From NCBI RefSeq assembly GCF_003334405.1, contig NZ_QOWM01000027.1: a stretch of 35,140 nucleotides of DNA. One strand, given 5' to 3'. A program made the translations under genes and the position numbers. This DNA comes from Escherichia coli (GTDB lineage Bacteria > Pseudomonadota > Gammaproteobacteria > Enterobacterales > Enterobacteriaceae). Positions within the stretch are counted from its first letter, which is position 1, and every line of letters starts with the position of its first letter. Positions 1-35,140 of the stretch are shown here, piece by piece. The notes beneath the pieces were generated by a model that was not told the DNA's origin, did no database searches, and worked only from the letters and a program-made list of their open reading frames with translations.

Positions 1-200
1 CAGATGCCTGATGCGACGCTAACGCGTCTTATCAGGCCTACAAATTCCCGCGCCATCCGTAGGCCGGATAAGGCGTTCACGCCGCATCCGGCAGTCGTGC
101 GCAGATGCCTGATGCGACGCTAACGCGTCTTATCAGACCTACAAATTCTCACGCCATCCGTAGGCCGGATAAGGCGTTCACGCCGCATCCGGCAGTCGTG
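1..200. repeat. REP/BIME array: two tandem ~101-bp units, each with a pair of REP palindromes
   Basis: cagatgcctgatgcgacgc begins at 1 and again at 102; each unit contains gcctgatgcgacgc...cttatcaggcctac and gtaggccggataaggcgttcacgccgcatccggc, matching the E. coli REP consensus. Lies downstream of mhpE. Confidence 0.85.
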
Positions 201-241
201 CTGGGATGGGCATACAAAATGCACGTTCTCGGCAGTCATCA

Positions 242-1251
242 TTATTTGTTGTTGCGCAGATCCAGCGCCACGTCAACGATCATATCCTCCTGGCCGCCAA
301 CCATCCGGCGTTTGCCCAGCTCAACGAGAATATCCACCGCACTTAAGCCATAACGCGCCGCCGCCGTTTCACAGTGACGCAGGAAGCTCGAGTAAACACC
401 AGCGTATCCCAGCGCCAGCGTTTCGCGATCGACTCGTACCGGTCGATCCTGCAACGGACGCACCAGGTCGTCGGCGGCATCCATTAACGCATAGAGATCG
501 GTCCCATGCTGCCAGCCCAGTTTATCCGCGGCGGCAATAAACACTTCCAGCGGTGCGTTACCTGCGCCCGCGCCCATTCCCGCGAGGCTGGCGTCGATTC
601 GGTCGCAGCCCTCTTCCACCGCCGCGATAGAGTTCGCCACGCCAAGACTCAGGTTATGGTGAGCGTGCATGCCAGTTTGCGTTTCTGGTTTCAGCTCTGC
701 TTTCAGGGCGCGGAAACGGTCACGGATATCGCTCATGTTCATCGCACCGCCAGAATCCACCACATAAATACAGGTCGCACCGTAGCCTTCCATCAGCTTT
801 GCCTGCTTGGCGAGATTCTCCGGCGTGGTCATATGGCTCATCATCAGAAAACCAACGGTGTCCATTCCGAGCTCGCGGGCATACTGAATATGCTGGGCGG
901 AAACATCAGCTTCGGTACAGTGCGTTGCCACACGAACCACCCGCGCGCCAGCCTGCCAGGCATTTTTCAGATCGTGAATAGTGCCGATTCCTGGCAGCAA
1001 CAACGTCGCGATTTTGGCGTGCTTCACCACATCCGCCGCCGCTTCAATCCATTCAAGGTCGCTATGTGCGCCGAAACCATAGTTAAAGCTGGAACCTTGC
1101 AAACCGTCGCCGTGGGCCACTTCAATCGAATCCACGCGGGCATCGTCCAGTGCTTTGGCAATCTGGCGAACGTTTTCCAGCGAATACTGATGACGAATGG
1201 CGTGCATACCGTCACGCAATGTGACGTCCGAGATATAAAGTTTTTTACCGT

Positions 1252-1255
<4 letters not shown>
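242..1255 (-). CDS. mhpE: 4-hydroxy-2-oxovalerate aldolase
   Basis: 337-aa ORF ([25 protein letters not shown]...), HMG-CoA-lyase-like aldolase fold; start overlaps mhpF stop by 4 nt; position in mhp cluster. Confidence 0.93.
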
Positions 1256-3017
<1,762 letters not shown>

Positions 3018-3884
3018 TTAAGGGCGTGCGAGGAAATTCAGCACCAGTTGATTGAAAGCGTCGGCATGTTCCCACTGCGCCCAGTGACCACAGTCGCGGA
3101 AGATATGCAGTTCAGAACCGGCAATGCCGGACAGCAGACGCAGACCCGCATCCATCGGCACAAAGCGGTCGTTGCGCCCCCAGACAATCAGGGTTTGCGC
3201 TTTGATTTCCGCCAGACGTGGGCCAAAATCCGGGAACTGTTTCGGATTAGCTTCCAGGCTCTTAACGAAGTTTTCCAGGTGATCGCGGCGCGACAGCATA
3301 TTATTCAGGCGCGCTTCAAACAGGGCGTCGGTCAAATCGCTGGTATCAAAAACGAAGATATCCATCATCAGCTTCAGGTTTTCGATAGTCGGCTGACGAT
3401 AAAGCTGATTCAGTCGCTTAATACCTTCGGTTGGCATCGGCGTAAACAAACTCATGCCGCCCGTACCGCCGCCCATCAGCACCAGTTTGCCGACGCGCTC
3501 CGGCCATTTAAGGGTGAACGCCACAGAACTATGGCCCCCCATCGAGTTGCCCAGCAGGTGGATTTTGGCGATATCCAGTTGATCCACCACGCTTTTCAGG
3601 ATTCGTGCATTAAGATCCGATCGCGAACCACTATTAACGACCGAATCGCTCTTGCCCCAACCCGGACAATCCAGCAGGATCACCCGATAGCCCGCCTCTA
3701 CCAGCGGATCGATATTGCGGCTGAAGTTCGCCCAGCCAGTAGCACCCGGGCCGGAACCATGCAGCAGGACAACGGTTTCGTCGCCTTGTCCGCAGTCATT
3801 AAAATGGATGCGCAGCGTTTTACCCGCTTCTTCTACATTCAGAAAACGGCTGGTGGCGGCTTCGGTTTGTGGCTGATAACTCAT
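3018..3884 (-). CDS. mhpC: 2-hydroxy-6-ketonona-2,4-dienedioate hydrolase (alpha/beta hydrolase)
   Basis: ORF-track entry extends to 3947; recognised protein starts [14 protein letters not shown] (288 aa) at 3884; GNSMGG nucleophile-elbow motif present. An upstream in-frame ATG (MQEKMM) is an alternative start. Confidence 0.88.
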
Positions 3885-3901
3885 CATCTTCTCCTGCATA
3901 T

Positions 3902-4846
3902 TCAGTTCTCTGTTCTGGCGCTTAACGAGCCAAATCCGGCAATCCACTCCGGGATTGGGCGGTAATAACGCCCTTCGCTACGCCAGTTGCCAAACGCAGA
4001 AATAGCGGCAAAAGCGGCGACCCAGGTTTTGATTTCATGTGTCGACTTTCCGGCAATGGCGGAAAGCTCTTCGTTACTGACGGCATCCAGTTCCTGTATG
4101 CGTCCCTGCTCCAGCAAAGTCATGAACTGGTTATCCCAAATCGGGTTGAGCGGATGCAGCGTTCTCTGATCCTCAACAAACTTCTCAGCGGCGCTAATCA
4201 CCCGTTGCTGACGCAATTCGCGCTCACTGGCGGGTAAATCTTTCCCGCTCCCCAACAGACGGTCGCGCATATGGGCATCGGCTTTCGCCAGTTCGGGCAC
4301 CGGCGGCTGATGGGAAAGCCCACCGGAACCCAGGAACAGCACGCGTTTATTGAGAGTGCTGGTGAAACGTCCAATGGCTTCACCCAACATGCGGGTACGC
4401 TGGAAACCGGGCAGCGGCGTGGCGACACCGTTGATGAACACAGGCAGAACTGGCACCTTATCCAGCCCACCGAGCAGGAACTCCAGCGGCTGGGCGAACC
4501 CGTGGTCCACCTGCATACAGTAAGAAACGGCAAGATCGATCCCGCTCTTCATGACGGCATGCGCACAGGCCTCCGCCAGCTCCACAGGCACGGGCAGCTC
4601 TCCTGCCGCACTGCCGAAATCACCAATTGCCGTCGCTCCAACGCCTAAACAGAACGGTGGCATCACGTCATAGAAAAAGCCGTTGTAGTGATCTGGCGCA
4701 AACAGCACCACCAGTTCAGGGGAGAATGCCGCAATACGCTCGCGGGCGCTGGCAATCACGCCATTGACCTCATCGAGCACCTCTTGCGCCGGGTCGACAT
4801 ACCCCACCAGCGGCGAGTGGGAAAGACAGTGAAGATAAGCGTGCAT
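3902..4846 (-). CDS. mhpB: 3-(2,3-dihydroxyphenyl)propionate 1,2-dioxygenase (extradiol)
   Basis: 314-aa ORF ([21 protein letters not shown]...); position between mhpA and mhpC. Confidence 0.93.
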
Positions 4847-4847
4847 A

Positions 4848-6512
4848 TCAGGCTACCTTTTCGACAGAAACGTCGGCATCAGGGCGGGTCAGCGTCATCA
4901 CCGACGCCAGTTTATTCAGGGTCTTGCCCAGGGTTTGCGGAATGGCGGTGGCGGCAACAAAGCGATCCGGGCGCATCACCACCAGCGAAGCATTGTGTTG
5001 CGCGAACCAGCTACGCAGGCGACCTTGCGTATCGCCCACGCGTAGTACGCCGTCGTGGTTATCCTGTGCGGTATGAATTTGCACTTCCGGCACCACCTGA
5101 ATGAAGCGTGTGCCCAACGCGCGCCACTGCTGGATTTGCTCGTCGCTCATCCCCCACAGTGGATTGCATCCCCAGCCAATTACCGCGAAGTTCGCGCCGA
5201 TCGCGTTATCGAGCAGCGTCACGTCGCCGTTTTCCAGCGTGACTTTCGGCTGAATAAACATCTTGCCGACCGGAGAGTGCTTCGCTTCGCCCTCACGCAT
5301 CAGCGCACCGCCGTAATATTGCGGCATCGGCTTGAAGCGCATTTCGAGGAAGTAGCGTTTTACTGGCGGCAGATAATTCAACAGCCAGGAAACGCCGTCA
5401 CGTAACGTACCCTGCCAGCGTTTCGGCGGAGCCAGCACGTTGCCCGCCGTCACGGACAGGTCAATCATCGCTTTGGCGTGATCGCGACGTTCTTGTTGAT
5501 AGGTATCGAGCAGCGCATCGCGGGCTTTCCCCTGGATAACCAACGCCAGTTTCCATGCGAGGTTAAAGGCGTCGCGCATACCACTGTTATAGCCCTGCCC
5601 CTGCCATACCGGCATGATGTGCGCGGCATCGCCCGCCAGCAGTACGCGATCAATACGGAAACGTTGCGCCAGTCGCGCGTTGTGGGTGTAGACACGCTGG
5701 CGAATCAATTCAACATTGTCCGGATTAGGCAGCACTTTGCTTAACAGCTTGCGCATATTTTGCGGCTCACGCAGCTGCTCTTCGGTTTCTCCCGGCATCA
5801 CCATAAATTCAAAGCGACGTACCGCATGAGGCAGCGCGGCAGAAACATACGGGCGCACCGGATCGCAACACAAATAGATATGCGGCGTACTTAACGGATC
5901 GTTGGCGATATCTACCACAATCCACTGATTTGGCGCAGTTTTACCTTCAAACGGCACATTCAGAGTGCGACGGACAAAACTTGCTCCACCGTCACAGGCT
6001 ACCAGCCACTGGGCTTTGACTATTTCCCGCTGCCCTTCTGCCGTTTTCAGGTGCAAGGTCACTTCGTCATCTTGCTGACTGAAGGCCTCCAGCTCGCGGG
6101 AAAACAAGCAGCGCACATTCGGAAAACGCGACACCCCTTCCAGCATCACCGCATCGACCTGCGGCTGAATAAAGGCGTTACGGCGCGGCCAGCCAAATTC
6201 ATCGGTCATTGGCTGAATATCAGCAAAACAGCGGCCTTTCGGGGTGAGAAAACGCATCGCGTGCCACGGCGTAGTGTGCGGCAGAACATCATCGACCAGG
6301 CCGACCGACTGCATGGTGCGCAGCGCCTCGTCATCAATACCAATCGCACGCGGGTAGTCGATCAACTTATCGAGTTTCTCCACCACCAGCACGTCAATGC
6401 CCATCTGGCCGAGATAGTTCGCCATCATCAGCCCAACCGGGCCGGCACCAGCGATCGCCACCTGAACGCTATGGTTAACAGCAGGCTGGATGTCAGGGTG
6501 TTGTATTGCCAT
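4848..6512 (-). CDS. mhpA: 3-(3-hydroxyphenyl)propionate hydroxylase (FAD-dependent monooxygenase)
   Basis: 554-aa ORF ([35 protein letters not shown]...), N-terminal FAD-binding GxGxxG. Confidence 0.93.
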
Positions 6513-6653
6513 TTCAGTACCTCACGACTCGGACAAAATGTCGTTGCGCGCACAGTACAGCGCAACTTATTTTGTTAAAAACATGTAAATGATTTTTTAT
6601 TGTGCGCTCAGTATAGGAAGGGTGTTTTCGGCTACAATCAAAACATGCCCGAA

Positions 6654-6670
6654 TGTGCACCAGGTGCACC
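6654..6670. promoter_or_regulatory. MhpR operator (17-bp palindrome) in the mhpR-mhpA divergent control region
   Basis: TGTGCACCAGGTGCACC, whose reverse complement is GGTGCACCTGGTGCACA; ~145 bp upstream of the mhpA start codon and upstream of the mhpR start at 6703. Confidence 0.6.
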
Positions 6671-6702
6671 ACGTTGTTTTAACTATAGAAATGTCAATTA
6701 AT

Positions 6703-7536
6703 ATGCAGAACAATGAGCAGACGGAATACAAAACCGTGCGCGGCTTAACCCGCGGTCTAATGTTATTAAATATGTTAAATAAACTTGATGGCGGTGCCAG
6801 CGTCGGGCTGCTGGCGGAACTCAGCGGCCTGCATCGCACCACTGTGCGGCGACTGCTGGAGACGCTGCAGGAAGAGGGATATGTCCGCCGTAGCCCCTCC
6901 GATGATAGTTTTCGACTGACCATCAAAGTGCGGCAATTAAGCGAAGGATTTCGTGACGAACAGTGGATTTCTGCACGGGCCGCCCCACTGCTGGGCGATC
7001 TGTTGCGCGAAGTGGTATGGCCGACAGATGTGTCCACGCTGGATGTTGATGCAATGGTGGTACGCGAAACCACTCACCGTTTCAGCCGCTTATCCTTTCA
7101 CCGGGCAATGGTCGGGCGACGTTTGCCGCTTCTGAAAACCGCCTCGGGCCTGACCTGGCTGGCCTTTTGCCCGGAACAAGACCGCAAGGAATTAATCGAA
7201 ATGTTAGCCTCCCGCCCCGGTGATGACTATCAACTGGCACGGGAACCGTTAAAGCTGGAAGCCATTCTGGCGCGCGCGCGCAAAGAGGGTTACGGACAGA
7301 ACTACCGCGGCTGGGATCAGGAGGAGAAGATCGCCTCTATCGCCGTACCGCTGCGCAGTGAACAACGGGTGATTGGCTGTCTGAATCTGGTGTATATGGC
7401 GAGCGCAATGACCATTGAACAGGCAGCGGAAAAGCATCTTCCGGCGCTACAACGGGTAGCAAAACAGATCGAAGAAGGGGTTGAATCGCAGGCTATTCTG
7501 GTGGCCGGAAGGCGAAGCGGCATGCATTTACGTTGA
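6703..7536 (+). CDS. mhpR: IclR-family transcriptional activator of the mhp operon
   Basis: ORF-track entry starts at 6589 (315 aa) but the recognised 277-aa protein begins MQNNEQTEYKTVRGLTRG at ATG 6703; the longer ORF would read through the MhpR operator. Confidence 0.88.
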   Translation: MQNNEQTEYKTVRGLTRGLMLLNMLNKLDGGASVGLLAELSGLHRTTVRRLLETLQEEGYVRRSPSDDSFRLTIKVRQLSEGFRDEQWISARAAPLLGDLLREVVWPTDVSTLDVDAMVVRETTHRFSRLSFHRAMVGRRLPLLKTASGLTWLAFCPEQDRKELIEMLASRPGDDYQLAREPLKLEAILARARKEGYGQNYRGWDQEEKIASIAVPLRSEQRVIGCLNLVYMASAMTIEQAAEKHLPALQRVAKQIEEGVESQAILVAGRRSGMHLR

Positions 7537-7612
7537 CACCATCGAATGGCGCAAAACCTTTCGCGGTATGGCATGATAGCGCCCGGAAGAGAGTCAATTC
7601 AGGGTGGTGAAT

Positions 7613-8695
7613 GTGAAACCAGTAACGTTATACGATGTCGCAGAGTATGCCGGTGTCTCTTATCAGACCGTTTCCCGCGTGGTGAACCAGGCCAGCCACG
7701 TTTCTGCGAAAACGCGGGAAAAAGTGGAAGCGGCGATGGCGGAGCTGAATTACATTCCCAACCGCGTGGCACAACAACTGGCGGGCAAACAGTCGTTGCT
7801 GATTGGCGTTGCCACCTCCAGTCTGGCCCTGCACGCGCCGTCGCAAATTGTCGCGGCGATTAAATCTCGCGCCGATCAACTGGGTGCCAGCGTGGTGGTG
7901 TCGATGGTAGAACGAAGCGGCGTCGAAGCCTGTAAAGCGGCGGTGCACAATCTTCTCGCGCAACGCGTCAGTGGGCTGATCATTAACTATCCGCTGGATG
8001 ACCAGGATGCCATTGCTGTGGAAGCTGCCTGCACTAATGTTCCGGCGTTATTTCTTGATGTCTCTGACCAGACACCCATCAACAGTATTATTTTCTCCCA
8101 TGAAGACGGTACGCGACTGGGCGTGGAGCATCTGGTCGCATTGGGTCACCAGCAAATCGCGCTGTTAGCGGGCCCATTAAGTTCTGTCTCGGCGCGTCTG
8201 CGTCTGGCTGGCTGGCATAAATATCTCACTCGCAATCAAATTCAGCCGATAGCGGAACGGGAAGGCGACTGGAGTGCCATGTCCGGTTTTCAACAAACCA
8301 TGCAAATGCTGAATGAGGGCATCGTTCCCACTGCGATGCTGGTTGCCAACGATCAGATGGCGCTGGGCGCAATGCGCGCCATTACCGAGTCCGGGCTGCG
8401 CGTTGGTGCGGATATCTCGGTAGTGGGATACGACGATACCGAAGACAGCTCATGTTATATCCCGCCGTTAACCACCATCAAACAGGATTTTCGCCTGCTG
8501 GGGCAAACCAGCGTGGACCGCTTGCTGCAACTCTCTCAGGGCCAGGCGGTGAAGGGCAATCAGCTGTTGCCCGTCTCACTGGTGAAAAGAAAAACCACCC
8601 TGGCGCCCAATACGCAAACCGCCTCTCCCCGCGCGTTGGCCGATTCATTAATGCAGCTGGCACGACAGGTTTCCCGACTGGAAAGCGGGCAGTGA
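7613..8695 (+). CDS. lacI: Lactose operon repressor
   Basis: GTG start (gtgaaaccagtaacgttatacgatgtc) giving VKPVTLYDVAEYAGVSYQTVSRVVNQ..., 360 aa, ends ...RLESGQ; lacI promoter -35 is wild-type GCGCAA (not lacIq). Confidence 0.97.
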   Translation: MKPVTLYDVAEYAGVSYQTVSRVVNQASHVSAKTREKVEAAMAELNYIPNRVAQQLAGKQSLLIGVATSSLALHAPSQIVAAIKSRADQLGASVVVSMVERSGVEACKAAVHNLLAQRVSGLIINYPLDDQDAIAVEAACTNVPALFLDVSDQTPINSIIFSHEDGTRLGVEHLVALGHQQIALLAGPLSSVSARLRLAGWHKYLTRNQIQPIAEREGDWSAMSGFQQTMQMLNEGIVPTAMLVANDQMALGAMRAITESGLRVGADISVVGYDDTEDSSCYIPPLTTIKQDFRLLGQTSVDRLLQLSQGQAVKGNQLLPVSLVKRKTTLAPNTQTASPRALADSLMQLARQVSRLESGQ

Positions 8696-8708
8696 GCGCA
8701 ACGCAATT
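8688..8708. promoter_or_regulatory. lac auxiliary operator O3
   Basis: ggcagtgagcgcaacgcaatt overlapping the lacI stop codon. Confidence 0.8.
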
Positions 8709-8728
8709 AATGTGAGTTAGCTCACTCA
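8707..8728. promoter_or_regulatory. CAP (CRP-cAMP) binding site of the lac promoter
   Basis: ttaatgtgagttagctcactca with TGTGA ... TCACT half-sites. Confidence 0.85.
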
Positions 8729-8743
8729 TTAGGCACCCCAGGC

Positions 8744-8773
8744 TTTACACTTTATGCTTCCGGCTCGTATGTT
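8744..8773 (+). promoter_or_regulatory. lac promoter: -35 TTTACA (8744..8749), -10 TATGTT (8768..8773)
   Basis: ggctttacactttatgcttccggctcgtatgtt; -10 is wild-type TATGTT (not lacUV5 TATAAT). Confidence 0.9.
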
Positions 8774-8779
8774 GTGTGA

Positions 8780-11892
<3,113 letters not shown>

Positions 11893-11898
11893 TAATAA

Positions 11899-13197
<1,299 letters not shown>

Positions 13198-13207
13198 GCA
13201 ATCAATG

Positions 13208-13237
13208 TCGGATGCGGCGCGAGCGCCTTATCCGACC
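13208..13237. repeat. Single REP-like palindromic unit in the lacY-lacA spacer
   Basis: tcggatgcggcgcgagcgccttatccgacc resembles the REP consensus gccggatgcggcg..gcgccttatccggcc. Confidence 0.5.
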
Positions 13238-13262
13238 AACATATCATAACGGAGTGATCGCA

Positions 13263-13874
13263 TTGAACATGCCAATGACCGAAAGAATAAGAGCAGGCAA
13301 GCTATTTACCGATATGTGCGAAGGCTTACCGGAAAAAAGACTTCGTGGGAAAACGTTAATGTATGAGTTTAATCACTCGCATCCATCAGAAGTTGAAAAA
13401 AGAGAAAGCCTGATTAAAGAAATGTTTGCCACGGTAGGGGAAAACGCCTGGGTAGAACCGCCTGTCTATTTCTCTTACGGTTCCAACATCCATATAGGCC
13501 GCAATTTTTATGCAAATTTCAATTTAACCATTGTCGATGACTACACGGTAACAATCGGTGATAACGTACTGATTGCACCCAACGTTACTCTTTCCGTTAC
13601 GGGACACCCTGTACACCATGAATTGAGAAAAAACGGCGAGATGTACTCTTTTCCGATAACGATTGGCAATAACGTCTGGATCGGAAGTCATGTGGTTATT
13701 AATCCAGGCGTCACCATCGGGGATAATTCTGTTATTGGCGCGGGTAGTATCGTCACAAAAGACATTCCACCAAACGTCGTGGCGGCTGGCGTTCCTTGTC
13801 GGGTTATTCGCGAAATAAACGACCGGGATAAGCACTATTATTTCAAAGATTATAAAGTTGAATCGTCAGTTTAA
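13263..13874 (+). CDS. lacA: Galactoside O-acetyltransferase (thiogalactoside transacetylase)
   Basis: TTG start (ttgaacatgccaatgacc) giving MNMPMTERIRAGKLFTDMCEGLPEKRLRGK..., 203 aa, hexapeptide-repeat acyltransferase; ORF-track entry is over-extended to 13212. Confidence 0.93.
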   Translation: MNMPMTERIRAGKLFTDMCEGLPEKRLRGKTLMYEFNHSHPSEVEKRESLIKEMFATVGENAWVEPPVYFSYGSNIHIGRNFYANFNLTIVDDYTVTIGDNVLIAPNVTLSVTGHPVHHELRKNGEMYSFPITIGNNVWIGSHVVINPGVTIGDNSVIGAGSIVTKDIPPNVVAAGVPCRVIREINDRDKHYYFKDYKVESSV

Positions 13875-13886
13875 ATTATAAAAATT

Positions 13887-13950
13887 GCCTGATACGCTGC
13901 GCTTATCAGGCCTACAAGTTCAGCGATCTACATTAGCCGCATCCGGCATG
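13887..13950. repeat. REP pair between convergent lacA and cynX
   Basis: gcctgatacgctgcgcttatcaggcctac ... gccgcatccggcatg. Confidence 0.75.
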
Positions 13951-13976
13951 AACAAAGCGCAGGAACAAGCGTCGCA

Positions 13977-15131
13977 TCATGCCTCTTTGACCCACAGCTG
14001 CGGAAAACGTACTGGTGCAAAACGCAGGGTTATGATCATCAGCCCAACGACGCACAGCGCATGAAATGCCCAGTCCATCAGGTAATTGCCGCTGATACTA
14101 CGCAGCACGCCAGAAAACCACGGGGCAAGCCCGGCGATGATAAAACCGATTCCCTGCATAAACGCCACCAGCTTGCCAGCAATAGCCGGTTGCACAGAGT
14201 GATCGAGCGCCAGCAGCAAACAGAGCGGAAACGCGCCGCCCAGACCTAACCCACACACCATCGCCCACAATACCGGCAATTGCATCGGCAGCCAGATAAA
14301 GCCGCAGAACCCCACCAGTTGTAACACCAGCGCCAGCATTAACAGTTTGCGCCGATCCTGATGGCGAGCCATAGCAGGCATCAGCAAAGCTCCTGCGGCT
14401 TGCCCAAGCGTCATCAATGCCAGTAAGGAACCGCTGTACTGCGCGCTGGCACCAATCTCAATATAGAAAGCGGGTAACCAGGCAATCAGGCTGGCGTAAC
14501 CGCCGTTAATCAGACCGAAGTAAACACCCAGCGTCCACGCGCGGGGAGTGAATACCACGCGAACCGGAGTGGTTGTTGTCTTGTGGGAAGAGGCGACCTC
14601 GCGGGCGCTTTGCCACCACCAGGCAAAGAGCGCAACAACGGCAGGCAGCGCCCACCAGGCGAGTGTTTGATACCAGGTTTCGCTATGTTGAACTAACCAG
14701 GGCGTTATGGCGGCACCAAGCCCACCGCCGCCCATCAGAGCCGCGGACCACAGCCCCATCACCAGTGGCGTGCGCTGCTGAAACCGCCGTTTAATCACCG
14801 AAGGCATCACCGCCTGAATGATGCCGATCCCCACCCCACCAAGCAGTGCGCTGCTAAGCAGCAGCGCACTTTGCGGGTAAAGCTCACGCATCAATGCACC
14901 GACGGCAATCAGCAACAGACTGATGGCGACACTGCGACGTTCGCTGACATGCTGATGAAGCCAGCTTCCGGCCAGCGCCAGCCCGCCCATGGTAACCACC
15001 GGCAGAGCGGTCAACAGGGCAGCCACGCTAAAGCTCATTCCGCTCGCCTGGCGCAATTGCGGTAGCAGTGGCCCGACGGAGGTGAGCAGTGGTCGCATAT
15101 TAAGACCAATCAGCACCAGTACCAGCAGCAT
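13977..15131 (-). CDS. cynX: Cyanate transporter (MFS)
   Basis: Recognised protein starts MLLVLVLIGLNMRPLLTSVGPLLPQLRQASG (384 aa) at 15131; ORF-track entry extends 9 codons further to 15158; multi-TM hydrophobic profile. Confidence 0.88.
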   Translation of the reverse strand: MLLVLVLIGLNMRPLLTSVGPLLPQLRQASGMSFSVAALLTALPVVTMGGLALAGSWLHQHVSERRSVAISLLLIAVGALMRELYPQSALLLSSALLGGVGIGIIQAVMPSVIKRRFQQRTPLVMGLWSAALMGGGGLGAAITPWLVQHSETWYQTLAWWALPAVVALFAWWWQSAREVASSHKTTTTPVRVVFTPRAWTLGVYFGLINGGYASLIAWLPAFYIEIGASAQYSGSLLALMTLGQAAGALLMPAMARHQDRRKLLMLALVLQLVGFCGFIWLPMQLPVLWAMVCGLGLGGAFPLCLLLALDHSVQPAIAGKLVAFMQGIGFIIAGLAPWFSGVLRSISGNYLMDWAFHALCVVGLMIITLRFAPVRFPQLWVKEA

Positions 15132-15163
15132 CGTGAACGTCTTTTGATGGTTGCGCATGGCTG

Positions 15164-15652
<489 letters not shown>

Positions 15653-15664
15653 TTAAAAATAAGG

Positions 15665-16324
15665 TTACGCTGCGGTCGGTTGGCGTAGCGGTATGGCACA
15701 AACGCGAGGATTAGCGGCCAGTGGCACAAACTGGCGGGTTGCGCCGTCAAAAGCTGCGATGCTGCCGCTTTCAATGTCGTAGACCCAGCCGTGCAGGGCG
15801 ATCCGCCCCTCTTCGAGCGCCAGGCGCACCGATGGATGAGTTTGCAAATTAGCCAACTGAGCAATGACGTTTTCACGTACCATCGCCGCAGCTTTTGACG
15901 GTAAATCGGAATGCGGGCGCGCCTCATTAACGACGCGGGCTGAATCGGCATAACGCAGCCAGTGGGAGACGGCAGGCATATGGTCCATGCACTGACAGCT
16001 GGCAATGGCGGTCATCGCGCCACAGTTGGAATGACCACAAATCACAATGTCAGATACCCGAAGCGCAGCGACGGCATACTCCACCGAAGCAGAAACGCCA
16101 CCGGGTTCCGGCCCGTAGGAAGGGACGATATTGCCCGCGTTGCGAATAACGAACAGATCGCCAGGCTCACGTTGCGTCACCAGCTCAGGGACCAGACGGC
16201 TGTCGGAGCAGGAGATAAAAAGTGTGCGCGGGCTTTGCTGTGTCGCCAGCTGTTTAAACAAGGCTTCCCGCTTCGGAAATGCCTCGCGCTGGAATTTAAG
16301 GAATCCATCAATAATCTCTTTCAC
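15665..16324 (-). CDS. cynT: Carbonic anhydrase (beta class)
   Basis: 219-aa [50 protein letters not shown]... with CSDSR and HSNCG zinc-ligand motifs. Confidence 0.95.
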
Positions 16325-16432
16325 CGTTAACCTCTGTCTGTCTCTGGAATGAGAGGCAGACTACTCGCCGATTGTCATAAGGTAAAAGTCTCATTTATGA
16401 TGAGTTCCATTGGATTTACTTATAGGTTGCGA

Positions 16433-17332
16433 ATGCTCTCTCGACATATCAATTATTTTCTTGCCGTGGCTGAACATGGCAGCTTCACCCGTGCCGCCAG
16501 TGCGTTGCACGTCTCCCAACCTGCGCTTTCCCAGCAGATTCGCCAGTTAGAGGAGAGTTTAGGCGTGCCGCTGTTTGACCGTAGCGGGCGAACGATTCGT
16601 CTCACTGATGCAGGAGAAGTCTGGCGACAGTACGCCAGCCGGGCGTTACAGGAACTGGGGGCGGGTAAACGGGCGATTCATGATGTTGCCGATCTGACGC
16701 GAGGATCGCTGCGTATCGCCGTCACCCCCACCTTTACGAGCTACTTTATCGGCCCCTTAATGGCGGATTTCTATGCGCGCTATCCCAGCATCACGCTCCA
16801 GCTACAGGAAATGTCGCAGGAGAAAATCGAGGATATGCTTTGCCGCGACGAGTTGGACGTTGGGATTGCCTTCGCGCCTGTGCATTCGCCGGAGCTGGAG
16901 GCAATTCCTTTACTGACAGAAAGTTTAGCGTTAGTCGTGGCGCAACATCATCCGCTGGCCGTCCATGAACAGGTGGCGTTGAGTCGCTTGCATGATGAAA
17001 AACTGGTCCTGCTCAGCGCGGAATTTGCCACCAGAGAGCAAATTGACCACTACTGCGAGAAAGCGGGGCTACATCCACAGGTGGTCATTGAGGCGAACTC
17101 AATTAGCGCGGTTCTGGAGCTGATTCGCCGCACTTCCCTTTCCACATTGTTACCAGCAGCGATTGCCACACAACATGACGGGCTTAAAGCTATTTCTCTT
17201 GCCCCGCCACTACTGGAGAGAACGGCGGTTTTGTTGCGGCGGAAAAATAGCTGGCAGACAGCCGCCGCGAAGGCATTTTTGCACATGGCGTTGGATAAAT
17301 GCGCGGTTGTTGGCGGAAATGAATCACGGTAG
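16433..17332 (+). CDS. cynR: LysR-family transcriptional activator of the cyn operon
   Basis: Recognised 299-aa protein starts [41 protein letters not shown] (HTH) at ATG 16433; ORF-track entry is over-extended to 16349; divergent from cynT. Confidence 0.9.
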
Positions 17333-17848
17333 CCGCTGACACAGGTCTGCGGCTGGAATTGCCTGATGCGCTACGCTTATCAGGCCTACGAGTTCAGTGC
17401 TCTACGTAGGCCGGATAAGGCGTTCACGCCGCATCCGGCATAAACTACAGCTGGCAGACAGCCGCTGCGAAGGCATTTTTGCACATGGCGTTGGAGGAAT
17501 GCGCGGTTGTTGGCGGGAATGAATCACGGTAGCCGCTGACACAGATCAGCGGCTGGAATTGCCTGATGCGCTACGCTTATCAGGCCTACGAGTTCAGTGC
17601 TCTACGTAGGCCGGATAAGGCGTTCACGCCGCATCCGGCATAAACTACAGCTGGCAGACAGCCGCTGCGAAGGCATTTTTGCACATGGCGTTGGAGGAAT
17701 GCGCGGTTGTTGGCGGGAATGAATCACGGTAGCCGCTGACACAGATCAGCGGCTGGAATTGCCTGATGCGCTACGCTTATCAGGCCTACGAGTTCAGTGC
17801 TCTACGTAGGCCGGATAAGGCGTTCACGCCGCATCCGGCATAAACTAA
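17249..17848. repeat. Three tandem 200-bp repeat units, each = last ~84 bp of cynR + a small hairpin + a REP pair
   Basis: ctggcagaca at 17251, 17451, 17651 and gaatcacggtagccgctgac at 17321, 17521, 17721 (period exactly 200). Units 2 and 3 are identical; unit 1 (the functional cynR 3' end) differs at ~7 positions. Confidence 0.9.
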
Positions 17849-17868
17849 GCTCGCTGTAACCCAGTCGT

Positions 17869-19152
17869 TCAACGTTTGTAATCGATGGCTTCTGGCTGCT
17901 CCAGATATACGGTGGTTTGTGCCGGTTGTGTGCTGGCAATCACCTTGCCGCCACGTACCGAATAACGTACCGGAACCTGACGGCGCAGCGCATCAAACCC
18001 ATTTTCAGCCGGCAGGATAATCAGGTTGGCGCTGTTTCCGGCGGCAATGCCGTAATCCTGCAAATTCAACGTCCTTGCGCTGTGGTGGGTGATTAAATTC
18101 AGGCCATCGTTAATCTGCCCGTAGCCCATCAACTGGCAAACATGCAGCCCCATATGCAGCACTTGCAGCATATTCGCCGTTCCCAGCGGATACCACGGAT
18201 CGAAGACATCATCGTGACCAAAGCAGACGTTAATGCCGGACTCCAGCATCTCTTTAACGCGCGTGATGCCGCGACGTTTTGGATACGTATCGAAACGTCC
18301 TTGCAGATGAATATTGACCAGCGGGTTGGCGACAAAGTTAATACCGGACATTTTCAGCAAGCGGAACAGGCGTGAGGTATACGCCCCGTTATAGGAGTGC
18401 ATTGCCGTGGTGTGGCTGGCGGTGACTCGCGCGCCCATGCCTTCATGGTGCGCCAGGGCAGCAACTGTTTCGACAAAGCGCGACTGCTCGTCATCGATCT
18501 CATCACAGTGAACGTCGATGAGACGGTCGTATTTTTGCGCCAGGGCGAAGGTTTTATGCAGCGACTCCACGCCGTATTCACGGGTAAATTCAAAATGCGG
18601 AATCGCCCCCACTACATCTGCCCCTAAGCGTAACGCCTCTTCCAGCAACGCTTCACCGTTGGGATACGACAAAATCCCTTCCTGAGGGAAGGCGACGATT
18701 TGCAGATCAATCCACGGCGCGACTTCCTGCTTCACTTCCAGCATTGCTTTCAGCGCAGTTAGCGTTGCATCCGAAACATCGACATGGGTACGCACATGCT
18801 GAATGCCGTTGGCAATCTGCCATTTCAGCGTTTGCCATGCGCGTTGTTTCACATCGTCATGGGTTAATAACGCTTTGCGCTCGGCCCAGCGTTCAATGCC
18901 TTCAAACAGCGTGCCGGACTGATTCCAGTTCGGTTGTCCGGCGGTTTGCGTGGTGTCCAGGTGAATATGTGGCTCCACAAACGGCGGTATAACTAAACCT
19001 TGTTCGGCATCCAGGCTGTTTTCAGTTATGGGCATCACGCCGGATTGCGCATCAATGGCGCTGATTTTTCCGTCCTGCAGATGAATCTGCCACAGCCCCT
19101 CTTCGCCTGGTAACCGGGCGTTAATAATTGTTTGTAAAGCGTTATTCGACAC
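17869..19152 (-). CDS. codA: Cytosine deaminase
   Basis: Recognised 427-aa protein begins (GTG start at 19150..19152) [37 protein letters not shown]...; amidohydrolase HxH motif ([10 protein letters not shown]); ORF-track entry extended 5 codons to an upstream ATG. Confidence 0.9.
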
Positions 19153-20401
19153 TGTTAGCCTCCACATGCGTCATTGCTGCTGTCGTTTTACGATTCAAAA
19201 TCGGGTTAAGGATCAGATAGCTCAGCGCGCCACCTAATACCGCGTTGACCGGAACAATTCCCGGTAACCAGTGGCCTGCAGCAATCCCCAAGGCGACCGC
19301 CAGAATCGCCACCCAATTGACACTCATCATACGCGTGGTCGCAAAGTGCTCATAGCGGCGACGGTTCATCAGATAGTCGGCGATGATCACGCCACCCACT
19401 GGAGGAATAGCTGCCGAAAGGAAGGTCAACCAGCCGACAAAATTGTTATACAGCCATAATGCGCAGACCGTACCGATAATACCGTTGATTACCGAAAGGG
19501 TTTTGCTCGACATCCCGGTAATGTTGGCGAAACCTAAACCCGACGCATAGAGTGCGTTATCGTTGGTGGTCCAGATATTCAGCCCCAGCACCACAATCGC
19601 AGGCAGCAGCAGGCCCTGAGCAATCATCACATCAGAGATATCCGCCATGCCCAGTGCCGCAGCGCCCGCTGCACCGAAAATAAACATCAACGAGTTGCCG
19701 AGGAAAAAGGCCACCATCGCCACCAGCACCGCCAGTTTGGCATTGCGACCAAACCGGACAAAGTCAGCGGTGAGCGTACCCGCACTGATAAATGACCCCA
19801 CAACCAGCGCCAGCGCGACATTGAAATCTAACGGTTGTGCGGGAACGACCGCTTTTAATGCGTCCAGGCCGCCCATGCCGTTAACAGCCAGCCACACGGA
19901 ATAACCGCCCAGGCAGGCGATAGCCGGAACCGCAATCACCGAAAGAACCGTCAGCGCCGAAATGCCAAAAAAGACGGTGACGGTCATCAGTAAACCGGAA
20001 ACGGCAATCAGCAAATTAATATCCAGCCCGGTTGCCTTACCCACCGGAATGGCAAACATCGCCACACCGACGCCAAACCAGCCAACCTGAGTTCCGCCCA
20101 GTAGCAGTGAAGGCAGCCATGAGCCTTTAACACCAAACGAGAAGCGAGCAAGAAGATGAGTGGTCAGGCCGGTTTTTGCGCCAATGTAACCGAGAAATGA
20201 AGTGTAAATACCGAGGAGAAGATTACCGATGAGAACTGCGAGGAAGAAATCATGATAGCTAAGACCGGTTCCGAGAGTGCCGCCGGTCCACATACTGGCG
20301 GAAAAGAAGGTTAATCCCAGCATGACGAACGTCAATGCCAATACCCCTTTCCGCGCCGACTGCGGGACTGGCCCCTGGCTAAAGTTGTTATCTTGCGACA
20401 C
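19142..20401 (-). CDS. codB: Cytosine permease (NCS1 family)
   Basis: 419-aa [44 protein letters not shown]...; first codon is GTG (cac on + strand at 20399..20401); 11-nt overlap with codA. Confidence 0.93.
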
Positions 20402-20467
20402 GAAATTCCCCCTTTTTGCTGTTTGAAACCCAAAAAATCCGCCGCATTCTATTCATCTGAAGATAAA

Positions 20468-20483
20468 AAGCAATCGTTTTCGT
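20468..20483 (-). promoter_or_regulatory. Candidate PurR box upstream of codB
   Basis: Minus strand reads ACGAAAACGATTGCTT, close to the PurR operator consensus ACGCAAACGTTTTCTT; 67 bp upstream of the codB start. Confidence 0.55.
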
Positions 20484-20553
20484 GGGGAAATATATTTTTT
20501 ATATGAATGAGTGCAAAAAGGTGGGGGAAAAATTATCGGTGTAAAAACAGTGG

Positions 20554-20632
20554 GTAGGCCTGATAAGACGCGTCAGCGTCGCATCAGGCATCGGCACACA
20601 GTGCCGGATGCACCGCGCGACGCATCCGACAA
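20554..20632. repeat. REP pair between prpE 3' end and the codB promoter
   Basis: gtaggcctgataagacgcgtcagcgtcgcatcaggc ... gccggatgcaccgcgcgacgcatccgac, abutting the prpE stop codon. Confidence 0.8.
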
Positions 20633-20636
20633 TAAC

Positions 20637-22522
20637 CTACTCTTCCATCGCCTGGCGGATCTGATCCAACGACGCAGGATCATCAATGGTCGTCAGATCT
20701 CCAGGATCGCGTCCTTCGCAAATCGCCTGGATCGTGCGGCGCAGCATTTTTCCGGATCGCGTTTTTGGCAATTGCGAGACAAACCAGACGTGCGCCGGGC
20801 GGCCAAAGTTGCCAATCTGGCTGTCCACCAGCGCCATAATCGCCTTCTCTTGCGAGTGCGCCACATCACGATCTTCCAGACTGTCGCTCTCTTTCGGAAT
20901 GACAAACGCCACCGCCACCTGCCCTTTCAGCGCATCTTTCACCCCAACCACCGCCACTTCGGCAACGCCCGGATGGCTGGAGATACTCTCTTCAATCTCG
21001 CGCGTCCCCAGCCGATGCCCGGCAACGTTAATTACATCGTCAGTGCGCCCGAGAATAAAGTGATAACCGTCAGCGTCACGGATGCCCCAGTCAAAGGTGG
21101 CGTACACCGGGCGGGAAAACAGCGACCAGTAAGTCTTCACAAAGCGGCCGTCGTCGCCCCAGATGGTCTGAATACACCCCGGCGGCAGCGGCCCTTCCAC
21201 CACCAGCATCCCTTTCTCGTTGACGCCACACGGTTCGCCGGTGACTTCATTAAGCAACTGCACGTTATAGCCATACATCGGCACACCGGGGCTTCCCAGA
21301 CGCGTCGGCCTGTCGTCCAGACCGCGAGCAATCGCCATAATCGGCCAGCCGGATTCGGTCTGCCAGTAGTTGTCGATGACCGGCACATCCAGCGTATTGC
21401 TCACCCAACTGGCGGTCGGCTCGTCCAGCGGTTCTCCAGCCAGATAGAGCACTTCCAGCGACGAGAGATCGTGTTTGCGAATTTCAGCGGTAGGGAATTT
21501 TTTCAGCACGCGAATGGCGGTCGGCGCTGAGAACATCCGGCTAACCTGATATTTCTCGACGATTTTCCACCACACGCCGCAGTCCGGCCAGGTCGGCAAT
21601 CCTTCGTAAACGATAGTCGCCATCCCCGCCAGCAGCGGCGCGTAAACGATATACGAATGCCCCACCACCCAGCCGATATCCGATGCGCAAAAGAACACGC
21701 TGCCCGCTTTGCCGCCAAAAATGGTGTCCATCGAGGTCGCCAGCGCCACCGCATATCCGCCGACGTCACGCTGCACGCCTTTAGGTTTGCCGGTCGTGCC
21801 GGAAGTGTAGAGAATGCAGGAGGTTTCGTTGGATTCCAGCCACGCCACCGGTACCCGCGCGCCGATGTGTTGATGGCGCAACGACGCGAAATCGACATCC
21901 CGCCCGCTGACGCGCGCCATTTTCGCCAGCCCGCGATCCACCAGCAAAACATGGCGTGGCTGGTGCTGCGCCTGACTTATCGCATCGTCGAGCAATTTTT
22001 ATAGGGAATGATTTTGCCACCGCGCGCTCCGGCATCAGCCGAGACAATCAGCACCGGTTTAGCGTCATCAATTCGCGCCGCCACGCTGTGCGAGGCAAAT
22101 CCACCAAACACCACCGAGTGAATAGCGCCAATGCGCGCGCAGGCCAGCAGAGTAATATGCGCTTCGGCAATCATCGGCATATACACCAGCACCCGATCGC
22201 CGCGCTGCACACCCAATGAACGCAACATTGAGGCCACCGCGTTCACTTCGTCATGCAGCTGACGAAAGGTAAAGGTGCGCTCTTCTTCTGTTTCCGAAGA
22301 GACGGCAATCAGCGCCAGCGCCTCTGGCTGTTTCTCCAGCCAGCGGTCGATGGCGTTGTGGCACAAGTTGGTTCGGCCTTCACAAAACCAACGGGCAAAC
22401 GGCGGATTGCTGTGATCGAGCGTTTGCGTAAAGGGCGTCTGCCAGTCAATACGCCGGGCCTGCTCGGCCCAGAACTGCTCCGGTTCGTTAATCGAACGCT
22501 GATAAAATTCGCTAAAAGACAT
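20637..22522 (-). pseudogene. prpE: Propionyl-CoA synthetase gene interrupted by a frameshift (two ORFs: 21977..22522 and 20637..21995)
   Basis: N-terminal ORF MSFSEFYQRSINEPEQFWAEQARR... ends ...GGKIIPYKNCSTMR-stop; the downstream ORF continues LDDAISQAQHQPRHVLLVDRG... with the AMP-binding motif YTSGTTGKPKG. The frames differ by one nucleotide at an A5 run (T5 at 21996..22000 on +). Confidence 0.8.
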
Positions 22523-22561
22523 AATGCTCTCCTGTTGAACTTACGCCTTACCGCCGTTTAC

Positions 22562-24013
22562 TTAAATGACGTACAGGTCGAGATACTCATTGACCGGCAT
22601 CTGTTCCAGGCGAGCTCTGTCGAGAGAAACCTCCAGAATGCGCTGCTGTTGGCGAGTCGGGAACTGGCGCGCGAGATTGATTTTGAATTTATCGACCAGT
22701 TTCGGAATACCATCCTGACGGCGGCGAGCATGACCAATGGGGTACTCCACCACCACTTCTTCAAATCGTGTGCCGTCGGTGAACTCAAGGGTAATGGCAT
22801 TGGCGATGGCGCGTTTTTCCGGGTCGTGGTAGTCAGCGGTAAATGCCGGATCTTCAAAGCAATTGATCTTCTCGCGCAGGGCGTCAATGCGTTTATCTTG
22901 CGCAACGTTGTCCTCGTAATCTGCCGCCGTTAAGCGCCCGAATAGCAGCGGGATCGCCACCATGTACTGAATGCAGTGATCGCGGTCTGCCGGGTTATTG
23001 AGCGGCCCTTTTTTGTCGATGATGCGAATACAGGCTTCGTGGGTGCGAATGGTCACTTTTTCGATATCCGCCGCCGTTTTGCCTGCTGCCTGCATCTGTT
23101 CATAGAGCGTCATCGCTGCTTCAACTGCCGTCTGGGAGTGGAACTCCGCCGGGAAGGAGATTTTGAACAGCACATTTTCCATAACGTAGGAACCGTACGG
23201 GCGCTGGAAGCGGAACGATTCACCTTTAAAGGAGACGTCGTAGAAGCCCCACACCGGCGCAGTCAGGGCTGACGGGTAACCCATTTCGCCCGTTTTCGCC
23301 ATCAGTGCCAGACGTACCGCGCGGGAAGTGGCATCGCCTGCCGCCCAGGATTTACGCGTGCCGGTGTTCGGCGCATGGCGATAGGTGCGCAGCGACTGAC
23401 CGTCCACCCACGCCAGCGAAACGGCGTTGAGAATTTCCTCGCGGGTCAGGCCGAGCATTTCGGCGACCACGGCGGTGGAAGCCACTTTCACTAACAGAAC
23501 GTGGTCGAGGCCGACGCGGTTAAAGGAGTTTTCCAGCGCGATGCAGCCCTGAATTTCATGGGCTTTGATCATTGCGGTCAGCACCTGTTTCATGGTCAAC
23601 GGCGCTTTGCCGCTGGCGACCGCGTTGCGCGAAAGCCAGTCCGCCGTTGCCAGAATGCCGCCGAGGTTGTCGGAAGGATGGCCCCACTCCGCCGCCAGCC
23701 AGGTATCGTTGAAATCGAGCCAGCGGATCATCGCGCCGATGTTAAATGCCGCCTGGACGGGGTCGAGCTGGAACTGAGTTCCGGGGACGCGCACGCCGTT
23801 GGGTACGACGGTGCCGGGAACAATTGGCCCCAGCAGTTTTTTACAGGCCGGGTATTCGAGAGCTTCCAGACCGCAGCCGAGCGTGTCGAGCAGGCAGTAA
23901 TGTGCGGTGTCGTAGGCCACTTTAGAGCTGATTTCGTAGTTCATGACGTAATCGACGATATCAACGATTTCACGATCAAATTCCGGGCGGATGTTGTTGA
24001 TTTGAGCTGACAT
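22562..24013 (-). CDS. prpD: 2-methylcitrate dehydratase
   Basis: 483-aa [62 protein letters not shown]... Confidence 0.95.
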
Positions 24014-24046
24014 TGGGTACGTTTCCTTATTGTTATTCGTAGAGGT

Positions 24047-25216
24047 TTACTGGCGCTTATCCAGCGCGACAAACGGGCGGTCTTCCGGTCCAACATAATT
24101 GGCGGAAGGACGGATAATTTTGTTGTCCTGACGTTGTTCGATAATGTGCGCCGCCCAGCCGGTGACGCGGGCGATAACAAACAGTGGTGTGAACATCTCG
24201 GTGGGAACGCCCATCATGTTGTAGGAAACAGCAGAGAACCAGTCGAGATTGGGGAACATCTTTTTGCTCTCCCACATCACCGTTTCCAGGCGATCGGCGA
24301 TGTTGTACATCTTCAGCGAGCCGCCTTCCTGCGAGAGCTGCTTCGCCACACGTTTAATCACCTGGTGGCGCGGGTCAGCGATGGTGTAAACCGGATGACC
24401 AAAACCAATGACCACTTCTTTGTTTTCCACGCGCTTGCGGATATCTGCTTCGGCTTCGTCCGGCGTTTCGTAGCGTTGCTGGATCTCCAGCGACACTTCA
24501 TTCGCCCCGCCGTGTTTTGGCCCGCGCAGTGCGCCAATCGCGCCAATAATCGCGGAATACATATCAGAGCCGGTGCCCGCAATCACCCGACTGGTAAAGG
24601 TGGAGGCGTTAAACTCGTGTTCGGCGTACAGCACCAGCGAGATATGCATCGCCTTTTCCCAGCTTTGCGATGGCTTTTCGCCGTGCAGCAGATGCAGGAA
24701 GTGACCGCCGATGGAGTCGTCATCGGTTTCCGGTTGGATGCGTTCGCCGTTGTGGCTGTAGTGATACCAATAAAGGAGAATCGAGCTAAGCGACGCCAGC
24801 AGTTTGTCGGCAATATCCCGCGCGCCAGAGACGGTATGCCCCTCTTTTTCTGGCAGCGTGCAGCCGAGCGCGGAAACACCGGTGCGCATAACATCCATCG
24901 GGTGCGACGCCGCCGGTAAGGCTTCCAGCACGGTACGCACGTTAGCCGGTAAACCGCGCAGGGCTTTCAGTTTCGTTTTGTAAGCGGCGAGTTCGTCACG
25001 GGTCGGCAGTTTGCCGTGGATCAGCAGATGCGCCACTTCTTCAAATTCGCAATGTTTCGCCAGATCAAGAATATCGTAGCCGCGGTAATGCAGGTCATTG
25101 CCACTTTTACCCACGGTGCAGAGCGCCGTATTGCCCGCCGGAACGCCAGAAAGTGCCACAGATTTTTTCGGTTTAATGACATGGGTACTGTTTTGCAGGA
25201 TCGTTGTGTCGCTCAT
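24047..25216 (-). CDS. prpC: 2-methylcitrate synthase
   Basis: 389-aa [56 protein letters not shown]..., citrate-synthase family. Confidence 0.95.
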
Positions 25217-25257
25217 GTTGTCCTCGTCATTGTTATCATTTGTAGGGTCGAGATTGT

Positions 25258-25536
25258 TGTCGGATGCGACGCTATGCGTCTTATCCGACCTACAGTTCAG
25301 TTCACCCCGTAGGCCTGATAAGTCGCGTCAGCGGCGCATCAGGCATCGGTTGTCGGATGCGACGCTATGCGTCTTATCCGACCTACAGTTCAGTGCACCC
25401 CGTAGGCCTGATAAGTCACGTCAGCGGCGCATCAGGCATCGGTTGTCGGATGCGACGCCATCCGTCTTATCCGACCTACAGTTCAGTGCACCTCGTAGGC
25501 CTGATAAGTCGCGTCAGCGACGCATCAGGCATCGGC
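25258..25536. repeat. REP/BIME array: three tandem 93-bp units in the prpC-prpB spacer
   Basis: tgtcggatgcgacgc at 25258, 25351, 25444; each unit carries two REP palindromes (ggatgcgacgctatgcgtcttatccgacctac / gtaggcctgataagtcgcgtcagcggcgcatcaggc); units differ at a few positions. Confidence 0.9.
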
Positions 25537-25562
25537 TGTCGAATACAATCAACGGGCGTTTT

Positions 25563-26453
25563 TTATTTCACCTGGCTACGGGCAAACAGGTTGTCGAGCT
25601 TCTCTTCGTACTGGTAGTAGTTGATGCTTTCGTACAGCTCGTTGCGGGTCTGCATGGTGTCGATGACGCTTTTCTGCGTGCCTTCCTGGCGCAGGACGTT
25701 GTAGACATGTTCAGCGGCGCGGTTCATGGCGCGGAACGCTGAAAGTGGGTACAGCGCCATTGCGACATGGGCGCTGCGTAATTCGTCGGTGGTAAACAGC
25801 GGCGTGGCACCAAATTCGGTGATGTTGGCGAGGATCGGCACCTGCACCGCATCGGCAAACTGGCGGTACATGGCGAGTTCGGTAATCGCCTCCGGGAACA
25901 ACATCTCGGCACCCGCTTCAACATAGGCCTGCGCACGCTCGATCGCCGCATCCAGCCCCTCTACCGCCAGAGCATCGGTGCGCGCCATGATCACAAAATC
26001 AGGATCGGTTTTCGCATCCACCGCCGCGCGGATCCGATCCACCATCTCTTCTTTCGAGACGATCGCTTTATTCGGACGATGACCGCAGCGTTTCGCACCA
26101 ACCTGATCTTCAATATGCAATCCTGCCGCACCGGCTTTAATCATCGATTTCACGGTGCGCGCCACGTTAAAGGCCGAAGAACCAAAACCGATATCCGCAT
26201 CCACCAGCAGCGGCAGCGAACAAACGTCGGTGATACGGCGAATGTCGGTCAGCACATCATCAAGGGTAGAAATACCGAGATCGGGCAGCCCCAGCGAACC
26301 TGCCGCCACGCCACCGCCAGAAAGATAAATTGCCTGATATCCGGCACGCTGCGCCAACAGCGCATGATTAGCGTTGATGGTGCCAACAATCTGCAATGGA
26401 TTTTCTTTAGTCAGTGCAGCGCGAAACGCTTTACCTGGAGAGTGTAGAGACAT
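25563..26453 (-). CDS. prpB: 2-methylisocitrate lyase
   Basis: 296-aa [63 protein letters not shown]..., PEP-mutase/isocitrate-lyase family. Confidence 0.95.
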
Positions 26454-26500
26454 AGCCCATCCTTTGTTATCAACTTGTTATTTGCGTTGATAAAGACAAA

Positions 26501-26516
26501 GCAAGGGGTGTGCCAC
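26501..26516 (-). promoter_or_regulatory. sigma54 (RpoN) -24/-12 promoter of prpBCDE
   Basis: Minus strand reads TGGCACaccccTTGCTT, matching TGGCAC-N5-TTGC; ends ~48 bp upstream of the prpB ATG; the neighbouring prpR encodes a sigma54 enhancer-binding protein. Confidence 0.8.
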
Positions 26517-26590
26517 AATTGCCTTAATAAAATTAAATGTTTAATTTCAATTTGTTAGAGATAAAGTCATGAACTAATCCGCAAATATGC

Positions 26591-26648
26591 GTTTCAGTTA
26601 ACGTTTCAGGCAATGTTTCACCGCGTTTCATTGCAACAATTATGAAAC
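26591..26648. promoter_or_regulatory. GTTTCA direct repeats plus an inverted repeat; candidate PrpR enhancer (UAS) in the prpR-prpB divergent region
   Basis: GTTTCA at 26591, 26603, 26615, 26625 (spacing 12, 12, 10 bp) followed by gtttcattgcaacaattatgaaac (GTTTCAT ... ATGAAAC); 75-150 bp upstream of the sigma54 promoter. Confidence 0.45.
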
Positions 26649-26691
26649 AAGACTAAACCCAATATTCGGTTTCTTAACTTTGCGGTGCGCT

Positions 26692-28278
26692 ATGGCACAT
26701 CCACCACGGCTTAATGACGACAAACCGGTTATCTGGACGGTATCTGTAACGCGCCTGTTCGAGCTGTTTCGCGATATCAGCCTCGAGTTTGATCACCTGG
26801 CGAACATTACCCCTATTCAGCTTGGCTTTGAAAAAGCAGTGACCTACATCCGCAAGAAACTGGCAAACGAACGCTGTGACGCCATCATCGCGGCTGGCTC
26901 TAACGGCGCGTACCTGAAAAGCCGCCTGTCAGTGCCAGTTATTTTGATTAAACCGAGCGGCTACGATGTGTTACAGGCACTGGCAAAAGCCGGAAAACTC
27001 ACCTCTTCTATCGGCGTTGTCACCTATCAGGAAACCATTCCAGCGCTGGTGGCGTTTCAAAAAACCTTTAATTTGCGCCTCGACCAACGTAGCTACATTA
27101 CCGAGGAAGACGCACGCGGGCAGATTAACGAGCTAAAAGCTAACGGCACCGAAGCGGTGGTCGGCGCAGGGCTGATTACCGATTTGGCAGAAGAAGCCGG
27201 AATGACCGGAATTTTTATCTATTCCGCCGCCACCGTGCGCCAGGCGTTCAGCGATGCGCTGGATATGACGCGCATGTCGTTACGCCATAACACTCACGAT
27301 GCCACCCGCAACGCCCTGCGTACTCGTTACGTGCTGGGCGATATGCTCGGTCAATCACCACAGATGGAACAAGTACGGCAGACTATTTTGCTGTATGCCC
27401 GCTCCAGTGCGGCGGTGTTGATTGAGGGGGAAACGGGGACGGGCAAAGAGCTGGCGGCCCAGGCGATTCATCGGGAATATTTTGCCCGCCACGATGCGCG
27501 ACAGGGCAAAAAGTCGCATCCGTTTGTTGCCGTCAACTGCGGGGCGATTGCCGAATCGCTGCTGGAAGCAGAACTGTTTGGCTATGAGGAAGGGGCGTTT
27601 ACCGGCTCGCGACGCGGAGGTCGCGCCGGGCTGTTCGAAATTGCCCACGGCGGTACGCTGTTTCTGGATGAGATTGGCGAAATGCCGCTACCTTTGCAGA
27701 CCCGGCTGCTGCGGGTGCTGGAAGAAAAAGAGGTCACCCGCGTCGGCGGGCATCAGCCTGTTCCGGTAGATGTACGGGTCATTAGCGCCACTCACTGCAA
27801 TCTGGAAGAAGATATGCAGCAAGGACGTTTTCGCCGTGATCTGTTTTATCGGCTGAGTATTTTGCGTCTGCAATTGCCACCACTGCGCGAGCGGGTGGCG
27901 GATATTCTTCCGCTGGCGGAAAGCTTTTTGAAAGTGTCTCTGGCGGCGCTCTCCGCCCCATTTTCTGCTGCATTACGCCAGGGGTTACAGGCAAGTGAAA
28001 CTGTGCTGCTGCACTACGACTGGCCAGGCAATATTCGTGAACTGCGCAATATGATGGAACGACTGGCGCTGTTTTTAAGTGTGGAACCGACGCCGGATTT
28101 AACGCCGCAGTTTATGCAACTGCTACTGCCGGAACTGGCGCGCGAGTCGGCGAAAACTCCCGCTCCACGCTTACTGACACCACAACAGGCACTGGAGAAA
28201 TTTAATGGCGATAAAACAGCAGCGGCGAATTATTTAGGCATCAGCCGGACGACGTTCTGGCGGCGGCTGAAAAGCTGA
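26692..28278 (+). CDS. prpR: Sigma54-dependent transcriptional activator of the prp operon
   Basis: 528-aa protein [33 protein letters not shown]... with AAA+ Walker [15 protein letters not shown] sigma54-contact motif and C-terminal HTH; ORF-track entry starts 4 codons upstream at a TTG. Confidence 0.92.
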
Positions 28279-28280
28279 AC

Positions 28281-28313
28281 TGCCGAATGCAGCGCGAACG
28301 CTTTATCCGGCAT
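28281..28313. repeat. Single REP-like unit between convergent prpR and yahO
   Basis: tgccgaatgcagcgcgaacgctttatccggcat, palindromic and REP-like. Confidence 0.5.
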
Positions 28314-28375
28314 AAATTTCAATAGATGATCACCGATAAACTTACGCATCGGAGATGTTTACATAGGATTCAGAA

Positions 28376-28651
28376 TTACTTCTTCTTATAAATATTTGCC
28401 GTGCCGTGGATCTTATTGTCAGTTTGACCGGAGGTCAGTACCAACACATCAGCCCCTTTTTCATCCGCTTTTTTGATCAAATCTTCTTTTGCATCTGCAG
28501 TCGACATTTCATTGCTGGTTGAAATATCACCTATTTTTTCATACTGCGATTCAACTTTTTCAAATTCCGCTTTGGTCATCAATTCAGCGGCATAGACATT
28601 GGTAACGGCTAACGCTAACGCACCGACTAACATTTTAGAGATTATTTTCAT
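28376..28651 (-). CDS. yahO: Small periplasmic protein, DUF1471 (YdgH/BhsA/McbA-like) family
   Basis: 91-aa [42 protein letters not shown]... with a signal peptide ending VYA-AE. Confidence 0.85.
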
Positions 28652-28797
28652 ATTACGGCTCCAGAGTTGTTATCACACTATCACCCACCCACATTATTGG
28701 GTTGATTAATAATTAGTTCAGTCAGGGCATAAACGCCAGTAACCGGAAATAAGACACTTTGTGATCTCTCTCGTACCCGATTATTTTTGGTAGAAAT

Positions 28798-29469
28798 ATG
28801 ATGCAGTTAGTTCACTTATTTATGGATGAAATCACTATGGATCCTTTGCATGCCGTTTACCTGACCGTAGGACTGTTCGTGATTACTTTTTTTAATCCGG
28901 GAGCCAATCTCTTTGTGGTAGTACAAACCAGCCTGGCTTCCGGTCGACGCGCAGGGGTGCTGACCGGGCTGGGCGTGGCGCTGGGCGATGCATTTTATTC
29001 CGGGTTGGGTTTGTTTGGTCTTGCAACGCTAATTACGCAGTGTGAGGAGATTTTTTCGCTTATCAGAATCGTCGGCGGCGCTTATCTCTTATGGTTTGCG
29101 TGGTGCAGCATGCGCCGCCAGTCAACACCGCAAATGAGCACACTACAACAACCGATTAGCGCCCCCTGGTATGTCTTTTTTCGCCGCGGATTAATTACCG
29201 ATCTCTCTAACCCGCAAACCGTTTTATTTTTTATCAGTATTTTCTCAGTAACATTAAATGCCGAAACACCAACATGGGCACGTTTAATGGCCTGGGCGGG
29301 GATTGTGCTCGCATCAATTATCTGGCGAGTTTTTCTTAGTCAGGCGTTTTCTTTGCCCGCTGTGCGTCGTGCTTATGGGCGTATGCAACGCGTTGCCAGT
29401 CGGGTTATTGGTGCAATTATTGGTGTATTCGCGCTACGCCTGATTTACGAAGGGGTGACGCAGCGGTGA
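28798..29469 (+). CDS. yahN: LysE/RhtB-family amino-acid exporter homologue
   Basis: 223-aa hydrophobic ORF MMQLVHLFMDEITMDPLHAVYLTVGLFVITFFNPGANLFVVVQTSLASGRRAG... Confidence 0.85.
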   Translation: MMQLVHLFMDEITMDPLHAVYLTVGLFVITFFNPGANLFVVVQTSLASGRRAGVLTGLGVALGDAFYSGLGLFGLATLITQCEEIFSLIRIVGGAYLLWFAWCSMRRQSTPQMSTLQQPISAPWYVFFRRGLITDLSNPQTVLFFISIFSVTLNAETPTWARLMAWAGIVLASIIWRVFLSQAFSLPAVRRAYGRMQRVASRVIGAIIGVFALRLIYEGVTQR

Positions 29470-29485
29470 GCAGATAATTTACTCT

Positions 29486-29731
29486 CTACGTAATCAACCT
29501 GATTTGCCGAATCACGGCCATCGGCGATGATAGCCCCCGTAATGCGTGGTCCTTATTTCCGATAAGTTTACTTGAGTCTTTAGCTTCCCATTTCAGCCCA
29601 CTCTCCCCTGTGTGGGCTTTTTTCATTGGTCTGCCCCATCCTGAATAGCCAAACAATGGCAATGTTCCACTTTGCAGGGATGATAATAAGGGGATCTGAT
29701 TCAGAAGAGTTTTGAAAAGTTGGACCGCCAT
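29486..29731 (-). CDS. yahM: Small protein of unknown function
   Basis: 81-aa ORF from ATG 29731 (MAVQLFKTLLNQIPLLSSLQSGTLPLFGYSGWGRPMKKAHTG...); the ORF-track entry is 10 codons longer. Coding status is uncertain: a + strand terminator hairpin lies inside it. Confidence 0.5.
   Translation of the reverse strand: MAVQLFKTLLNQIPLLSSLQSGTLPLFGYSGWGRPMKKAHTGESGLKWEAKDSSKLIGNKDHALRGLSSPMAVIRQIRLIT
29595..29623 (+). terminator. Rho-independent terminator candidate (likely for yahN)
   Basis: agcccac-tctcccctgt-gtgggct followed by TTTTTT: GC-rich 6-7-bp stem plus T-run; ~125 bp downstream of the yahN stop. Confidence 0.55.
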
Positions 29732-30143
29732 CGAGGCCTCGAACCCCGTACCATACAACAATCCTGGTTGTCGTCTGCTCTTCCTGATGAGCTAATGGCG
29801 GTTTTTGATATGAGCCTTACAGCATATTTTCTGTCAGGCTTGAGTGCGATGCGTAAGATACAGAAAAGACCCCACACAAACATGATGGAATTATGATTTT
29901 TTTCATATGAATGTCAACCAACACATTCACAAAACATCTGCATGAGATCATTTTTTATACACCGCATGGCTGCGAAACCACTACTGGTGCTTTTTTAAGC
30001 GAAGTGTCGCCGATCACAACAAAATATCGGCGAAAAAAGAGATGGAATGCCAGTTGGCATACAGATATACAGATGAAATGATTACCTGCATTGCGATTCA
30101 CTCTCAGGTGGAATAACAACTTGCAGGTGGAACCCTTTCTGAA

Positions 30144-30959
30144 CTAAAGAGTGTAGCGGATTTTAACGTGCTTATTTACAGGATAATATCTGTCACCTAA
30201 TTCCTGCACTCTATTAGATATCCATTCATTTAATCGCGCATCATCTCTGTATGTTTTTACGTCCAGAACAGAGAGCAATAACATCACCAGTGATTCAGGA
30301 AAAACAGGGTAGATATTTTTTAAGTGTAATAATAATCCATGCGCAAGCGCCTGCTTAATGGGCGCGTCTGTCTCCGGAATAGACGACATTTCGCGAAGCC
30401 ATTTTTCCACATGCATACACTCTTTCCCTTTAGGGAAAATTCTCAGCAAAGGCATATGGTATTCAAGAAGAATACATTTGCAATCTGTTCGCACTGAATC
30501 GATAAACTGCACTAATTTCTTAAGCCCGGTAAAGCGTCCAGCCTGCACGTTTGCTTTAATATCAAGAAACGCATCATCCTGGTCATATACCCAAACTGTC
30601 CCTTTTTGATTTTCAAGTATGTGAAAAACAAACTTAACCGGGTGATCAGGGTAATCCATCCAGTCATAAAATCCAGGGAAATCATTAAACTGCACATTTA
30701 TGGTGAGTGCGTTATCGTCTGACCACTCACAGTCTCGTACGGCAGCCATGAGATGAATGAGTTTGTCGTCATCGACTAAATCATCACGACAATCATAAGG
30801 ATAATCATAATATTGTTTAATCAAAACCTTGAATATATCGACACAGGAAACCAGGGAGCTTTTGATATCCTCTGGTAACTGATTGTTTTTAACCGTATTA
30901 AGTATGCTTTGTTGCGTATATGGCATCAAATTATTGTGCGGAGCTTTTAATGATATCAT
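30144..30959 (-). CDS. yahL: Protein of unknown function
   Basis: 271-aa ORF MISLKAPHNNLMPYTQQSILNTVKNNQLPEDIKSSLVSCVDIFKVLIKQYYDYPYDCRDD...; AT-rich coding region; no recognisable catalytic motif. Confidence 0.8.
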   Translation of the reverse strand: MISLKAPHNNLMPYTQQSILNTVKNNQLPEDIKSSLVSCVDIFKVLIKQYYDYPYDCRDDLVDDDKLIHLMAAVRDCEWSDDNALTINVQFNDFPGFYDWMDYPDHPVKFVFHILENQKGTVWVYDQDDAFLDIKANVQAGRFTGLKKLVQFIDSVRTDCKCILLEYHMPLLRIFPKGKECMHVEKWLREMSSIPETDAPIKQALAHGLLLHLKNIYPVFPESLVMLLLSVLDVKTYRDDARLNEWISNRVQELGDRYYPVNKHVKIRYTL

Positions 30960-31126
30960 CGCGATCTCTCTTAAATAAAAATAAACGTCGCAGATAATAA
31001 AGCTCTGATTAAACCAGGCACTATCAGAAATCGCTCATAACTAACGTGTGAAGTATTGTGTACTGGAGGGCGTTAATTTAACAATTTAAATTTACGTTAT
31101 AGGTTTTACTGCTACTTTGATATTAT

Positions 31127-31164
31127 TTCGCTCTCCTTAACTAAAAAGTTAAGTGGAGAGCGAA
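31127..31164. other. Strong imperfect inverted repeat (hairpin) between yahK 3' end and yahL 5' end
   Basis: ttcgctctccttaact-aaaaa-gttaagtggagagcgaa: 10-bp perfect stem plus a further 5 bp; flanks are not clearly U-rich on either strand. Confidence 0.45.
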
Positions 31165-31201
31165 GTTAATATGTTAAACCACAGGGTATTTATTAATTTT
31201 T

Positions 31202-32251
31202 TCAGTCTGTTAGTGTGCGATTATCGATAACAAAACGATATTTCACATCACCGCGCAGCATTCGCTCATAGGCTTCATTAATTTGATCGGCCCGAATCAT
31301 CTCTATATCAGCCACGATGCCATGTTCGGCGCAAAAATCGAGCATCTCCTGAGTTTCTGGAATGCCGCCAATCATAGAACCGGCTATCGCACGGCGTTTC
31401 ATGATCAGGTTGAAAACTTCCGGCGATTTATGCGGTGTCGCAGGCGCACCAACCAGCGTCATGGTGCCATCACGCTTCAGCAAGGTGGTAAAATCGTCGA
31501 GATTATGTGGCGCAGCTACTGTATTCAAAATGAAATCGAAACTCTTCAGATGAGCCGCCATCTCATCGGCATTGCGTGAGTTAACAACTTCATCGGCCCC
31601 CAGGGCTTTTGCCGCTTCGCGTTTTGCCTCAGAAGTGGTAAATGCCACCACATGTGCCCCCATCGCGTGGGCCAGCTTAATCCCCATATGTCCCAGACCG
31701 CCGATGCCGACCACGCCCACTTTTTTACCCGGCCCGGCCTGCCAGTGACGTAGCGGCGAATACGTGGTGATCCCTGCACACAACAAAGGAGCCACCGCCG
31801 CCAGCTGCTCTTGCGGGTGACGAATACGCAGAACATATCGCTCATGAACGACGATCTGTTGTGAGTAGCCGCCCAGAGTATGGCCCGGTTCGTCCGGCGT
31901 CGGCGAGTTATAGGTGCCGGTCATGTGATCACAGTAGTTTTCCAACCCGTCTTCACACTCTTCGCAATGTTTACAACTGTCGACAATGCAGCCGACACCG
32001 ACCAGATCGCCCGGCGCATATTTTTCTACCTGATCACCAACGGCTACCACACGCCCCACAATTTCATGACCCGGCACGCAGGGGTAAACCGTCCCCGCCC
32101 ACTCGGAACGGACCTGGTGGAGATCGGAATGGCAAACGCCACAGTAAGCGATTTCGATTTTGACATCATTCGGTCCCGGTTCACGCCGGGTGATATCCAT
32201 CGGTTCAAGTGGTTGTTTAGCGGAATATGCACCAACAGCTTTGATCTTCAT
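31202..32251 (-). CDS. yahK: NADPH-dependent aldehyde reductase (Zn-dependent alcohol dehydrogenase family)
   Basis: 349-aa ORF MKIKAVGAYSAKQPLEPMDITRREPGPNDVKIEIAYCGVCHSDLHQVRSEWAGTVYPCVPGHEIVGRVVAVG... with zinc-ADH GHE and CxxCxxC motifs. Confidence 0.9.
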   Translation of the reverse strand: MKIKAVGAYSAKQPLEPMDITRREPGPNDVKIEIAYCGVCHSDLHQVRSEWAGTVYPCVPGHEIVGRVVAVGDQVEKYAPGDLVGVGCIVDSCKHCEECEDGLENYCDHMTGTYNSPTPDEPGHTLGGYSQQIVVHERYVLRIRHPQEQLAAVAPLLCAGITTYSPLRHWQAGPGKKVGVVGIGGLGHMGIKLAHAMGAHVVAFTTSEAKREAAKALGADEVVNSRNADEMAAHLKSFDFILNTVAAPHNLDDFTTLLKRDGTMTLVGAPATPHKSPEVFNLIMKRRAIAGSMIGGIPETQEMLDFCAEHGIVADIEMIRADQINEAYERMLRGDVKYRFVIDNRTLTD

Positions 32252-32627
32252 TGTGTTTACTCCTGATTAGCTATGTGTATTTGGCAACGCCTGATATGTC
32301 ATCGCGGCAAAACGCGTCCATTGAATATAGCCAATATTTAAACCACCCGATCCAGCCCCAACATGCCGCGAGCCTGAATGAAACAGAGCAGCAACGTTCC
32401 CCATAAGGCGAGCGCCTGTAAGTGTGATATTTGCTATCTGTAAAAGACTAAAATCGGCAAAACTGATGATCTTTTCACGTAGACAAATAGTTATCTACAC
32501 AACGTCAATAAGGGCATATTCCTCAAAGATAATGTCCATTTCTGCCGACACACTCATATTCAGATTGCCCCACTCCCTGGGGCTTAAATCTCTTACTATT
32601 CACCGTTGCAGGCGTTTCAAATGCGCA

Positions 32628-34010
32628 TCAACCTGCCACACTCCCCCACACCAGTTGCCCTTTATGGAACGTTGCGGTTCTCGGCGAGATACGCGCCACC
32701 GCCTCGGCGGAACAGGAGGCGTCCACCAGCACAAAGCTGGCGTCATCCTGCGCTTTTGGCCATACACGCTCGCCTTTTTCATTCAGCGGCAATACATCGC
32801 CAGTGGCTAAAAACAGCGAGCGGGAGAGGTTCTGTTCGTTAGGACGAATATAGAGCTGCGCGTACAGATTGGCTTTTTCCAGCATGTCGCCCAGACCATA
32901 AGGCGACCAGTGGTCGATAACGCTGTCAGTGCCAGTCATCACTTTTACGCCTTTGTCGTGCAACTGTTTGAGCGGCATATGCAGCGTGCCAATCGGCACC
33001 GTCGAGGCGATAGAAATTTGTTGCACCACCATCCGGTTCGCCAGTTCATCTACCTGTTGCTCGTTGAGCGTTGCCAGCGCAAAGGCGTGACTGATGGTCA
33101 GCTTGCCCTTCAGCTGTGGCGTTTTCTCTACCGTTTCAACCATATAATTGATGGCTGCCACGCCTGCCGGAGTGGTTTCGTGCAGGTGAATATCGACGCC
33201 TTTGTCGTAGTCCAGCGCAATCTGGAACATGGTGTCGAGGGATTTTTCCATCGCGCCATCAACACTGGTCGGGTCCAGGCCGCCGACGTAATGCGCCCCC
33301 GCCTGCATCGCTTCACGCATTAAAGGTTCAGATTTCGACAGCAGCAAACCGTGCTGCGGGAAGGCGACGATTTCACACTCAAAGCCCGCCTGACGTCGCG
33401 CCAGCACCGCCTGCAAATTTTGCAGATTTTTCAGGCCGGAAACCGGTTCGATATTGCAGTGGCTGCGGGCAATGGTGGTGCCTTTCGACTGCAATAAATC
33501 AATCAGTTTTTCTGCCCGCTCCTGAGTGTACGGTTGCAGTTCCGGCAGCATTTTCTGCTCGAGTTTGATCATGTCCTGGATGGTGGTGCCTGCCGGACGA
33601 TTGAGCGAGCGCCACGGCCCGCCGTAAAAGGTTTTGTCGAGATGAATATGCATGTCGCGGGTGGTGGGCAGCATCAGCTTACCGCCAGCGTCATAGTGCG
33701 GCAGCGTGGCGTCCGGATGCAGCTTGTTCTCGCGCAGGGCGACAATTTTGCCGTCCTGAATCTCCACGGTCTGGCGCGCCGTGCGGGTCTGCACCGCCAC
33801 GCCATTTTCGTAGTCAAAACCGGTTTCCAGCAGCACGTTATCGAGATAGTAATGCGGGTCAGTGATTTTCATGGTGTTGTTCGCTTCGCAGTTTAGGGTG
33901 CCAGCTACCGCCGCATGGGCGAGCGGCACAGAGGTACCAAACAGCGCGGCGGCGGTGACCATCTTACCGCTCTGGCTCAGAAATTCACGGCGGCTATTGC
34001 TTTCTTTCAT
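32628..34010 (-). CDS. yahJ: Amidohydrolase-family putative deaminase with a Tat signal peptide
   Basis: 460-aa ORF MKESNSRREFLSQSGKMVTAAALFGTSVPLAHAAVAG...: twin-arginine motif SRREFL, hydrophobic stretch, AxA cleavage site; metal-dependent amidohydrolase HxH-like motif (RDMHIHLD). Confidence 0.85.
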   Translation of the reverse strand: MKESNSRREFLSQSGKMVTAAALFGTSVPLAHAAVAGTLNCEANNTMKITDPHYYLDNVLLETGFDYENGVAVQTRTARQTVEIQDGKIVALRENKLHPDATLPHYDAGGKLMLPTTRDMHIHLDKTFYGGPWRSLNRPAGTTIQDMIKLEQKMLPELQPYTQERAEKLIDLLQSKGTTIARSHCNIEPVSGLKNLQNLQAVLARRQAGFECEIVAFPQHGLLLSKSEPLMREAMQAGAHYVGGLDPTSVDGAMEKSLDTMFQIALDYDKGVDIHLHETTPAGVAAINYMVETVEKTPQLKGKLTISHAFALATLNEQQVDELANRMVVQQISIASTVPIGTLHMPLKQLHDKGVKVMTGTDSVIDHWSPYGLGDMLEKANLYAQLYIRPNEQNLSRSLFLATGDVLPLNEKGERVWPKAQDDASFVLVDASCSAEAVARISPRTATFHKGQLVWGSVAG

Positions 34011-34019
34011 CTTACGTCC

Positions 34020-34970
34020 TTACGTTTTAATAATATGAGTGCCCGTTTCGCCGCGCAGCGCCGCAGGCAGGCATTCCGGCGTGGTGATAATCACTTCTTT
34101 GCCGCCTTGTTCTAAAAATGTCAGGCTGGCGATGATTTTTGGCAACATGCTGCCGGGCGGGAAATGCCCTTCCTGCATATAGCGGGTCATGGTGGCAATA
34201 TCCACCCGATCGAGCGCCTGCTGCTGCGGTTTGCCAAAGTGAATACACACTTTTTCGACGCCAGTGGTGATCACAAGAATGTCGGCGTGAATTTCACGGG
34301 CCAGCAGCGCGGTAGAGAGATCTTTGTCGATAACCGCGTCCACGCTTTGGTAATCTCCCGCGTCAGTACGCACTACCGGAATTCCACCGCCGCCCGCGCC
34401 AATTACGACAAAACCTTGTTGGATCAGCGCTTTAATGGCAGGTGCTTCGACAATACGTTTCGGTTCCGGCGAGGCGACCACGCGGCGATAGCCCCGCCCG
34501 GCATCTTCAACAAAACACCAGTCAGGGTTTGCCTTTTGTAATTCGTCACGCTGGCTGTCACTAAAGAATGCGCCGATGGGCTTGGTGGGATGGGCAAAAC
34601 CTGGATCGTTTTTATCCACTTCCACCTGAGTCACCACGGTGACGGCTTTCTTCTCGCCGTGACGCGCCAGCCGGTTATTCAGCGCCTGTTGGATCAGATA
34701 GCCGATGCCGCCCTGCGTATCTGCCACACAGTTCGCCAGCGGCGTTAAGGGCAGCCCTTCGCGCTTGTGGGCAATCTCCGCACGGCGTAAATCCAGCCCG
34801 ACCTGCGGCCCGTTGCCGTGGGTCAGCACAATGTCGTAATCGGAAGCCAGCATTTCCAGCACCGTATCGGCGACGGCTTTCACCGCCTCCGCCTGATGCT
34901 CAATCGACTGGCTGGCGTTATCTTTGATAATGCTGTTGCCACCAATGGCAACGACCACAAGCTCTTTCAT
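34020..34970 (-). CDS. yahI: Carbamate kinase-like protein
   Basis: 316-aa ORF MKELVVVAIGGNSIIKDNASQSIEHQAEAVKAVADTVLEMLASDYDIVLTHGNGPQVG..., amino-acid-kinase/carbamate-kinase family; 9-bp gap to yahJ suggests co-transcription. Confidence 0.88.
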   Translation of the reverse strand: MKELVVVAIGGNSIIKDNASQSIEHQAEAVKAVADTVLEMLASDYDIVLTHGNGPQVGLDLRRAEIAHKREGLPLTPLANCVADTQGGIGYLIQQALNNRLARHGEKKAVTVVTQVEVDKNDPGFAHPTKPIGAFFSDSQRDELQKANPDWCFVEDAGRGYRRVVASPEPKRIVEAPAIKALIQQGFVVIGAGGGGIPVVRTDAGDYQSVDAVIDKDLSTALLAREIHADILVITTGVEKVCIHFGKPQQQALDRVDIATMTRYMQEGHFPPGSMLPKIIASLTFLEQGGKEVIITTPECLPAALRGETGTHIIKT

Positions 34971-35020
34971 GTTGTTATGTCCGCTACAGAGGGTGATGGG
35001 GTTATGACCAACGCCAGACT

Positions 35021-35140
35021 GCCTGATGCGCTACGCTTATCAGGCCTACAATTCTCGCGCCACTCGTAGGCCGGATAAGGCGTTCACGCCGCATCCGGCA
35101 ATGGTGACAAATGCCTGATGCGCTACGCTTATCAGGCCTA
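35021..35140. repeat. REP elements upstream of yahI (run off the window end)
   Basis: gcctgatgcgctacgcttatcaggcctac ... gtaggccggataaggcgttcacgccgcatccggc ... gcctgatgcgctacgcttatcaggccta. Confidence 0.85.

Follow-up and report, generated by a model that had tools for sequence, protein, structure and literature searches.

What is the tandem repeat that opens this stretch of Escherichia coli DNA, how far does it extend, and what could it do for the genes on either side of it? The window (the whole stretch analyzed here, 35,140 nt) is the reverse complement of the yahH-to-mhpE region of MG1655, with ~99.97% identity over most of its length. At its left end, a 101-bp unit is repeated head to tail. 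Tandem Repeats Finder (TRF) reports 2.0 copies at positions 1-201, with 97% matches, no indels and a score of 381, and a separate repeat search places the two copies at positions 1-101 and 102-202, with 96% identity. A repeat of this kind cannot be the product of chance. The few substitutions between the units that were pointed out in the initial annotation are present: the string caggcctacaaattcccgcgcc at positions 33-54 reads cagacctacaaattctcacgcc at positions 134-155.

A REP pattern scan identified four canonical REPs at positions 1-202, on strands +, -, +, - and in the order Z2, Y, Z2, Y (Table 1). The array is located downstream of mhpE, as the 337-codon reading frame beside it is annotated as mhpE by RefSeq in genomes 100% identical to window positions 1-1300, and only 48 nt separate the stop codon (positions 242-244) from the first REP. 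The scan, the 101-bp period found by TRF and this annotation together bear out the initial description of the element as a tandem of REP pairs (BIME) downstream of mhpE.

Table 1. Elements of the mhpE-mhpT array inside the window and of its mhpE flank (window coordinates).
Feature	Position	Strand	Basis and remarks
mhpE-mhpT BIME-2 array, in-window part	1..202		last 2.0 of 4.4 tandem 101-bp units; the array runs on leftward past the window edge
End of the preceding unit's tail-to-tail linker, cut by the window start	1..5		L001 units set in register
Z2-type REP, 36 nt, GCCTGATGCGACGCTAACGCGTCTTATCAGGCCTAC, 3' end CTAC	6..41	+	pattern scan; inverted-repeat arms 6-19 and 24-37
Head-to-head linker AAATTCCCGCGCCATCC, 17 nt; loop of the Y-Z2 hairpin in RNA	42..58		sequence; centroid fold
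Y-type REP, 34 nt, + strand reads GTAGGCCGGATAAGGCGTTCACGCCGCATCCGGC	59..92	-	pattern scan; inverted-repeat arms 63-76 and 79-92
Tail-to-tail linker AGTCGTGCGCAGAT, 14 nt	93..106		aligns with the linker of the naRNA4 (Y-l-Z2) consensus (Rfam alignment)
Z2-type REP with G-to-A variant (CAGACCTAC)	107..142	+	pattern scan
Head-to-head linker variant AAATTCTCACGCCATCC	143..159		sequence
Terminal Y-type REP; sole REP in strains with the unexpanded allele	160..193	-	pattern scan; the L003 and L004 alleles are exactly this REP plus the right flank
Unique 48-nt mhpE 3' UTR, from the stop codon to the first REP in the transcript	194..241	-	sequence; ORF end at 242
mhpE (4-hydroxy-2-oxovalerate aldolase), 337-aa ORF, upstream of the array in the transcription sense	242..1255	-	ORF list; RefSeq annotation of identical genomes

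The size of the element was underestimated at first. The count of two units is an artefact of the window edge, because position 1 falls within the array. The number of units further to the left was taken from MG1655 and from the inspected genomes that are identical to window positions 1-1300: in these, the array comprises 4.4 units (9 REPs), and 336 of the 577 bp of spacer lie to the left of position 1. In strain LTE950 (record L001), 100% identical over the same 1300 positions, window position 1 corresponds to position 2501, inside the array, and window positions 1-300 to positions 2501-2800. The mhpT-mhpE spacer of this strain is 577 bp long and identical to that of MG1655, with the 4.4 units at positions 2258-2701 (TRF). 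Read in the window orientation from the mhpT start codon (L001 position 2164), it begins with 93 nt of unique sequence, followed by a first unit of 99 nt that is slightly decayed, three units of 101 nt and the terminal Y REP; the nine REPs are five Y and four Z2. mhpE and mhpT are transcribed in the same direction. A repeat touching a window edge is hence not to be counted as complete. The right edge likewise cuts a REP array (Z1, Y, Z1...) at positions 35021-35140, and an Rfam naRNA4 match is located there, at positions 35069-35138.

BIME-2 elements consist of z2 and y REPs, present in multiple tandem copies whose number at a given locus varies among strains (Ton-Hoang et al. 2012, PMC3333891). 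The array corresponds to this description. Its building blocks are a 34-nt Y REP (GCCGGATGCGGCGTGAACGCCTTATCCGGCCTAC) and a 36-nt Z2 REP (GCCTGATGCGACGCTAACGCGTCTTATCAGGCCTAC), which alternate in orientation and are separated by linkers of 17 nt (head-to-head) and 14 nt (tail-to-tail). It is extragenic, lying between the mhpE stop codon and the mhpT start codon, and it is tandem and variable: 2.0 units are seen in the window and 4.4 in K-12, and alleles of 0.4, 1.4, 2.4, 3.4, 4.4 and 7.4 units exist. All four in-window REPs carry the GTAG/CTAC foot, and their stems are imperfect, with 14-nt arms that are 86% complementary. Both traits, the conserved GTAG at the hairpin foot and the imperfect stem, are needed for recognition by the REP-associated transposase TnpA(REP) (Ton-Hoang et al. 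2012, PMC3333891).

What the mhpE array has in common with the BIME-2 family (Gilson/Bachellier/Hofnung nomenclature; PMC3333891) is thus the alternation of Y and Z2, the short linkers, the extragenic position and the tandem, strain-variable copy number. The loop of its Z2 REPs reads CTAACG or CTTGCG, whereas that of the Z2 REP at window positions 20554-20589 reads CTGACG. BIME-1 elements (Y and Z1; RIP/RIB elements) resemble the array in being extragenic, inverted REP pairs; they differ from it by a 29-nt Z1 REP instead of the 36-nt Z2 REP, by a long L linker that binds IHF and by their presence as single copies instead of a tandem (PMC3333891). Y/Z1 pairs were found by the pattern scan elsewhere in the window, at positions 17361-17839 and 35021-35140. 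Taken jointly, we estimate at about 90% the probability that positions 1-202 belong to a canonical E. coli BIME-2, of which they form the half next to mhpE, and that this element expands and contracts by whole units and would act at both the DNA and the RNA level, as set out below.

The element and its instability are already known and ordinary. Descriptions of REP and BIME-2 arrays date back to the 1980s and 1990s. This very locus is the mhpE-mhpT REP array of K-12, a cluster rich in secondary structure which is a hotspot for lac-amplification junctions and was involved in ~20% of those in the study concerned (Lin, Hastings et al. 2011, PLoS Genet, PMC3161906). The part inside the window is identical to the K-12 array, with no difference in what is visible, although only the two mhpE-proximal units out of 4.4 can be seen. 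No curated REP feature is present in the RefSeq MG1655 feature table for 339-376.5 kb.

The closest relative with a studied function is REP325, or naRNA1-6, between yjdM and yjdN (PMC4550694), likewise a tandem Y-l-Z2 array between co-directional genes. REP325 has six units (12 hairpins), compared to 4.4 units (9 hairpins) for the mhpE-mhpT array. The Rfam naRNA4 model aligns with the mhpE array from end to end, and both hairpins are nearly identical. The tail-to-tail linker aligns with the position of the 'l' linker of the naRNA4 consensus with several mismatches; its sequence is different from that of the naRNA4/REP325 linker and 1 nt longer.

How much the array varies was determined with a query consisting of the K-12 spacer and 300 bp of each flanking gene, compared with 5,426 complete E. 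coli genomes. BLAST coverage is no measure of copy number, because pieces anchored on the left and on the right cover different units of the query with the same subject DNA; the match lengths in the records were used instead. To this end, 60 rows were sampled at even steps down the ranking, and the match length was read per record. A single Y REP was found in 29 of these 60 rows and 4.4 units in 15; 1.4 units (six rows) and 2.4 units (three rows) were less frequent. In six further rows the mhpE-mhpT locus was absent, and one had only a plasmid match. The counts for the whole collection agree with this sample: at least 80% of the query is covered in 2,204 of the 5,426 genomes (40.6%), equivalent to 1.4 units or more, mhpE and mhpF are carried by 4,899, and subtraction leaves ~2,700 genomes with a single REP and ~530 without the locus. 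These are allele counts and not population frequencies, because the collection over-represents laboratory K-12 derivatives.

A synthetic 12-unit query, whose genome ranking was polluted by other BIME-2 loci and which was used only for match lengths, added two alleles, both confirmed by sequence: 3.4 units (7 REPs) in O145 RM9872 and 7.4 units (15 REPs, in an 880-bp spacer) in DLI.5a. The allele series at the mhpE-mhpT locus is therefore 1, 3, 5, 7, 9 and 15 REPs. The comparison of unit numbers with the reference and other strains, proposed at the outset, thus gives a single REP in about half of the genomes and an expanded array in ~41%. The single-REP allele is the commonest one, and the flanking genes are unchanged from 1 to 15 REPs.

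The internal structure of the alleles indicates how they arose. Ec-U1 carries the K-12 array minus 202 bp, and its second unit is a hybrid, derived 5' from K-12 unit 2 and 3' from unit 4. TUM9754 has the two-unit block of the B strain in duplicate. In DLI.5a, three units (303 bp) of the K-12 array are duplicated as a block, with a hybrid unit at the junction. The hybrid units and the gain or loss of whole-unit blocks point to in-register unequal recombination, or replication slippage, between the 101-bp repeats. The single-REP strains (ST131, O157:H7, W and MEI008) carry the terminal Y alone, between the same left and right flanking sequences. Another single-REP allele, that of strain SMN152SH1 (L011), shows a 10-bp duplication (GTAGCGAAAT) adjoining the GTAG foot of the Y REP. 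This foot is where TnpA(REP) recognizes its substrate, and the extra 10 bp may therefore have been left behind by REP processing.

At the DNA level, TnpA(REP), which has BIME-2 elements among its substrates (Ton-Hoang et al. 2012, PMC3333891), would have seeded the founding REP pair. The array would also serve as a site for DNA gyrase binding and cleavage, like other BIME-2 elements: gyrase cleavage sites are enriched in these (Sutormin et al. 2019, PMC6379681). The targeting of the mhpE-mhpT array itself is putative and based on this analogy, and the supplementary files of the same gyrase Topo-seq paper make no mention of mhpE or mhpT.

At the RNA level, the mhpABCDFE message would end in the transcribed array, which would fold into very stable hairpins, as expected from REP325 and the classic REP work. 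The predicted fold of window positions 1-260 in the mRNA sense has an energy of -125.3 kcal/mol, compared to -90.8 ± 5.2 kcal/mol for shuffled sequences (z = -6.7), and none of 200 shuffles was as stable. The centroid structure joins every Y and its Z2 neighbor in one long hairpin. By analogy, such hairpins would block 3'-to-5' exonucleases, stabilizing the upstream mhp mRNA, and would attenuate the read-through into mhpT, partly via Rho. A crude consensus scan revealed no sigma-70-like promoter in the mhpE-mhpT spacer, although a weak or activator-dependent promoter in the conserved 93 nt could escape it, and no report on mhpT transcription describing an mhpT promoter was found in the literature. 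As the spacer shows no sigma-70-like promoter, mhpT plausibly depends on read-through from mhpE.

The model for these effects is again REP325. Lying between yjdM and yjdN, which are tandem genes, this Y/Z2 array limits downstream transcription, partly via Rho, and stabilizes the upstream mRNA; more generally, tandem gene pairs split by REPs show raised upstream/downstream expression ratios, with effects that are context-dependent and non-uniform (Harris et al. 2026, bioRxiv 10.64898/2026.03.23.713779). The roles as terminator and stabilizer are experimental for REP325, whereas for the mhpE-mhpT array they are transferred from it. The likely role of the latter is the stabilization of the upstream mRNA together with an attenuated read-through into mhpT. 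The REP copy number would then tune the ratio of the mhp enzymes to the MhpT transporter.

Other explanations have to be weighed against this one. The Rfam family RF02564 matches the array at window positions 62-139 (+) with 79.3 bits, well above the gathering score of 59.5, and in the full K-12 array every unit is matched, four times on the + strand and, counting scores that reach the gathering threshold, twice on the - strand, with up to 87.2 bits. The units could therefore be read as genes for naRNA4-like nucleoid-associated small RNAs, i.e., Y-l-Z2 double hairpins that bind HU and aid chromosome condensation; the REP325 Y-l-Z2 RNAs are reported to bind HU and condense DNA, and many REPs to be transcribed (Qian et al. 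2015, PMC4550694). However, naRNA4 is itself the Y-l-Z2 unit of the BIME-2 REP325 (PMC4550694), so the match expresses a family resemblance and does not argue for a small-RNA gene; a score is obtained with any Y/Z2 pair, in either direction. The + strand, where the scores are highest, is moreover antisense to the mhpE-to-mhpT transcript, and the promoter scan found no promoter-like site there. On these grounds, an independent sRNA gene at the array was rejected. In addition, approximately half of the genomes have one REP at the mhpE-mhpT locus, and neither deletion nor overexpression of REP325 measurably changed nucleoid compaction (Harris et al. 2026, bioRxiv 10.64898/2026.03.23.713779), and we regard this explanation as very improbable. 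An assembly or duplication artefact, or a gene for a small protein, is hardly credible. A 'hypothetical protein' is annotated over the array in H6 (NZ_CP158503.1) and H46 (NZ_CP158674.1), and ORFs exist at positions 4..123 (+) and 105..353 (+). These ORFs cross the palindromic repeats and run antisense into mhpE, and neither MG1655 nor the other inspected records annotate them. They were rejected as protein-coding, and the calls in H6 and H46 are most likely spurious, running through palindromic repeats. The artefact was discarded as well, as an array identical at the level of the unit recurs in many independently finished genomes, MG1655 included.

More weight should be given to the idea that the cell gains nothing from the extra units, which would be neutral and selfish, arising from TnpA(REP) activity and recombination and tolerated in a non-essential spacer. 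The numbers point in this direction: the single-REP state is the commonest, the REP number goes from 1 to 15 with unchanged flanking genes, and the unit variants have been shuffled by recombination. The REPs are also substrates of a domesticated transposase in the model of Ton-Hoang et al. (2012, PMC3333891). Since approximately half of the E. coli genomes have a single REP at this locus, neutrality of the extra copies is a fair rival; mhp function does not require them, and they may be nearly neutral. Nevertheless, such neutrality is compatible with the BIME-2 identity and would deny only the RNA and gyrase roles. It is opposed by the measurable effects of REPs on neighboring genes, seen in the REP325 work and in genome-wide data (Harris et al. 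2026, bioRxiv 10.64898/2026.03.23.713779), and by the cleavage of BIME-2 elements by gyrase in vivo (PMC6379681). As an account of the array, it is possible but doubtful, and a BIME-2 with probable DNA and RNA roles is the reading retained here.

The instability is not limited to mhpE-mhpT. All six REP loci listed in the initial annotation (1..200, 13887..13950, 17333..17848, 20554..20632, 25258..25536 and 35021..35140) do contain REPs, and the pattern scan added two solitary Y-like REPs at positions 13207-13240 and 28282-28315, the second of them degenerate. The term 'REP-dense' is nonetheless overstated. MG1655 has 355 annotated REP elements per 4.64 Mb (PMC4550694), and six loci in 35.1 kb, with ~2.7 expected, amount to a modest, post-hoc enrichment (Poisson P ~0.056). 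The predicted tendency to copy-number change is better founded: besides the 1 to 15 REPs at mhpE-mhpT, whole-unit differences from MG1655 are seen at three other loci. A 200-bp unit at positions 17249-17851 is present in three copies, compared to two in MG1655; a 93-bp unit at positions 25256-25541 in 3.1 copies, compared to 4.1; and the prpE-codB locus (positions 20554-20632), with one Z2 REP and one degenerate REP, is 92 bp shorter than in MG1655.

The 200-bp units are 97% identical, and their array begins 84 nt inside the 3' end of cynR (ORF 16349..17332, +). Because of this start inside cynR, each unit comprises a copy of the cynR tail, a small hairpin and a Z1 + Y REP pair. The 93-bp units form a tandem BIME between prpB and prpC (MG1655 position), in which a REP variant, GTCGGATGCG...CCGACCTAC, is paired with a Z2-like REP; within this BIME, positions 25312-25383 (-) match the Rfam naRNA4 model.

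The three-unit state of the 200-bp repeat was not encountered among the best 25 matches in the complete genomes of the collection. No complete genome of the collection matches positions 16500-26500 in one 100% piece, the best matches having one 200-bp unit fewer, and none reproduces the window exactly. Positions 17449-25544 (codBA, prpE to prpC) are 99.4-99.7% identical to MG1655, compared to ~99.97-99.98% for the outer thirds. This dip in identity suggests that the DNA belongs to a K-12 relative carrying a recombined segment. Over the 35 kb, the main structural difference from MG1655 is the BIME copy number, which makes the BIME loci handy strain markers and, also, a source of noise in assembly and annotation. 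Beyond good annotation, the significance of the mhpE-mhpT array is small.

A larger consequence would follow if the series from 1 to 15 REPs acted as a heritable, fast-mutating dial on the read-through of the MhpR-induced mhpABCDFE message into mhpT and on the survival of the catabolic mRNA. We consider this rather unlikely, and put it forward tentatively. If true, lineages would differ in the uptake and catabolism of 3-hydroxyphenylpropionate by BIME copy number alone. The same series, lying between co-directional genes, is ready-made material for testing the recently proposed model in which REPs are terminators and stabilizers at once.

Follow-up and report, generated by a model that had tools for sequence, protein, structure and literature searches.

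What occupies the 190 bp between the divergent genes mhpA and mhpR of Escherichia coli, and where does regulatory DNA end and the MhpR reading frame begin? An earlier note on this locus had claimed that a 17-bp palindrome at 6654..6670 matches the MhpR operator, and that its position inside the open reading frame (ORF) listed for mhpR supports a shorter, 277-aa MhpR starting at 6703. We followed up both claims in a 35,140-nt stretch of E. coli DNA, the window, whose coordinates are used throughout. In the RefSeq annotation the gene order is mhpE, mhpF, mhpD, mhpC, mhpB and mhpA on the minus strand, mhpR on the plus strand, and then lacI, lacZ, lacY and lacA; the segment 6513-6702 coincides with the 190-bp mhpA-mhpR intergenic region. 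Over positions 6400-6850 the window, which is E. coli K-12-like, matches a Keio-collection K-12 chromosome at 100% identity, and the region is present in 4897 of 5426 complete E. coli genomes (95-100% identity).

4848..6512, minus strand: mhpA, first gene of the mhpABCDFE catabolic operon, divergent from mhpR (ORF list and RefSeq)
6703..7536, plus strand: mhpR coding sequence, 277 aa plus stop, IclR-family activator (RefSeq, N-terminal peptide, ortholog alignments)

As a joint explanation of this divergent control region, we are close to certain that 6654-6670 is the known MhpR operator and that 6703 is the start of mhpR. The operator and the 277-aa start are already known biology and not a discovery.

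The product of mhpR has the architecture of an IclR-family protein, with an N-terminal HTH_IclR domain and a C-terminal IclR effector domain. On the 315-aa translation, Pfam places HTH_IclR (PF09339) at 53-102 (E = 5.9e-14) and IclR_C (PF01614) at 127-294 (E = 6.6e-12), which become 15-64 and 89-256 in the numbering of the 277-aa protein. Over 3.7 kb, the window and the K-12 Keio record have just two base differences, 4 nt apart and both within mhpR: position 6977 is G in the window and T in K-12, and 6981 is C in the window and G in K-12. Jointly they give L92R plus one silent change in MhpR, and the exact protein of the window, WP_213058275.1, is a rare variant. An IS30 insertion splits mhpC in the Keio JW5503 assembly (NZ_CP087136.1); at the mhpC position of the window, the ORF 3018-3947 runs without interruption.

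The palindrome and the MhpR operator

6654..6670, unstranded: MhpR operator, TGTGCACCAGGTGCACC, a 17-bp imperfect palindrome centred at 6662 (published motif and conservation)
6674..6680, unstranded: TTGTTTT block, 12-18 nt from the operator centre, invariant in enterics; putative element

The operator sits between mhpR, which runs rightward from 6703, and mhpA, whose leftward frame extends up to 6512. The palindrome lies where the earlier note had put it, but its pairing is not perfect over 17 bp: the perfect inverted repeat, GTGCACC-A-GGTGCAC, spans just 15 bp (6655-6669) and leaves the outer T and C unpaired. TGTGCACCAGGTGCACC occurs once in the whole window, and in the 190-bp intergenic region no palindrome other than 6654-6670 has arms of 6 nt or longer. 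Of 5000 mononucleotide shuffles of that region, 136 (2.7%) produced an arm of at least 7 nt, and the whole 35-kb window holds five palindromes with arms of this length or more. The shuffles exclude a chance origin only weakly, and the palindrome alone is mildly unusual. A repeat search with a 10-nt minimum missed it (its arms are 7 nt), while a pattern search and our own script recovered it. The case for an operator is weighty because the motif is identical to a published one and is conserved, not because such a palindrome is rare.

The published motif is given in Table 1 of PMC8222616, which lists GGTGCACCTGGTGCACA for E. coli MhpR and attributes it to Torres et al., 2003 (J Biol Chem 278:27575). 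Positions 6654-6670 are the exact reverse complement of GGTGCACCTGGTGCACA, letter for letter. The comparison with published MhpR sites that the earlier note had proposed thus came out in its favor, by identity to the motif in this secondary table. The element is the same object as the Pa operator of E. coli K-12 (Torres et al., 2003, as cited in PMC8222616), with an identical 17-bp sequence, locus and orientation, and the control region of the window shows no difference from that of K-12. A literature search with the MhpR motif string and the promoter names found nothing further.

Conservation of the motif was assessed at 80 mhpR loci found by tblastn, one genome per species, from genera that include Escherichia, Citrobacter, Kluyvera, Edaphovirga, Shimwellia, Pluralibacter, Vibrio, Pseudomonas, Azotobacter, Marinobacterium, Zobellella, Nitrincola and Xanthobacter. 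Within 330 bp upstream of mhpR, 78 of the 80 loci carry GTGCAC-N3-GTGCAC (one mismatch allowed), and at 73 loci it lies within about 120 bp of the mhpR start. Control stretches did not contain it, either inside mhpR (0/80) or further upstream (0/78). The motif centre is usually 47-65 nt ahead of the Glu8 codon, a near-fixed distance from the mhpR start, and a divergent MhpA homolog is found at 65 of the 80 loci. Across the 78 sites, there is almost no variation at the twelve half-site positions and the middle three vary freely, while position -8 is T in 53 and position +8 is A in 57. The family consensus, T-GTGCAC-YAR-GTGCAC-A, is perfectly palindromic over its 17 bp, and the K-12 site matches it imperfectly.

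An inverted repeat can also act as RNA, and in the mhpR leader the palindrome could in principle serve, together with the U-rich TTGTTTT, as a hairpin, attenuator or terminator, instead of or besides being a protein site. A consensus scan flags 6655-6669 plus CACGTTGTTT as terminator-like, and the T-rich block after the palindrome is conserved. However, the hairpin amounts to only -7.4 kcal/mol, with z = 0.08 relative to shuffles (z = -0.5 for the whole leader), and three or four bases intervene between the stem and the T run. The half-sites are moreover invariant without compensatory changes, as expected for recognition by a protein and not for an RNA stem, and the published footprint, via PMC8222616, attributes the site to MhpR. 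We rejected a hairpin or terminator role on energy and give it next to no chance of being correct; the palindrome is best read as the binding site of MhpR.

This reading places MhpR among other IclR-family regulators of aromatic catabolism (PcaU, PobR, PcaR, HmgR, GenR and others), for which a short inverted repeat likewise lies between the regulator gene and a divergent catabolic operon, and is likewise recognized by the N-terminal IclR helix-turn-helix. The half-site itself differs. PMC8222616 groups IclR-family operators under a GTNCG-N5-6-CGNAC-like consensus, whereas for MhpR the half-site reads GTGCAC and the spacer is 3 bp. For PcaU, PobR and HmgR there is a further external direct half-site, whereas for MhpR just the conserved TTGTTTT flank is seen.

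This flank lies outside the published 17-bp motif. In the form TTG(T/A)TTT it is kept from Escherichia to Pseudomonas, and positions +12, +13, +14, +16 and +17 are T/T/G/T/T in 68-75 of the 78 loci. The operator may exceed the published 17 bp, with the block touched in addition by an MhpR tetramer or by the alpha subunit of RNA polymerase; or an assembly of MhpR and CRP in the mhpR leader may form a roadblock and so exert feedback on mhpR expression. We regard these proposals as speculative and rather unlikely. The MhpR/CRP assembly would fall wholly inside the mhpR leader only if the mhpR transcript starts near 6587.

Promoter elements and CRP-like sites

6610..6615, minus strand: putative -10 of Pa, TATACT; AGTATA(GGAA) is invariant in enterics and kept in Pseudomonas loci
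6632..6637, minus strand: possible weak -35 of Pa, TTGTAG, with a 16-bp spacer; overlaps TACAAT (6633-6638) on the plus strand
6573..6581, plus strand: candidate Pr core, extended -10-like TGTTAAAAA; the implied start would be at about 6587-6588, at or beside ATG 6589
6536..6557, unstranded: AAATGTCGTTGCGCGCACAGTA, best CRP-like site in the region; candidate activator site of Pr
6689..6710, unstranded: AAATGTCAATTAATATGCAGAA, weak CRP-like site centred at 6699.5, at about -95.5 from the putative Pa start; overlaps the mhpR start codon

Phylogenetic footprinting picked out two elements besides the operator, AGTATAGGAA (6610-6619) and CTACAAT.AAAA (6632-6643), which keep a fixed spacing from it from E. 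coli to Pseudomonas/Azotobacter. The reverse complement of AGTATAGGAA contains TATACT, and the distance between this conserved -10-like element and the operator centre is constant at 49-50 bp in enterics and Pseudomonas alike. In the putative -35 region of Pa, GCTACAATCAAAACA is invariant in enterics and CTACAATGAAAAAC is kept in Pseudomonas. With TATACT at 6610-6615, Pa would start near 6603-6604 and the operator centre would fall at about -58/-59. The MhpR operator reportedly lies at -58 of Pa, with which our estimate agrees. From the literature we infer that MhpR binds at 6654-6670, and from the literature and this geometry that the site occupies the -58 position. The Pa core shared by enterics and Pseudomonas/Azotobacter would imply, judging from the alignments, one ancestral mhpR-mhpA control module. 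A consensus sigma-70 scan of 6400-6800 returned no promoter, a result that is uninformative for activator-dependent promoters.

The rightward promoter Pr is less sharply defined. Around the candidate core, TTGTTAAAAA is invariant in Escherichia and Citrobacter, and AAATGTCGTTGCGCGCACAGTA lies 41 bp upstream of the start that TGTTAAAAA implies. AAATGTCGTTGCGCGCACAGTA has an approximate CRP-matrix score of 7.4 and ranks 22 of 35119 positions, in a scan in which the lac CRP site, the positive control, ranks first; 6536-6557 is not conserved in Citrobacter or Kluyvera. We also considered TGTGCGCTCAGTATAG (6598-6619) as the CRP site of Pr, and preferred 6536-6557 on account of the poor matrix score of TGTGCGCTCAGTATAG; geometry alone cannot separate the two. 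The candidate Pr geometry fits the Reg-Seq description of mhpRp2, in which the annotated CRP site spans -38..-59 and the -10 region is shifted to -20, and it fits the class II arrangement reported for Pr. The Cappable-seq supplement has no transcription start entries for the mhp locus in either coordinate system, and the Reg-Seq and PredCRP supplements do not mention mhpR. If Pr starts at about 6587, the mRNA would either lack ATG 6589 or carry it no more than 2 nt from the 5' end.

TGTTAAAAACATGTAAA (6573-6589) contains two TGT(T/A)AA repeats 11 bp apart, an arrangement that we take to resemble an ArcA box. The Reg-Seq paper describes ArcA enrichment near the -10 of mhpRp2.

On the Pa side, AAATGTCAATTAATATGCAGAA has an approximate CRP-matrix score of 0.9 and ranks 462 of 35119 positions. 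The CRP site of Pa is reportedly at -95.5. If 6689-6710 is that site, the mhpR ATG lies inside its right half-site. CRP sites upstream of mhpR/mhpA are listed in RegulonDB; MhpR is described as an activator of Pa that depends on 3-(3-hydroxyphenyl)propionate (3HPP) and is essential for CRP binding there, and mhpR itself as CRP-dependent (Manso 2011, as cited). In these accounts, Pa resembles CRP co-dependent promoters, at which a specific activator and cAMP-CRP act in synergy, in that it needs MhpR plus CRP. In contrast to such promoters, the candidate mhp CRP-like sequences are weak matches (ranks 22 and 462 of 35119). We infer from these elements and the literature where CRP binds and where Pr starts.

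Together, these elements make 6513-6702 the divergent control region of the mhp cluster, which degrades 3HPP. MhpR would presumably bind the operator as a dimer or tetramer, with one GTGCAC half-site per helix-turn-helix, and with its inducer 3HPP would activate the leftward Pa of mhpABCDFE from about 58 bp upstream of the start. cAMP-CRP bound further upstream would act with MhpR at Pa. The operator, 41 bp before ATG 6703, at the same time sits in the upstream region of mhpR itself.

The start codon of mhpR and gene overlaps in the operon

6589..6702, plus strand: spurious 38-codon extension of mhpR; non-coding regulatory DNA that carries the operator and the mhpA promoter core (ORF list, stops, substitutions)
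6691..6693, plus strand: second in-frame ATG, 4 codons before 6703; probably not used, the codon not being kept outside enterics

The ORF list gives mhpR as 6589..7536, starting with ATG and encoding 315 aa. ATG 6703 is in the same frame, 38 codons after ATG 6589, and yields 277 aa. The operator does lie inside the ORF-list version, as the earlier note had observed, within the 6589..6702 extension. In RefSeq/PGAP, mhpR starts at 6703, both in K-12 and in a divergent strain. The N-terminal mapping that the earlier note had suggested as a check is found in an E. coli N-terminomics study of 2026 (PMC13245402), where the entry for b0346 mhpR (Table S1, row 72) is the peptide MQNNEQTEYKTVR, initiator Met included. 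The translation initiation site (TIS) given there, NC_000913:368418-368420, is supported by INRI-seq and REPARATION, carries no Shine-Dalgarno (SD) proxy and is the sole row for mhpR. It corresponds to window 6703-6705, and its 60-nt context is identical to window 6673-6732. The residue preceding the Met of MQNNEQTEYKTVR in the 315-aa form is Asn, and therefore this peptide end is not a tryptic product. The detected N-terminus demonstrates that 6703 is used; it says nothing on 6589 or 6691 never being used.

Relatives of E. coli point the same way. In tblastn searches, alignments of orthologs out to Pseudomonas and Vibrio begin at residue 1 of the 277-aa form, and upstream of the 6703 Met the frame meets a stop after 0-13 codons in most Citrobacter, Kluyvera, Edaphovirga and many Pseudomonas. 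That in-frame stop is, for many Citrobacter, a TAA at the operator centre. The codon matching ATG 6589 is ATA or ATT (Ile) in Escherichia sp. E1V33 and several Citrobacter. In eleven Escherichia and Citrobacter comparisons, substitutions at codon positions 1/2/3 number 60/45/47 in 6589-6702, a non-coding pattern, and 206/76/1008 in mhpR proper.

Ribosome-binding signals are of no help. The earlier note had looked to an inspection of the DNA upstream of 6703, but this does not discriminate among the candidate starts: pairing with the anti-SD sequence is absent within 20 nt of 6703, 6691 and 6589, and 6622 likewise has no usable SD. Sequence alone gives no SD preference for 6703. The missing SD is no argument against 6703 either, because SD-less starts are common in the N-terminomics data set (192/806; PMC13245402). 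Local RNA structure is weakest around 6703, at -5.7 kcal/mol compared to -8.2 to -9.8 kcal/mol at the other candidate starts.

Two further starts have to be weighed against 6703. In E. coli the frame is open from ATG 6589, and this ATG is present in most strains, so that an N-terminally extended 315-aa proteoform could also be made there, perhaps, given a Pr start at about 6587, from an almost leaderless mRNA; the candidate Pr geometry would place the ATG 1-2 nt from the 5' end. The 315-aa form is annotated in many GenBank records, and a rare species could escape proteomics. Yet the ATG and the open frame are lost in the relatives described above, the substitutions show no coding pattern, no SD is present, and the sole listed N-terminus is 6703. 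The extension would moreover add 38 residues before a helix-turn-helix that is already at 15-64 of the 277-aa form, and would cross both the operator and the Pa core. We consider such a proteoform highly improbable. Translation that starts, or also starts, at the in-frame ATG 6691 would give 281 aa beginning MSINMQNN, with the N-terminal peptide MSINMQNNEQTEYK. This codon is ATG in Escherichia, C. sedlakii and some Kluyvera and TTG in most Citrobacter, and it is as SD-less as 6703. The detected N-terminus, MQNNEQ, nevertheless keeps its initiator Met and follows Asn, which is not a tryptic site, and Table S1 of PMC13245402 has no N-terminus at 6691. A 281-aa version is absent from a collection of 15 billion protein sequences; at this position a stop, or the lack of a start codon, is seen in Edaphovirga, some Kluyvera and most Pseudomonas; and the conservation of TGTCA is equally explicable as a CRP half-site. 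We give initiation at 6691 just as little credence, and retain 6703 as the start of mhpR.

The shorter, 277-aa MhpR proposed by the earlier note is thus borne out by RefSeq, by the N-terminus MQNNEQTEYKTVR, by upstream stops and loss of the ATG in relatives, and by the non-coding substitution pattern. The 315-codon ORF from ATG 6589 is open by accident over regulatory DNA, and the 277-aa protein is what the cell makes. Over-extension is generic behavior of an ORF lister that takes the first start: lacI, mhpC and mhpD are over-extended too. The ORF list and the annotation differ for lacI in the start (GTG 7604 versus 7613), and for mhpC (3018-3947) and mhpD (2199-3014) in length (309 versus about 288 aa and 271 versus 269 aa, respectively).

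The earlier note had also described 4-nt ATGA overlaps within the operon, at mhpF/mhpE and mhpD/mhpF, as suggestive of translational coupling. Both overlaps are real.

2199..2202, minus strand: mhpD/mhpF ATGA overlap; mhpF ATG at 2202-2200, mhpD TGA at 2201-2199, AAGGA 7 nt upstream
1252..1255, minus strand: mhpF/mhpE ATGA overlap; mhpE ATG at 1255-1253, mhpF TGA at 1254-1252, AGGAG-like sequence 8 nt upstream

Each pair has the structure of coupled genes, with overlapping stop and start codons and an SD-like sequence inside the upstream gene, and translational coupling at both overlaps is plausible on this arrangement.

Annotation of mhpR and MhpR-controlled promoters

Public protein databases hold 315-, 304- and 277-aa versions of MhpR in one 90% cluster of 5956 members. 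The 315-aa version is common in GenBank records, and curated RefSeq and UniProt entries have 277 aa. The 315-aa and 304-aa versions in many public E. coli records are wrong. The pattern is that of other over-extended E. coli start annotations, which were fixed by comparative and N-terminal evidence while the longest-ORF form lingered in records. Compared to those cases, the mhpR extension crosses a well-characterised operator, so the error is easily spotted.

The importance of this correction is slight beyond annotation hygiene, and the mhp control region has already been worked out as a case in which an IclR-type activator acts alongside CRP. The 80-locus motif, T-GTGCAC-YAR-GTGCAC-A, together with its fixed spacing to the TATACT -10, provides a cleaner tool for finding MhpR-controlled promoters in other gamma-proteobacteria.

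What the first reader, a model, noticed from the sequence alone, without database searches (positions are those of the whole stretch)
8779..8779. Single-base difference at lac position -1 (G->A), immediately upstream of operator O1
The window reads tatgttgtgtgAaattgtgagcggataacaatt. The canonical lac promoter/operator, as I recall it from K-12 and lac-derived vectors, is TATGTTGTGTGGAATTGTGAGCGGATAACAATT. The rest of the control region is wild type (CAP site, -35 TTTACA, -10 TATGTT, O1 core, O3, O2; not lacUV5, not lacIq). The change sits at the transcription start and in the outer arm of the extended pseudo-palindrome, making the left arm (TGTGTGAAATT) a perfect mirror of the right arm (AATTTCACACA). 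It could subtly alter start-site choice or repressor contacts, or be a neutral polymorphism.
Basis: partly seen in the sequence, partly recalled or inferred. Interest (0 to 1): 0.5.

Follow-up and report, generated by a model that had tools for sequence, protein, structure and literature searches.

The report
Common natural lac promoter base variant
The A just upstream of the lac operator is the normal, ancestral base found in about 84% of complete E. coli genomes; the laboratory strain K-12 (and every cloning vector derived from it) carries the unusual G, and the difference is predicted to have almost no effect.

Summary
Window 8779 is A where K-12 MG1655 has G, at lac position -1. It is the only difference from K-12 between lacI and lacA.

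The implied direction (G->A) is reversed.
- Among 5,426 complete E. coli genomes, allele-specific searches find A in 4,463 and G in 858. T is in none, and C only in two engineered plasmids.
- Outgroup lac promoters all carry A: E. whittamii, Escherichia sp. E1V33, Citrobacter sedlakii and three Kluyvera.
- The native E. coli B (REL606) promoter is identical to the window.
- G on the K-12 haplotype appears only in K-12 laboratory strains and K-12-derived vector DNA.
- A second G lineage (ST69-type) sits on a different haplotype.

The site is already described in the BL21(DE3)/C41 literature as the "O1/+1" difference between PlacUV5 (K-12-derived) and PlacWT (B native).

The published sort-seq RNA polymerase energy matrix gives a G-to-A change of about -0.06 kBT at -1, which is negligible. 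The base also lies outside the 21-bp O1 core.

Verdict: an ordinary, already documented and probably near-neutral polymorphism. The window carries the wild-type state. Low interest.

The parts
8779..8779 (+). lac position -1: A (K-12 has G). This is the polymorphic base.
   Evidence: Allele counts.
8780..8800 (+). lac operator O1, AATTGTGAGCGGATAACAATT (+1 to +21), identical to K-12.
8773..8785 (+). Left arm of the extended operator palindrome, TGTGTGAAATTGT. It is a perfect mirror of the right arm only with A at 8779.
8795..8807 (+). Right arm of the extended operator palindrome, ACAATTTCACACA.
8768..8773 (+). lac P1 -10 hexamer TATGTT (wild type, not lacUV5 TATAAT).
8744..8749 (+). lac P1 -35 hexamer TTTACA.
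   Evidence: identical to K-12.
8709..8730 (+). CRP (CAP) site AATGTGAGTTAGCTCACTCATT, wild type (not L8).
8688..8708 (+). Auxiliary operator O3.
9181..9201 (+). Auxiliary operator O2, inside lacZ.
7613..8695 (+). lacI. Coordinates mapped from K-12 b0345; sequence identical to K-12.
8818..11892 (+). lacZ, identical to K-12.
11944..13197 (+). lacY, identical to K-12.
13263..13874 (+). lacA. Coordinates mapped from K-12 b0342; sequence identical to K-12.

Best explanation
Window 8779 carries the ancestral, majority E. coli allele (A) at lac position -1. The window comes from a natural E. coli strain whose lac region is almost identical to K-12. The G in K-12, and so in every lac-derived vector, lacUV5, tac and T7lac construct, is a derived substitution specific to the K-12 lineage. 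An independent A->G change exists on a different haplotype (ST69-type). The base lies one position outside the 21-bp O1 core and six bases downstream of the -10 hexamer. The A/G difference is inferred to be selectively and functionally near-neutral. It should change RNA polymerase binding by well under 0.1 kBT, should not change LacI base contacts, and is absent from the main (+1) transcript. At most, the minor -1 start would use ATP instead of GTP.
For: Shown here:
- The only difference from MG1655 across lacI to lacA is 8779.
- Allele-specific 55-mer searches, in which every 28-base seed must include the site, give A in 4,463 genomes, G in 858, T in 0, and C only in 2 engineered plasmids, out of 5,426. 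The empty T search validates the design.
- About 2,200 records match the window's 161-nt control region exactly.
- Native lac promoters of the E. coli GTDB representative, Escherichia sp. E1V33, E. whittamii, Citrobacter sedlakii and three Kluyvera all have A at -1. Every TATGTTGTGTGG hit outside Enterobacterales is vector contamination.
- A is also present in B2 (ATCC 25922), O157:H7, O103:H2 and B (REL606).
- All 60 best exact matches to the K-12 G haplotype are K-12 laboratory strains.
- The REL606 native promoter equals the window. The DE3 lacUV5 copy differs from it at exactly four sites, including -1 G.

From the literature:
- The same site is reported as the O1/+1 difference between PlacUV5 and PlacWT in BL21(DE3), converted by recombination in C41(DE3) (PMC5306230; PMC4632034).
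- The sort-seq RNAP energy matrix has A = -0.253 and G = -0.190 kBT at -1 (PMC3521663 Text S2).
- A survey of 91 strains found natural lac promoter SNPs change binding energies by less than 1 kBT (bioRxiv 10.1101/003772).

Inferred: near-neutrality for LacI binding, and the effect on start-site use.
Against: No direct measurement isolates this base. PlacWeak and PlacWT comparisons in the BL21 literature confound it with the L8 and -10 changes. The sort-seq matrix was inferred without LacI, and its model error (about 1 kBT) exceeds the predicted effect, so a small effect is not excluded. Only purines are seen at -1 in about 5,300 genomes. That could be weak constraint rather than transition bias, although the matrix slightly favours T. 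The A allele does create a perfect 13-bp inverted repeat around O1, so an effect on flanking or phosphate contacts or on DNA shape is conceivable.
Confidence: 0.88

Rival explanations
1. The A/G base at -1 is a functional regulatory variant. The A allele completes a perfect 13-bp palindrome and so tightens LacI binding, or it shifts start-site choice or initiating-nucleotide use. Ancestral-type strains would then repress or induce lac measurably differently from K-12.
For: The arms are perfect only with A. The C41/C43 literature lists this base among the three SNPs that weaken T7 RNAP expression. Only purines occur at the site. lac regulation does vary among natural isolates (PMC6851279).
Against: The position is outside the 21-bp O1 core used in LacI energy matrices. 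The RNAP matrix difference is 0.06 kBT. G has arisen at least twice and reached about 11% of non-K-12 genomes with no sign of cost. The variation among isolates was attributed largely to trans background rather than lac cis polymorphisms. In C41 the weakening is explained by the -10 reversion together with the retained L8 site.
Confidence: 0.08
2. A new mutation, or a sequencing or assembly error, in an otherwise K-12 genome.
For: The window differs from MG1655 by only about 10 point differences in 35 kb. One of these is a homopolymer indel that could be an error.
Against: The same base is present in 4,463 genomes and in all outgroups. The window also differs from K-12 in repeat copy numbers and other SNPs, and it matches a natural seawater isolate (MB07152) at 100.0% over 25 kb. 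It is therefore a natural relative of K-12 and not K-12 itself.
Confidence: 0.02
3. A short gene-conversion tract imported A from another strain into a K-12-like (G) background.
For: Recombination at exactly this site is documented between the two lac promoter copies in BL21(DE3).
Against: This needs G to be ancestral for the haplotype. REL606 and roughly 2,200 records share the identical 161-nt haplotype with A, while G on that haplotype is seen only in K-12 laboratory strains. No flanking imported SNPs are present.
Confidence: 0.02

Closest known systems
Wild-type lac promoter/operator of E. coli B (called 'PlacWT' in the BL21(DE3)/C41(DE3) literature)
   Same: Identical over the whole lacI-lacZ intergenic control region, including A at -1.
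   Different: Nothing differs in the control region. Across the first 17.6 kb of the window, the surrounding genome differs from REL606 by 0.5% and from K-12 by 0.02%.
Canonical K-12 lac promoter/operator (MG1655, pUC and lac-derived vectors)
   Same: CAP site, -35, -10, O1, O2, O3, lacI and lacZYA are all identical.
   Different: One base: G in K-12 against A here at -1. K-12 is the derived state.
lacUV5 / L8-UV5 promoter of lambda DE3, and 'PlacWeak' of C41(DE3)/C43(DE3)
   Same: Same locus. The -1 base is one of the four differences between DE3 PlacUV5 and the native B promoter, and one of the three sites converted in PlacWeak.
   Different: The window has the wild-type -10 hexamer (TATGTT) and a wild-type CAP site. 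It is neither UV5 nor L8.
Operator-constitutive (Oc) mutations of lac O1
   Same: A single-base change close to O1.
   Different: From established knowledge, Oc changes lie inside the contacted core of O1 and weaken LacI binding. This base is outside the 21-bp core and is the ancestral state.

Membership tests
Wild-type E. coli lac control region (lacP1 with O1, O2 and O3) | CAP site, -35 TTTACA, -10 TATGTT and O1 at +1..+21, with lacI upstream and lacZ downstream. | tested here: met
   Identical to MG1655 except at 8779.
Wild-type E. coli lac control region (lacP1 with O1, O2 and O3) | Auxiliary operators O3 (centre -82) and O2 (centre +412) present and intact. | tested here: met
   Exact matches at 8688-8708 and 9181-9201.
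Majority/ancestral -1 A haplotype (the E. coli B 'PlacWT') | A at -1 on an otherwise K-12-like control region. | tested here: met
   (identical to REL606). (2,633 records with the identical 55-mer).
lacUV5 | -10 hexamer TATAAT (GT->AA). | tested here: not met
   The window has TATGTT.
lac L8 (CAP-site mutation) | G->A in the CAP site (TGTGAG -> TGTAAG). | tested here: not met
   The window has TGTGAG.
lacIq | Up-mutation in the lacI promoter -35 region. | tested here: not met
   There is no difference from MG1655 anywhere in 7500-8695.
Oc operator mutation | Base change inside the LacI-contacted O1 core. | tested here: not met
   The O1 21-mer is exact, and the variant lies at -1, outside it.
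Oc operator mutation | Reduced LacI binding or raised basal expression. | not testable with these tools
   Needs binding or expression assays.

The most novel reading that the evidence does not exclude
The G of K-12 at -1 arose only in the K-12 lineage, possibly during its long laboratory history. It measurably alters operator flanking symmetry, LacI affinity or start-site and initiating-nucleotide use. In that case the quantitative lac parameters measured for sixty years, and all lac-derived expression vectors, would describe a derived allele and not the natural E. coli operator.
Probability: 0.07. Interest if true: 0.3.

Novelty: already known. Interest (0 to 1): 0.07.

Why it matters
It matters little biologically. 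Its use is as a calibration point: the "canonical" lac promoter/operator sequence is a minority allele of the K-12 lineage, so a difference from K-12 is not evidence of mutation. The site is also a handy one-base marker. It separates K-12-derived lac DNA (vectors, DE3, F' lac, contamination) from native lac promoters. It also explains why the "third SNP" in C41/C43 PlacWeak appears together with the -10 reversion: recombination with the native B promoter. If the base did have a small effect on repression, it would slightly shift textbook lac parameters relative to wild E. coli.

Tried and rejected
- **Sequencing error or de novo mutation:** rejected because A is in 4,463 genomes and in the outgroups.
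- **lacUV5, L8, lacIq or Oc identity:** rejected by direct comparison.
- **Pyrimidine alleles at -1:** none found in native promoters.
- **Full-text search for the A-allele string GTGTGAAATTGTGAGCGG:** returned only two papers. I did not open them; their titles concern naringenin pathway engineering and a beta-hexosaminidase, and neither is about lac variation.
- **Wagner et al. 2008 (PNAS):** I tried to retrieve it to check my recollection that it called this SNP a change making the operator "more symmetric". The paper is not held, and a phrase search found nothing. That recollection remains unverified.
- **Razo-Mejia et al. (bioRxiv 10.1101/003772):** it surveys lac promoter SNPs in 91 strains, but the per-site data are in figures that are not held, so the -1 site could not be read from it.
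- **LacI energy matrices:** from memory they cover only the 21-bp operators, so they do not address -1. This was not checked here.

Full report
**Observation**

The window reads TATGTTGTGTGAAATTGTGAGCGGATAACAATT at 8768-8800. That is one mismatch to the K-12 string, and the mismatch is at 8779.

The window is the E. coli mhp-lacI-lacZYA-cyn-cod-prp-yah region, in reverse orientation relative to K-12 coordinates. I aligned it to MG1655 (NC_000913.3). The first 17.6 kb contain only three substitutions and one indel. 8779 (A here, G in K-12) is the only difference anywhere between 7500 and 14000. The lacI promoter, lacI, O3 (8688-8708), the CAP site, -35, -10, O1, O2 (9181-9201) and lacZYA are therefore all K-12-identical.

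**How common the A is**

I used a 55-base query centred on the site. Any 28-base exact seed must then include the site, so a hit requires the same allele.

| Allele at -1 | Genomes with a hit (of 5,426 complete E. coli genomes) |
|---|---|
| A | 4,463 |
| G | 858 |
| T | 0 |
| C | 0 native; 2 partial hits on engineered plasmids |

- The empty T search validates the design.
- 5,315 genomes have the promoter at all. A therefore accounts for about 84% and G for about 16%. A few genomes hold both alleles; BL21(DE3)-type genomes would be an example, since the native B promoter has A and the DE3 copy has G.
- The window's exact 161-nt control region is the single most common haplotype, at roughly 2,200 records.

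**Which base is ancestral**

I scanned one genome per GTDB species for the exact O1 21-mer and read the flanks.
- Native lac promoters carry A at -1 in the E. coli representative, Escherichia sp. E1V33, E. whittamii, Citrobacter sedlakii and three Kluyvera species.
- Most Pectobacterium and Dickeya sites also have A.
- Every ...TATGTTGTGTGG... hit was a pUC-type fragment in an unrelated organism (Streptomyces, Pelagibacter, cyanobacteria and others). That is K-12-derived laboratory DNA.

Within E. coli, representatives ATCC 25922 (B2), O157:H7, O103:H2 and B REL606 all have A. REL606 is identical to the window over the 160 bases compared.

G occurs in two settings.
- **On the K-12 haplotype.** All 60 best exact matches are K-12 laboratory strains or their derivatives, such as MG1655, W3110, DH1, C600, J53, RR1, HMS174 and NCM3722.
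- **On a distinct haplotype (ST69 O15:H18 and similar strains, 585 records).** This haplotype differs at four other sites. Its nearest A-carrying counterpart is the Escherichia sp. E1V33 and O157-type sequence.

So A is ancestral, and A->G happened at least twice. The window's strain is a natural close relative of K-12. Its best match is the seawater isolate MB07152, at 100.0% over 25 kb. It simply retains the ancestral base.

**Already in the literature**

BL21(DE3) contains two lac promoter regions: the native B copy, and the K-12-derived L8-UV5 copy that drives T7 RNA polymerase in DE3.
- Kwon et al. 2015 (PMC4632034) report that the two 1,723-bp regions differ at four nucleotides. They also report that the C41/C43 promoter mutations ("-10 and +1 regions") arise by homologous recombination with the native promoter.

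I confirmed this directly. The DE3 copy differs from REL606, and from the window, at the CAP site (G->A), at the -10 hexamer (GT->AA) and at -1 (A->G). The window's sequence is therefore exactly what that literature calls PlacWT.

Natural lac promoter variation was also surveyed in 91 strains by Razo-Mejia et al. (bioRxiv 10.1101/003772). Observed SNPs were predicted to change binding energies by less than 1 kBT, apart from some changes in O3.

**Mechanism**

The sort-seq RNA polymerase energy matrix for the lac promoter covers -41 to -1 (Brewster et al. 2012, PMC3521663 Text S2). I checked its register: the TATAAT-preferring rows fall at -12 to -7. Its last row gives:

| Base at -1 | Energy (kBT) |
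|---|---|
| A | -0.253 |
| C | -0.240 |
| G | -0.190 |
| T | -0.313 |

G->A is therefore about -0.06 kBT, roughly a 6% predicted change. That is far below the model's own error of about 1 kBT.

The remaining points are inference from established knowledge of the lac system and were not tested here.
- The base is 11 bp from the operator dyad centre (+11). That is one position outside the 21-bp O1 core and outside the 20-bp ideal symmetric operator, so direct LacI base contacts are not expected.
- The main transcript starts at +1, so the base is not in the mRNA.
- A minor start at -1 would use ATP in place of GTP.

The population data fit neutrality: both purines persist, and G arose twice.

**Verdict**

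This is an ordinary, already documented natural allele, and the K-12 reference is the odd one out. Interest is low. The residual novel reading is that the K-12 G measurably changes repression or initiation. The data here do not exclude it, but it is unlikely.

Noticed in passing
window 6977 and 6981 (mhpR, ORF 6589..7536 +): Two substitutions 4 bp apart relative to K-12: G/T gives Arg (CGG) here against Leu (CTG) in K-12, and C/G is a silent Ala change. Apart from 8779 they are the only other point differences in the first 17.6 kb. I did not determine which strain is derived.
   Followed up: partly
window 21996 (prpE, - strand; ORFs 20637..21995 and 21977..22522): A 1-bp deletion in a T-run relative to both K-12 and REL606 splits prpE into two ORFs. 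This is either a real frameshift (a prpE pseudogene) or a homopolymer sequencing error.
   Followed up: partly
window 17249-17851, 25256-25541, 1-201: Tandem arrays in intergenic regions: period 200 with 3.0 copies between cynR and codA, period 93 with 3.1 copies between prpC and prpB, and period 101 with 2 copies after mhpE. From the alignment offsets, K-12 is 200 bp shorter at the first array and 94 bp longer at the second, which fits one unit fewer and one unit more. K-12 is also 94 bp longer near window 20,600.
   Followed up: partly
L051 (NZ_CP033020.1, E. coli ATCC 8739 assembly), lac -35/-10 spacer: The spacer reads GCCTGTCTCTTATACACGTATGTT, a net gain of 6 bp. From memory, the 15 nt CTGTCTCTTATACAC match the Tn5 mosaic-end/Nextera adaptor sequence. 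This suggests an assembly artefact or an engineered scar, not natural variation.
   Followed up: partly
L046 (NZ_AP021933.1, strain WP2-W18-ESBL-08), O1: A natural isolate carrying G at -1 together with a C->T change inside the O1 core (GTGAGTGGATAAC, position +10). This is a possible natural operator variant that might weaken repression.
   Followed up: no
L044, L045, L047 (ST69 O15:H18, CFSAN018748, turkey strain 181.1): A second, independent G-at-minus-1 lineage on a haplotype that differs from K-12 at four other control-region sites. It covers 585 records, about 11% of genomes, which shows homoplasy at this site.
   Followed up: partly
L005-L043 (GTDB species-representative genomes): About two dozen representative genomes of unrelated taxa contain pUC-lac, T7lac (pET), tac/trc or synthetic lacO promoter fragments, often on very short contigs. 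They include Streptomyces, Pelagibacter, Raphidiopsis, Lamprocystis, Psychromonas, Alicyclobacillus plasmid and several MAGs. This is vector contamination or engineered strains.
   Followed up: no
L010, L012, L014, L019, L028, L029, L031, L033 (Pectobacterium, Dickeya) and L003 (Tatumella): The exact 21-bp O1 sequence is conserved in these plant-associated Enterobacterales. It sits downstream of a different promoter (TTTACT...TATGTTATG) and upstream of what appears to be a different first gene. Such exact operator conservation across genera is notable.
   Followed up: no

Follow-up and report, generated by a model that had tools for sequence, protein, structure and literature searches.

The convergent genes cynR and codA of Escherichia coli are separated, in the stretch of DNA analysed here (35,140 nucleotides in full; hereafter, the window), by an array that is most probably a selectively neutral, minisatellite-like tandem segmental duplication of 200 bp, which varies in copy number and whose units are gained and lost by exchange or slippage. 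The window carries three units where K-12 carries two, and the array is an ordinary REP-containing tandem duplication with a common three-copy allele, to which little biological weight attaches.

Architecture of the cynR–codA array

Tandem Repeats Finder reported a single array at positions 17249–17851 of the window, with a period of 200, 3.0 copies, 98% matches, 0% indels and a score of 1157; the copies are direct, arranged head to tail and free of spacers, as in a tandem duplication of the minisatellite type. Positions 17249–17848 comprise three 200-bp units (U1, U2 and U3; Table 1), each consisting of the 84-nt 3′ end of cynR, a stem-loop that overlaps the stop codon, and a REP pair (BIME). 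An earlier description, made from the letters of the window and referred to here as the sequence-only reading, had placed three head-to-tail 200-bp units at 17249, 17449 and 17649, each with about 84 nt of cynR end, a hairpin and two inverted REP palindromes; Tandem Repeats Finder and direct comparison of the units agree with these boundaries, and the named elements are present in all three copies. The spacer between cynR and codA, at 17333–17868, measures 536 bp, the length given in that reading.

Direct comparison identified six differences between U1 and U2, at unit positions 18, 48, 49, 69, 97 and 100, and seven between U1 and U3, which matches the approximately seven differences previously counted for the first unit. 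The sole difference between U2 and U3 is at position 200, with C at the internal junction and A where the array ends; the claim that these two units are identical to the base therefore holds at all other positions but fails at this boundary base. Between U1 and U2, the sequence falls into identity blocks of 17, 29, 19, 27, 2 and 99 bp, the last being the longest by far.

The final 84 nt of cynR (17249–17332, with the stop codon at 17330–17332) open the first unit, and the copies of this segment in the second and third units are fossil cynR ends. The copy at 17449–17532 holds the pre-duplication “EE” state found in single-unit strains and retains the ancestral CynR C-terminus (…LEEC…), whereas the functional gene now encodes …LDKC…. 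The labels that PGAP assigns to the copied ends vary between genomes, with zero, one or two incomplete “hypothetical protein” pseudogenes annotated.

Table 1. Features of the cynR–codA region, in coordinates of the window.
Feature	Position	Strand	Basis
cynR CDS, LysR-type regulator of the cyn operon, 900 nt	16433..17332	+	ORF list; PGAP annotation of the identical sequence in M217; C-terminal translation
Repeat unit 1 (U1): functional 3′ end of cynR, stem-loop, REP pair	17249..17448	+	Unit comparison
Stem-loop across the cynR stop codon, U1 version; one T:T stem mismatch; predicted −15.9 kcal/mol	17331..17354	+	Folding, inverted repeats, terminator scan
99-bp block, unit positions 101–199, perfectly identical in all units; putative site of exchange or slippage	17349..17447		Identity blocks; fit of three-, two- and one-unit allele sequences
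BIME of unit 1: y-type REP 17361–17389 (CTAC end, + strand) and z-type REP 17406–17439 (5′ GTAG, + strand)	17361..17439		Sequence reading, inverted repeats, fold
Repeat unit 2 (U2), middle; extra copy relative to MG1655; U2-type at 6/6 diagnostic sites; position 200 is C	17449..17648	+	Unit and MG1655 comparison
Fossil cynR 3′ end in U2, 28 codons	17449..17532	+	Translation; PGAP incomplete “hypothetical protein” pseudogene
Stem-loop, U2 version; perfect 9-bp stem; predicted −17.2 kcal/mol; third copy at 17731–17754	17531..17554	+	Folding, inverted repeats
BIME of unit 2; same sequence as in unit 1	17561..17639		Unit comparison, inverted repeats
Repeat unit 3 (U3); identical to U2 save for the last base, A; counterpart of the second unit of MG1655	17649..17848	+	Unit and MG1655 comparison
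Second fossil cynR 3′ end, in U3; identical to the copy at 17449–17532	17649..17732	+	Unit comparison; PGAP
BIME of unit 3; same sequence as in unit 1	17761..17839		Unit comparison, inverted repeats
codA (cytosine deaminase), convergent with cynR; stop codon 20 nt past the array	17869..19152	−	ORF list; PGAP annotation

Stem-loop and REP pair of the unit

The stem-loop of the unit has the form AGCCGCTGA-CACAGA-TCAGCGGCT; its 9-bp stem is perfect in U2 and U3 and contains a single mismatch in U1. The U1 version lacks a T-run and so does not read as a canonical intrinsic terminator. In the O104:H4 allele, a G–C pair of the stem is replaced by an A–U pair through changes on both sides, and the resulting structure has a predicted energy of −18.5 kcal/mol. 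This stem-loop, which overlaps the stop codon of cynR, is probably a genuine RNA element and a feature of cynR, not of the triplication.

The definition given by Ton-Hoang et al. describes a REP as an imperfect palindrome of 30–40 nt with a conserved GTAG 5′ of the stem foot (Ton-Hoang et al., 2012; PMC3333891). The array contains such GTAG palindromes, arranged as an inverted pair and present in many dispersed genomic copies, a query that includes the array matching 8–30 places per E. coli genome. GTAG lies 5′ of the stem foot in GTAGGCCGGATAAGGCGTTCACGCCGCATCCGGC, on the + strand at 17406–17439, and in GTAGGCCTGATAAGCGTAGCGCATCAGGC, on the − strand, the complement of 17361–17389. The two REPs stand head to head with a 16-nt linker (GAGTTCAGTGCTCTAC) between them, their stems are 82–93% complementary, and the inverted-repeat arms are numbered I1–I6. 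By the consensus sequences of the REP types, the two REPs would be of types y and z. The predicted fold of the unit 1 BIME is strong (z = −4.5), and a comparison with Rfam returned sub-threshold matches only, to the REP-derived naRNA4 (39 bits vs. a gathering score of 59.5).

Copy number in MG1655 and in complete E. coli genomes

The MG1655 spacer, between the codA end at 357454 and the cynR end at 357791, measures 336 bp and holds two units, just as the sequence-only reading had stated (approximately 336 bp). The MG1655 array corresponds base for base to that of the window less one U2, and this alignment, with two and not three units in MG1655, bears out the proposal that the window carries one unit more.

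For a census, 5,426 complete E. coli genomes were compared with a 1,301-bp query that spans the array, matches being taken at even steps down the ranking, at approximately 93 records per row; the census is consequently an evenly spaced sample and not a full count. Three units at 100% identity were found in three census rows, corresponding to some 186 to 279 records in this sampled ranking of 5,426 complete genomes (rounded below to about 190–280). Two units occupied thirteen rows, K-12 derivatives included, or about a fifth of genomes, and a single unit occupied eleven, with spacers of 132–146 bp. A 39-bp spacer without a REP pair, as in O104:H4, was present in nineteen rows, and cynR was missing from eleven. 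A synthetic four-unit query yielded no colinear match among the 5,426 genomes that would correspond to four or more units, its best matches all being three-unit arrays split in two pieces; copy number therefore spans one to three. The locus had been described beforehand as recombination-prone and as a possible amplification hotspot. Its proneness to recombination accords with the occurrence of one-, two- and three-unit alleles on K-12-type flanks and in near-clonal pairs, but “amplification hotspot” overstates the case, as none of the 5,426 genomes has four units or more: the instability is plus or minus one unit, not amplification.

Origin of the first duplication

The single-unit alleles of Ec-U10 and 2273-PO3 carry C18, GG48–49, G69, G97 and T100. 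Relative to this single-unit state, U1 is derived at positions 48, 49 and 69 and U2 at positions 18, 97 and 100, and the same approximately three changes per copy occur in every two- and three-unit array examined. The two-unit array is also found in backgrounds with more than 1% flank divergence, namely S19-651, 2013C-4991 and 1297KP. These shared derived changes and diverged backgrounds argue that the first duplication was an old, one-time event.

The founding junction reads …CATAAACTAC/AGCTGGCAG… (…AAACTAC/AGCTGG…, the slash marking the join). Its left flank is …GGAAAAAT/AGCTGGCAG… (AAAAAT/AGCTGG) and its right flank, in S19-651, O157:H7 and 2273-PO3, is …CATAAACTAC/GCTCGCT… (AAACTAC/GCTCGC), whereas the K-12-type right flank carries a derived A (…ACTAA/GCTCG…). 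The K-12 flank had suggested an orphan C at the junction, which is explained by the ancestral C of S19-651, O157 and 2273-PO3. No microhomology was found at the founding breakpoint, which is a blunt join of C to A located 9 nt past the z-type REP. The starting point was an ancestral spacer with one REP pair, as present in Ec-U10 and 2273-PO3. In one old illegitimate event, a 200-bp segment that starts within cynR and extends 9 nt beyond the z-type REP was then duplicated, which generated a functional cynR end with its BIME followed by a fossil cynR end with its BIME, which is the K-12 state.

The transposase TnpA_REP/RayT offers a different account, in which the enzyme binds REP and cleaves single-stranded DNA some way off, so that a BIME is amplified along with a captured piece of the adjacent gene; this account is considered unlikely for the cynR–codA array. 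It has been put forward for this very locus: in the text of Ton-Hoang et al., E. coli codA–cynR is described as a BIME unit with sequestered flanking gene sequence and named as an example, TnpA_REP is reported to cleave in vitro at distances of up to more than 400 nt from a BIME, and cleavage at C/T dinucleotides away from the functional REP is proposed as a process that could yield such units (Ton-Hoang et al., 2012; PMC3333891). Each unit of the array does hold a REP with 5′ GTAG and an imperfect stem, the form expected of a binding site, and the transposase is encoded in the three-unit genome AR216.2b, where rayT is annotated as intact (498 nt; WP_000006255.1). The gene lies approximately 95–110 kb from cynR in AR216.2b and in MG1655 and would lie outside the 35-kb window. 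However, the C/T dinucleotide is described as strictly required in vitro (PMC3333891), and the sole possible founding breakpoint is C/A on the top strand and T/G on the bottom strand; the same article itself states that there is no in vivo assay and presents in vivo activity of RayT as not yet shown. Moreover, the third unit needs no transposase, as 200-bp repeats with a 99-bp perfect block would suffice for its formation. Homologous exchange and slippage commonly act on repeats of this kind, and the third unit is more simply explained by exchange driven by homology. The stronger proposition, that the unit, as a BIME with the captured 3′ end of an adjacent gene, may be a natural in vivo product of the domesticated REP transposase RayT and its continuing substrate, with copying and excision still under way in a successful lineage of clinical E. 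coli, is less likely still; if it were true, the series of one-, two- and three-unit alleles would be a ready-made in vivo reporter of RayT activity, which the field lacks.

Gain and loss of units

Exchange or slippage between the units would account for the details of the third copy. With two 97%-identical direct repeats in place, the proposed next step is unequal homologous exchange or replication slippage inside the 99-bp identical REP half, by which whole units would be added or removed. The middle unit of the window is of U2 type at six of the six diagnostic sites and carries the junction base C of U1; it equals U2(1–100) followed by U1(101–200). Under unequal exchange, with U2 of one copy aligned to U1 of the other, or under replication slippage, the middle unit would consist of U2(1..x) and U1(x+1..200), and the unit observed would require an x of 100–199, that is, the 99-bp block. 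A two-to-three event of this type would produce exactly the array of the window (U1, U2 ending in C, U2 ending in A), a three-to-two event would restore the K-12 allele, and a two-to-one event would leave a single U1-type unit ending in A.

The sequences of the alleles fit an exchange in the longest identical block exactly, the one-unit allele being U1(1–199) followed by A and the two-unit allele being the three-unit allele less one unit. A query corresponding to M217 minus one unit (6,550 bp, with the lineage-specific prpD SNP included) had at least 25 perfect colinear matches, and a synthetic one-unit allele of U1 type (the “DK” allele) had at least 20 perfect 900-bp matches, ETEC H10407 among them. 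This one-unit DK allele is best read as a product of contraction and not as the ancestor, since otherwise three U2 sites must have reverted. As RecA-dependent exchange, RecA-independent slippage and a transposase copy lead to the same product, they cannot be separated by sequence.

Judged by its zero internal differences, compared with six between U1 and U2, the third unit is a recent copy of U2. The sequence-only reading had inferred a very recent duplication of unit 2: the copying of U2 stands, and “very recent” applies only in a relative sense, the three-unit state being common to a sizeable clinical and environmental lineage.

Recurrence among close relatives

Copy number varies among near-identical genomes, with one-, two- and three-unit alleles on K-12-type flanks, and part of this variation may be assembly collapse or expansion. 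The tightest pair consists of two genomes of dog origin from Zurich, AR216.2b with three units and AR202.2 with two, which show 0 SNPs in about 38 kb of flanks; their gene coordinates are identical across the 3.69 Mb leading to cynR and offset by exactly 200 bp past the array. OV2, a laboratory strain of the K-12 lineage, has one unit compared with two in MG1655 and carries both of the MG1655-private SNPs of the region; it is also one unit short in the prpC–prpB REP array.

At position 23604 of the window, within prpD, eight of the eight three-unit genomes examined (seven sampled genomes and MB07152) share a derived A, and the seven sampled genomes have identical arrays in different hosts and countries. 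Many two-unit genomes, often from the same studies, also carry this derived prpD base, and their flanks are identical in all other respects. At 23604 the window, with its three units, retains the ancestral G, and it has private changes in addition. No other genome that combines three units with the ancestral G was found in the collection of 5,426, and none was found that combines three units with the private SNP at 18466, for which the best matches have one mismatch. MB07152, considered as a second three-unit genome on the haplotype of the window, carries the derived prpD allele. Taken together, the flanks shared across copy numbers, the near-clonal pairs and the ancestral G of the window indicate repeated one-unit changes rather than a single inherited event.

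A 25-kb query from the window, evaluated on evenly spread rows, gave a ranking dominated by IS insertions and by length differences of REP arrays. Gaps in the right flank of a MAFFT alignment, taken as candidate large deletions, were identified by pairwise BLAST as one-unit differences in two other REP arrays.

As U2 and U3 are identical, some of the two-versus-three and one-versus-two differences between sister assemblies could be due to assembly collapse or expansion. An artefact of this kind was also the explanation that the sequence-only reading had named as fatal to its proposal: the third unit of the window would have arisen when the assembler or polisher expanded an array of two units. 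Short reads cannot count identical units directly, sister assemblies do disagree in copy number, and the consensus of the window is imperfect, with about nine private SNPs and the loss of 1 bp from a T-run, by which prpE is split. This explanation is nevertheless improbable to a high degree. The identical three-unit array occurs in about 190–280 complete, independently assembled genomes from many laboratories and hence exists in nature as an allele that is no one-off, and clonal series are consistently three-unit (ESY001–003, NDM2–6 and five time-series isolates of Ec-050). In addition, the homopolymer error suggests that the window derives from long-read data, which would easily span a 600-bp array.

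Effect on cynR and codA

The additional unit lies in the middle of the array and leaves at least 200 nt on either side unchanged, so no effect on cynR or codA would be expected. No promoter-like sites were found in the array by a promoter/terminator scan, and the only terminator-like matches were two on the minus strand at 17249–17266, not above the shuffled expectation of 1.4. REPs stabilise upstream mRNA, and an adaptive expansion is conceivable in which additional hairpins and REPs affect how transcription of cynR or codA terminates or how stable their mRNA is, or in which the fossil fragments are expressed, with selection in a clinical lineage; the three-unit allele is indeed common in isolates that appear, from their strain names, to be carbapenemase-carrying clinical isolates, and the compensatory pair change in the O104:H4 stem-loop suggests a functional hairpin. 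Such selection is extremely unlikely, however, as the new unit is internal and leaves the proximal 3′ regions of both genes (at least 200 nt each) as they were, the same clade includes an abundance of two-unit members whose flanks are identical, neither a start nor an N-terminus is present in the fossil fragments, and the frequency pattern is explained by clonal hitch-hiking.

Relation to known repeats

Ton-Hoang et al. (Nucleic Acids Res, 2012; PMC3333891) had previously pointed out the duplication in K-12, in their discussion and Supplementary Figure S7. The locus, the 200-bp unit and the junction are the same, and the array of the window is that of MG1655 with one added copy of the second unit, that is, three units compared with two in K-12. 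A literature search, in which this article was covered by its main text, found no description of the three-unit allele or of the series of one, two and three units.

Arrays of the BIME-2 type resemble the cynR–codA array in that they are intergenic, consist of head-to-tail repeats with a REP pair and vary in copy number between strains. Their units, however, measure approximately 90–100 bp and contain REPs and linkers only, whereas the cynR–codA unit measures 200 bp and more than half of it is non-REP sequence (84 nt of coding sequence, a separate stem-loop and spacer). By its sequence content, the cynR–codA array is thus classified as a segmental duplication that includes one BIME, and not as an array of BIME units. 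Canonical arrays of the BIME-2 type occur elsewhere in the window, at 1–201 (period 101) and 25256–25541 (period 93), and these differ by one unit from MG1655 and M217.

REPs are also associated with chromosomal duplications of larger size: they reportedly form the join points of tandem chromosomal duplications in the his region of Salmonella, in work attributed to Shyamala, Schneider and Ames in 1990, and REP-mediated lac duplications arise on F′128. The cynR–codA array is similar in that a REP supplies the homology, the 99-bp identical REP half being the likely crossover site. Those duplications, however, extend over kilobases to hundreds of kilobases between different REP loci, whereas the cynR–codA repeat is local and only 200 bp long, and its founding junction lies outside the REP.

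The array also resembles minisatellites (VNTRs), for which slipped misalignment and unequal sister-chromatid exchange between direct repeats are said to have been described by Lovett and colleagues. As in those repeats, whole units are gained or lost, the newest copies are identical and alleles interconvert between close relatives. Mechanistically, nothing distinguishes the cynR–codA array from them; its sole unusual feature is the presence of the 3′ end of a gene in the unit, by which fossil CynR C-termini are kept.

Significance of the array

In practical terms, the locus is a cheap PCR-size marker that separates, in steps of approximately 200 bp, sub-lineages of K-12-like phylogroup A strains, including the common three-unit group, in which strain names suggest ST167-type clinical clones. 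The array is also a trap for assembly and variant calling, with two identical units and sister assemblies that disagree. It further illustrates neatly how a REP pair between two genes, once duplicated in a single old illegitimate event, becomes a copy-number polymorphism that perpetuates itself.

REP Arrays in Spacers Outside cynR-codA

Tandem arrays of REP pairs were identified at three further places in the window (see table below), two of which are cut by the window ends. The canonical array between prpC and prpB lies in a spacer of 346 bp, compared with 439 bp in MG1655, M217, and MB07152, and the window has one unit less than these genomes; the shorter form was also found in K-12 GM4792 and in the K-12-lineage laboratory strain OV2 (NZ_CP195020.1), and in S19-651 this spacer is just 44 bp long. 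In M217, several staggered self-matches occur at each of the two places that correspond to the arrays cut by the window ends.

REP-pair tandem arrays outside the cynR-codA spacer
Location	Window position	Period	Copies	Matches	Remark
mhpT-mhpE spacer	1-201	~101			cut by window end
prpC-prpB spacer	25256-25541	93	3.1	95%	canonical
	35020-35140	~93			cut by window end

The codB-prpE spacer (~20554-20630) is without a stretch of ~94 bp, corresponding to one REP-pair unit, that is present in MG1655 and M217, and this short form is common to the window, MB07152, UMNF18, and several ETEC genomes. REP-rich spacers of this kind are a known type of target for IS110-family elements, and in S19-651, a diverged strain with two cynR-codA units, the IS110-family element IS621 is inserted in this spacer (13571-14551 of the extracted locus, L019). 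Relative to MG1655, OV2 carries a single unit at cynR-codA and one unit fewer at prpC-prpB, indicating either that its REP arrays were altered during its laboratory history or that both repeats were collapsed in the assembly.

Interrupted prpE and Window-Specific Bases

In prpE, which is encoded on the minus strand, a T-run at position 21995 reads TTTTT in the window and TTTTTT in all compared genomes. This 1-bp deletion divides the gene into two open frames, 453 and 187 codons long; either prpE is a genuine pseudogene here, or the lost T is a homopolymer sequencing error. Single-base differences at positions 3327, 6977, 6981, 18466, 23339, 25302, 28774, 30622, and 32648 were absent from every genome compared per site, all nine sites having been compared with MB07152 and four of them also across the sampled genomes. 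None of the complete genomes gave a perfect match to the window, and this held even for the 1.6 kb around the cynR-codA array; either the source strain lies outside the RefSeq complete set, or the window consensus is imperfect.

The 3′-End of cynR

In every strain with two or three units, the functional CynR protein ends in …LDKC… (window 17294-17299), whereas …LEEC… is encoded by the fossil copies of the cynR 3′-end (17494-17499) and by every ancestral allele with a single unit. The change from LEEC to LDKC occurred in the working cynR after the duplication, through an adjacent GG-to-TA double substitution, and DK is retained in the contraction alleles, the one-unit arrays read as products of unit loss from the two-unit state. 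A stem-loop overlaps the cynR stop codon (17331-17354), and its pairing is kept in the O104:H4 allele (L006, ~1431-1455), which has no REP pair whatsoever, by a two-sided change from G-C to A-U. This paired change suggests that cynR possesses a conserved RNA structure at its 3′-end.

Follow-up and report, generated by a model that had tools for sequence, protein, structure and literature searches.

The DNA analysed here (the window) is a stretch of 35,140 nucleotides from an Escherichia coli contig (NZ_QOWM01000027.1), and it contains the E. coli codBA operon, which encodes cytosine permease and cytosine deaminase. The codB product matches the NCBIfam equivalog NF008241 over its full length (695.5 bits against a cut-off of 326), and the codA product matches NF006685, the cytosine deaminase of the amidohydrolase fold, with 895.6 bits against a cut-off of 483. 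The latter match starts at residue 8 of the 432-aa open reading frame, which is residue 3 when counted from the GTG, and from SNNALQ onward CodA is a residue-for-residue match to the PDB chains 1K6W and 3O7U. RefSeq feature tables of matching records give the gene order prpE-codB-codA-cynR-cynTSX-lacAYZI-mhp, and codBA is described as an operon in PMC12709180 and PMC6245113. In a 100%-identical E. coli record (locus L001), RefSeq/PGAP places codB at 1500..2759 and codA at 2749..4032, with the same codA GTG start and the same 11-nt overlap. The same genes occur in E. coli K-12 (b0336/b0337), where the junction is without any difference and published datasets put the starts at 354922 and 356171, a distance of 1249 nt that equals 20401 minus 19152 here. 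The features of the locus are as follows.

19142..20401, minus strand: codB, cytosine permease (NCS1 family), 419 aa (open reading frame list, NCBIfam, RefSeq)
20401..20399, minus strand: GTG start of codB, CAC on the plus strand (direct reading)
19144..19142, minus strand: TAA stop of codB (direct reading)
17869..19152, minus strand: codA, cytosine/isoguanine deaminase, 427 aa (NCBIfam, PDB, RefSeq, N-terminal peptides)
19152..19150, minus strand: GTG start of codA, VSNNALQ... (direct reading)
19142..19152, minus strand: codB/codA overlap of 11 nt, GTGTCGAATAA (direct reading)
19159..19163, minus strand: Shine-Dalgarno (SD) sequence GGAGG of codA, within the C-terminal codons of codB, 6-nt spacer to the GTG
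19165..19167, minus strand: upstream in-frame ATG (MWRLT-CodA), non-functional as a start (no SD, comparative data)
19171..19173, minus strand: in-frame TGA closing the codA frame upstream (relative position -21)
20408..20413, minus strand: SD sequence AGGGGG of codB, 6-nt spacer to the GTG
20430..20440, minus strand: T-run GGATTTTTTGG, putative start of the codBA transcript, outside the overlap and given as context

Read directly on the minus strand, the codA start codon lies three codons ahead of the codB stop. The original prediction had assigned GTG starts to both genes and an 11-nt overlap to their junction, observing that the open reading frame list begins codA at an ATG (a 432-aa frame at 17869..19167). 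The list does contain that longer frame, and the overlap runs from 19152 to 19142 by direct reading, as it does in RefSeq. Both starts are upheld: that of codB at 20401..20399 by a conserved GTG with its SD, by Ribo-RET and INRI-seq peaks and by RefSeq, and that of codA at 19152..19150, rather than at the upstream ATG, by its SD, by comparative genomics and by published initiation and N-terminal data. The latter are of the kinds that had been proposed as checks, N-terminal proteomics and initiation-site profiling, and they favour the codA GTG. The GTG starts and the overlap are already known, annotated and confirmed by experiment, and are ordinary features. We are highly confident in the reading as a whole, namely a codBA operon with GTG starts that each have their own SD, a bystander ATG and an ancestral layout, to which translational coupling may be added as a further element.

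Outside the junction, the window is identical to none of the complete RefSeq genomes, one example being a private 1-nt deletion in prpE (minus strand, 21996..22000). There an A-run has A5 in place of A6 (CCCTAT-AAAAATTGCT), and the 628-aa gene is thereby broken into frames at 21977..22522 and 20637..21995. Of the 5172 complete E. coli genomes that contain the segment, 0 have the A5 form, the best identity of 98.4% reflecting the gap itself. Either the frameshift is real and private, or the homopolymer was misread when the source was sequenced. Between cynR and codA (17249..17851), a 200-nt unit is repeated in tandem in 3.0 copies at 98% identity; RefSeq has partial 'hypothetical protein' pseudo-CDSs in the copies because the beginning of the unit falls within the final 84 nt of cynR. 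The number of copies differs between strains, with one unit fewer in strain 720632. An Rfam scan of the window returned just three matches, all to the REP-derived naRNA4 (RF02564) and above the gathering score (62..139, 25312..25383 and 35069..35138), none of them near the codB/codA junction. REP copy number near the window start and at 25.3-25.5 kb differs from that of the closest genome.

After the TGA at 19173..19171, the codA frame offers only two candidate starts, ATG(-15) and GTG(0). The duplex between GGAGG (19163..19159) and the 3' end of 16S rRNA is predicted at -9.3 kcal/mol, and no window among the 2513 of codBA goes lower. The GTG has an SD at functional spacing, and there is no better in-frame alternative. 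The 20 nt preceding ATG 19167 have a predicted anti-SD pairing of +0.3 kcal/mol, that is, no SD, and this ATG (19167..19165) overlaps or abuts the SD that serves the GTG. PDB chains of CodA start with SNNALQ or MSNNALQ, which is weak support for the GTG since the constructs are recombinant. Danielsen et al. 1992 and Austin & Huber 1993 are both said to have found the GTG start of codA by N-terminal sequencing of the purified enzyme.

Published datasets place initiation at the same codon. In the portion of TRAINSPOTTER N-terminomics Table S1 that covers b0337 (rows 70-71), two peptides map to NC_000913:356171-356173, the codA GTG. One is the fMet-derived CodA peptide (MSNNALQ...), whose Met is encoded by the GTG and whose SILAC H/L ratio of ~17 marks it as nascent; the other is a processed form at the same GTG. 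On the evidence of the MSNNALQ peptide in these rows, the GTG of codA is decoded as fMet, as in other GTG-initiated genes. Cell-free INRI-seq (Table S2) has a codA peak at the annotated GTG, with 160-242 CPM in five replicates, located in the 12-18 nt window of this codon, and the in vivo Ribo-RET data of Meydan et al. have it as well. No codA entry is present in the complete INRI-seq Table S3 of non-annotated sites, and the synthetic template for codA contains the upstream ATG. Neither codA nor codB has an entry in the supplementary files of the TetRP paper (PMC4909307) or in those of Giess et al. 2017 (PMC5576327), and the text of the Ribo-RET preprint does not mention either gene. Our literature text search returned nothing on a GTG start codon, or on a GTG-to-ATG change, in cytosine deaminase; GTG matches in PMC2602762 were set aside as primer sequences rather than start-codon statements.

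To place the start in an evolutionary context, we compared 80 species, one genome each, with CodA identities of 76-98%. The codon homologous to the E. coli codA GTG is ATG in 50 of them and GTG in 13 (63/80 species). An in-frame stop lies no more than 15 nt upstream of the codA start (-15..-3) in 21/80 species, and a longer CodA is therefore excluded there. Among loci where codB and codA are linked, a non-ATG codA start is limited to the E. coli/Hafnia and Providencia lineages, and GTG at this position is also found in unlinked loci of Serratia, Rahnella and related genera. An ATG at -15 is present in 8/80 species only: E. coli, Hafnia paralvei and six Yersinia. In the six Yersinia (L021, L023, L024, L026, L034 and L043), codA is not linked to codB and the ATG lies five codons upstream, ~15 nt before the CodA match; since it has its own GGAG upstream, and TTA or GTA occupies position 0, a CodA N-terminus five residues longer is apparently normal in these species.

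These observations bear on whether translation could begin at ATG 19167..19165, giving a 432-aa MWRLTVSNN protein in which the GTG would be an internal valine codon. The ATG is indeed the first start-type codon past the in-frame stop, and the Yersinia group seems to start codA at the homologous position, but with the separate GGAG and the TTA/GTA codons that E. coli lacks at these places. We give an exclusive ATG start practically no credence. The CodA peptide reported in the TRAINSPOTTER rows starts with Met at the codon that would be read as Val if the GTG were internal, and effectively refutes it; moreover, the INRI-seq and Ribo-RET peak lies in the window of the GTG with no alternative site listed, the ATG has no SD (+0.3 kcal/mol) and sits on that of the GTG, and it is missing in 72/80 species, with stops within -15..-3 in 21. 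Dual initiation, in which the GTG is the main start and a minor, five-residue-longer CodA proteoform arises from the ATG, is slightly less remote and still very improbable. In its favour, the ATG is in frame and none of the E. coli junctions read (the window, L001, L002, EC958 and Z1323HEC0067) has lost it; of the 5227 matching records, about half show 100% identity across the 51 nt of the junction. In addition, the predicted three-residue peptide MWR would escape N-terminomics, being too short as a tryptic or Arg-C peptide, and that method alone is therefore blind to a minor ATG form. However, such a form would have to initiate without an SD, and the complete INRI-seq table of non-annotated sites has no codA site despite a template that includes the ATG; the retention of the ATG in E. 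coli is explained by the CodB codons (His-Val) and the codA SD that it overlaps. Dual-frame initiation of the AUGUG/GUGUG type (PMC9841429) was also considered and rejected, as the GTG following the ATG is in the codB frame, inside codB and without an SD of its own, and the real codA start reads GUGUC. ATG 19167 is thus a lineage-specific bystander that overlaps the codA SD and not a functional start.

Upstream of the codB GTG, with a 6-nt spacer, lies AGGGGG, whose duplex is predicted at -10.7 kcal/mol, and a GGAGG or GGGGG is conserved ahead of codB in orthologous loci. Where the codB N-terminus is complete (26 loci), the start codon at the homologous position is GTG in 19, TTG in one and ATG in six, with SQDNNY directly after it in most; in-frame stops at -12/-15 of the codB start are found in Proteus, Budvicia and Providencia. 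INRI-seq Table S2 gives a codB peak at the annotated GTG with 194-280 CPM in five replicates. The codB start is supported by Ribo-RET and INRI-seq peaks together with conservation; the portion of TRAINSPOTTER Table S1 covered here contains no CodB peptide. The GTG of codB is kept in several families at ~80% protein identity, an unusually stable non-ATG start, in contrast to the homologous codA start, which is mostly ATG.

Ahead of codB, the GGATTTTTTGG T-run is a site of UTP-sensitive start-site switching and reiterative transcription (Qi & Turnbough 1995, as cited in PMC12709180 and PMC6245113). We take GGATTTTTTGG as the putative start of the codBA transcript, and the motif is found upstream of codB in nearly all Enterobacterales loci compared. 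Further upstream, at 20469..20483, a PurR-box-like ACGAAAACGATTGCT overlaps a candidate -35 element (TTGCTT, 16-nt spacer, TAGAAT), and a consensus promoter scan flagged instead TTTGCA-17-TATATT at 20517..20489. When promoters and terminators were scanned over the codBA region, counts were at chance and nothing was found at the junction or between the genes.

About 14% of E. coli genes are GTG-initiated, the textbook case being lacI, whose weak start is usually linked to low expression and whose open reading frame in this window likewise starts with GTG. Unlike lacI, the codB and codA GTGs are accompanied by strong SDs and high cell-free initiation. INRI-seq peaks average 205 CPM for codA and 235 CPM for codB on an isolated fragment (-30 to about +150), without codB translation; when the table's first 150 genes, with a median of 11 CPM, are taken as a sample, both starts rank within the highest ~9%. 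Template abundance was below average for both (76 CPM for codA and 45 CPM for codB, against a pool mean of ~228). These data show that the codA initiation region is able to recruit ribosomes alone in a cell-free system. The suggestion of low intrinsic initiation in the original prediction is accordingly not supported, given the strong SDs at optimal spacing and the high peaks obtained from below-average templates.

In vivo, Ribo-RET gives 503.6 for codB and 17.9 for codA (Meydan et al.), ~28-fold lower. Peaks that are alike in vitro and 28-fold apart in vivo might reflect coupling, structure of the full-length mRNA or a loss of distal mRNA under blocked translation. A local fold of 131 nt at the codA start puts the SD in a hairpin loop, with a stability relative to shuffled sequences of z = +1.0, which is not significant, and RNA structure masking the codA start was dropped as a main mechanism. 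In a sliding-window analysis of accessibility, the 14-mer from SD to start ranks at the 28th percentile of the mRNA for codA and at the 60th for codB.

The junction itself is strongly conserved. Its 51 nt were found in 5225 of 5426 complete E. coli genomes, with 100% identity in 2563 records and about one mismatch in 2664; in EC958, the one-mismatch record examined, the change is a synonymous C>T after the stop. Across species, codB lies directly upstream of codA in 27, the genes overlap in 23 of these, and the overlap is exactly 11 nt in 17/27, including Hafnia, Budvicia, Citrobacter, Salmonella arizonae, Kluyvera, Proteus, Edwardsiella and Zophobihabitans, the last of which keeps it with a CodB only 68% identical. 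The remaining six overlapping species have 8, 14, 20 or 32 nt, and in Plesiomonas and three Pasteurellaceae the genes are separated by 9-178 nt, with a separate SD for codA. In codB-linked species, the junction consensus is CGGAGnTnAgnC-ATG-CnGaa-TAA. SD, start and stop (TAA) are the most conserved columns, while residues of the CodB tail drift: GGAG at -12..-9 is kept across genera in a layout of GGAG-N7-start-N6-TAA. Because the junction is present in 5225/5426 E. coli genomes and the SD-start-stop geometry in 17/27 species, the arrangement is no chance coincidence, and the comparison of junctions points to the 11-nt interlock of SD, start and stop as ancestral in Enterobacterales codBA.

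Two loci deserve separate mention. E. coli and Hafnia paralvei (L003) share 94% identity in CodB and 90% in CodA, compared with just 82-83% between E. coli and Citrobacter or Salmonella arizonae (L006-L008). Hafnia paralvei shares the codA GTG, the -15 ATG and the GGAGGCTAAC junction, and its flanks lack prpE and cynR. The closer similarity to Hafnia, the shared junction and the differing flanks suggest that codBA may have been exchanged horizontally between the E. coli and Hafnia lineages. In E. coli Z1323HEC0067 (L083, 1529..1554), a 6-nt deletion, GTGT[CGAATA]ACGC, removes the codB TAA, making codB 15 nt longer and the overlap 26 nt, and CodA begins with MYALQ instead of MSNNALQ; in this strain lacA directly follows codA and the cyn genes are absent.

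What the overlap does is a matter of graded probability. The codB stop lies after the codA start, which is the structural arrangement of a coupled pair, and the conserved geometry is compatible with termination-reinitiation, making coupling plausible. With the codA start three codons before the codB stop, terminating ribosomes would be placed to reinitiate or to keep the site open, and termination-reinitiation, removal of RNA structure, or both could tie CodA output to CodB translation. We regard it as roughly an even chance that the codA start of the native mRNA is also supplied, or opened up, by ribosomes completing codB. Our literature search found no experiment or paper linking E. coli codB/codA with translational coupling. 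The trpE-trpD and trpB-trpA pairs are translationally coupled overlapping genes, and termination-reinitiation in overlapping gene pairs has reportedly been described by Huber et al. 2019. Like these, codB and codA share strand and operon, and the start and SD of the second gene lie inside the first. They differ in that classic coupled pairs overlap by 1 or 4 nt (TGATG/ATGA) rather than 11 nt, that the codA site is strongly active alone in vitro, and that a dependence of codA on codB is putative.

The same facts can be read without any coupling, codA being initiated independently and de novo and the 11 nt being kept by the interlock of SD, start and stop with coding sequence; we judge this somewhat short of an even chance. 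Coupling is not required by anything observed here, because the codA site works in vitro without upstream translation and its SD is not sequestered by the local fold. The high cell-free initiation on the isolated codA fragment, the exposed SD in a fold with no significant structure, and the Pasteurellaceae and Plesiomonas genes, 9-178 nt apart with an SD for codA alone, all favour independent initiation. On the other hand, 17 species, with CodB identities as low as 68%, retain an overlap of exactly 11 nt while the sequence of the CodB tail drifts, and in vivo Ribo-RET at codA is ~28-fold under codB when upstream elongation is blocked. This lower signal and the 28th-percentile accessibility hint at context dependence for codA, and both hints are confounded by other explanations, such as distal mRNA being lost if codB goes untranslated, and model error. 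A stronger proposal is that the 11-nt interlock and the conserved codB GTG form a selected device fixing the CodB:CodA ratio. Most CodA made in vivo would then come from ribosomes that, after terminating at the codB TAA, move back by 8-11 nt to the codA start; suppression of de novo codA initiation in the native mRNA would produce peaks that are similar in vitro and 28-fold lower in vivo. We consider such a device unlikely.

The codA GTG start is decades-old knowledge, and beyond correct annotation the present result has little consequence and opens no new question. Its practical relevance lies in the use of codA as a common negative-selection or suicide gene, for which constructs need the correct N-terminus and hence the GTG. 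The comparison across species makes codBA a tidy example of a conserved gene overlap and a possible test case for translational coupling across long overlaps.

Follow-up and report, generated by a model that had tools for sequence, protein, structure and literature searches.

The window analysed here is a stretch of 35,140 nucleotides of Escherichia coli DNA (contig NZ_QOWM01000027.1 of assembly GCF_003334405.1), in which the genes mhp, lac, cyn, codAB, prpEDCB, prpR and yah follow one another antisense to the MG1655 map. Apart from the REP arrays, the window is collinear with and 99.97-99.98% identical to MG1655, with about ten substitutions and one 1-bp deletion, in agreement with the close relationship to K-12 that a preliminary description of this DNA had proposed. 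It represents a phylogroup-A relative of K-12 whose only structural differences from the reference are in REP-array copy number.

The prpE-codB intergenic spacer occupies positions 20402-20636 and comprises, on the minus strand, first the prpE 3' untranslated region and then the codBA control region. It is bounded by the prpE stop codon TAG (20637-20639, minus strand), with which the RefSeq prpE annotation in the identical sequence of strain 300709 agrees, and by the codB start codon GTG (20401-20399, minus strand). These boundaries confirm the spacer length of 235 bp given in the preliminary description. In MG1655 (NC_000913.3), the end of prpE at 354592 and the start of codB at 354922 leave a spacer of 329 bp between them; the spacer of K-12 GM4792 is also 329 bp long. 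The MG1655 length and the difference of 94 bp given in the preliminary description are both exact. Pairwise alignment of 20380-20660, the spacer and its borders, pairs 281 of 281 window bases with identical bases in K-12 and opens one 94-bp gap, within the REP region; there is no difference from K-12 in 20402-20567. The 94 bp correspond to exactly one period of a Z2-Y tandem array, as expected from the earlier estimate that about one REP-containing unit is missing.

Control elements of codBA

Upstream of the GTG codon, a Shine-Dalgarno sequence AAGGGGGAA is located at 20414-20406 (minus strand), and the core codBA promoter spans 20432-20473 on the same strand. We infer that its hexamers are TTGCTT (-35, 20473-20468) and TAGAAT (-10, 20451-20446), separated by a 16-nt spacer. 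The start-site candidates are G 20439 and A 20438 (minus strand), and a T6 tract suited to UTP-dependent reiterative transcription (20437-20432, minus strand) follows directly. This assignment is preferred because the start sites fall right before the T6 tract and the PurR box lies over the -35 hexamer. Another combination returned by a consensus promoter scan, TTTGCA-17-TATATT at 20517-20489, was not adopted as the codBA promoter. Farther upstream, an ATA-N9-TAT motif ATATAAAAAATATAT (20490-20504, minus strand), identical in K-12, is a candidate for the codBA NAC site reported by Muse, Rosario and Bender (2003). At codBA, reiterative transcription and a UTP-sensitive switch of the start site are mentioned in a later article that refers to the original work (PMC12709180, citing Qi and Turnbough 1995), and the T6 tract, placed as it is directly behind the start-site candidates, fits both published phenomena.

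The PurR operator ACGAAAACGATTGCTT (20468-20483, minus strand), which overlaps the -35 hexamer, has the same sequence as in K-12. It has one mismatch to the consensus ACGNAAACGTTTGCNT and is the sole match in the 35-kb window at up to two mismatches, a threshold at which about 0.38 sites are expected by chance. The candidate operator of the preliminary description was exact in both coordinates and sequence, and a search with the PurR box consensus returns this one site in the window. Letter for letter, it is the codB-codA motif listed in Table 1 of a PurR ChIP-chip study, which reported a PurR peak at codBA in K-12 and 34.5-fold repression of codB by adenine (PMC3159470). The published K-12 site does not differ from that of the window and is simply conserved. 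As for other PurR operators of the pur regulon, which share the 16-bp palindrome ACGNAAACGTTTGCNT, its overlap with the promoter -35 hexamer is typical for repression of initiation by PurR. The operator was also described as lying next to the REP pair. Both elements are indeed located in the spacer, but they are not adjacent, being 70 bp apart with the NAC-like site between them.

From the edge of the missing segment, it is 70 bp downstream to the PurR operator and 166 bp to the codB start codon. K-12 and the window have the same sequence in the PurR box, the NAC-like site, both promoter hexamers (-35 and -10), the T tract and the Shine-Dalgarno sequence, and with every one of these sites preserved, control of codBA by PurR, NAC and UTP should be unaffected by the deletion. 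As the codBA control region is intact, length differences at REP loci should not be read as regulatory novelty. Outside Escherichia, in a contig of Hafnia paralvei (L014, 8235-9591), similarity to the window sets in at the PurR box, about 85 nt before the codB start, and extends across the promoter into codB with 84% identity; nothing there matches prpE or the REPs. By this comparison, the PurR box is where the conserved control module begins.

The REP pair downstream of prpE

On the prpE side, the spacer contains two opposed REP palindromes that appear as two inverted repeats, each able to form a stem-loop. The prpE-proximal element (20602-20631, minus strand), a degenerate Y-type REP, begins 5 nt past the prpE stop codon, forms a 13-bp hairpin and is unchanged relative to K-12. 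An 11-nt linker (20591-20601, minus strand) separates it from a Z2-type REP (20554-20590, minus strand), whose GTAG head is found on the plus strand at 20554-20557. Folding gives -18.5 kcal/mol for the Y hairpin and -22.4 kcal/mol, with z = -5.1, for the Z2 hairpin. On the minus strand, positions 20557-20631 match the Rfam model naRNA4, which describes a Y-Z2 REP pair, with 54.5 bits and E = 3.3e-9. The Z2 REP aligns near-perfectly with the second (Z2) hairpin of the naRNA4 consensus. The element at 20602-20631 aligns with the first (Y) hairpin; its stem is altered at the top, it lacks the flanking CTAC, with GACAATAAC standing where GGCCTAC is expected, and it is best called a degenerate Y. 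The single REP pair noticed earlier is borne out by the inverted repeats, the naRNA4 match and the stable hairpins, and its reported direct contact with the prpE stop holds in the sense of a 5-nt gap. The pair is best described as a single BIME-2 unit composed of Z2 and a degenerate Y.

The score of 54.5 bits lies below the naRNA4 gathering threshold of 59.5 bits, and the match documents only the REP-pair architecture, not membership of that RNA family. Rfam matches to mir-5856, snoR11, snoR12, U4 and STnc540 scored far below their thresholds and are attributed to chance. The minus strand between 20350 and 20700 yielded no intrinsic terminator-like site, and the prpE sense strand has no U run behind either of the REP hairpins.

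The spacer pair shares the inverted Z2 and Y-like REPs with a short linker, and tandem units whose number at prpE-codB varies between strains, with the BIME-2 arrays of the Gilson, Bachellier and Hofnung classes (Ton-Hoang et al. 2012, PMC3333891). It differs from them in that the window has one unit only and that its prpE-adjacent Y REP is degenerate, with no CTAC/GTAG tetranucleotide and an altered stem top. The same two-hairpin Y-Z2 layout on the sense strand of the upstream gene is seen in REP325/naRNA4 (RF02564), the BIME-2 array between yjdM and yjdN, although REP325 has 12 hairpins compared with two in the prpE-codB spacer. The spacer pair is not known to give rise to a separate RNA.

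REP arrays act as mRNA stabilisers and partial terminators; in the case of REP325, which lies between tandem genes, the mRNA of the upstream gene is stabilised and part of the transcription ends before the downstream gene is reached (bioRxiv 10.64898/2026.03.23.713779). By analogy, the two hairpins of the spacer would block 3' exonucleases and presumably stabilise the prpE mRNA, and they may also weakly attenuate read-through towards codBA. Attenuation is speculative because two- to four-hairpin fragments in the REP325 study had no detectable Rho dependence (bioRxiv 10.64898/2026.03.23.713779). According to a brief account of the original study, REPs influence translation when they lie within 15 nt of a stop codon, where they are reported to stall terminating ribosomes (Liang et al. 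2015, via PMC12306157). The proximal REP, 5 nt from the prpE stop, lies inside this reported range and is the same in the one-unit and K-12 alleles.

Origin of the 94-bp length difference

The array of K-12 has the order Z2-Y-Z2-Y and consists of two units. Both of its Z2 copies read GTAGGC[C/A]TGATAA[G/A]ACGCGTCAGCGTCGCATCAGGCATC, so that their last 25 nt are identical. This 25-nt block ACGCGTCAGCGTCGCATCAGGCATC occurs twice in K-12, 94 bp apart, and once in the window, at 20568-20592. At both sites that vary between the K-12 copies, the window has the bases of the distal copy (C at 20560 and G at 20567), and the linker and Y REP that come after the 25-mer are those specific to the K-12 proximal unit. 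Judged by these positions, the window Z2 is a chimera of the two Z2 copies of K-12, joined within the 25-mer, and the comparison shows that the alleles of window and K-12 differ by one exchange within this block. The missing 94 bp equal one period and have both ends inside the 25-nt repeat common to the two Z2 REPs, and the length difference is for this reason a REP-mediated indel, as the preliminary description had suspected.

The BIME-2 array in the prpE 3' untranslated region is polymorphic, and the window carries its one-unit allele, which very probably arose by one deletion from a two-unit allele like that of K-12. The crossover would have fallen inside the 25-mer shared by the two directly repeated Z2 REPs, and the 94 bp lost in one step would comprise the right-hand portion of the distal Z2, the distal Y REP and the left-hand portion of the proximal Z2. 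Replication slippage or short-homology recombination would be the likely process, with hairpin formation probably helping. The direction of change, a loss in the window-type lineage and not a gain in K-12, is probable rather than proven; it is deduced from the divergence of the K-12 units and from the presence of distal-like units in longer arrays elsewhere. The two K-12 units differ at more than ten positions across the Y REP and linker, so the two-unit allele is not a recent duplication of the unit found in the window. Units resembling the K-12 distal unit are found in the arrays of RCAD0514 (three units), O157:H7 (eight) and JSWP006 (nine); on this sequence comparison, the distal unit is old.

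Across genomes, the prpE-codB locus was found with one, two, three, eight or nine units at a period of about 94 bp. The spacer is 235 bp long in the one-unit alleles of the window, strain 300709 and E. coli B, and 236 bp in those of STEC316 and TUM14759. Two units give 329 bp in K-12 and 324 bp in TUM17543, three units 424 bp in RCAD0514, eight units 893 bp in O157:H7 ECP19-198 and nine units 985 bp in JSWP006. With an 86-nt junction-specific query (E <= 1e-28), the window-type junction was detected in 177 of the 5,426 complete genomes; E. coli B, Z226-5, 300709 and BL21 with its derivatives are among them. Descent and recurrent deletion cannot be separated among these 177 genomes because the product is the same wherever in the 25-mer the crossover takes place. 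For the K-12-type stretch, the count of 1,153 is an upper bound, as its identity band includes partial matches. A figure of 473 records in the band of at least 99% identity was dropped as an allele count, since it includes 100%-identity partial matches that end at the REP. E. coli B and the window have about 200 differences over 35 kb, none of them in 18467-21199, which includes codB and the whole spacer. In view of these differences and of the K-12-like alleles that B has at the other two REP loci, the window is not from E. coli B, although the 235-bp spacer is common to both. The number of BIME-2 copies at a particular locus varies between strains (PMC3333891), and the one-unit prpE-codB allele is a common allele of this already described polymorphism, situated beside a published operator.

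The one-unit state could be old, as one-unit alleles are also present in the distant lineages STEC316, TUM14759 and the MAG L016. It might then be the window that preserves the older state, with K-12 and the other two-unit genomes having gained a unit by insertion or strand transfer, for example when the TnpA-REP transposase or gene conversion from another BIME-2 locus brought in a BIME unit from elsewhere. In vitro, BIMEs are cut and recombined by TnpA-REP, for which a role in their amplification has been proposed (PMC3333891), and the distal Y REP of K-12, in which TGTCGGATGCGACGCGAGCGCCTTATCCGAC adjoins CTACGGTTCAGG, is closer to the canonical form than the proximal Y REP, which is what one would expect of an imported unit. 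We nevertheless regard such a gain as unlikely. The other one-unit alleles carry a different Z2, GGCATAATAAGACGCGGTAAGCG, which is that of the proximal unit of the three-unit array and not the chimera; one-unit states must on this evidence from STEC316 and TUM14759 have arisen more than once, and these alleles represent independent events rather than the ancestor of the window. A gain would also require an insertion precisely permuted inside the Z2 REP, compared with which a deletion between direct repeats is simpler, and multi-unit arrays with the same distal unit are widespread.

The short spacer would be an artefact if two tandem REP units had been collapsed during assembly of a short-read contig. 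Since both ends of the window fall in REP arrays (1-201 and 35020-35140), like contigs broken at repeats, the window appears to be a draft short-read contig, in which tandem repeats can be mis-assembled. It also has several private differences, including a homopolymer-length change in prpE, that may be sequencing errors. At prpE-codB, however, the same junction is found in the 177 complete genomes, E. coli B and the close relative Z226-5 among them, and Z226-5 also shares the allele shorter by 93 bp at prpB-prpC and the base of the window at 21565. Moreover, the K-12 units have just the 25-nt exact repeat in common and are otherwise divergent, which makes a collapse unlikely at the usual k-mer sizes. 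We consider an artefact at this spacer highly improbable and retain the deletion from a two-unit allele as the origin of the junction; the copy numbers of the internal REP arrays deserve read-level confirmation. The array at the window start (1-201, mhpE-mhpT) has a period of 101 bp and that at the window end (35020-35140, yahG-yahH) one of 93 bp, and each gives a naRNA4 match above the gathering score.

A strict scan of contigs with the PurR box and -10 hexamer as query recovered no named Escherichia species other than E. coli. It returned a divergent 'E. coli' with nine REPs, a one-unit E. coli-like MAG and Hafnia paralvei; two Vibrio matches of the same scan had no similarity to the prpE-codB locus and were set aside. 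SCPM-O-B-8794 (L015, 5340-5790), about 94% identical to the window in prpE and codB, has an array of nine REPs with a period of about 99 bp, in which a Z2 REP, not a Y REP, adjoins a prpE TAA stop. In VG35A2 (L012, 3151-4671), a transposase gene of the IS110-family element IS621 is located between codB and prpE, and similarity to the window ends at the start of the Z2 REP (window position 20557). Insertions of the IS621/IS1397 type into REPs are another mode of variation, represented in VG35A2 at the same REP locus; the window has no insertion sequence.

Other REP arrays and point differences in the window

Two further REP loci differ in copy number from K-12. According to Tandem Repeats Finder, the array in the codA-cynR spacer (17249-17851) has 3.0 copies of a 200-bp unit compared with 2.0 in K-12, and the BIME array in the prpB-prpC spacer (25256-25541) has 3.1 copies of a 93-bp unit compared with 4.1. 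The preliminary description had listed copy-number changes of +200, -94 and -93 bp at three REP loci, and all three are as stated. For the +200 locus, the copy difference stands, but the repeated unit is a 200-bp composite of a REP pair and other sequence and not a bare REP pair. The three-copy codA-cynR allele recurs with 100% identity in many complete genomes, DA33133, M217 and ECONIH6 among them, and RefSeq places 'hypothetical protein' calls inside this array. In the prpB-prpC array, one unit (25312-25383, 63.1 bits) reaches the naRNA4 gathering score; the short allele is common to the window and Z226-5 and is not found in E. coli B or DA33133.

Among genomes with differences at fewer than 0.05% of sites, the alleles of the three loci occur in independent combinations. 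Relative to K-12, E. coli B has only the -94 allele at prpE-codB, with no change at codA-cynR or prpB-prpC. Z226-5 combines -94 at prpE-codB with -93 at prpB-prpC and is unchanged at codA-cynR. DA33133 has only the +200 allele at codA-cynR, and the window has all three (+200, -94 and -93). None of the best 30 complete-genome matches has the three window alleles together, and the best match is without the +200 allele. Between near-identical E. coli genomes, no feature changes faster than the REP arrays, which makes them usable as fine-scale markers.

It is conceivable, if rather doubtful in our estimation, that the number of BIME-2 units, from one to nine, acts as a heritable, rapidly mutating dial of prpE mRNA stability, PrpE yield and read-through into codBA. 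If this were so, one-unit alleles would insulate the prp operon and codBA least, and, as the REP loci assort independently, such dials would be reset faster than point mutations accumulate. The allelic series of one to nine units offers a convenient natural test set for the roles of REPs in mRNA stability and termination.

Among the point differences, a T6 run of K-12 in prpE, a minus-strand gene, is a T5 run in the window (21996-22000; A6 to A5 on the sense strand). The change shifts the frame after codon 175 and leads to a stop at residue 181 of 628; the open reading frames at prpE are 20637-21995 and 21977-22522. It is absent from K-12, Z226-5, DA33133 and E. coli B, and represents a private mutation that makes prpE a pseudogene, or else a sequencing error in the homopolymer. 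In mhpR, two substitutions 4 bp apart (6977 and 6981) change Leu92 of MhpR to Arg, the second of the two being silent; K-12 and DA33133 both have the other bases at these positions. At position -1 of the lac promoter (8779), the window has GTGTGAAATTGTGAGCGG where K-12 has GTGTGGAATTGTGAGCGG, with A and not G before the transcription start. DA33133 agrees with the window at this site, and the G at lac -1 may be peculiar to K-12.

Follow-up and report, generated by a model that had tools for sequence, protein, structure and literature searches.

Is prpE, which encodes propionate--CoA ligase, truly disrupted in this Escherichia coli strain, or does its broken reading frame reflect an error in the assembly? 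The window, the whole stretch of 35,140 nucleotides that was analysed, corresponds to the lac-cyn-cod-prp-yah neighbourhood of E. coli. According to the annotation of its closest relatives it carries mhpE-A, mhpR, lacIZYA, cynXST, cynR, codAB, prpEDCB, prpR and yahO-yahI. As the last gene of prpBCDE, prpE (20637..22522, minus strand) lies in the orthologous position next to prpR. Annotated relatives and K-12 show the same order of genes, and the locus is that described for the prpBCDE operon of E. coli and Salmonella (prpR divergent, prpB-prpC-prpD-prpE, then codBA). No 100% match turned up among 5,426 complete RefSeq genomes, and relatives were picked out by means of identical proteins. Strain 2017.20.01CC (L002), the closest relative of the window, has an intact prpE and served as the reference for base-by-base comparison. 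The remaining genes of the locus are intact, as the first-pass annotation had claimed for prpB, prpC and prpD: prpD (22562..24013, minus strand, 483 aa), prpC (24047..25216, minus strand, 389 aa), prpB (25563..26453, minus strand, 296 aa) and the regulatory gene prpR (26692..28278, plus strand, 528 aa) all encode full-length proteins identical to those of L002 (WP_001275859.1 for PrpD).

The ORF listing divided prpE into two abutting ORFs on the minus strand, one at 21977..22522 (181 aa, ATG start) and one at 20637..21995 (452 aa, TTG start), which share 19 nt, from the TTG at 21995 to the stop codon of the upstream ORF at 21977..21979. On the coding strand the junction reads CCC TAT AAA AAT TGC TCG ACG ATG CGA TAA. 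Translation of the whole span in one frame gave the normal protein as far as ...GGKIIPYK, followed by NCSTMR and a stop codon; the upstream ORF thus represents PrpE residues 1-175 plus this short out-of-frame tail, and the downstream ORF represents residues 177-628. The first-pass annotation had described the same two ORFs and junction, attributed them to a 1-bp homopolymer frameshift and predicted that one more A would give a continuous ORF of ~628 aa. Alignment of the window with L002 agreed on each point. A single missing base was placed in the A run (TCGAGCAA-TTTTTATA vs TCGAGCAATTTTTTATA), which has five A at 22000..21996 on the minus strand (T5 at 21996..22000 on the plus strand; codons 175-176) and six in the wild type, and across the break site the intact protein reads ...IIPYKKLLDDAISQ... 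as predicted. Apart from this deletion, which leaves 1886 nt instead of 1887, and one synonymous SNP (21849), the gene is identical to the L002 allele; the difference from intact relatives amounts to the missing A and at most one SNP.

Profile searches confirmed the identification of the gene as prpE. PrpE of the intact relative matched the NCBIfam equivalog TIGR02316 over positions 1-628 of 628 with 1308 bits (cut-off 827.4 bits; cut-off of NF007815, 955 bits). The 181-aa product from the native start scored 356.7 bits over profile positions 1-176 only, and thus is not a full-length single-polypeptide PrpE. The 452-aa ORF scored 930 bits, above the cut-off of TIGR02316 and below that of NF007815, and lacked positions 1-176, matching positions 177-628; between them the two pieces cover the profile.

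The prpE of K-12 MG1655 (b0335, WP_000010288.1) has A6 and is intact at 1887 nt, and the possibility that the reference gene is equally split did not hold. An A6 run within an unbroken prpE of 1887 nt and 628 aa was found in K-12 and in each of the complete-genome matches inspected, and the best matches in complete RefSeq genomes to the 1886-nt gene of the window span 1887 nt. When 81 nt around the run were used as a probe, with the run in the middle, A5 was matched exactly in none of the 5,224 complete E. coli genomes of RefSeq that contain the stretch; the best match was 98.8%, and all 60 matches listed span 82 bases. Since K-12 and the inspected complete-genome matches are unbroken and lack an exact A5 match, the split is a derived lesion and not a conserved recoding site. 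Judged by its sequence, the window gene is a member of prpE by descent that no longer has an intact ORF, that is, a frameshifted pseudogene, and it should be annotated as one such pseudogene rather than as two AMP-binding proteins.

Real mutation or sequencing error

The first-pass annotation had left it open whether the missing base was a real mutation or a sequencing error. That caution was justified, as A5 at this position is an error in other assemblies, and the evidence now favours a real mutation in the window. The exact 181-aa product is recorded on 98 contigs in NCBI, ENA and Logan, a mixed set, and the truncated protein has already been deposited, for example as EGW86182.1 of E. coli STEC_94C. 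In six of the assemblies with A5 (L004, L006, L007, L010, L011, L012) nearly every neighbouring gene is fragmented, and there A5 is plainly a sequencing error; it is likewise an error in L018 and L020, which like the other six are noisy long-read assemblies. Recurrence of the change in such fragmented surroundings would fit the view that the window, too, has lost the base in a homopolymer miscall and that the strain truly has A6 and an intact prpE. The same view can draw on the lack of an exact A5 match among the 5,224 complete genomes and on the window itself, which resolves long REP arrays, suggesting long-read data. A further assembly, L005 (GCA_900449325.1), has a prpE allele identical to that of the window and was considered as independent confirmation; it carries three other small homopolymer indels, is therefore error-prone in its own right and was downgraded to weak support.

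Against an error stands the quality of the window sequence. Over 35 kb it differs from L002 by 92 SNPs and by only one 1-bp indel in unique sequence, the prpE deletion, which indicates that the assembly is not indel-prone; the other gap in this comparison is an alignment edge inside a repeat array. The remaining 28 genes of the window are all full length and have no internal stop.

More direct evidence came from three further assemblies of the same clone or clade, retrieved with the exact 427-aa downstream product, which carry A5 with their neighbouring genes intact. L019 (GCA_024592615.1), a separate draft, shows no difference from the window in unique sequence between 10237 and 32013 and shares its private SNPs 23339 and 18466. 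Its repeat arrays are shorter (codA-cynR spacer 137 nt vs 536 nt in the window; prpB-prpC spacer 253 vs 346 nt), the REP arrays being collapsed as in short-read assemblies. The Logan contig L026 (run SRR3823652) is identical to the window over 2260 nt including A5. A second Logan contig, L024 (run ERR3469010), has A5 and differs from the window only at private SNP 23339; as it lacks this SNP it represents a different strain of the clade, which in turn implies that A5 is shared by descent. The sequencing platforms of the three were deduced from their clean gene content and collapsed repeats. As assemblies of short-read type and contigs derived from raw reads thus independently carry A5 in this small group of close strains, and all members of the window clade that were seen have A5, the deletion is very probably real and inherited within a small clade. 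We therefore hold it to be highly likely that prpE of this strain has been inactivated by a real, inherited, clade-level loss of one A from the A6 run, and regard a miscalled homopolymer as quite improbable. One and the same homopolymer change is thus genuine in some genomes and a product of sequencing in others.

A contraction of a second run was noticed in one Logan contig (L025, SRR18191623), where an A6 run of prpD (GACAAAAAAGGG; position equivalent to window 23014) reads A5 and splits that gene. The contig also has A5 in prpE, which suggests either that the data set contains many errors or that runs tend to contract in this strain.

Other inactivating alleles of prpE

A5 also occurs on other prpE backgrounds in clean contexts, namely in L008 and L013, which are 1 nt apart and each ~25 SNPs from the window prpE, and in L009 (21 SNPs from the window) together with three similar places. 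For L009 and L008, the nearest alleles in complete genomes are 1887 nt long, and the bit scores fit a missing A only for L009 and a missing A plus one further small difference for L008. On this comparison of alleles, the same A6-to-A5 slippage has occurred at least three times, in the window and on at least two other backgrounds.

Public assemblies contain prpE alleles inactivated by different mutations with the same loss of function. Nonsense alleles comprise K175* (TAT TAA AAA; L015 and L016, with the junction also in L027), L177* (TTG>TAG; L038), Q184* (L022) and Q186* (L017). A complex indel is present in L023 at window-equivalent 21945-6, and IS421 is inserted near codon 412 in strains 158 and 167 (L036). 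Queries with the exact 452-aa and 427-aa fragments retrieve only lesions just upstream of the starts of those fragments, and because exact downstream fragments were used as queries, the clustering of lesions near codons 175-195 is a search artefact. For the same reason we rejected the idea that two hits on one codon are special. That loss of a T from the K175* allele TATTAAAAATTG, which the close relatives L015 and L016 carry, produced the window sequence TATAAAAATTG was also considered and rejected as unsupported. K175* was seen only in a single NCBI assembly and in a single Logan contig that is on record for two samples, and most matches of '174 aa' are genes cut by contig ends.

Contig ends accumulate at this site. 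A PrpE product ending at K176 is recorded on 330 contigs, compared with 1-31 for products ending at neighbouring codons. In eight of ten places read, the contig stops at ...TATAAAAAATT, the position equivalent to window 21994 (L039-L046), and numerous contigs from short-read and metagenome data terminate at ...CCCTATAAAAAATT, 2 nt beyond the run. This pile-up could reflect a branch point that is common where a sample contains several strains, or an insertion/deletion junction. An IS insertion at the run was rejected as its cause, the IS421 of strains 158 and 167 being located near codon 412.

Gains and losses of one base in mononucleotide runs usually arise by replication slippage, and the A of the window prpE would have been lost in this way within the A6 run. 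In this respect the gene is one of the familiar strain-specific slippage pseudogenes, with a one-base loss in a 6-nt run, at least three affected backgrounds and no secondary decay, and we found no feature of the window prpE that distinguishes it from them. Besides the deletion only one synonymous SNP separates it from the L002 allele, which indicates that the pseudogene is young. When checked for phase variation, the tract proved to be only 6 nt long in the ON state, with A5 on at least three backgrounds and in all window-clade members seen. The inactivation is gene loss of an ordinary kind, recent and confined to a group of strains, and involves no new mechanism. No paper dealing with a frameshifted or pseudogenized prpE of E. 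coli was found in a literature search.

The at least three independent A6-to-A5 events, with the several nonsense and IS alleles in public assemblies, might be taken to mean that loss of PrpE is recurrently selected in some E. coli niches and that the A6 run is a preferred target for it; one benefit, for example, would be that toxic propionyl-CoA or 2-methylcitrate is formed in smaller amounts where propionate is plentiful. The data are explained equally well by search bias combined with neutral decay of a gene that is redundant, and we consider selection of this kind very doubtful.

The PrpE product and propionate activation

In intact PrpE, Pfam identified ACAS_N (4-57), AMP-binding (PF00501, 59-445) and AMP-binding_C (509-592), and the nearest solved structures are 5gxd, a 630-residue AMP-dependent synthetase and ligase, and acetyl-CoA synthetases. 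In the window, the frame that opens at the native start codon is lost after Lys175, and a stop follows six codons further on. The resulting 181-aa product contains ACAS_N but, of the AMP-binding domain, no more than roughly the first third; the remainder of that domain is missing from it. The adenylate-binding loop YTSGTTGKPKG (wild-type residues 239-249), the SGKMLRR lysine motif (590-596) and AMP-binding_C all lie on the 452-aa ORF, downstream of the break at codon 176. In the window, therefore, the adenylate-forming motifs are not encoded in the same chain as the N-terminal region, and the earlier description of the 181-aa fragment as lacking the AMP-binding core is accurate as regards the loop and AMP-binding_C; about one third of the AMP-binding domain, its N-terminal part, is still present. 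Shine-Dalgarno support is absent at the TTG (position 21995; dG +2.2 kcal/mol, vs -7.4 at the native start codon) and weak at the ATG that follows at 21920 (-4.3 kcal/mol); the 452 codons left over lack a credible start of their own. Unlike functional PrpE, the window gene has its frame broken at codon 176, and active PrpE is almost certainly lost, as far as can be predicted from sequence.

Active protein could still be made if ribosomes shifted to the -1 frame, or RNA polymerase slipped, on the A run often enough to yield functional amounts of full-length PrpE. A runs with tRNA-Lys codons are a slip-prone type of sequence in E. coli, the break lies within such a run and the shift needed is -1, much as at the -1 site of dnaX (A AAA AAG), where the run is likewise A-rich and made of lysine codons. 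Unlike dnaX, the window has no proper heptamer, since T precedes the run and the zero-frame T AAA AAT does not fit X XXY YYZ; its split is not conserved among orthologues, and the wild type is an unbroken ORF, continuous in K-12 and among the complete-genome matches listed, with no exact A5 match in 5,224 genomes. Appreciable transcriptional slippage needs roughly 8-9 A, and the run has only 5 nt. With neither a slippery heptamer nor a run of at least 8-9 A/T, bypass of the frameshift seems to us highly unlikely. That both fragments are made and assemble into an active split PrpE is extremely improbable: the 19-nt overlap is a geometry that can permit termination-reinitiation and the two ORFs jointly hold all PrpE residues except Lys176, but the TTG lacks Shine-Dalgarno support, the break falls inside the single large AMP-binding domain and not at the known inter-domain hinge, and no naturally split PrpE or Acs was found among the relatives examined.

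Loss of prpE by frameshift, the reading favoured here, is expected to have a mild phenotype, because Acs and Pta-AckA can also make propionyl-CoA. As prpE is the last gene of prpBCDE, prpB, prpC and prpD would be unaffected. Horswill and Escalante-Semerena (1999) reportedly found that Salmonella prpE mutants continue to grow on propionate unless acs is lost as well. With propionyl-CoA supplied by Acs or Pta-AckA, the 2-methylcitrate cycle would still run with PrpB, PrpC and PrpD, and loss of prpE would be tolerable; this redundancy plausibly explains why the loss is tolerated. PrpE, AcsA and Pta-AckA have been described as alternative routes of propionate activation (PMC9765439), and in the passage of PMC6693092 that cites Liu et al., deletion of acs is stated to prevent E. 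coli from using propionate. To activate propionate, the strain and its small clade would be expected to rely on Acs or Pta-AckA, and the prp operon of the strain may be induced more slowly or the strain may grow more slowly at low propionate. The finding matters mainly for annotation and strain phenotype and touches no open biological question.

Repeats and other differences in the window

Several repeat arrays were observed. The cynR-codA spacer (17249..17851) contains a 200-bp unit repeated 3.0 times at 98% identity; judged by spacer length there are ~3 copies in the window and L020, two in L002, L003 and L005, and ~1 in L019. RefSeq annotates a small partial 'hypothetical protein' pseudogene inside this repeat. 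In the prpB-prpC spacer (25256..25541) a 93-bp REP-like unit occurs 3.1 times, one unit fewer than in L002 and L003, and in L008, L009 and L013 this spacer measures only 45 nt. A 101-bp REP-like unit is present twice at 1..201, and related REP-like copies that cross-match the other arrays occupy the right end (35020..35140).

Of the 72 differences from L002 in the left half of the window, 68 fall in the first 7 kb (1..7000, mhpE-mhpA) and four in the next 10 kb. This SNP density suggests a recombination tract ending near mhpA/mhpR; amino-acid differences from L002 are found in MhpE, MhpC, MhpA and MhpR. The yahJ gene (32628..34010) is intact in the window, with Gln145 (position 33578) at the codon that is an internal stop in L002, whose yahJ carries a pseudogene annotation, and yahG, just outside the window, is a pseudogene in both relatives. 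In the REP region that follows the prpE stop codon (20593..20623), ~12 clustered differences and two small indels separate the window and L019 from L005, L015 and L017; this block is probably an alternative REP variant and not a set of point mutations.

Follow-up and report, generated by a model that had tools for sequence, protein, structure and literature searches.

Within the prpBCDE operon of Escherichia coli, which is driven by sigma-54, the untranslated stretch separating prpB from prpC contains a tandem repeat array that is one unit shorter in the DNA studied here than in the reference strain MG1655. The stretch that we analysed (hereafter the window, 35,140 nucleotides in total) carries three units of 93 bp at this position. 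The array is a BIME-2, a class of paired and inverted REP sequences, and corresponds to the feature named REP25 in the MG1655 annotation (349606-349970; supplement of bioRxiv 10.64898/2026.03.23.713779). Its three-unit state is a common allele among E. coli genomes and no peculiarity of the window. The account that probably fits best joins three elements: the identity of the feature as REP25, an origin through stepwise gain and loss of 93-bp units, and a role at the level of RNA. For the last of these, a dual action as an exonuclease barrier and a leaky attenuator, we put the chances slightly above even, largely by analogy with a better-studied array.

Much of this background is already published, including the repeat family itself, the variability of BIMEs, their variability at this locus, the nuisance that the repeat poses to assemblers, and a proposed post-transcriptional role. 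Our additions are a rough census of alleles and the finding that assemblies labelled as K-12 carry between two and four units.

Anatomy of the array

Tandem Repeats Finder returns a single array at positions 25256-25541, with a period of 93 bp, 3.1 copies, 95% matches, no indels and a score of 523. A repeat search places the in-register copies at 25256, 25349 and 25442, the second and third being 98% and 93% identical to the first. Both flanking genes are on the minus strand. Upstream in the prpBCDE transcript is prpB (2-methylisocitrate lyase; 25563..26453), a 296-aa ORF supported by the RefSeq annotation of identical DNA, with its stop codon at 25563-25565. Downstream is prpC (2-methylcitrate synthase; 24047..25216), a 389-aa ORF that is likewise annotated in RefSeq. 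With prpC bordering it at 25216 and prpB at 25563, the intergenic spacer spans 25217-25562 on the minus strand and measures 346 bp. The array takes up 286 bp of it (83%).

The three units can be told apart. The prpC-proximal unit (25256-25348), defined by the repeat search and by alignment, carries a 'GTGAAC' linker variant (in transcript sense) that is also present in single-unit alleles. It is followed by the middle unit (25349-25441), placed by alignment, and by the prpB-proximal unit (25442-25534), which the repeat search identifies as the most diverged copy, with 93% identity to the first. At the prpB-side edge, a degenerate remnant of a y-REP arm (TGTCGAAT...; 25537-25552) is visible in the sequence and is the source of the additional 0.1 copy counted by Tandem Repeats Finder.

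A motif scan detects six REPs in the spacer, three of the z2 type and three of the y type, alternating three times. The y-type REPs, each 36 nt long and following the pattern GTAGGTCGGATAAGACGCATAGCGTCGCATCCGACA, have their GTAG on the minus strand at 25293, 25386 and 25479, and occupy 25258-25293, 25351-25386 and 25444-25479. The z2-type REPs, each 37 nt long (the z2 length given in PMC8266576) and following the pattern GTAGGCCTGATAAGTCGCGTCAGCGGCGCATCAGGCA, have their GTAG on the plus strand at 25309, 25402 and 25495, and occupy 25309-25345, 25402-25438 and 25495-25531; the last of these is the first hairpin that the transcript would meet. REPs that face each other tail to tail are separated by linkers of 15 nt, and those that face head to head by linkers of 5 nt. 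On the transcript, 31 nt separate the prpB stop codon from the first REP, and 41 nt remain between the last REP and the prpC AUG. This final stretch (25217-25257, minus strand) forms an unstructured leader in which prpC keeps its own GAGGA Shine-Dalgarno sequence. Across the whole 35-kb window, the same scan yields 21 REP matches.

A first-pass annotation of the window, made from the letters alone, had described REP/BIME repeats in three 93-bp units, each with two inverted REP palindromes, that filled most of a 346-bp spacer. The motif scan, Tandem Repeats Finder and the repeat search bear out this description in full: six REPs in alternating z2 (plus) and y (minus) orientation, three in-register copies at 93 x 3.1, and an occupancy of 286 bp.

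Class of the repeat

REPs of the y, z1 and z2 types are 35, 29 and 37 nt long, respectively, and have in common an AA/GC bulge and a GTAG at the 5′ end (PMC8266576). The GTAG is regarded as the conserved REP tag, and genome-wide counts in the literature show that genomes hold many REP copies (PMC3333891). All six elements of the prp array have GTAGG at their 5′ foot. Their stems (GGATAAG...CGCATCC and TGATAAG...GCATCA) retain the mid-stem AA opposite GC, at lengths of 36 and 37 nt. All are extragenic, lying wholly within the 346-bp spacer, and there are multiple such elements in the window. At 36 nt, the y REP of the prp array is a variant whose stem changes are compensated (GTCGGAT...ATCCGAC).

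By definition, a BIME-2 combines y and z2 REPs with short linkers in multiple tandem copies, whereas a BIME-1 combines y and z1 REPs in a single copy, with a long L linker that contains an IHF site (PMC3333891). The prp array exhibits inverted y/z2 alternation, short linkers, and tandem copies that vary in number between strains. A search of 25217-25562 for the IHF consensus WATCAANNNNTTR gave no match. Because a 37-nt z2 REP is paired with a 36-nt y variant, because the linkers are 15 and 5 nt, and because the spacer has no IHF consensus, the array is a BIME-2. A BIME-1 (RIB/RIP) resembles it in consisting of paired inverted REPs in an intergenic region, but is ruled out by the z2-length partner, the tandem copies, the short linkers and the spacer without an IHF consensus. 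Elsewhere, a match to this consensus (TATCAACTTGTTA) is found at 26468-26480 (plus strand), in the divergent promoter region between prpR and prpB, in keeping with a sigma-54, IHF-assisted promoter for prpBCDE.

The Rfam model RF02564 (naRNA4) matches every unit, with a best score of 63.1 bits (25312-25383, minus strand) and scores of 57.7 and 35.1 for the others, the gathering threshold being 59.5. Since this model was built from the BIME-2 array REP325, the matches indicate membership of a shared repeat family, not a function as nucleoid-associated RNA. The inverted REP doublet architecture associated with REPIN/RAYT systems is also present, with the position of rayT falling outside the window (MG1655 247637-248134).

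Comparison with MG1655

In MG1655 (NC_000913.3), prpB occupies 348682-349572 and prpC begins at 350012, which leaves a spacer of 439 bp with four units; Tandem Repeats Finder counts 4.1 copies of the 93-bp unit. The spacers of W3110 and BW25113 also measure 439 bp. When the prp region is aligned, the window lacks exactly 93 bp relative to MG1655 and AB1157, and all other aligned columns are identical. The first-pass annotation had given a reference spacer of about 439 bp, or four units, had suspected that the window was one unit short, and had proposed alignment to the reference as the test. The reference coordinates and repeat count agree with these figures, and the alignment returns four units in MG1655, not three, with an exact 93-bp deletion in the window.

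The REP25 array of MG1655 and that of the window therefore share the same position, flanks and unit sequence, with every aligned base identical, but differ in number: four units in 439 bp for MG1655, and three in 346 bp for the window, with one internal unit absent. The lost unit is bracketed by two unit-distinguishing bases, at window positions 25302 and 25418. As the units are identical in between, the junction can be placed no more finely than 25302-25418. The absent unit is the third MG1655 unit from prpB, or an equivalent recombinant.

Seven single-base differences from MG1655, at window positions 8779, 6977, 6981, 18466, 21565, 23339 and 28774, identify the source of the window as a close relative of MG1655 and not MG1655 itself. 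The change at 8779 lies at the edge of the lac promoter/operator (TGTGTGGAATTG to TGTGTGAAATTG in lacZ sense), and those at 6977 and 6981 fall in mhpR. Within prpE (minus strand; ORF 21977-22522), a run of six A residues in MG1655 is a run of five at window position 22000, and the resulting frameshift ends PrpE after 181 of 628 residues. Either propionyl-CoA synthetase is truly inactivated, or the homopolymer was misread in sequencing; a similar apparent prpE frameshift in another assembly has been reported as an error (PMC7360682).

Other REP-containing spacers in the window also differ from the reference. Between codA and cynR (17249-17851), a 200-bp unit, comprising a y+z1 REP doublet and about 120 bp of other sequence, is present in 3.0 copies, against 2.0 copies in MG1655 and GM4792, leaving the window 200 bp longer. 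The yahG-yahI spacer (35049-35100) holds a single y+z1 REP doublet and is 186 bp (two units) shorter than in MG1655, where a different 93-bp array (y+z1) reaches 3.9 copies and carries the dubious ORF yahH. GM4792 aligns unbroken to the window at this spacer and appears to share the short form. The prpE-codB spacer (REP26; 20554-20630) is 94 bp shorter than in MG1655. Finally, the mhpE-mhpT array (REP31; 1-201), a 101-bp y+z2 BIME with 4.4 copies in MG1655, is cut by the edge of the window. The arrays at codA-cynR, yahG-yahI and mhpE-mhpT resemble the prp array in being intergenic tandem REP doublets whose copy number differs from MG1655. They differ from it in their REP combinations or linkers and in their unit lengths, and most are situated between transcription units, not within an operon.

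Alleles across Escherichia coli

Differences in BIME copy number between strains are textbook knowledge (PMC3333891), and length variation at the prp locus itself is likewise on record (PMC7360682, citing Simonte 2017). The 'prpB // prpC repeat' has also been named as a cause of contig breaks in the 454 assembly of K-12 NCM3722 (PMC3045373). To measure this variation, we used a synthetic query consisting of the two flanks and eight units, such that the flank-to-flank span gives the unit number. Because BLAST pieces get joined, we relied on a systematic sample, 60 of the 5,222 complete E. coli records that matched, and not on exact genome-wide allele counts; 59 records were scored, and one gave a partial match.

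Within this sample, 23 of the 59 genomes have no unit at all, their 44-bp spacer being free of REPs. A further 16 carry a single unit, in a spacer of 159 bp (155 bp in O157:H7). Two units were seen in none of the 59, three in 5, four in 14, and five in 1, with a spacer of 532 bp. Two-unit alleles do occur, in at least 16 genomes recovered with a separate two-unit query. Representative alleles, when fetched and aligned, form a series of 0, 1, 2, 3, 4 and 5 units. At least one unit is present in 3,115 of the 5,222 records, and about 40% of E. coli genomes are without the array. The array is thus dispensable, and is not required for propionate catabolism.

An allele exactly like that of the window (100% identity over 801 bp) was recovered from at least 33 complete genomes, whose sources are pigs, cattle, humans and laboratory strains; approximately 8-10% of the sampled genomes have three units. 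Variation extends to assemblies that are labelled as K-12. Four units are present in MG1655, W3110, BW25113 and AB1157; three in GM4792 (NZ_CP011342.2), MG1655-pvir and OV2; and two in a sibling GM4792 assembly (NZ_CP011343.2) and S17-1. The accessions among those compared were NZ_CP011342.2, NZ_CP011343.2, NZ_CP169294.1, NZ_CP195020.1 and NZ_CP040667.1. Over 24 kb, MG1655-pvir is collinear with MG1655, with essentially only the one-unit difference between them. Disagreement of this kind reflects either change of the array on laboratory time scales or collapse of the repeat in some assemblies.

Origin of the length variation

Substitutions within the units retain a record of how the arrays were built. 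Four out of five units in UPEC69 share the motif 'GCGGCTT', and 'GTGCAC' is found in all K-12 units except the prpC-proximal one. In every genome examined, the prpC-proximal unit agrees with the single-unit alleles. Lineage-private substitutions that are shared among units point to local amplification after the lineages diverged. Taken together with the match between the prpC-proximal unit and the single-unit alleles, they argue for a single old insertion, after which local amplification took place independently.

We propose that a single REP doublet would have been inserted ancestrally, and that the array would then have grown and shrunk in 93-bp steps, lineage by lineage. The pattern of stepwise 93-bp gain and loss is evident in the aligned alleles. 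The underlying mechanism is likely to be slippage during replication, or unequal recombination, acting on direct repeats of 93 bp that are nearly identical. The REP-associated transposase TnpAREP/RayT is possibly a further contributor to changes in length.

Transcription and RNA structure across the spacer

Both prpB and prpC are on the minus strand with no promoter-like or terminator-like site between them, and polycistronic transcription of prp has been stated (PMC7360682); the array accordingly sits between two co-transcribed genes of one operon, as would be expected of an intra-operon REP stabiliser or attenuator of the REP325 or malE-malF kind. No sigma-70-like promoter was found in the prpB-prpC spacer, and no intrinsic terminator (a GC-rich hairpin followed by a U-tract) on either strand between 24900 and 26800.

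The transcript strand of the spacer is predicted to fold at -151 kcal/mol, with a z-score of -6.9 relative to shuffled sequences. Among 11 units from four genomes, 97% of cells are paired in the two-hairpin register, compared with 23-43% when the partners are slid. Covariation among 11 units from four genomes shows no excess over shuffles, a comparison that is uninformative at 97% identity between units. Conservation is concentrated in the hairpin stems, and substitutions fall mostly in linkers and loops.

Signals for Rho on the sense strand appear weak. The sense-strand C/G ratio is 0.8-1.0 across the array and rises to 1.5-1.7 only over the final 50 nt upstream of prpC; by this ratio, there is no rut-like (C-rich, G-poor) sense region within the array. 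In a published table of in-vitro Rho binding, REP25 is touched only by an antisense, NusG-dependent peak, with no peak on the sense strand (bioRxiv 10.64898/2026.03.23.713779). That peak, present with NusG only, spans MG1655 349966-350088 (approximately window 25140-25262, plus strand), is antisense to the start of prpC and reaches the edge of the array, where it could serve to end antisense transcription running from prpC into the repeats.

Two further features of the spacer deserve mention. Regulation of translation by a REP near the stop codon was considered and set aside, as the first REP lies 31 nt past the prpB stop, while such a REP reportedly has to be no more than about 15 nt from the stop codon (a finding attributed to Liang, Rudd and Deutscher in 2015). 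Long ORFs also run across the array on the antisense strand (25264-25617, 25098-25742 and 25016-25312, all plus). ORFs inside the array, including that at 25264-25617 (plus strand, 117 aa), were treated as artefacts of the repeat. Some RefSeq genomes have a 'hypothetical protein' annotated at the array, and the gap in MG1655 locus tags at b0331/b0333 suggests a retired ORF call there.

A possible role in prp expression

The closest analogue of the prp array is REP325 (naRNA1-6), located between yjdM and yjdN. Both are composed of tandem y+z2 doublets between co-oriented genes of one operon, and the Rfam model built from REP325 matches the prp units over the full length of the model. The two arrays differ in period and copy number (100 bp and 5.8 copies in REP325, 93 bp and 3 copies here), in the head-to-head linker (about 11 nt against 5 nt), and in the y REP, which is canonical in REP325 but a 36-nt variant with compensated stem changes in the prp array. 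The role of REP325, which stabilises upstream mRNA and attenuates in a partly Rho-dependent manner, has been established by experiment, whereas the prp array is known here from its sequence.

Experimental work on REP325 (bioRxiv 10.64898/2026.03.23.713779) has shown that its deletion lowers the ratio of yjdM to yjdN RNA from roughly 35 to roughly 1, that the array stabilises the upstream mRNA and yields a ladder of truncated RNAs, and that bicyclomycin raises read-through from 23% to 39%. In the same study, fragments of REP325 with 2-4 hairpins were not Rho-sensitive and context dependence was stressed: REP effects are described there as highly context-dependent, without a uniform effect on half-life. 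At the prp locus, the reports are indirect: prpB is said to be induced more strongly than the downstream genes (Pobeguts et al., PMC7360682), and RNase R may target the prp repeats, as stated in PMC7360682 with reference to Simonte et al. 2017. K-12 lacking RNase R gains the ability to use propionate under anoxic conditions (review, PMC10240344).

On the basis of the behaviour of REP325 and of these reports from the prp locus, we suggest that the array may have a dual role in RNA metabolism, as an exonuclease barrier for prpB RNA and as a leaky attenuator of prpCDE; this we hold to be marginally the likelier state of affairs. The first-pass annotation had raised an idea of this kind, an mRNA stabiliser or partial terminator within the operon that sets prpB apart from prpCDE in expression, and it agrees with what is published on REP325. 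The six REP hairpins would block 3′-to-5′ exonucleases, allowing prpB-containing decay intermediates to persist, and RNase R would be the enzyme able to clear these REP-protected intermediates. Together with the long untranslated gap, the hairpins would also cause a fraction of transcripts to end before prpC. The expected outcome would be an excess of prpB RNA over prpCDE RNA, with the size of the effect set by unit number. Attenuation may proceed through the uncoupling of transcription from translation, as in REP325, despite the non-rut-like character of the array. The non-rut-like C/G ratio and the antisense-only Rho peak are evidence against a strong Rho component. Since approximately 40% of genomes have a 44-bp spacer without any REP, any such function is optional, and the variation in length may be neutral.

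Alternative explanations

That last point can be taken further. The array might be a selfish or neutral REP doublet, whose unit number drifts without meaningful effect on prp expression or fitness. We consider this a possible reading, though a rather doubtful one. Alleles with 0 to 5 units coexist, with some 40% of the 5,222 genomes lacking any unit, and K-12-labelled assemblies have 2, 3 or 4 units with no known phenotype. Four other REP-containing spacers in the 35-kb window differ in length from MG1655, in both directions, and the effects of REPs are reported to depend strongly on context, with no uniform influence on half-life. Against neutrality, REP325 strongly affects its operon, prpB is reported to be more induced than the genes downstream, and substitutions among the units fall mostly in linkers and loops, with the hairpin stems conserved. 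Neutral drift in unit number is, plausibly, partly compatible with our preferred explanation of stepwise change in an array that acts on RNA.

A stronger form of the RNA-level role would make unit number a fast-mutating dial, quantitatively setting the prpB:prpCDE ratio and the sensitivity of the transcript to RNase R, with consequences for phenotype. We regard this as unlikely. Such a dial would turn on laboratory time scales, as the two to four units of K-12-labelled assemblies would suggest. If it did operate, it would contribute to differences between strains in propionate lag, in tolerance of 2-methylcitrate and 2-methylisocitrate, and in the anoxic propionate phenotype.

The array could instead act mainly as DNA, as a site of gyrase binding and cleavage or as a cruciform, HU or naRNA-type nucleoid element through which supercoiling near the prp operon is managed, which seems to us quite unlikely. 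BIME-2 arrays have been reported as in-vivo targets of gyrase cleavage (in the work of Espeli and Boccard 1997), the Rfam naRNA4 model matches each unit, and the perfect inverted arms are able to extrude cruciforms. However, a re-examination of REP325 found no role in nucleoid compaction, no REP-REP contacts and no stable HU-DNA-RNA complex (bioRxiv 10.64898/2026.03.23.713779), and strains without the array keep the same prp operon.

It is very improbable that the count of three arose in sequencing or assembly, through collapse of the repeat in a strain that truly has four units: the prpB-prpC repeat does break contigs in the 454 assembly of K-12 NCM3722 (PMC3045373), the A6-to-A5 homopolymer frameshift in the prpE of the window resembles a sequencing error, the sibling GM4792 assemblies disagree (3 versus 2 units), and MG1655-pvir differs from MG1655 over 24 kb by essentially one unit, but at least 33 complete genomes of unrelated origin share the identical three-unit allele, three-unit alleles account for about 8-10% of sampled genomes, the window has gained 200 bp at codA-cynR where collapse cannot yield a gain, and it differs from MG1655 by 7 SNPs, so that, the window not being MG1655, the MG1655 unit count is not the expectation.

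Implications

The finding is correct but ordinary, with little import beyond bookkeeping. In practical terms, the prpB-prpC spacer is a length-variable marker that varies even among K-12-labelled assemblies, and a difference in its length should therefore not be read as a strain-specific mutation. Nor is it safe to assume the reference spacer length when designing primers, judging assemblies or building prp-based expression constructs.

In a wider sense, the alleles with 0 to 5 units represent a natural allelic series within a defined operon, which could be used to examine the stabiliser-plus-attenuator model of REP arrays. The presence of four REP-containing spacers that differ from MG1655 within this single window also indicates that much of the divergence between closely related E. 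coli sits in BIME arrays.

Follow-up and report, generated by a model that had tools for sequence, protein, structure and literature searches.

The cluster of GTTTCA/TGAAAC hexamers at 26591..26648, lying between prpB and prpR of Escherichia coli, can be read with considerable confidence, from its sequence and from those of its relatives, as the upstream activating sequence (enhancer) of PrpR. For Salmonella the PrpR enhancer consensus is CGTTTCATGAAACG, as given in Table 1 of PMC4987338 with credit to Palacios & Escalante-Semerena 2004, and GTTTCA is exactly one half of that palindrome. A preliminary description of this DNA had put the repeats forward as candidate PrpR enhancer sites, a proposal strengthened by this half-site identity, by the alignment of the orthologous palindrome with the E. 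coli repeats and by the way in which the motif travels with prpR. Clustering upstream of prpR, fixed orientation and a distance of 70-230 bp from the sigma54 promoter mark the repeats as PrpR, and not IHF, sites, and since the motif stays with the regulator gene while its surroundings change, it is best read as the regulator's own site. Coordinates are those of the window, the whole 35,140-bp stretch that was analysed, and the features referred to are the following.

25563..26453, minus strand: prpB, methylisocitrate lyase, first gene of prpBCDE (296-aa ORF; RefSeq annotation of identical sequence).
26500..26515, minus strand: sigma54 promoter PprpB, TGGCAC-ACCCC-TTGCT = TGGCACACCCCTTGCT (exact consensus match).
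26545..26557, plus strand: IHF-like site TTTCAATTTGTTA, about -56 to -68 (12/13 to WATCAANNNNTTR in a consensus scan).
26590..26620, plus strand: 12-bp tandem array (CGTTTCAGTTAA / CGTTTCAGGCAA / TGTTTCA...), half-sites 1-3, the promoter-proximal part of the putative enhancer (Tandem Repeats Finder).
26591..26596, plus strand: half-site 1, cGTTTCA, aligning to a degenerate GTGTCA of Salmonella and Citrobacter.
26603..26608, plus strand: half-site 2, cGTTTCA, aligning to the left half of the Salmonella/Citrobacter palindrome GTTTCATGAAAC.
26615..26620, plus strand: half-site 3, tGTTTCA, Escherichia-specific (ATTTCA in E. albertii).
26625..26648, plus strand: distal dyad GTTTCA-ttgcaacaatta-TGAAAC, half-sites 4 and 5, the best-conserved block of the spacer.
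26692..28278, plus strand: prpR, enhancer-binding protein, ATG at 26692 (Pfam scan, RefSeq annotation).

Read directly from the sequence, 26454..26691 is the 238-bp spacer between the divergent prpB and prpR of E. coli. A 551-bp segment that includes it matches E. coli chromosomes at 100% identity and occurs in 5,220 of 5,426 complete genomes; in the matching chromosomes the neighbours are annotated as methylisocitrate lyase PrpB and propionate regulator PrpR, and the spacer coordinates, taken with these flanks, bear out the original assignment of a prpR-prpB divergent control region. In the E. coli collection the prp control region is plasmid-borne, and not chromosomal, in nine of approximately 5,220 matches. 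By Pfam scan PrpR comprises a PrpR_N sensor, a Sigma54_activat AAA+ domain, an AAA_lid, a linker of ~35 aa and an HTH_8 DNA-binding domain, and PDB entry 2PJU is identical to the N-terminal domain of the window's protein. On the other side of prpB, the 346-bp prpB-prpC spacer holds three tandem copies of a ~93-bp repeat, 93-100% identical, at 25256..25544; according to PMC7360682, strains of E. coli differ in how many copies they have, with a possible effect on post-transcriptional control.

The -24/-12 element TGGCACACCCCTTGCT has no mismatches to TGGCAC-N5-TTGCW, with GG at -25/-24 and GC at -13/-12 exactly 10 bp apart. The claim of a sigma54 promoter before prpB holds, its match being exact, with the correction that the element is at 26500..26515 and not, as first given, one nucleotide along at 26501..26516. 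It is the sole -24/-12 match in the window, even with up to one mismatch allowed, though such a count is not significant (at ≤1 mismatch about one match per window is expected) and so the weight rests on the element's placement and conservation: it is oriented towards prpB, just upstream of the gene, and it is conserved in 14 orthologous loci, being found in those of Escherichia, Citrobacter, Salmonella, Photorhabdus and Burkholderiales. The orthologous Salmonella promoter sequence, TGGCATAGCCTTTGCTTT, was bound by sigma54 in ChIP-chip (PMC3844500, Table 3), and an RpoN-holoenzyme gSELEX peak lies within the E. coli prpR/prpB spacer (PMC8743547). With the start site taken as -12 plus 12, transcription of prpB would begin near 26489, giving a leader of ~36 nt.

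That leader has features of its own. The minus-strand transcript of 26467..26493 contains an 8-bp inverted repeat, TTATCAAC-N11-GTTGATAA, which as RNA folds into a hairpin (-6.8 kcal/mol, z = -2.0) right at the 5' terminus of the inferred transcript; Citrobacter conserves it and Salmonella does not. Also within this stretch, past the start site, is a perfect match to the IHF consensus, TATCAACTTGTTA, at 26468..26480. No Rfam family matched 26350..26800 at E<=1. There are also loci where prpR has a gene other than prpB upstream, those of Massilia (L006, L008) and Janthinobacterium (L007, L009), and there the 500 bp upstream of prpR yielded no -24/-12 element; in Massilia the GTTTCA/TGAAAC cluster directly before prpR is kept despite the different upstream gene.

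The E. coli array is made up of five exact half-sites and one with a single mismatch. Four direct copies, facing prpB, start at 26591, 26603, 26615 and 26625, precisely where the preliminary description had them, and the GTTTCAT-N10-ATGAAAC inverted repeat that it saw ending at 26648 is present at 26625..26648, with TGAAAC at 26643..26648; this inverted copy faces prpR, as does the inner one-mismatch half-site TGCAAC (26632..26637) within the distal dyad. Start-to-start spacings of half-sites 1-5 are 12, 12, 10 and 18 bp, so that a periodicity of 'roughly one helical turn' describes the first three steps and not the last. At 26590..26620 Tandem Repeats Finder detects a repeat of period 12 in 2.6 copies, its unit being CGTTTCAGGCAA. 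The two strands of the 35,140 bp together hold 25 GTTTCA/TGAAAC matches, five of them within 58 bp where 0.041 would be expected (Poisson P ~1e-9, or ~6e-7 when corrected for how many 58-bp windows there are). With the inferred PprpB start as reference, the array runs from -102 to -159.

Within the distal dyad 26631..26638 (ATTGCAAC) has an invariant inner TTGCAAC that resembles the Xanthomonas citri PrpR palindrome GTTGCAA-N2-TTGCAAC. The protein binding the latter has been characterised as a prp operon repressor (PMC12153269), and the likeness is probably coincidental.

Does the motif follow the regulator? A locus scan with full-length PrpR was a blunt instrument, only ~15 of 80 loci being true prpR, with generic sigma54 activators matched via the FLDEIGEM pattern and Salmonella missed; Salmonella, C. 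koseri and others were recovered by N-terminal-domain homologues and exact-protein look-ups. Several of the loci (L084 and L085, Salmonella; L086, L087, L088) have prpR broken by frameshift or truncation into two or more called ORFs, which could be long-read sequencing error or genuine pseudogenisation. Across 17 non-redundant prpR loci the hexamer occurs 54 times in 3.4 kb of prpR-upstream sequence against 63 times in the other 112.8 kb, a 28-fold enrichment (Poisson P ~7e-58). It persists outside the Enterobacteriaceae, where the spacers are unalignable, in Photorhabdus, in two enterobacteria-like assemblies and in Oxalobacteraceae/Burkholderiales that include Massilia, Rugamonas and Herbaspirillum. 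Conservation of the repeats across enterobacterial prp loci had been named as a check on the idea, and the clusters are indeed kept from Escherichia to Oxalobacteraceae. No exact hexamers were found in the prpR homologue loci of Janthinobacterium (L007) and Xanthomonas massiliensis (L015).

The organisation of the clusters is as telling as their presence. The order is constant: GTTTCA copies are found towards prpB and TGAAAC copies towards prpR. In every divergent prpR/prpB locus where the scan found a -24/-12 element, 70-230 bp separate that element from the cluster upstream of it. Of 57 sites, 52 have a pyrimidine, C or T, immediately 5' of the hexamer, which makes the unit YGTTTCA, and the spacing of same-orientation neighbours, 10-12 bp in 19 of 32 cases, backs the helical-turn remark. 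Over the range from E. coli to Oxalobacteraceae, PrpR's recognition helix, YLGISRTT(F/L)WRRLK, hardly varies.

Closer to home, eight Enterobacteriaceae spacer sequences could be aligned, and almost every column of the distal dyad is invariant across Escherichia, Citrobacter and Salmonella. Salmonella and E. coli have in common an orthologous regulator, the GTTTCA half-site, the divergent prpR/prpB layout, the distal dyad GTTTCA-N12-TGAAAC with near-identical inner sequence, and the order sigma54 promoter, AT-rich/IHF zone, enhancer. The difference is in the promoter-proximal site, which in Salmonella/Citrobacter is a perfect 12-14 bp palindrome that E. coli and E. albertii do not have. cGTTTCATGAAACg is present in Salmonella (L082, L084, L086), in Citrobacter (L003, L004) and in C. 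koseri (L083), with GTTTCAttgcaacatttaTGAAAC following at a distance of ten bases, and this palindrome and the GTTTCA-N12-TGAAAC that accompanies it align at the positions of the E. coli repeats. Against CGTTTCATGAAACG, E. coli matches the (C/T)GTTTCA half-site exactly five times, the full palindrome being present in the aligned Salmonella/Citrobacter sequences; E. coli is without the full 14-bp palindrome, its best 12-mers agreeing with GTTTCATGAAAC at 9 of 12 positions. Where Salmonella/Citrobacter have the right half TGAAAC, E. coli/E. albertii have ggcaat/gacact, and E. coli has an extra direct GTTTCA 12 bp to either side of half-site 2, the downstream one being ATTTCA in E. albertii. The layouts are thus > > > > < in E. 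coli and E. albertii versus (>) >< > < in Salmonella/Citrobacter, and the enhancer begins nearer the promoter in E. coli, at -102, versus about -125 to -139 in the Salmonella type. Derivation of repeat 3 by a 12-bp inversion (ggcaatGTTTCA from Salmonella TGAAACgaatcc) was considered and rejected, as the two agree at only 8 of 12 positions and agreement is lower in other genera.

Within E. coli the 91-bp array block is at least 99% identical in 4,288 of 5,221 records, and in a sample of divergent strains the substitutions are in spacer bases only, with no hexamer hit. Thirteen of the 5,426 complete genomes, mostly of chicken isolates, have one 12-bp unit duplicated to give five direct GTTTCA; an example is E. 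coli TB354 (L091), where at 139..162 the extra CGTTTCAGTTAA is a duplicate of window 26590..26601.

Such copy-number variation is what slippage yields in a 12-bp tandem repeat, and it is one ground for proposing that only the distal dyad (26625..26648) functions in E. coli, repeats 1-3 being the remnant of a decayed palindrome, expanded by slippage and contributing little activation. The proposal draws also on the distal dyad being the only block invariant across all the Enterobacteriaceae, and on repeat 3, which has no counterpart in Salmonella or Citrobacter and is degenerate in E. albertii. However, half-site 2 is itself invariant across the genera of the Enterobacteriaceae alignment (columns C158-A164), and in the sampled divergent strains all four direct hexamers are intact while nearby spacer bases vary. 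Direct arrays, moreover, are met elsewhere: the E. coli arrangement GTTTCAgttaacGTTTCA-N6-GTTTCA is found again in the distant lineage L087, and Oxalobacteraceae have 3-4 direct copies spaced 10-12 bp, so that such arrays are recurrent and not an E. coli accident. Both forms turn up in scattered lineages, the palindrome in Photorhabdus and the direct array in L087. In Salmonella the promoter-proximal site is reportedly the one of higher affinity, which also tells against the distal dyad acting by itself. We consider the decayed-remnant proposal unlikely, and retain the whole cluster as the probable PrpR enhancer.

A second alternative, raised in the preliminary description, is that the repeats are IHF or CRP sites. 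Expression of prpBCDE requires IHF, according to a statement in PMC10101121 and to the title of Palacios & Escalante-Semerena 2000 as cited in PMC4987338. The GTTTCA repeats are unlike WATCAANNNNTTR, and the IHF-like site is separate from them, in an AT-rich, length-variable, poorly conserved stretch between promoter and array; its CA core (26548-26549) is invariant in the eight Enterobacteriaceae sequences within an otherwise variable block. A candidate IHF site at 26545..26557 would fit the published requirement. The same scan of Salmonella gave no IHF site within one mismatch of WATCAANNNNTTR.

Both prpR and prpBCDE are CRP-dependent, with a single CRP site listed for the divergon (PMC9452892, PMC3105977), and PMC9452892, in what it relays of Lee et al. 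2005, has that site overlapping the PrpR operator and has PrpR regulation in E. coli abolished when the overlapping CRP/PrpR operator was mutated. In the spacer the best 16-mers reach 6/10 of the CRP core TGTGA-N6-TCACA, and those that coincide with the array, such as 26588..26603 and 26632..26647, are no better than others scattered over the spacer; as no match exceeds 6/10, no CRP site is assigned. By SELEX-chip CRP was not detected at the spacer, prpB and prpR being in the 'not identified' group (PMC3105977). Despite the reported overlap of CRP site and operator, it is highly improbable that the repeats, wholly or in part, are mainly CRP or IHF sites, for in Oxalobacteraceae/Burkholderiales, where the rest of the spacer is unalignable, the hexamers still cluster upstream of prpR, which ties them to PrpR itself.

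For activation, the scheme with the best support is the standard textbook one. PrpR, a sigma54 activator responsive to 2-methylcitrate, would bind YGTTTCA half-sites via its C-terminal HTH_8 domains, while RNA polymerase waits at TGGCAC-N5-TTGCT in a closed complex. By bending the AT-rich DNA around -60, IHF would bring bound PrpR to the sigma54-RNA polymerase, and ATP hydrolysis by a PrpR oligomer, its AAA+ ring contacting that polymerase, would open the promoter for transcription of prpBCDE. Dependence on PrpR, sigma54 and IHF and the 2-methylcitrate signal are published, and a general model with an enhancer-like element, looping and IHF is given in PMC13213109 and PMC10101121. With the array ending only 44 bp before the prpR ATG, overlap with the prpR promoter is probable, and the array probably couples the two divergent promoters in autoregulation; a sigma70 consensus scan gave no prpR promoter in 26400..26760.

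Is it a dyad or a half-site that PrpR recognises? The spacer of the innermost convergent half-site pair is 0, 3, 6, 11, 12 or 20-23 bp across loci, and this variability does not fit a rigid dimer. The linker before the PrpR HTH is Pro/Ala-rich and variable in length, and together with the widely varying central spacer this points to the half-site, and not a rigid dyad, as the recognition unit. When one-mismatch copies are included there are six half-sites each in E. coli, Salmonella and Citrobacter, and several beta-proteobacterial arrays have five or six within a span of 45-65 bp, an arrangement that would offer each HTH of a PrpR hexamer one of about six half-sites. A fuller version, to which we accord somewhat better than one chance in three and offer tentatively, would have YGTTTCA half-sites bound singly by flexibly tethered HTH_8 domains, in place of a dyad of fixed spacing, a convergent array of about six sites templating the hexamer, and the palindrome replaced in Escherichia by a 12-bp array whose length varies by slippage. 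If true, the copy number of the tandem array could tune propionate responsiveness between species and strains. If instead PrpR needs a symmetric dyad, direct repeats 1-3 of E. coli might be weak or non-functional.

How much of this is new? The PrpR enhancer and the sigma54 promoter of prpBCDE are already known, from work of 2000-2004 on Salmonella and of 2005 on E. coli, and the PrpR recognition sequence and the control of prpBCDE by PrpR, sigma54 and IHF were likewise published from 2000-2005 onwards. That the assignment of PrpR sites is already in the literature had escaped the preliminary description, as had the missing palindrome of E. coli. The difference in sites between Escherichia and Salmonella, and the view of the enhancer as an array of half-sites, are modest refinements. 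Of practical use is a map, base by base, of the E. coli enhancer, with its conserved hexamers, its Escherichia-specific ones and the tolerance of its spacers. PprpB/PrpR is a common propionate-inducible expression system (the pPro vectors) and biosensor, and that E. coli departs from the footprinted Salmonella site precisely at the promoter-proximal dyad matters for the engineering of PprpB sensors and for transfer of findings from Salmonella to E. coli.

Among known systems, the three NorR sites at norVW (PMC2831303) and the tandem NtrC sites at glnA resemble the array in being clustered ~100-160 bp upstream of a -24/-12 promoter. These enhancers work by looping with help from IHF and have a number of sites suited to a higher oligomer, as in the present reading of the PrpR array, and a PrpR hexamer may assemble on the array half-sites. 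Also comparable are the putative PrpR arrays of Oxalobacteraceae/Burkholderiales (L010, L011, L014, L089), which have the same hexamer, convergent order and HTH recognition helix. There 3-4 direct copies, 8-12 bp start-to-start, are followed by 2 inverted copies over a span of ~53-65 bp, with a central dyad spacer of 3 or 6 bp versus 12 in E. coli, and the array reaches right up to the start codon of prpR, only ~70-80 bp away from the sigma54 start. The sites of NorR and NtrC are dyads of fixed spacing, whereas the PrpR array consists of single 7-bp half-sites, direct and inverted, with the spacing between them free to vary.

Follow-up and report, generated by a model that had tools for sequence, protein, structure and literature searches.

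Intrinsic terminators of convergent gene pairs consist of a GC-rich stem followed by a U-run, they face the oncoming transcription unit, and their stem is conserved while the loop is variable. A hairpin downstream of the Escherichia coli gene yahN has these properties in common with them. However, it differs from them by its loop of 10 nt, its distance of 126 nt from the stop codon, and its location within an ORF annotated on the opposite strand, yahM. In addition, it would act in one direction only, the opposite strand being devoid of a U-run and ended by Rho instead. The yahM ORF, in turn, resembles the spurious or lineage-restricted "y-gene" ORFs of E. coli K-12, which are short, have neither homologs beyond the genus nor a domain, lie in AT-rich acquired DNA, and lack functional data. 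In contrast to the usual representatives of this group, yahM overlaps two identifiable non-coding features, and this accounts for the conservation of some of its DNA in the absence of constraint at the protein level.

One of these features is the hairpin, the other is an 81-nt tRNA-like element on the minus strand. The relatives of the element occupy the middle position of a tRNA cluster in lambdoid/Stx phages and related prophages, which follows Q or a DNA methylase gene and precedes stx or lysis genes. The middle gene is presumably the one named argN in the 933W literature (ileZ-[argN]-argO); the names ileZ and argO are those of the phiP27 record. Between the phage tRNAs and the element, the acceptor stem (CCGCCAU/AUGGCGG), followed by U73 and CCA, is identical, the D-arm does not differ, and the T-arms resemble each other closely. 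While the phage copies are situated between tRNA-Ile(CAU) and tRNA-Arg(UCU) in the late region, the Escherichia copy is solitary, lies between yahN and yahL, and, unlike them, is equipped with a promoter of its own and with a unique anticodon arm. Its sequence is frozen across species, in contrast to the aberrant phage copies, which appear to decay. Another tRNA-like RNA with a role outside translation is the non-decoding "tRNA-Other" of Bacillus cereus, whose anticodon loop is normal and which is charged with an amino acid. Both are chromosomal, conserved, tRNA-shaped RNAs that appear ill-suited to ordinary decoding; this likeness is one of description, and in contrast to tRNA-Other the element has an abnormal anticodon arm.

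The window, i.e., the whole analyzed stretch of 35,140 nt, is E. coli K-12-like DNA that is reversed relative to the reference. Positions are converted to NC_000913.3 by K-12 = 375,135 - window, a relation derived from table entries and a cloning primer of Adams et al. (2021). The features of the locus are compiled in Table 1. The yahL-yahM islet is AT-rich, and its DNA is specific for Escherichia and was not found outside of the genus. Searches of PHROGs and NCBIfam yielded no match to YahL or YahM, and therefore there is no protein-level sign that the islet is a prophage remnant. One of the loci used for comparison, L005, stems from a divergent "E. coli" clade genome.

Table 1. Features of the yahN-yahL interval and the neighboring genes (window positions).
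Feature	Position	Strand	Basis
prpR	26680-28278	+	ORF list, RefSeq annotation
yahO	28376-28651	-	ORF list, RefSeq annotation
yahN CDS, LysE-family transporter, candidate gene ended by the hairpin	28798..29469	+	ORF list, RefSeq annotation
Putative yahN 3' UTR, stop codon to hairpin	29470..29594	+	Cross-species identity
Hairpin and T-run, putative intrinsic terminator of yahN	29595..29623	+	Sequence, folding, comparison
Non-conserved spacer between two conserved modules, codes for the N-terminal third of "YahM"	29624..29715	.	Identity, indels
Annotated yahM ORF, 81 codons, ATG at 29731	29486..29731	-	RefSeq annotation
TTG-extended yahM ORF, 91 codons	29486-29761	-	Mechanical ORF list
tRNA-like element, 81 nt	29721..29801	-	ARAGORN, fold, conservation, phage homologs
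Leader of the minus-strand transcript, TSS (29883) to 5' end of the tRNA-like element	29802..29883	-	Primer start of Adams et al.
yahMp, sigma-70 promoter TTGACA-16-CATAAT	29890..29917	-	Promoter scan, Reg-Seq
Term-seq RNA 3' end (K-12 345,390 +), position 57 of the tRNA-like element	29745	-	Entries in supplementary files 1 and 3 of Adams et al. (2021)
Rho termination region (K-12 345,585 +), inside the yahM ORF	29550	-	Entry in supplementary file 2 of Adams et al. (2021)
yahL	30144-30959	-	ORF list, RefSeq annotation
yahK	31202-32251	-	ORF list, RefSeq annotation

The yahM ORF bridges the tRNA-like element, the non-conserved spacer, and the yahN 3' UTR with the putative terminator. We regard it as rather probable that the interval between yahN and yahL is composed of two separate functional modules, which are spanned by an ORF that has arisen by chance. 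On the plus strand, the yahN 3' UTR would end in a one-directional intrinsic terminator (29595-29618 plus U-run), which would halt yahN transcription before it enters the second module in antisense direction and would thus shield the promoter and the RNA of the opposite strand. In the minus-strand module, the IHF-repressed and near-consensus promoter yahMp would fire at 29883 and generate a leader of about 82 nt followed by the tRNA-like RNA of 81 nt. Of the tRNA architecture, this RNA would have retained three arms (acceptor, D, and T) along with the CCA, whereas a decoding anticodon loop would have been lost; we infer that the RNA is processed and stable. The polymerase would run past the element into C-rich untranslated RNA and would be released by Rho near 29550. 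The yahM ORF, which has its AUG in the acceptor stem and runs through spacer and terminator, would merely have been left open in some strains.

The element was recognized by ARAGORN as a tRNA-like gene, and no other tRNA was called between 29000 and 30400. The 7-bp acceptor stem is followed by U73 and an encoded CCA, U8 is present, the D-arm (GCUC/GAGC) has the loop AUCAGGAA, which contains GG, and the T-arm (CGGGG/CCUCG) carries the loop UUCGAGG. Of the hallmarks of canonical tRNAs, the element thus has the cloverleaf, the acceptor stem of 7 bp, the GG of the D-loop, the UUCRA of the T-loop, and the 3' CCA. A 5-bp anticodon stem and a 7-nt loop with U33 and a purine at position 37 are absent; instead, the anticodon arm is abnormal, its stem (ACGACAA/UUGUUGU) comprising 7 bp and its loop (CCAGGA) 6 nt, and the anticodon loop read by ARAGORN is CAGGAUU, with A33 and U37. 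The Rfam family RF00005 did not match the element at E<=10, even in a 126-nt search (threshold 29 bits); canonical relatives of the element score 55-72 bits with this model.

The element is preceded by yahMp, a sigma-70 promoter with 11/12 matches to the consensus. Its hexamers are kept in E. coli, in Escherichia sp. E1V33 (L004), and in L005, and are weaker in E. albertii. The yahM transcription start site has been confirmed by Reg-Seq, and repression by IHF has been described in the same study. The forward primer of the yahM construct of Adams et al. (2021; PMC7815308) starts at ATGTTTGTGTGG, which corresponds to 29883, and this position is taken to be the start site used by these authors. 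The leader is 78-88% identical between species. In the tables of that study, the minus strand of the locus has a single mapped 3' end, which falls at position 57 of the tRNA-like element and not at the CCA; this does not resemble normal tRNA maturation. The end is located 10 nt beyond the 7-bp helix, and it could be the product of a stalled exonuclease or indicate that the element acts in cis.

In the latter case, the element would be a structured 5' UTR that governs premature Rho-dependent termination, and not a trans-acting RNA. The Term-seq 3' end is indeed positioned 14 nt upstream of the yahM ATG and was scored as Rho-dependent, the respective entry of Adams et al. (2021; PMC7815308) assigns it to the class "upstream ORF", and a reporter comprising the yahM 5' UTR and ORF was built in that study. 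However, nothing downstream is conserved enough to be regulated, as the spacer is only 37% identical and the ORF is broken. Furthermore, the boundaries of the conserved block are those of the tRNA-like element, and the nucleotides of the tRNA elbow as well as the CCA have been kept. Therefore, a cis-acting role appears unlikely, and the reading as an RNA of its own is retained below.

The first-pass annotation of this DNA had described a GC-rich hairpin with six T at 29595..29623 of the plus strand, about 125 bp after yahN and entirely within the minus-strand yahM ORF, and had proposed it to be the yahN terminator. The description was confirmed by direct reading of the plus strand. AGCCCAC (29595-29601) and GTGGGCT (29612-29618) enclose the loop TCTCCCCTGT (29602-29611), and the measured distance from the end of the yahN stop codon at 29469 is 126 nt. 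T is present at 29619-29623 and is followed by C29624; the count of six T takes in T29618, the last base of the stem. The hairpin is wholly inside yahM in both the 81- and the 91-codon version of the ORF. A correction is needed only for the range 29486-29761, which had been given for the 81-aa yahM and is that of the TTG-extended version, while the 81-aa ORF covers 29486-29731.

The stem of 7 bp contains 5 GC pairs. The hairpin alone has a predicted folding energy of -12.7 kcal/mol as plus-strand RNA and of -11.1 kcal/mol as minus-strand RNA, and its 46-nt context reaches -13.7 kcal/mol (z -3.1). The loop of 10 nt is long compared to the typical 3-8 nt, and it would be reduced to 6 nt if an isolated inner C-G pair forms. 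A built-in terminator scan with a loop limit of 3-8 nt found 0 sites in the window and missed the hairpin because its loop exceeds 8 nt. A custom scan, the criteria of which were fitted post hoc (perfect 7-bp stem, at least 4 GC, loop of 3-10 nt, T in 5 or more of the 6 following positions), found 2 sites in the 35-kb window, both strands taken together, compared to 0.18 +/- 0.43 sites in 100 dinucleotide shuffles. In the minus-strand direction, GAAAUGGG comes after the hairpin instead of a U-run, and therefore any terminator activity would be one-directional and belong to yahN. An Rfam match of the hairpin to Betaproteobacteria_toxic_sRNA at E<=10 (20 bits versus a gathering score of 50) was dismissed as a generic similarity to terminators.

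The yahN 3' UTR is 83% identical to that of E. albertii and 91% to that of L005, while the third codon positions of yahN are 62-67% identical in the same comparisons (62% for E. albertii). Between E. albertii and K-12 the identity is 93% in the hairpin and T-run and then 37% over the next ~90 nt, and BLAST homology ends at about 29627, 4 nt beyond the T-run. Conservation up to the T-run and the collapse of homology thereafter fit an intrinsic terminator of yahN. None of the seven stem pairs is altered in non-B2 E. coli, L005, or E. albertii; in the latter, the changes are confined to the loop. In the UPEC 536-type B2 variant the hairpin is weakened to -5.8 kcal/mol, and in L004 and L028 it is deleted, so that it is dispensable. 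A homologous terminator after yahN was found neither in Citrobacter nor in Salmonella arizonae/diarizonae or Edwardsiella; these genera are uninformative in this respect because the yahM/yahL DNA is Escherichia-specific.

ExcludonFinder lists yahM and yahN among the convergent pairs whose transcripts overlap, in at least 50% of the RNA-seq samples, and a yahN transcript that ends at about 29623 would yield the listed overlap. Mapping of 3' ends by Term-seq had been suggested as a check; the published tables of Adams et al. (2021; PMC7815308) list the minus-strand end at 29745, but no 3' end for yahN and none at K-12 345,50x-345,52x. Low expression of yahN under the conditions used for Term-seq could account for the missing 3' ends. 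The hairpin is a plausible intrinsic terminator of yahN, a function that we regard as moderately probable; it fits the comparative data, and termination itself is what we infer from them.

Alternatively, the hairpin might act on the RNA of the minus strand, as a stem-loop that protects the 3' ends of yahM-unit transcripts, these being trimmed back to it after termination by Rho. It is a known pattern that Rho-terminated RNAs are trimmed back to an upstream hairpin. The locus would match this pattern, as the hairpin folds also in minus-strand RNA and the Rho region at 29550 is situated about 45 nt downstream on that strand. However, the U-run is found on the plus strand only, and the tables of Adams et al. 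(2021) do not list a minus-strand 3' end near 29595 (K-12 ~345,540). In addition, the substitution of ST131-type genomes (AGCCUAC) results in a U.G pair in plus-strand RNA, with a fold of -10.4 kcal/mol, but in a C.A mismatch in minus-strand RNA, with a fold of -4.5 kcal/mol, and thus spares the former and harms the latter. Furthermore, the hairpin has stayed with the yahN 3' UTR in E. albertii, while the DNA toward the tRNA-like element has been replaced. A role of the hairpin on the minus strand is therefore quite unlikely, and its assignment to yahN is preferred.

The coding status of yahM had been called doubtful, and an analysis of conservation and codon substitutions had been proposed to decide about it. 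The alignment of 13 Escherichia loci, read from the conserved ATG, revealed that the frame is open for 81 codons in 6/13 loci and broken in 7/13. The intact ORF is present in K-12 and many A/B1-type genomes, which would be in accord with YahM being a genuine small protein that is evolutionarily young and confined to some lineages of E. coli, with the hairpin lying in the coding sequence by coincidence or as a terminator. However, the frame is broken in B2 genomes, an O157-type locus, and three non-coli lineages, while the adjoining tRNA-like element is fixed. In the O157-type locus (L032), the frame is already terminated at codon 12. Three B2 genomes (ST131, UPEC 536, FHI_NMBU_03) have a 1-nt deletion in an A-run, which is the T-run of the putative terminator on the opposite strand, and B2 yahM loci are flagged "frameshifted" by PGAP. 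The frame comprises 17 codons in Escherichia sp. E1V33, 11 in L005, and 31 in E. albertii. Among the intact ORFs pN/pS is 3.53, compared to 0.15 for yahN in the same genomes, and 9/10 variable codons are nonsynonymous. Values of about 0.2 in two alternative frames were judged to be an arithmetic mirror of changes at codon position 2 of yahM; this signal comprises only 10 variable sites, and the stretch contains no plus-strand ORF of more than 29 codons.

Homologs of YahM are confined to Escherichia/Shigella, in many clusters, among them those of ED1a and 83972, truncation has left 45-60 aa, and no Pfam domain is on record for the protein. Divergent full-length homologs have ...ILIIIPAKWNIAIVWLFRTGQT... 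at the place where K-12 has ...IPLLSSLQSGTLPLFGYSGWGRP..., and, judged from their sequences, they look like frame-switch mosaics, in which the same DNA is read in the other frame between compensating indels. In the spacer, where indels have occurred and segments have been exchanged, the identity is 37% with E. albertii and 38% with L004. The ATG of yahM corresponds to positions 71-73 of the tRNA-like element, in the 3' strand of the acceptor stem, and at its other end the ORF terminates 16 nt from the yahN stop. A GAGG resembling a Shine-Dalgarno sequence precedes the ATG by 5 nt, so that some translation is possible, and the transcription unit is expressed and regulated, but start codon and SD-like motif are buried in the acceptor arm and in the T arm, where the GAGG is part of the loop. 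Rho requires ribosome-free RNA. According to Adams et al. (2021; PMC7815308), a region of Rho termination lies within yahM at 345,585 (+), with a bicyclomycin ratio of 6.2 (p 3e-33), and this is indirect evidence against efficient translation. The RNA just 3' of the tRNA-like element contains 26% C and 13% G.

Frame breaks, a pN/pS of 3.5, putative frame-switch mosaics, and Rho termination within the ORF thus corroborate the earlier doubt and argue against coding. The yahM ORF is very probably an annotation artefact. It would be a by-product of annotation or at most a young, dispensable ORF that is not selected as a protein; on this comparative basis it is very unlikely to encode a protein under selection, and a genuine YahM of some lineages is improbable. 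The first-pass annotation had offered, as one of two possibilities, an artefactual ORF in a locus that is mainly a terminator or 3' UTR. The first half of this is in agreement with our results, whereas the second misses the promoter of the minus strand and the ultra-conserved tRNA-like element. A probable terminator in a doubtful small ORF is by itself ordinary, and it would support demoting yahM (b0327) to a "doubtful CDS". In the Reg-Seq study yahM is referred to as "completely uncharacterized". In the bacterial genome with the most intensive annotation, a strongly expressed promoter credited to an "uncharacterized protein" appears to drive the synthesis of a tRNA-shaped RNA. This would explain why work on yahM that is based on the protein (reporters, expression studies, y-ome lists) has been uninformative.

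Only the tRNA-like element of the locus has relatives elsewhere, and its flanks are devoid of phage homology. The element is 76-85% identical to copies in phiP27, mEp460, TL-2011c, PhiR49_2, and the plasmid L001. The copies of PhiR49_2 and TL-2011c are canonical (tRNA-Arg UCG and UGG, respectively, with Rfam scores of 55-56 bits). An insertion-bearing "AGACGAC..." arm is common to the element and the phiP27, mEp460, and plasmid copies, and the copies of phiP27, mEp460, and plasmid pHX138 with this enlarged arm were not called as tRNA by ARAGORN or Rfam. In 120 viral or prophage contigs with the enlarged arm most T-loops are destroyed, and some copies have mismatches in the acceptor stem or are truncated; therefore, these copies look like decaying pseudogenes. 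The anticodon arm of the chromosomal type was not found in viral contigs. Sequence comparison thus indicates that the Escherichia copy is a solitary derivative that descends from the middle-slot phage tRNA, has kept the tRNA body, and has been fixed.

The element has 1/81 variable columns across 13 Escherichia sequences, compared to 100/199 in its flanks (Fisher 3e-18) and 111/223 at third positions of yahN (binomial 5e-23). In E. albertii, E1V33, and L005 81/81 positions are identical, while the adjoining DNA is 37-88% identical. Among complete E. coli genomes the element is identical in 4822/5171, compared to 1528/5115 for a segment of equal length from the middle of the ORF, and 5149/5172 genomes have a block of 101 nt with an identity of at least 99%. 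The median copy number is one per E. coli genome; about 5% of the E. coli genomes and L028 are devoid of the element. It appears probable that the tRNA-like element is an RNA under selection. That it is a functionless phage tRNA relic or an integration site, and that its identity results from recent transfer or gene conversion, is improbable, as it is in line with the decay of the closest phage relatives, with the failure of the Rfam tRNA model, and with dispensability in some lineages, but not with the ordinary rates at which both flanks diverge in the same genomes (which argues against a recent transfer of the locus), with the lack of a donor with the chromosomal-type arm in viral contigs and the single median copy, with a sole common variant that strengthens a stem pair, or with P ~5e-23 against neutral sites.

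For a selected RNA that is as conserved across the genus as a real tRNA, yet unable to decode normally, we tentatively propose a trans-acting function outside of ordinary decoding. A domesticated phage-derived tRNA-like RNA, unchanged since before the split of E. coli and E. albertii, is possible, although we rate its probability at clearly below one half. If it is true, candidate roles are a decoy or sponge for a factor that binds or cleaves tRNAs, a regulator, and a non-ribosomal aminoacyl carrier. E. coli K-12 would then contain an unannotated functional RNA gene beneath a spurious protein annotation, and the element could be used to test whether a tRNA-like RNA that originates from phages has taken on a non-canonical function. 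In the sampled RefSeq rows the feature under the element is yahM, a hypothetical protein, or nothing, and never an RNA. The common variant, U68C, is found in O157:H7 and NJS001 and converts a G.U of the T-stem to G-C; rarer variants are C79A and an insertion of IS1.

The tRNA gene located between tRNA-Ile and tRNA-Arg in the phage cluster has the anticodon UGG in Stx phage TL-2011c versus UCG in PhiR49_2. Because the respective anticodon loops, CUUGGAA and CUUCGAA, are borne on one identical C1:G72 acceptor stem, the sequences suggest a single tRNA lineage within which the anticodon was switched. The enlarged-arm pseudo-tRNA (viral contigs L045-L164) has lost the T-loop (CGGGGGCGGGUCCCCG) in most of its prophage copies, and these copies still reside within the Ile-X-Arg cluster. 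Judged from its sequence, the enlarged-arm pseudo-tRNA is a decaying tRNA pseudogene, which is widespread in lambdoid prophages. The phage tRNA cluster is followed by the sRNA STnc100 (Rfam), and in TL-2011c also by AsxR, in contrast to the chromosomal yahM locus, where an Rfam search found neither STnc100 nor AsxR.

On the chromosome, yahL is missing from genomes of phylogroup B2, in which yahK directly follows the promoter region of the tRNA-like element. In addition, yahL has no match in PHROGs or NCBIfam, and the surrounding DNA is AT-rich (GC 0.32-0.42). Therefore, the yahL-yahM islet looks horizontally acquired. In E. coli strain 21335 the T-arm of the tRNA-like element is interrupted by IS1, and betT follows directly, which indicates that this strain has lost the yahA-yahL region by a large deletion.

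A 60-codon ORF passes through the tRNA-like element, and the A of its opening ATG is the minus-strand transcriptional start site (29883). The transcript could thus be a leaderless mRNA for this ORF. Strain comparison revealed substitutions and an indel in the leader of the transcript, and therefore the ORF is probably not conserved.

On the opposite strand, the antisense of the 5' half of the tRNA-like element forms a branched hairpin followed by TTTTT, which looks like a second plus-strand terminator and is conserved jointly with the element. Term-seq has mapped 3' ends at K-12 positions 344,011/344,013 (+) (Adams et al., 2021, PMC7815308), which lie about 80 nt downstream of the stop codon of yahK and adjoin a CTCTCC...GGAGAG hairpin; this site is probably the yahK terminator. 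Apart from the hairpin downstream of yahN, our custom criteria, which were set after the fact, recovered only one site in the window where a perfect 7-bp stem precedes a T-rich tail: GTTGCGC...GCGCAAC, followed by TTATTT.

Coordinates of features in the window and in related phage and plasmid sequences
Feature	Sequence	Position	Strand
GTTGCGC...GCGCAAC hairpin	window	6543-6572	+
60-codon ORF	window	29701-29883	-
Branched hairpin	window	29770-29806	+
yahL	window	30144-30959	-
Term-seq 3' ends after yahK	window	~31122-31124	-
Middle-slot tRNA	TL-2011c (L042)	2501-2577	
Middle-slot tRNA	PhiR49_2 (L043)	2501-2577	
STnc100	TL-2011c (L042)	800-1005	
STnc100	plasmid copy (L001)	2571-2777	
STnc100	PhiR49_2 (L043)	2135-2334	
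IS1-interrupted element	strain 21335 (L167)

Follow-up and report, generated by a model that had tools for sequence, protein, structure and literature searches.

Two separate acquisitions probably underlie the yahK–yahN interval of Escherichia coli: an AT-rich yahL islet and a conserved tRNA-like element

Two separate, old pieces of foreign DNA probably lie between yahK and yahN in E. coli: an inserted AT-rich islet that carries yahL, and a unit made up of xtpA and a tRNA-like element of phage ancestry. We hold this reading, which includes possible silencing of the islet by H-NS and a putative RNA-level function of the tRNA-like element, to be the best account of the locus, well short of certainty. 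Within it, yahL is an orphan gene, annotated but uncharacterised, in an AT-rich part of the most thoroughly studied bacterial genome, and the tRNA-like core is the part whose comparative history stands out.

Results

Map and composition of the locus

The DNA analysed (the window) is 35,140 nt long and corresponds to positions 339,995–375,134 of E. coli K-12 MG1655 in reverse orientation, with the offset between window and K-12 coordinates calculated from gene matches. The features discussed below are as follows, in window coordinates.

26680–28278, + strand: prpR
28376–28651, − strand: yahO
28798–29469, + strand: yahN
29486–29731, − strand: yahM (b0327), an 81-aa open reading frame whose start lies within the acceptor stem of the tRNA-like element
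29596–29623, + strand: terminator-like hairpin and T-run downstream of yahN, inside the yahM reading frame on the opposite strand
29701–29883, − strand: xtpA (b4845), a 60-aa open reading frame on a leaderless mRNA (RefSeq K-12 annotation)
29721–29801, − strand: tRNA-like element, 81 nt (ARAGORN)
29890–29917, − strand: predicted sigma-70 promoter, TTGACA-16-CATAAT, 11/12 matches
~29954–31126: AT-rich islet of ~1.17 kb, found in E. coli and in one divergent lineage, borders approximate (blastn of K-12 segments against loci L012 and L015)
30007–30033: inverted repeat TCGCCGAT-N11-ATCGGCGA
30131–30965: deletable segment of 835 bp, comprising the yahL reading frame with 13 bp downstream and 6 bp upstream
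30144–30959, − strand: yahL (b0326), 271 aa, orphan protein (open reading frame and annotation)
30960–31201, − strand: yahK–yahL spacer, 242 bp, 32.2% GC
31127–31164, − strand: hairpin TTCGCTCTCC...GGAGAGCGAA just 3' of the yahK stop, at the upstream islet edge
31202–32251, − strand: yahK
32628–34010, − strand: yahJ

The composition of the islet supports a foreign character. A first-pass annotation had described 29762–31201 as AT-rich DNA in which yahL is flanked by long non-coding spacers, and windowed GC bears out the compositional half of that description: the segment has 38.4% GC against 53.6% for the whole window, about 15 points under its surroundings, and only 0.4% of 1440-bp windows are equally AT-rich (minimum 37.8% GC, starting at 29802). 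Positions 29941–31126 have 38.6% GC. yahL itself has 38.8% GC and a GC3 of 39%, the values for yahK and yahJ being 53.3% and 56.3%. Equal AT-richness also occurs in yahO and in other nearby intergenic stretches.

The description of the flanks fared less well. The distance of 242 bp from yahL to yahK is correct, and yahL presumably has its promoter in this spacer, but the 382 bp given for the distance to yahM relies on a 91-aa version of yahM with a TTG start; the annotated 81-aa yahM begins at 29731. Nor is the downstream side non-coding throughout, for it holds the predicted promoter, xtpA and the tRNA-like element, and the unannotated gap between yahL and xtpA comes to 260 bp.

The islet looks inserted when outgroups are compared

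Outgroups were sought by scanning a 34-mer of the tRNA-like element against one genome per GTDB species. Four records were found: E. albertii, Escherichia sp. E1V33, a divergent species labelled E. coli, and an E. coli-like metagenome-assembled genome. The E. albertii locus lacks both yahK and yahL and reads yahJ, hairpin, a spacer of ~125 bp, promoter with tRNA-like element, yahN. E1V33 lacks yahL and reads yahK, hairpin, a spacer of ~95 bp, promoter with tRNA-like element, yahN. The interval is thus about 95–130 bp in these two lineages versus about 1.2 kb in K-12, and local alignment revealed no similarity between the outgroup spacers and the islet. Since both outgroups combine a short spacer with the tRNA-like unit, a block of ~1.17 kb looks inserted between a conserved hairpin and a conserved promoter. 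By the same comparison, the tRNA-like element predates the neighbouring yahL islet.

These findings fit an insertion of foreign DNA, a reading that draws on absence of the islet from two outgroup lineages. Horizontal acquisition had been suggested from composition, and the low GC, the patchy distribution of a gene confined to E. coli and the short outgroup spacers all agree with it; the equal dS of yahL and yahK makes the event an old one and not a recent one. No donor of the islet was found, and a survey of open reading frames and repeats detected no integrase, att repeats, insertion sequences or flanking direct repeats at the islet.

yahL is under purifying selection and was lost by deletion in some strains

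How old is yahL, and is it a gene? Measured against K-12, its dN/dS is 0.167 and 0.197, compared with 0.02–0.06 for yahK, yahO and prpR, and the rate at which the YahL protein evolves is four to seven times that of its neighbours. Exactly 271 codons are kept in the alleles of 87% and 79% identity. By these dN/dS values yahL is translated and under purifying selection, and it is a real gene. Both alleles occupy the same site between yahK and yahN, and in the more divergent lineage dS is similar for yahL (0.67) and yahK (0.62). By the shared site and the equal dS, yahL was in place before those lineages split.

yahL is not universal in E. coli: it is present in 4,076 of 5,426 complete genomes (75%), and the segment with xtpA and the tRNA-like element in 5,170 of the same set. 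In strains without yahL, exactly 30131–30965 (835 bp) is gone, with neither filler nor obvious microhomology, and at locus L002 the blast blocks that flank the deletion are adjacent at 3662/3661. A 120-nt probe across the junction matched at full length in 1,073 genomes; in a sample of 25 other genomes it splits at 60/61, in one case at 61/62. Strain CFT073, a uropathogenic archetype of phylogroup B2, lacks yahL and has the deletion arrangement in its annotation. The yahK–yahL spacer is retained in yahL-less strains at 89% identity. Because the AT-rich flanks persist and a deeper lineage carries yahL, the yahL-less state is most simply read as a single secondary deletion.

YahL has no detectable relatives outside E. 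coli

The first-pass annotation saw no recognisable motif in YahL, and profile and fold searches came up equally empty. There was no significant match in Pfam, NCBIfam, PHROGs or PADLOC; the best profile match, to Pfam SDH_protease, lies below threshold (i-Evalue 0.0028, score 17), and no PHROG matched below E 0.1. A search through 5.8 billion proteins and a full HMMER scan across 1.84 billion cluster representatives returned E. coli sequences only, which supports YahL as an orphan restricted to this species. The matches comprise the K-12 type, the alleles of 87% and 79% identity, fragments, two apparent assembly chimeras (P0009 and P0010) and one paralogue, P0027. This paralogue is full-length, with 24% identity and a pairwise E of 7e-19. 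It was found in a rare E. coli, in a different AT-rich islet (30–38% GC) that has the uxuR–yjiC region on one side and genes for invasin and type III secretion on the other, and in none of the 5,426 complete E. coli genomes. A tblastn search of 50,697 phage records with YahL gave no match, and its plasmid matches are F-prime plasmids and mislabelled chromosomes only, with no true plasmid copy among them.

An AlphaFold2 model built on a four-sequence alignment (pLDDT 59.7, pTM 0.63) shows a five-strand sheet, with disorder at the N-terminus and a helical region at the C-terminus; with a pLDDT this low, the description of the fold is weak. Foldseek with this model returned nothing except YahL itself. 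YahL is probably soluble and built around an alpha/beta core. Several candidate affiliations were rejected along the way. YdjO and YjfZ, which are of similar size and E. coli-specific, were negative as distant relatives by hhalign; a relationship to the DUF2686 neighbour of P0027 was discarded; and charge and pI (5.7) offer no hint that YahL is a DNA mimic.

The islet resembles H-NS-silenced DNA

With one mismatch or fewer allowed, two of the seven matches to the H-NS nucleation motif TCGATAAATT in the window fall inside yahL, and silencing of the islet by H-NS is plausible. A literature search for links between yahL (b0326) and H-NS binding found none. Genomic SELEX placed in vitro peaks of the sigma-28, sigma-24 and sigma-32 holoenzymes within yahL (PMC5493296). 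The islet shares with known H-NS-silenced xenogeneic islets a GC content ~15 points low, a single orphan gene, a patchy distribution, near-consensus nucleation motifs and promiscuous binding of RNA polymerase in vitro inside the gene. It differs from them in being old and vertically inherited and in having neither mobility genes nor att sites.

Hairpins and inverted repeats

The inverted repeat that the first-pass annotation quoted exists, with TCGCCGAT at 30007–30014 and ATCGGCGA at 30026–30033 separated by 11 nt, which places it 3 bp to the left of where it had been put. Its significance is doubtful. Perfect 8-bp inverted repeats of this kind number three against 0.67 expected, and about 5% of shuffles reach three; SCU-108 has an uncompensated mismatch in the repeat, and no U-run follows it on either strand. 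We therefore rejected it as a terminator or operator, given the missing U-run, the marginal excess over chance and the lack of conservation. The hairpin after yahK is kept in E. albertii and E1V33, where the stem CGCTCTCC/GGAGAGCG is retained and the loops differ. Because no U-run follows the hairpin at 31127–31164, it is not a canonical intrinsic terminator. At 29575–29625 there is a terminator-shaped Rfam match below threshold.

The tRNA-like element derives from a phage argN slot

ARAGORN and folding give the element acceptor, D, anticodon and T arms and a 3' CCA, and the cloverleaf is its minimum-free-energy fold (−30.2 kcal/mol, z = −2.5). The Rfam tRNA model found no match to it even at E ≤ 10 in the 241 nt searched. 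The anticodon lies at position 38, with 4 extra nt in the anticodon region; the predicted anticodon stem has 7 bp and closes a 6-nt loop, in place of the canonical 5-bp stem and 7-nt loop with U33.

Where did the element come from? In blastn searches of phage DNA only a piece of ~89 nt matches, and it falls in the argN slot of the ileZ–argN–argO cluster. Identity to the argN copies of Stx and other lambdoid phages is 74–85% over 82–92 nt, and the acceptor stem, D arm, T arm and CCA match argN of the clusters in 933W, phiP27 and Stx2a_WGPS8. The closest relatives (best match 85%) are a degenerate 81–82-nt variant found in phiP27-type phages, unannotated between ileZ and argO in phiP27 and mEp460. 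The same variant is present on the E. coli plasmid pHX138.261ft_1 among phage-like genes, where it is annotated "tRNA-OTHER". All 14 IMG/VR contigs that share the first 34 nt of the element carry the phage variant and none the K-12 form. The K-12 element differs from the phage clusters in several respects: only a tRNA-sized piece is homologous, the context of ileZ, argO, Q and stx is missing, none of the 14 copies on viral contigs shares its anticodon arm, a promoter of its own precedes it, and it is not recognised by the Rfam tRNA model. Local alignment of its flanks with ileZ or with phage DNA downstream of argN was no better than shuffles, and we set aside on this evidence both a derivation of the 5' half of xtpA from a decayed ileZ and an origin of yahM in phage DNA downstream of argN.

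Conservation follows the cloverleaf

All 81 positions of the element agree among K-12, SCU-108, E. albertii, E1V33 and the two divergent lineages that carry yahL, while the flanks are 80–90% identical. In the three distant lineages, identity is 80–88% over the 82 nt of xtpA next to the element and 83–87% over yahN. The invariant block runs from ~4 nt before the acceptor stem to one nt after the CCA, so that in these alignments the invariance follows the RNA element and not the reading frames. The promoter is kept in all seven lineages compared. Six nt (TCCATC) separate the end of its −10 hexamer (29890) from the xtpA ATG at 29883, the position expected if a leaderless mRNA were to start at the AUG.

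The two reading frames behave differently from the cloverleaf. The tRNA-like sequence encodes the C-terminal half of XtpA, whose frame is intact within E. coli proper and in E1V33 (59 aa). It is not conserved among relatives at large: in E. albertii and in the divergent L009 lineage it is broken by a TAG at codon 4. Over codons 1–27, K-12 and E1V33 differ with a pN of 0.20 and a pS of 0.19. The YahM frame is cut to 11, 31 and 17 codons in three distant lineages and frameshifted in CFT073, and within E. coli yahM shows 0 synonymous versus 6 and 9 non-synonymous differences; its status as a gene appears doubtful.

The element studied here is identical to one already described. In RegulonDB v12 (PMC10767902), which cites Muto et al. 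2022, xtpA is a leaderless mRNA with a tRNA-like sequence, and it coincides with 29701–29883 on the − strand, its tRNA-like part with 29721–29801 on the same strand. What our comparison adds is that invariance across Escherichia is confined to the 81-nt cloverleaf and that a stop breaks the XtpA frame in E. albertii and in a divergent lineage. A reporter study described repression by IHF at a so-called yahM promoter (10.1101/2025.05.13.653802); by its position, this is probably the promoter of the transcript that carries xtpA and the tRNA-like element.

Discussion

Taken together, the observations suggest the following history. About 1.2 kb of AT-rich DNA would have entered between the yahK hairpin and the xtpA promoter in an ancestor of E. 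coli and been inherited vertically since. This islet carries one real protein-coding gene, yahL, which is under moderate purifying selection yet dispensable, and a single 835-bp deletion took yahL from the B2-type lineage. H-NS bound to the AT-rich DNA might keep yahL quiet, with expression upon relief serving a niche-specific accessory function. In the neighbouring xtpA unit, a strong promoter would fire directly at the AUG, and the transcript would include a cloverleaf that goes back to the argN slot in the ileZ-argN-argO cluster of lambdoid phages. The tRNA-like RNA may be the anciently conserved functional part of this unit, and the XtpA and YahM frames may be young or incidental.

Could the interval have a simpler origin? 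It could be a single decayed lambdoid prophage fragment spanning yahL, xtpA and yahM, with yahL a phage moron brought in along with the tRNA relic. The homology of the element to the argN slot of Stx and lambdoid phages would suit this idea, as would its place directly downstream of yahL in the same orientation and the fact that phage morons are typically AT-rich orphans. We nevertheless consider it distinctly unlikely: the tRNA-like unit and its promoter occur without yahL in E. albertii and E1V33, and the two parts therefore have separate histories; YahL matches neither PHROGs below E 0.1 nor, by tblastn, any of the 50,697 phage records; and phage homology ends at the edges of the tRNA-like element. 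Alternatively, AT-rich intergenic DNA already present in the ancestor might have given rise to yahL, either de novo or through runaway divergence, the low GC of the gene then reflecting non-coding ancestry and weak selection and not horizontal transfer. Such an origin would agree with homologues confined to E. coli in searches of 5.8 billion proteins and 1.84 billion cluster representatives, with a dS equal to that of the neighbours, with the absence of mobility genes and with the fast evolution of the protein. It is hard to square with the full-length paralogue of 24% identity in an unrelated AT-rich islet, which suggests a mobile family whose source has yet to be sampled, and 271 codons at a dN/dS of ~0.2 are long for a young de novo gene; moreover, the outgroup spacers have no similarity to the islet. 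On balance an origin in place seems unlikely.

That the AT-rich stretch is trivial, with yahL a spurious or decaying reading frame and nothing in the interval under selection, strikes us as highly improbable. YahL does have neither assigned function nor domains, its structure model is of low confidence, and the gene has been lost from a quarter of genomes at no obvious cost. Against this, the 87% and 79% alleles retain exactly 271 codons at a dN/dS of 0.17–0.20, and the tRNA-like core next to yahL does not vary across the genus. Two separate acquisitions, one of the yahL islet and one of the xtpA/tRNA-like unit, remain the reading that we prefer.

Which part of the xtpA unit is selected? From seven sequences we infer genus-wide selection on the tRNA-like RNA (or the DNA that encodes it), with an XtpA frame that is young or lineage-specific. 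A bolder version of this idea is possible but not, in our judgement, probable: the conserved functional unit would be a phage tRNA relic that has been domesticated and works at the RNA level, for example by mimicking a tRNA and being bound or processed by the enzymes that handle tRNAs. It would have been preserved without change from a time before the split between E. coli and E. albertii. XtpA would then be a recent de novo frame, the most parsimonious course being that codon 4 was TAG at first and turned into TGG in E. coli and into AAG in E1V33, and yahL would be an orphan of separate origin that entered afterwards, immediately upstream of the promoter of the unit. Muto et al. 2022 (J Biochem 171:459) are said to have reported a function for the XtpA peptide, and an RNA-level reading may conflict with their experiments.

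Most of what we found at this locus is ordinary and largely already known, and the xtpA element is already published. For yahL there is one practical consequence. The gene was proposed earlier as a diagnostic marker across E. coli and Shigella (PMC11057252); for such use it matters that about one complete genome in four, CFT073 among them, lacks yahL. Some wider interest attaches to a single part of the work, the comparative result on the tRNA-like core. With the core invariant and the XtpA frame broken in two lineages, the genus Escherichia itself permits a direct test of peptide versus RNA as the functional product of this unit.

Results

Downstream of yahK lies a hairpin; it is listed here with other small features noted between genes of the window:

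31127-31164, minus strand, hairpin downstream of yahK, stem CGCTCTCC/GGAGAGCG
30059-30074, direct repeat in the yahL-xtpA gap
30100-30132, direct repeat in the yahL-xtpA gap
28239-28312, minus strand, REP-type element naRNA4 as an Rfam match below threshold (28.6 bits, E 0.03), in the prpR-yahO gap

No U-run follows the hairpin. Its stem is kept in E. albertii and in Escherichia sp. E1V33, with differing loops. E. albertii NBRC 107761 (L012, 1-2900) lacks both yahK and yahL; there the hairpin and the tRNA-like unit come immediately after yahJ. Strain SCU-108 and the divergent lineages L008-L011 have ABC-transporter genes in place of yahJ upstream of yahK. The locus is therefore variable on both sides of yahK.

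The repeats in the yahL-xtpA gap are small and comprise a tandem pair of ATACAGAT and a direct repeat pair, ACTCTCAGGTGGAA/ACTTGCAGGTGGAA, spaced 19 bp apart. In the latter pair, the second copy ends exactly where the 835-bp deletion that removes yahL has its left border.

The status of yahM (29486-29731, minus strand) as a gene looks doubtful. Its start falls within the acceptor stem of the tRNA-like element, and the yahN terminator hairpin lies within its span on the opposite strand. Three Escherichia lineages have a shortened reading frame, CFT073 carries a frameshift in it, and all differences in two comparisons within E. coli (6 and 9) are non-synonymous. A reporter study described an IHF-repressed "yahM promoter" and termed the gene "completely uncharacterized" (10.1101/2025.05.13.653802). 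Judged from its position, this is probably the promoter of xtpA and the tRNA-like element at 29890-29917 (minus strand). Among the matches listed, no non-K-12 RefSeq record annotates xtpA.

In phiP27-type and mEp460-type lambdoid phages, a degenerate tRNA-like sequence of 81-82 nt occupies the argN slot, between ileZ and argO:

L004, 1501-1582
L006, about 1501-1588
L003, 4001-4081

This sequence is conserved across 14 IMG/VR contigs, drew no call from ARAGORN, and is either unannotated in the records or entered as "tRNA-OTHER".

The sole remote YahL paralogue, P0027 (275 aa; L007, 8001-8828), lies in an islet of 30-38% GC that has a fragment of a nucleoside-transporter gene on one side and an invasin-like gene on the other, with genes for a TPR chaperone and an SseC-like translocon protein nearby. 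None of the complete E. coli genomes carries P0027.

Discussion

For qPCR testing of water, yahL has been put forward as a conserved signature gene of E. coli and Shigella (PMC11057252). Of 5426 complete genomes, 1350 lack the gene, CFT073 among them. Because of this absence, an assay based on yahL would leave about a quarter of genomes undetected.

Follow-up and report, generated by a model that had tools for sequence, protein, structure and literature searches.

The hairpin described here lies in the spacer between yahK and yahL, within a window of 35,140 nt (the whole stretch of Escherichia coli DNA that was analyzed), which is K-12-like and runs reverse-complemented relative to MG1655. Both genes are encoded on the minus strand, with yahL the next gene downstream of yahK. 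The yahK product is a much-used aldehyde reductase, and the A+T-rich yahL serves as a marker for E. coli. The stem begins 38 nt past the yahK stop codon and 167 nt ahead of the yahL start; the yahK and yahL open reading frame coordinates thus agree with an earlier note on this DNA, which had placed the structure 38 bp past the yahK stop and upstream of yahL. The site is intergenic and lies at a G+C boundary, G+C around the hairpin is only ~33%, and RefSeq carries no annotation at the hairpin. Together with yahM, yahL forms a block specific to E. coli/Shigella (PMC11057252). The features of the region are as follows, with positions counted in the window.

31202 to 32251, minus strand: yahK coding sequence (NADPH-dependent aldehyde reductase), its mRNA very probably ended by the hairpin; from the open reading frame and annotation.
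31122 to 31201, minus strand: 3' untranslated region of yahK, 78 to 80 nt, very probably terminated by the hairpin; from the stop codon (31202 to 31204) and the mapped 3' ends.
31127 to 31164, minus strand: core hairpin; fold of -20.4 kcal/mol, z = -5.9.
31120 to 31172, minus strand: full palindrome including an outer A/U helix; 66-nt fold of -22.9 kcal/mol.
31120 to 31128, minus strand: cluster of mapped RNA 3' ends; Term-seq ends of Adams et al. at MG1655 344013 and 344011, plus the TRS peak at 344007 to 344015.
31036 to 31110, minus strand: patch with C in excess of G, a candidate Rho loading region; from composition, with the peak of a published Rho region (31086) inside it.
30144 to 30959, minus strand: yahL coding sequence, next gene downstream on the same strand; from the open reading frame and annotation.

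In the yahK sense (minus strand), the hairpin at 31127 to 31164 consists of a 10-bp perfect stem, a 2-nt bulge, a 6-bp inner helix, and a 4-nt loop. Both by reading the sequence and with a repeat finder, the outer arms TTCGCTCTCC (31127 to 31136) and GGAGAGCGAA (31155 to 31164) are 100% complementary, and the inner arms pair TTAACT (31137 to 31142) with AGTTAA (31147 to 31152). The bulge is GT at 31153 to 31154 on the plus strand, or AC on the minus strand, and the loop is AAAA on the plus strand and UUUU in the yahK transcript, so that the order across the site, as read in the window sequence, is GATATTAT TTCGCTCTCC TTAACT AAAA AGTTAA GT GGAGAGCGAA GTTAATATG. The dyad continues outward, with ATATTA (31120 to 31125) facing TAATAT (31167 to 31172), for a total palindrome of ~53 nt, and when 66 nt of context are folded (-22.9 kcal/mol) the outer A/U helix is formed (UAUUAA/AUAAUA in RNA). 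The earlier note had described an unusually strong hairpin with a 10-bp perfect stem, extended after a 2-nt bulge by 5 bp and closed by a loop of 5 to 7 nt. The strength, the perfect stem, and the bulge are all recovered by the repeat finder and by folding, while the minimum-energy fold gives 6 bp for the inner helix and 4 nt for the loop.

Folding energies, which the same note had named as a check, are low on both strands. The 38-mer in the yahK sense folds at -20.4 kcal/mol (z = -5.9; mean of 200 shuffles, -5.7) and the plus-strand RNA at -20.0 kcal/mol (z = -6.7), with none of the 200 shuffles folding as well as the hairpin. Chance alone would produce the arm pattern 0.01 times per window. 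Among all 44-nt windows on both strands of the 35-kb window, the hairpin falls in the top 0.26% by energy, a rank that it shares with REP elements and with coding hairpins rich in G+C. Some of the most stable hairpins of the window are REP-type palindromes, with GCCGGATGCGGCGTGAACGCCTTATCCGGCCTAC or a related sequence, at 77 to 200, 17405 to 17448, 17605 to 17648, and 25307 to 25536; two of them, at 17405 and 17605, are identical copies 200 nt apart. An Rfam 15 scan of 30000 to 32400 at E ≤ 10 returned only a chance-level hit to a plant microRNA model (E = 4.2, 23.9 bits versus a gathering threshold of 73).

The tail of the hairpin carries no U-tract. U occupies three of the first eight positions past the stem on the yahK-sense strand and four of eight on the other strand, in line with the earlier observation that neither strand has a convincing poly-U tail. 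In the yahK sense, the stem is followed by AUAAUAUC and preceded by CAUAUUAAC, which lacks an A-tract. The nine bases after the G-C core, AAAUAAUAU, are every one A or U. A consensus terminator scan of 30000 to 32400, with a threshold of at least 5 U in 8 nt, called no terminator.

Published RNA 3'-end maps place transcript ends just past the base of this stem. In supplementary files 1 and 3 of Adams et al. (2021, PMC7815308), Term-seq gives a 3' end at 344013 (+) for LB at an optical density (OD) of 2.0 and, for M63 glucose, another at 344011 (+). We converted these coordinates as window = 375135 - MG1655 coordinate, anchored on the yahL start (344176 = window 30959), and the conversion was verified by the 61-nt sequences that Adams et al. 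printed, which end in GGAGAGCGAAATAAT and GGAGAGCGAAATA. The two ends correspond to window positions 31122, 5 nt past the last stem base, and 31124, 3 nt past it; measured from the last G-C pair, they sit 5 to 7 nt beyond. The TRS analysis of 2023 (PMC10687069, Supplementary Data 2), a different caller run on previously published data, lists a terminus at 344007 to 344015 that is significant in three replicates, is designated "Primary yahK," and has its dominant position at 344012 (window 31123). The absence of transcript ends, which the earlier note would have held against the site, is therefore not what the published maps contain: ends are present, 3 to 5 nt past the stem.

Adams et al. labeled both ends "orphan / upstream ORF yahL," at -163/-165 (PMC7815308). 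That label is purely positional: any end qualifies if over 50 nt separate it from the preceding gene and it lies at most 200 nt upstream of an ORF. A consensus promoter scan found no promoter-like site between the yahK stop and the hairpin. We consider it very probable that the yahK mRNA has this hairpin as its 3'-end structure. It belongs to yahK and not to yahL because it stays with yahK in ~1,070 genomes that lack yahL (see below). RNase III processing was set aside as a source of the ends, which lie outside the core stem and are not staggered within it.

A region of Rho sensitivity has been called past the hairpin. A bicyclomycin-sensitive Rho termination region has its best position at 344049 (+) (Adams et al., supplementary file 2, PMC7815308), which is window position 31086, 36 to 38 nt beyond the mapped 3' ends. 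Reads upstream/downstream were 32/24 without bicyclomycin and 83/225 with it, and the region scored 3.61 with P = 1.8e-5 against a cutoff of 1e-4, from few reads counted in 800-nt windows (PMC7815308). The call was made in LB at an OD of 0.5, where Term-seq gave no 3' end at the hairpin. The extra downstream reads with bicyclomycin could stem from promoters within the A+T-rich yahL-yahM block rather than from yahK read-through. The RNA at 31110 to 31036, 20 to 90 nt past the hairpin, has a C/G ratio of 1.6 to 2.4 in 60-nt windows, a short patch in a region that is mostly A/U.

The same spacer contains a second, A+T-rich palindrome, CGTTAATTTAA-CAAT-TTAAATTTACG, at 31071 to 31096 (31 to 56 nt past the hairpin), whose 11-nt arms are 91% complementary and which folds as RNA at only -4.5 kcal/mol. 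The peak of the published Rho region (31086) falls within it. A TGTGA half-site lies at 31047 to 31051. Inside yahL, genomic SELEX peaks have been recorded for the RpoH, RpoF, and RpoE holoenzymes (MG1655 version-2 coordinate 343660; intensities of ≤27; PMC5493296), and CRP SELEX lists yahL as a predicted CRP target, position not stated (PMC3105977).

These properties resemble those of a described class of E. coli mRNA ends. Dar and Sorek (2018, PMC6061677) reported that 143 of 144 Rho-dependent E. coli termini directly follow stable stem-loops. The stem, loop, and energy of those structures match what is seen in intrinsic terminators; U is reduced in the tail, the A-tract upstream is missing, and a mild excess of C over G comes next. 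In pnp and rnb mutants, tails past the stem-loops accumulate (PMC6061677). The yahK hairpin likewise is stable, stands directly upstream of a precise steady-state 3' end, and has neither a U-rich tail nor an upstream A-tract. The short C-over-G patch and the low-count Rho-sensitive region past it may be further points of likeness. It differs in that its Rho signal comes from LB at an OD of 0.5, whereas its ends come from LB at an OD of 2.0 and from M63, and in that trimming is here only inferred. With canonical intrinsic terminators it shares a G+C-containing hairpin soon after the stop codon and 3' ends a few nucleotides past the stem; unlike them, it has no U-tract (3/8) or A-tract, is not called by the scan, and has a Rho-sensitive region nearby. 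As an extragenic palindrome that could block 3'-to-5' exonucleases, it is also comparable to REP/BIME stabilizers of mRNA 3' ends, whose role as a 3' exonuclease block is summarized by Dar and Sorek (PMC6061677), but it is single copy and its sequence is unlike the REP copies at 17405 to 17448 and 17605 to 17648. We conclude that the hairpin is probably an ordinary, unannotated example of a known stem-loop class.

Of 5,426 complete E. coli genomes, 5,092 contain the 69-nt hairpin region, the median being one site in each. The K-12 form occurs in ~3,950 genomes and a bulge-free form in ~1,100. The natural variants, with the energy of the core, are as follows.

K-12 type (the window and contigs L001, L088, and L092): 2-nt bulge; -20.4 kcal/mol.
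B2 type (L002, strain 1450): perfect 16-bp stem, free of the bulge; -25.8 kcal/mol.
THO-015 (L085): a base pair more than in its closest type; -26.7 kcal/mol.
A1 (L084): C-A mismatch relative to its closest type; -16.6 kcal/mol.
Metagenome contig L091: 2 × 2 internal loop relative to its closest type; -18.7 kcal/mol.

None of the four variants that differ from the K-12 type has a compensatory change. When the K-12 and B2 types are compared, 0 substitutions and 1 indel fall in the 38-nt hairpin, and ~11 substitutions and 2 indels in the 161 nt downstream, a difference too small to prove selection. The palindrome, whose conservation in other strains the earlier note had named as a check, is widespread (5,092 of 5,426 genomes) but conserved no more strongly than the flanking DNA. 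Strain variants weaken or strengthen the stem without compensation, so the comparative data do not discriminate between the readings considered below. Outside the species, this palindrome was not found downstream of yahK homologues (mostly beta- and gammaproteobacterial) among the matches listed, nor was the yahK-yahL arrangement found outside E. coli among the matches listed. The closest YahK homologues among the matches listed (a protein at 91%, Enterobacter sp. at 88%, and Salmonella bongori at 86%) stand in other gene contexts and are followed by unrelated sequence.

Within E. coli, the ~1,070 B2-like genomes without yahL still carry the hairpin, in its perfect form. In such genomes (L002, 2601 to 3000; also L085 and L091), the sequence becomes homologous to K-12 again shortly before the yahL start codon; strain 1450 has a frameshift in yahM. 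Two strains carry IS1 at this locus. In strain BDSF8-3 (L086, ~1510 to 2300), the element sits inside the hairpin, right after TTCGCTCTCCT, and the DNA from yahK to near yahV/betT is deleted; in strain VG888-46E9 (L003, 3027 to 3830), it sits in the 5' end of yahL, and yahK-yahE is deleted.

Several further observations concern the neighboring genes. A tRNA-like sequence at 29721 to 29801 (minus strand) overlaps the yahM start codon at 29731. ARAGORN designates it tRNA-Ser(gga). Its acceptor stem is 7 bp long (CCGCCAT/ATGGCGG), CCA is encoded, the T-loop reads TTCGAGG, and the minimum-energy fold, at -29 kcal/mol, resembles a cloverleaf. An Rfam scan of 29400 to 30200 that included the tRNA model (E ≤ 10) gave no tRNA match, and RefSeq has no annotation there. 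The sequence is conserved in yahL-less strains, related pieces number 1 to 9 per E. coli genome, and a Term-seq 3' end at 345390 (window 29745; Adams et al., PMC7815308) lies inside it. Possible identities are a pseudo-tRNA and a scar left by the integration of an island. On the other side of yahK, an E. coli-like contig (L088, 1582 to 2229) has a 215-amino-acid ORF between yahJ and yahK, where K-12 (window ~32338 to 32412) has kept no more than a pseudogene remnant of 75 nt, under the annotation "hypothetical protein, incomplete." In contig L092, ABC-transporter permeases replace yahJ upstream of yahK.

We weighed several explanations of the hairpin. The Rho-sensitive region and the missing U-tract favor a stability element or exonuclease barrier over a classical Rho-independent terminator. 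Both of these functions had been offered in the earlier note, as an "RNA-stability element" and a "terminator with a poor tail." Each is compatible with the data; the former is the one that gains from the Rho-sensitive region and the absent U-tract, and the latter is less favored in its classical form. A weak, noncanonical intrinsic terminator is a possible, though unlikely, explanation, in which a strong hairpin and the all-A/U stretch AAAUAAUAU, with its weak RNA-DNA hybrid, would release some polymerases at the mapped positions, possibly on both strands. The strength of the hairpin (-20.4 kcal/mol), the nine consecutive A/U after the G-C core, the position of the ends (3 to 5 nt past the full stem and 5 to 7 nt past the last G-C pair), and the recurrence of these ends in two growth conditions and a second analysis are all consistent with such release. 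Set against this are the U content (3 in 8 nt versus the 5 required by the scan, which came back empty), the absent upstream A-tract, and the Rho-sensitive region called just downstream, and a true U-rich case looks different: the yahK homologue of Enterobacter sp. BIGb0383 is followed by a -17.8 kcal/mol hairpin and then UUUAUUUAUU. That the hairpin is an autonomous terminator needing no U-tract, acting through a 16- to 22-bp stem and an all-A/U hybrid on both strands, is more doubtful still; if true, it would make the site a bidirectional insulator where the core gene yahK borders on yahL-yahM, a block that is A+T-rich and specific to E. coli.

The remaining explanations tie the site to yahL or to DNA-level functions. 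In one, the hairpin would act as a leader or attenuator of yahL and the 3' ends would be premature termination products of a yahL-directed transcript, as the listing of these ends among 3' ends upstream of ORFs (Adams et al., supplementary file 3) might suggest. We think this improbable: the label is positional, no promoter-like site lies from the yahK stop to the hairpin, TRS attributes the end to yahK, and the hairpin is kept, even more perfect, in lineages without yahL. The near-perfect dyad, which is perfect over 36 bp in B2-type strains, and its location upstream of yahL would also suit a DNA palindrome, either a site for a dimeric regulator (for example, a yahL operator) or a cruciform-forming site. 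However, arms of 16 bp with a 4-nt spacer far exceed the usual length of operator half-sites, the dyad of the K-12 type is thrown out of register by a 2-nt insertion, which is tolerated, and an RNA hairpin already accounts for RNA ends at the stem base. No binding data were found for 31120 to 31172, the sigma-factor SELEX peak being inside yahL and the CRP SELEX result having no position. A DNA-level role is accordingly very improbable, and the protein-binding palindrome proposed in the earlier note finds no support, the arms and spacer fitting an RNA hairpin better. Least probable of all is that the site is a relic or member of some mobile or repetitive element, for instance a REP-like unit, the end of a MITE, or a site of recombination. 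An intergenic palindrome at a G+C boundary, with IS1 inside it in one strain, might point that way, but the sequence has a median of 1 place per genome across 5,092 genomes, the window holds no second copy, and it is unlike the REP sequences of the same window. There were no phage matches, the plasmid matches are F-prime plasmids or mislabeled chromosomes with the same locus, and the IS1 insertion occurs in one strain only, where a deletion adjoins it. This idea was dropped on the single copy in window and genomes and the lack of a phage match.

The reading we prefer, with a probability of about 0.6, is that the hairpin is an exonuclease-blocking stem-loop that defines the 3' end of yahK by way of Rho termination and subsequent trimming. 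To the demonstrated parts (the structure, the RNA ends, and the missing U-tract), this route would add the following steps. RNA polymerase would mostly read through the hairpin, and Rho would load on the unstructured, C-over-G RNA just past it and stop transcription diffusely, in the yahK-yahL spacer or early in yahL. PNPase and RNase II would then trim the tail in the 3'-to-5' direction until blocked by the hairpin, which would thereby fix a precise 3' end and shield the yahK mRNA from decay. Hairpin and Rho together would prevent transcription of yahK from running on into yahL-yahM, the A+T-rich block specific to E. coli.

The RNA end itself is already present in two published tables; what yahK gains is a defined 3' end and a 3' untranslated region of 78 to 80 nt. 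These details may be of use to those who engineer yahK and to users of yahL as an E. coli marker, and the natural variants, which span -16.6 to -26.7 kcal/mol, offer a ready series for relating stem strength to mRNA stability. Otherwise the hairpin matters little beyond annotation: it would be one more well-documented case of the stem-loops that, without a U-tract, cap Rho-terminated mRNAs.
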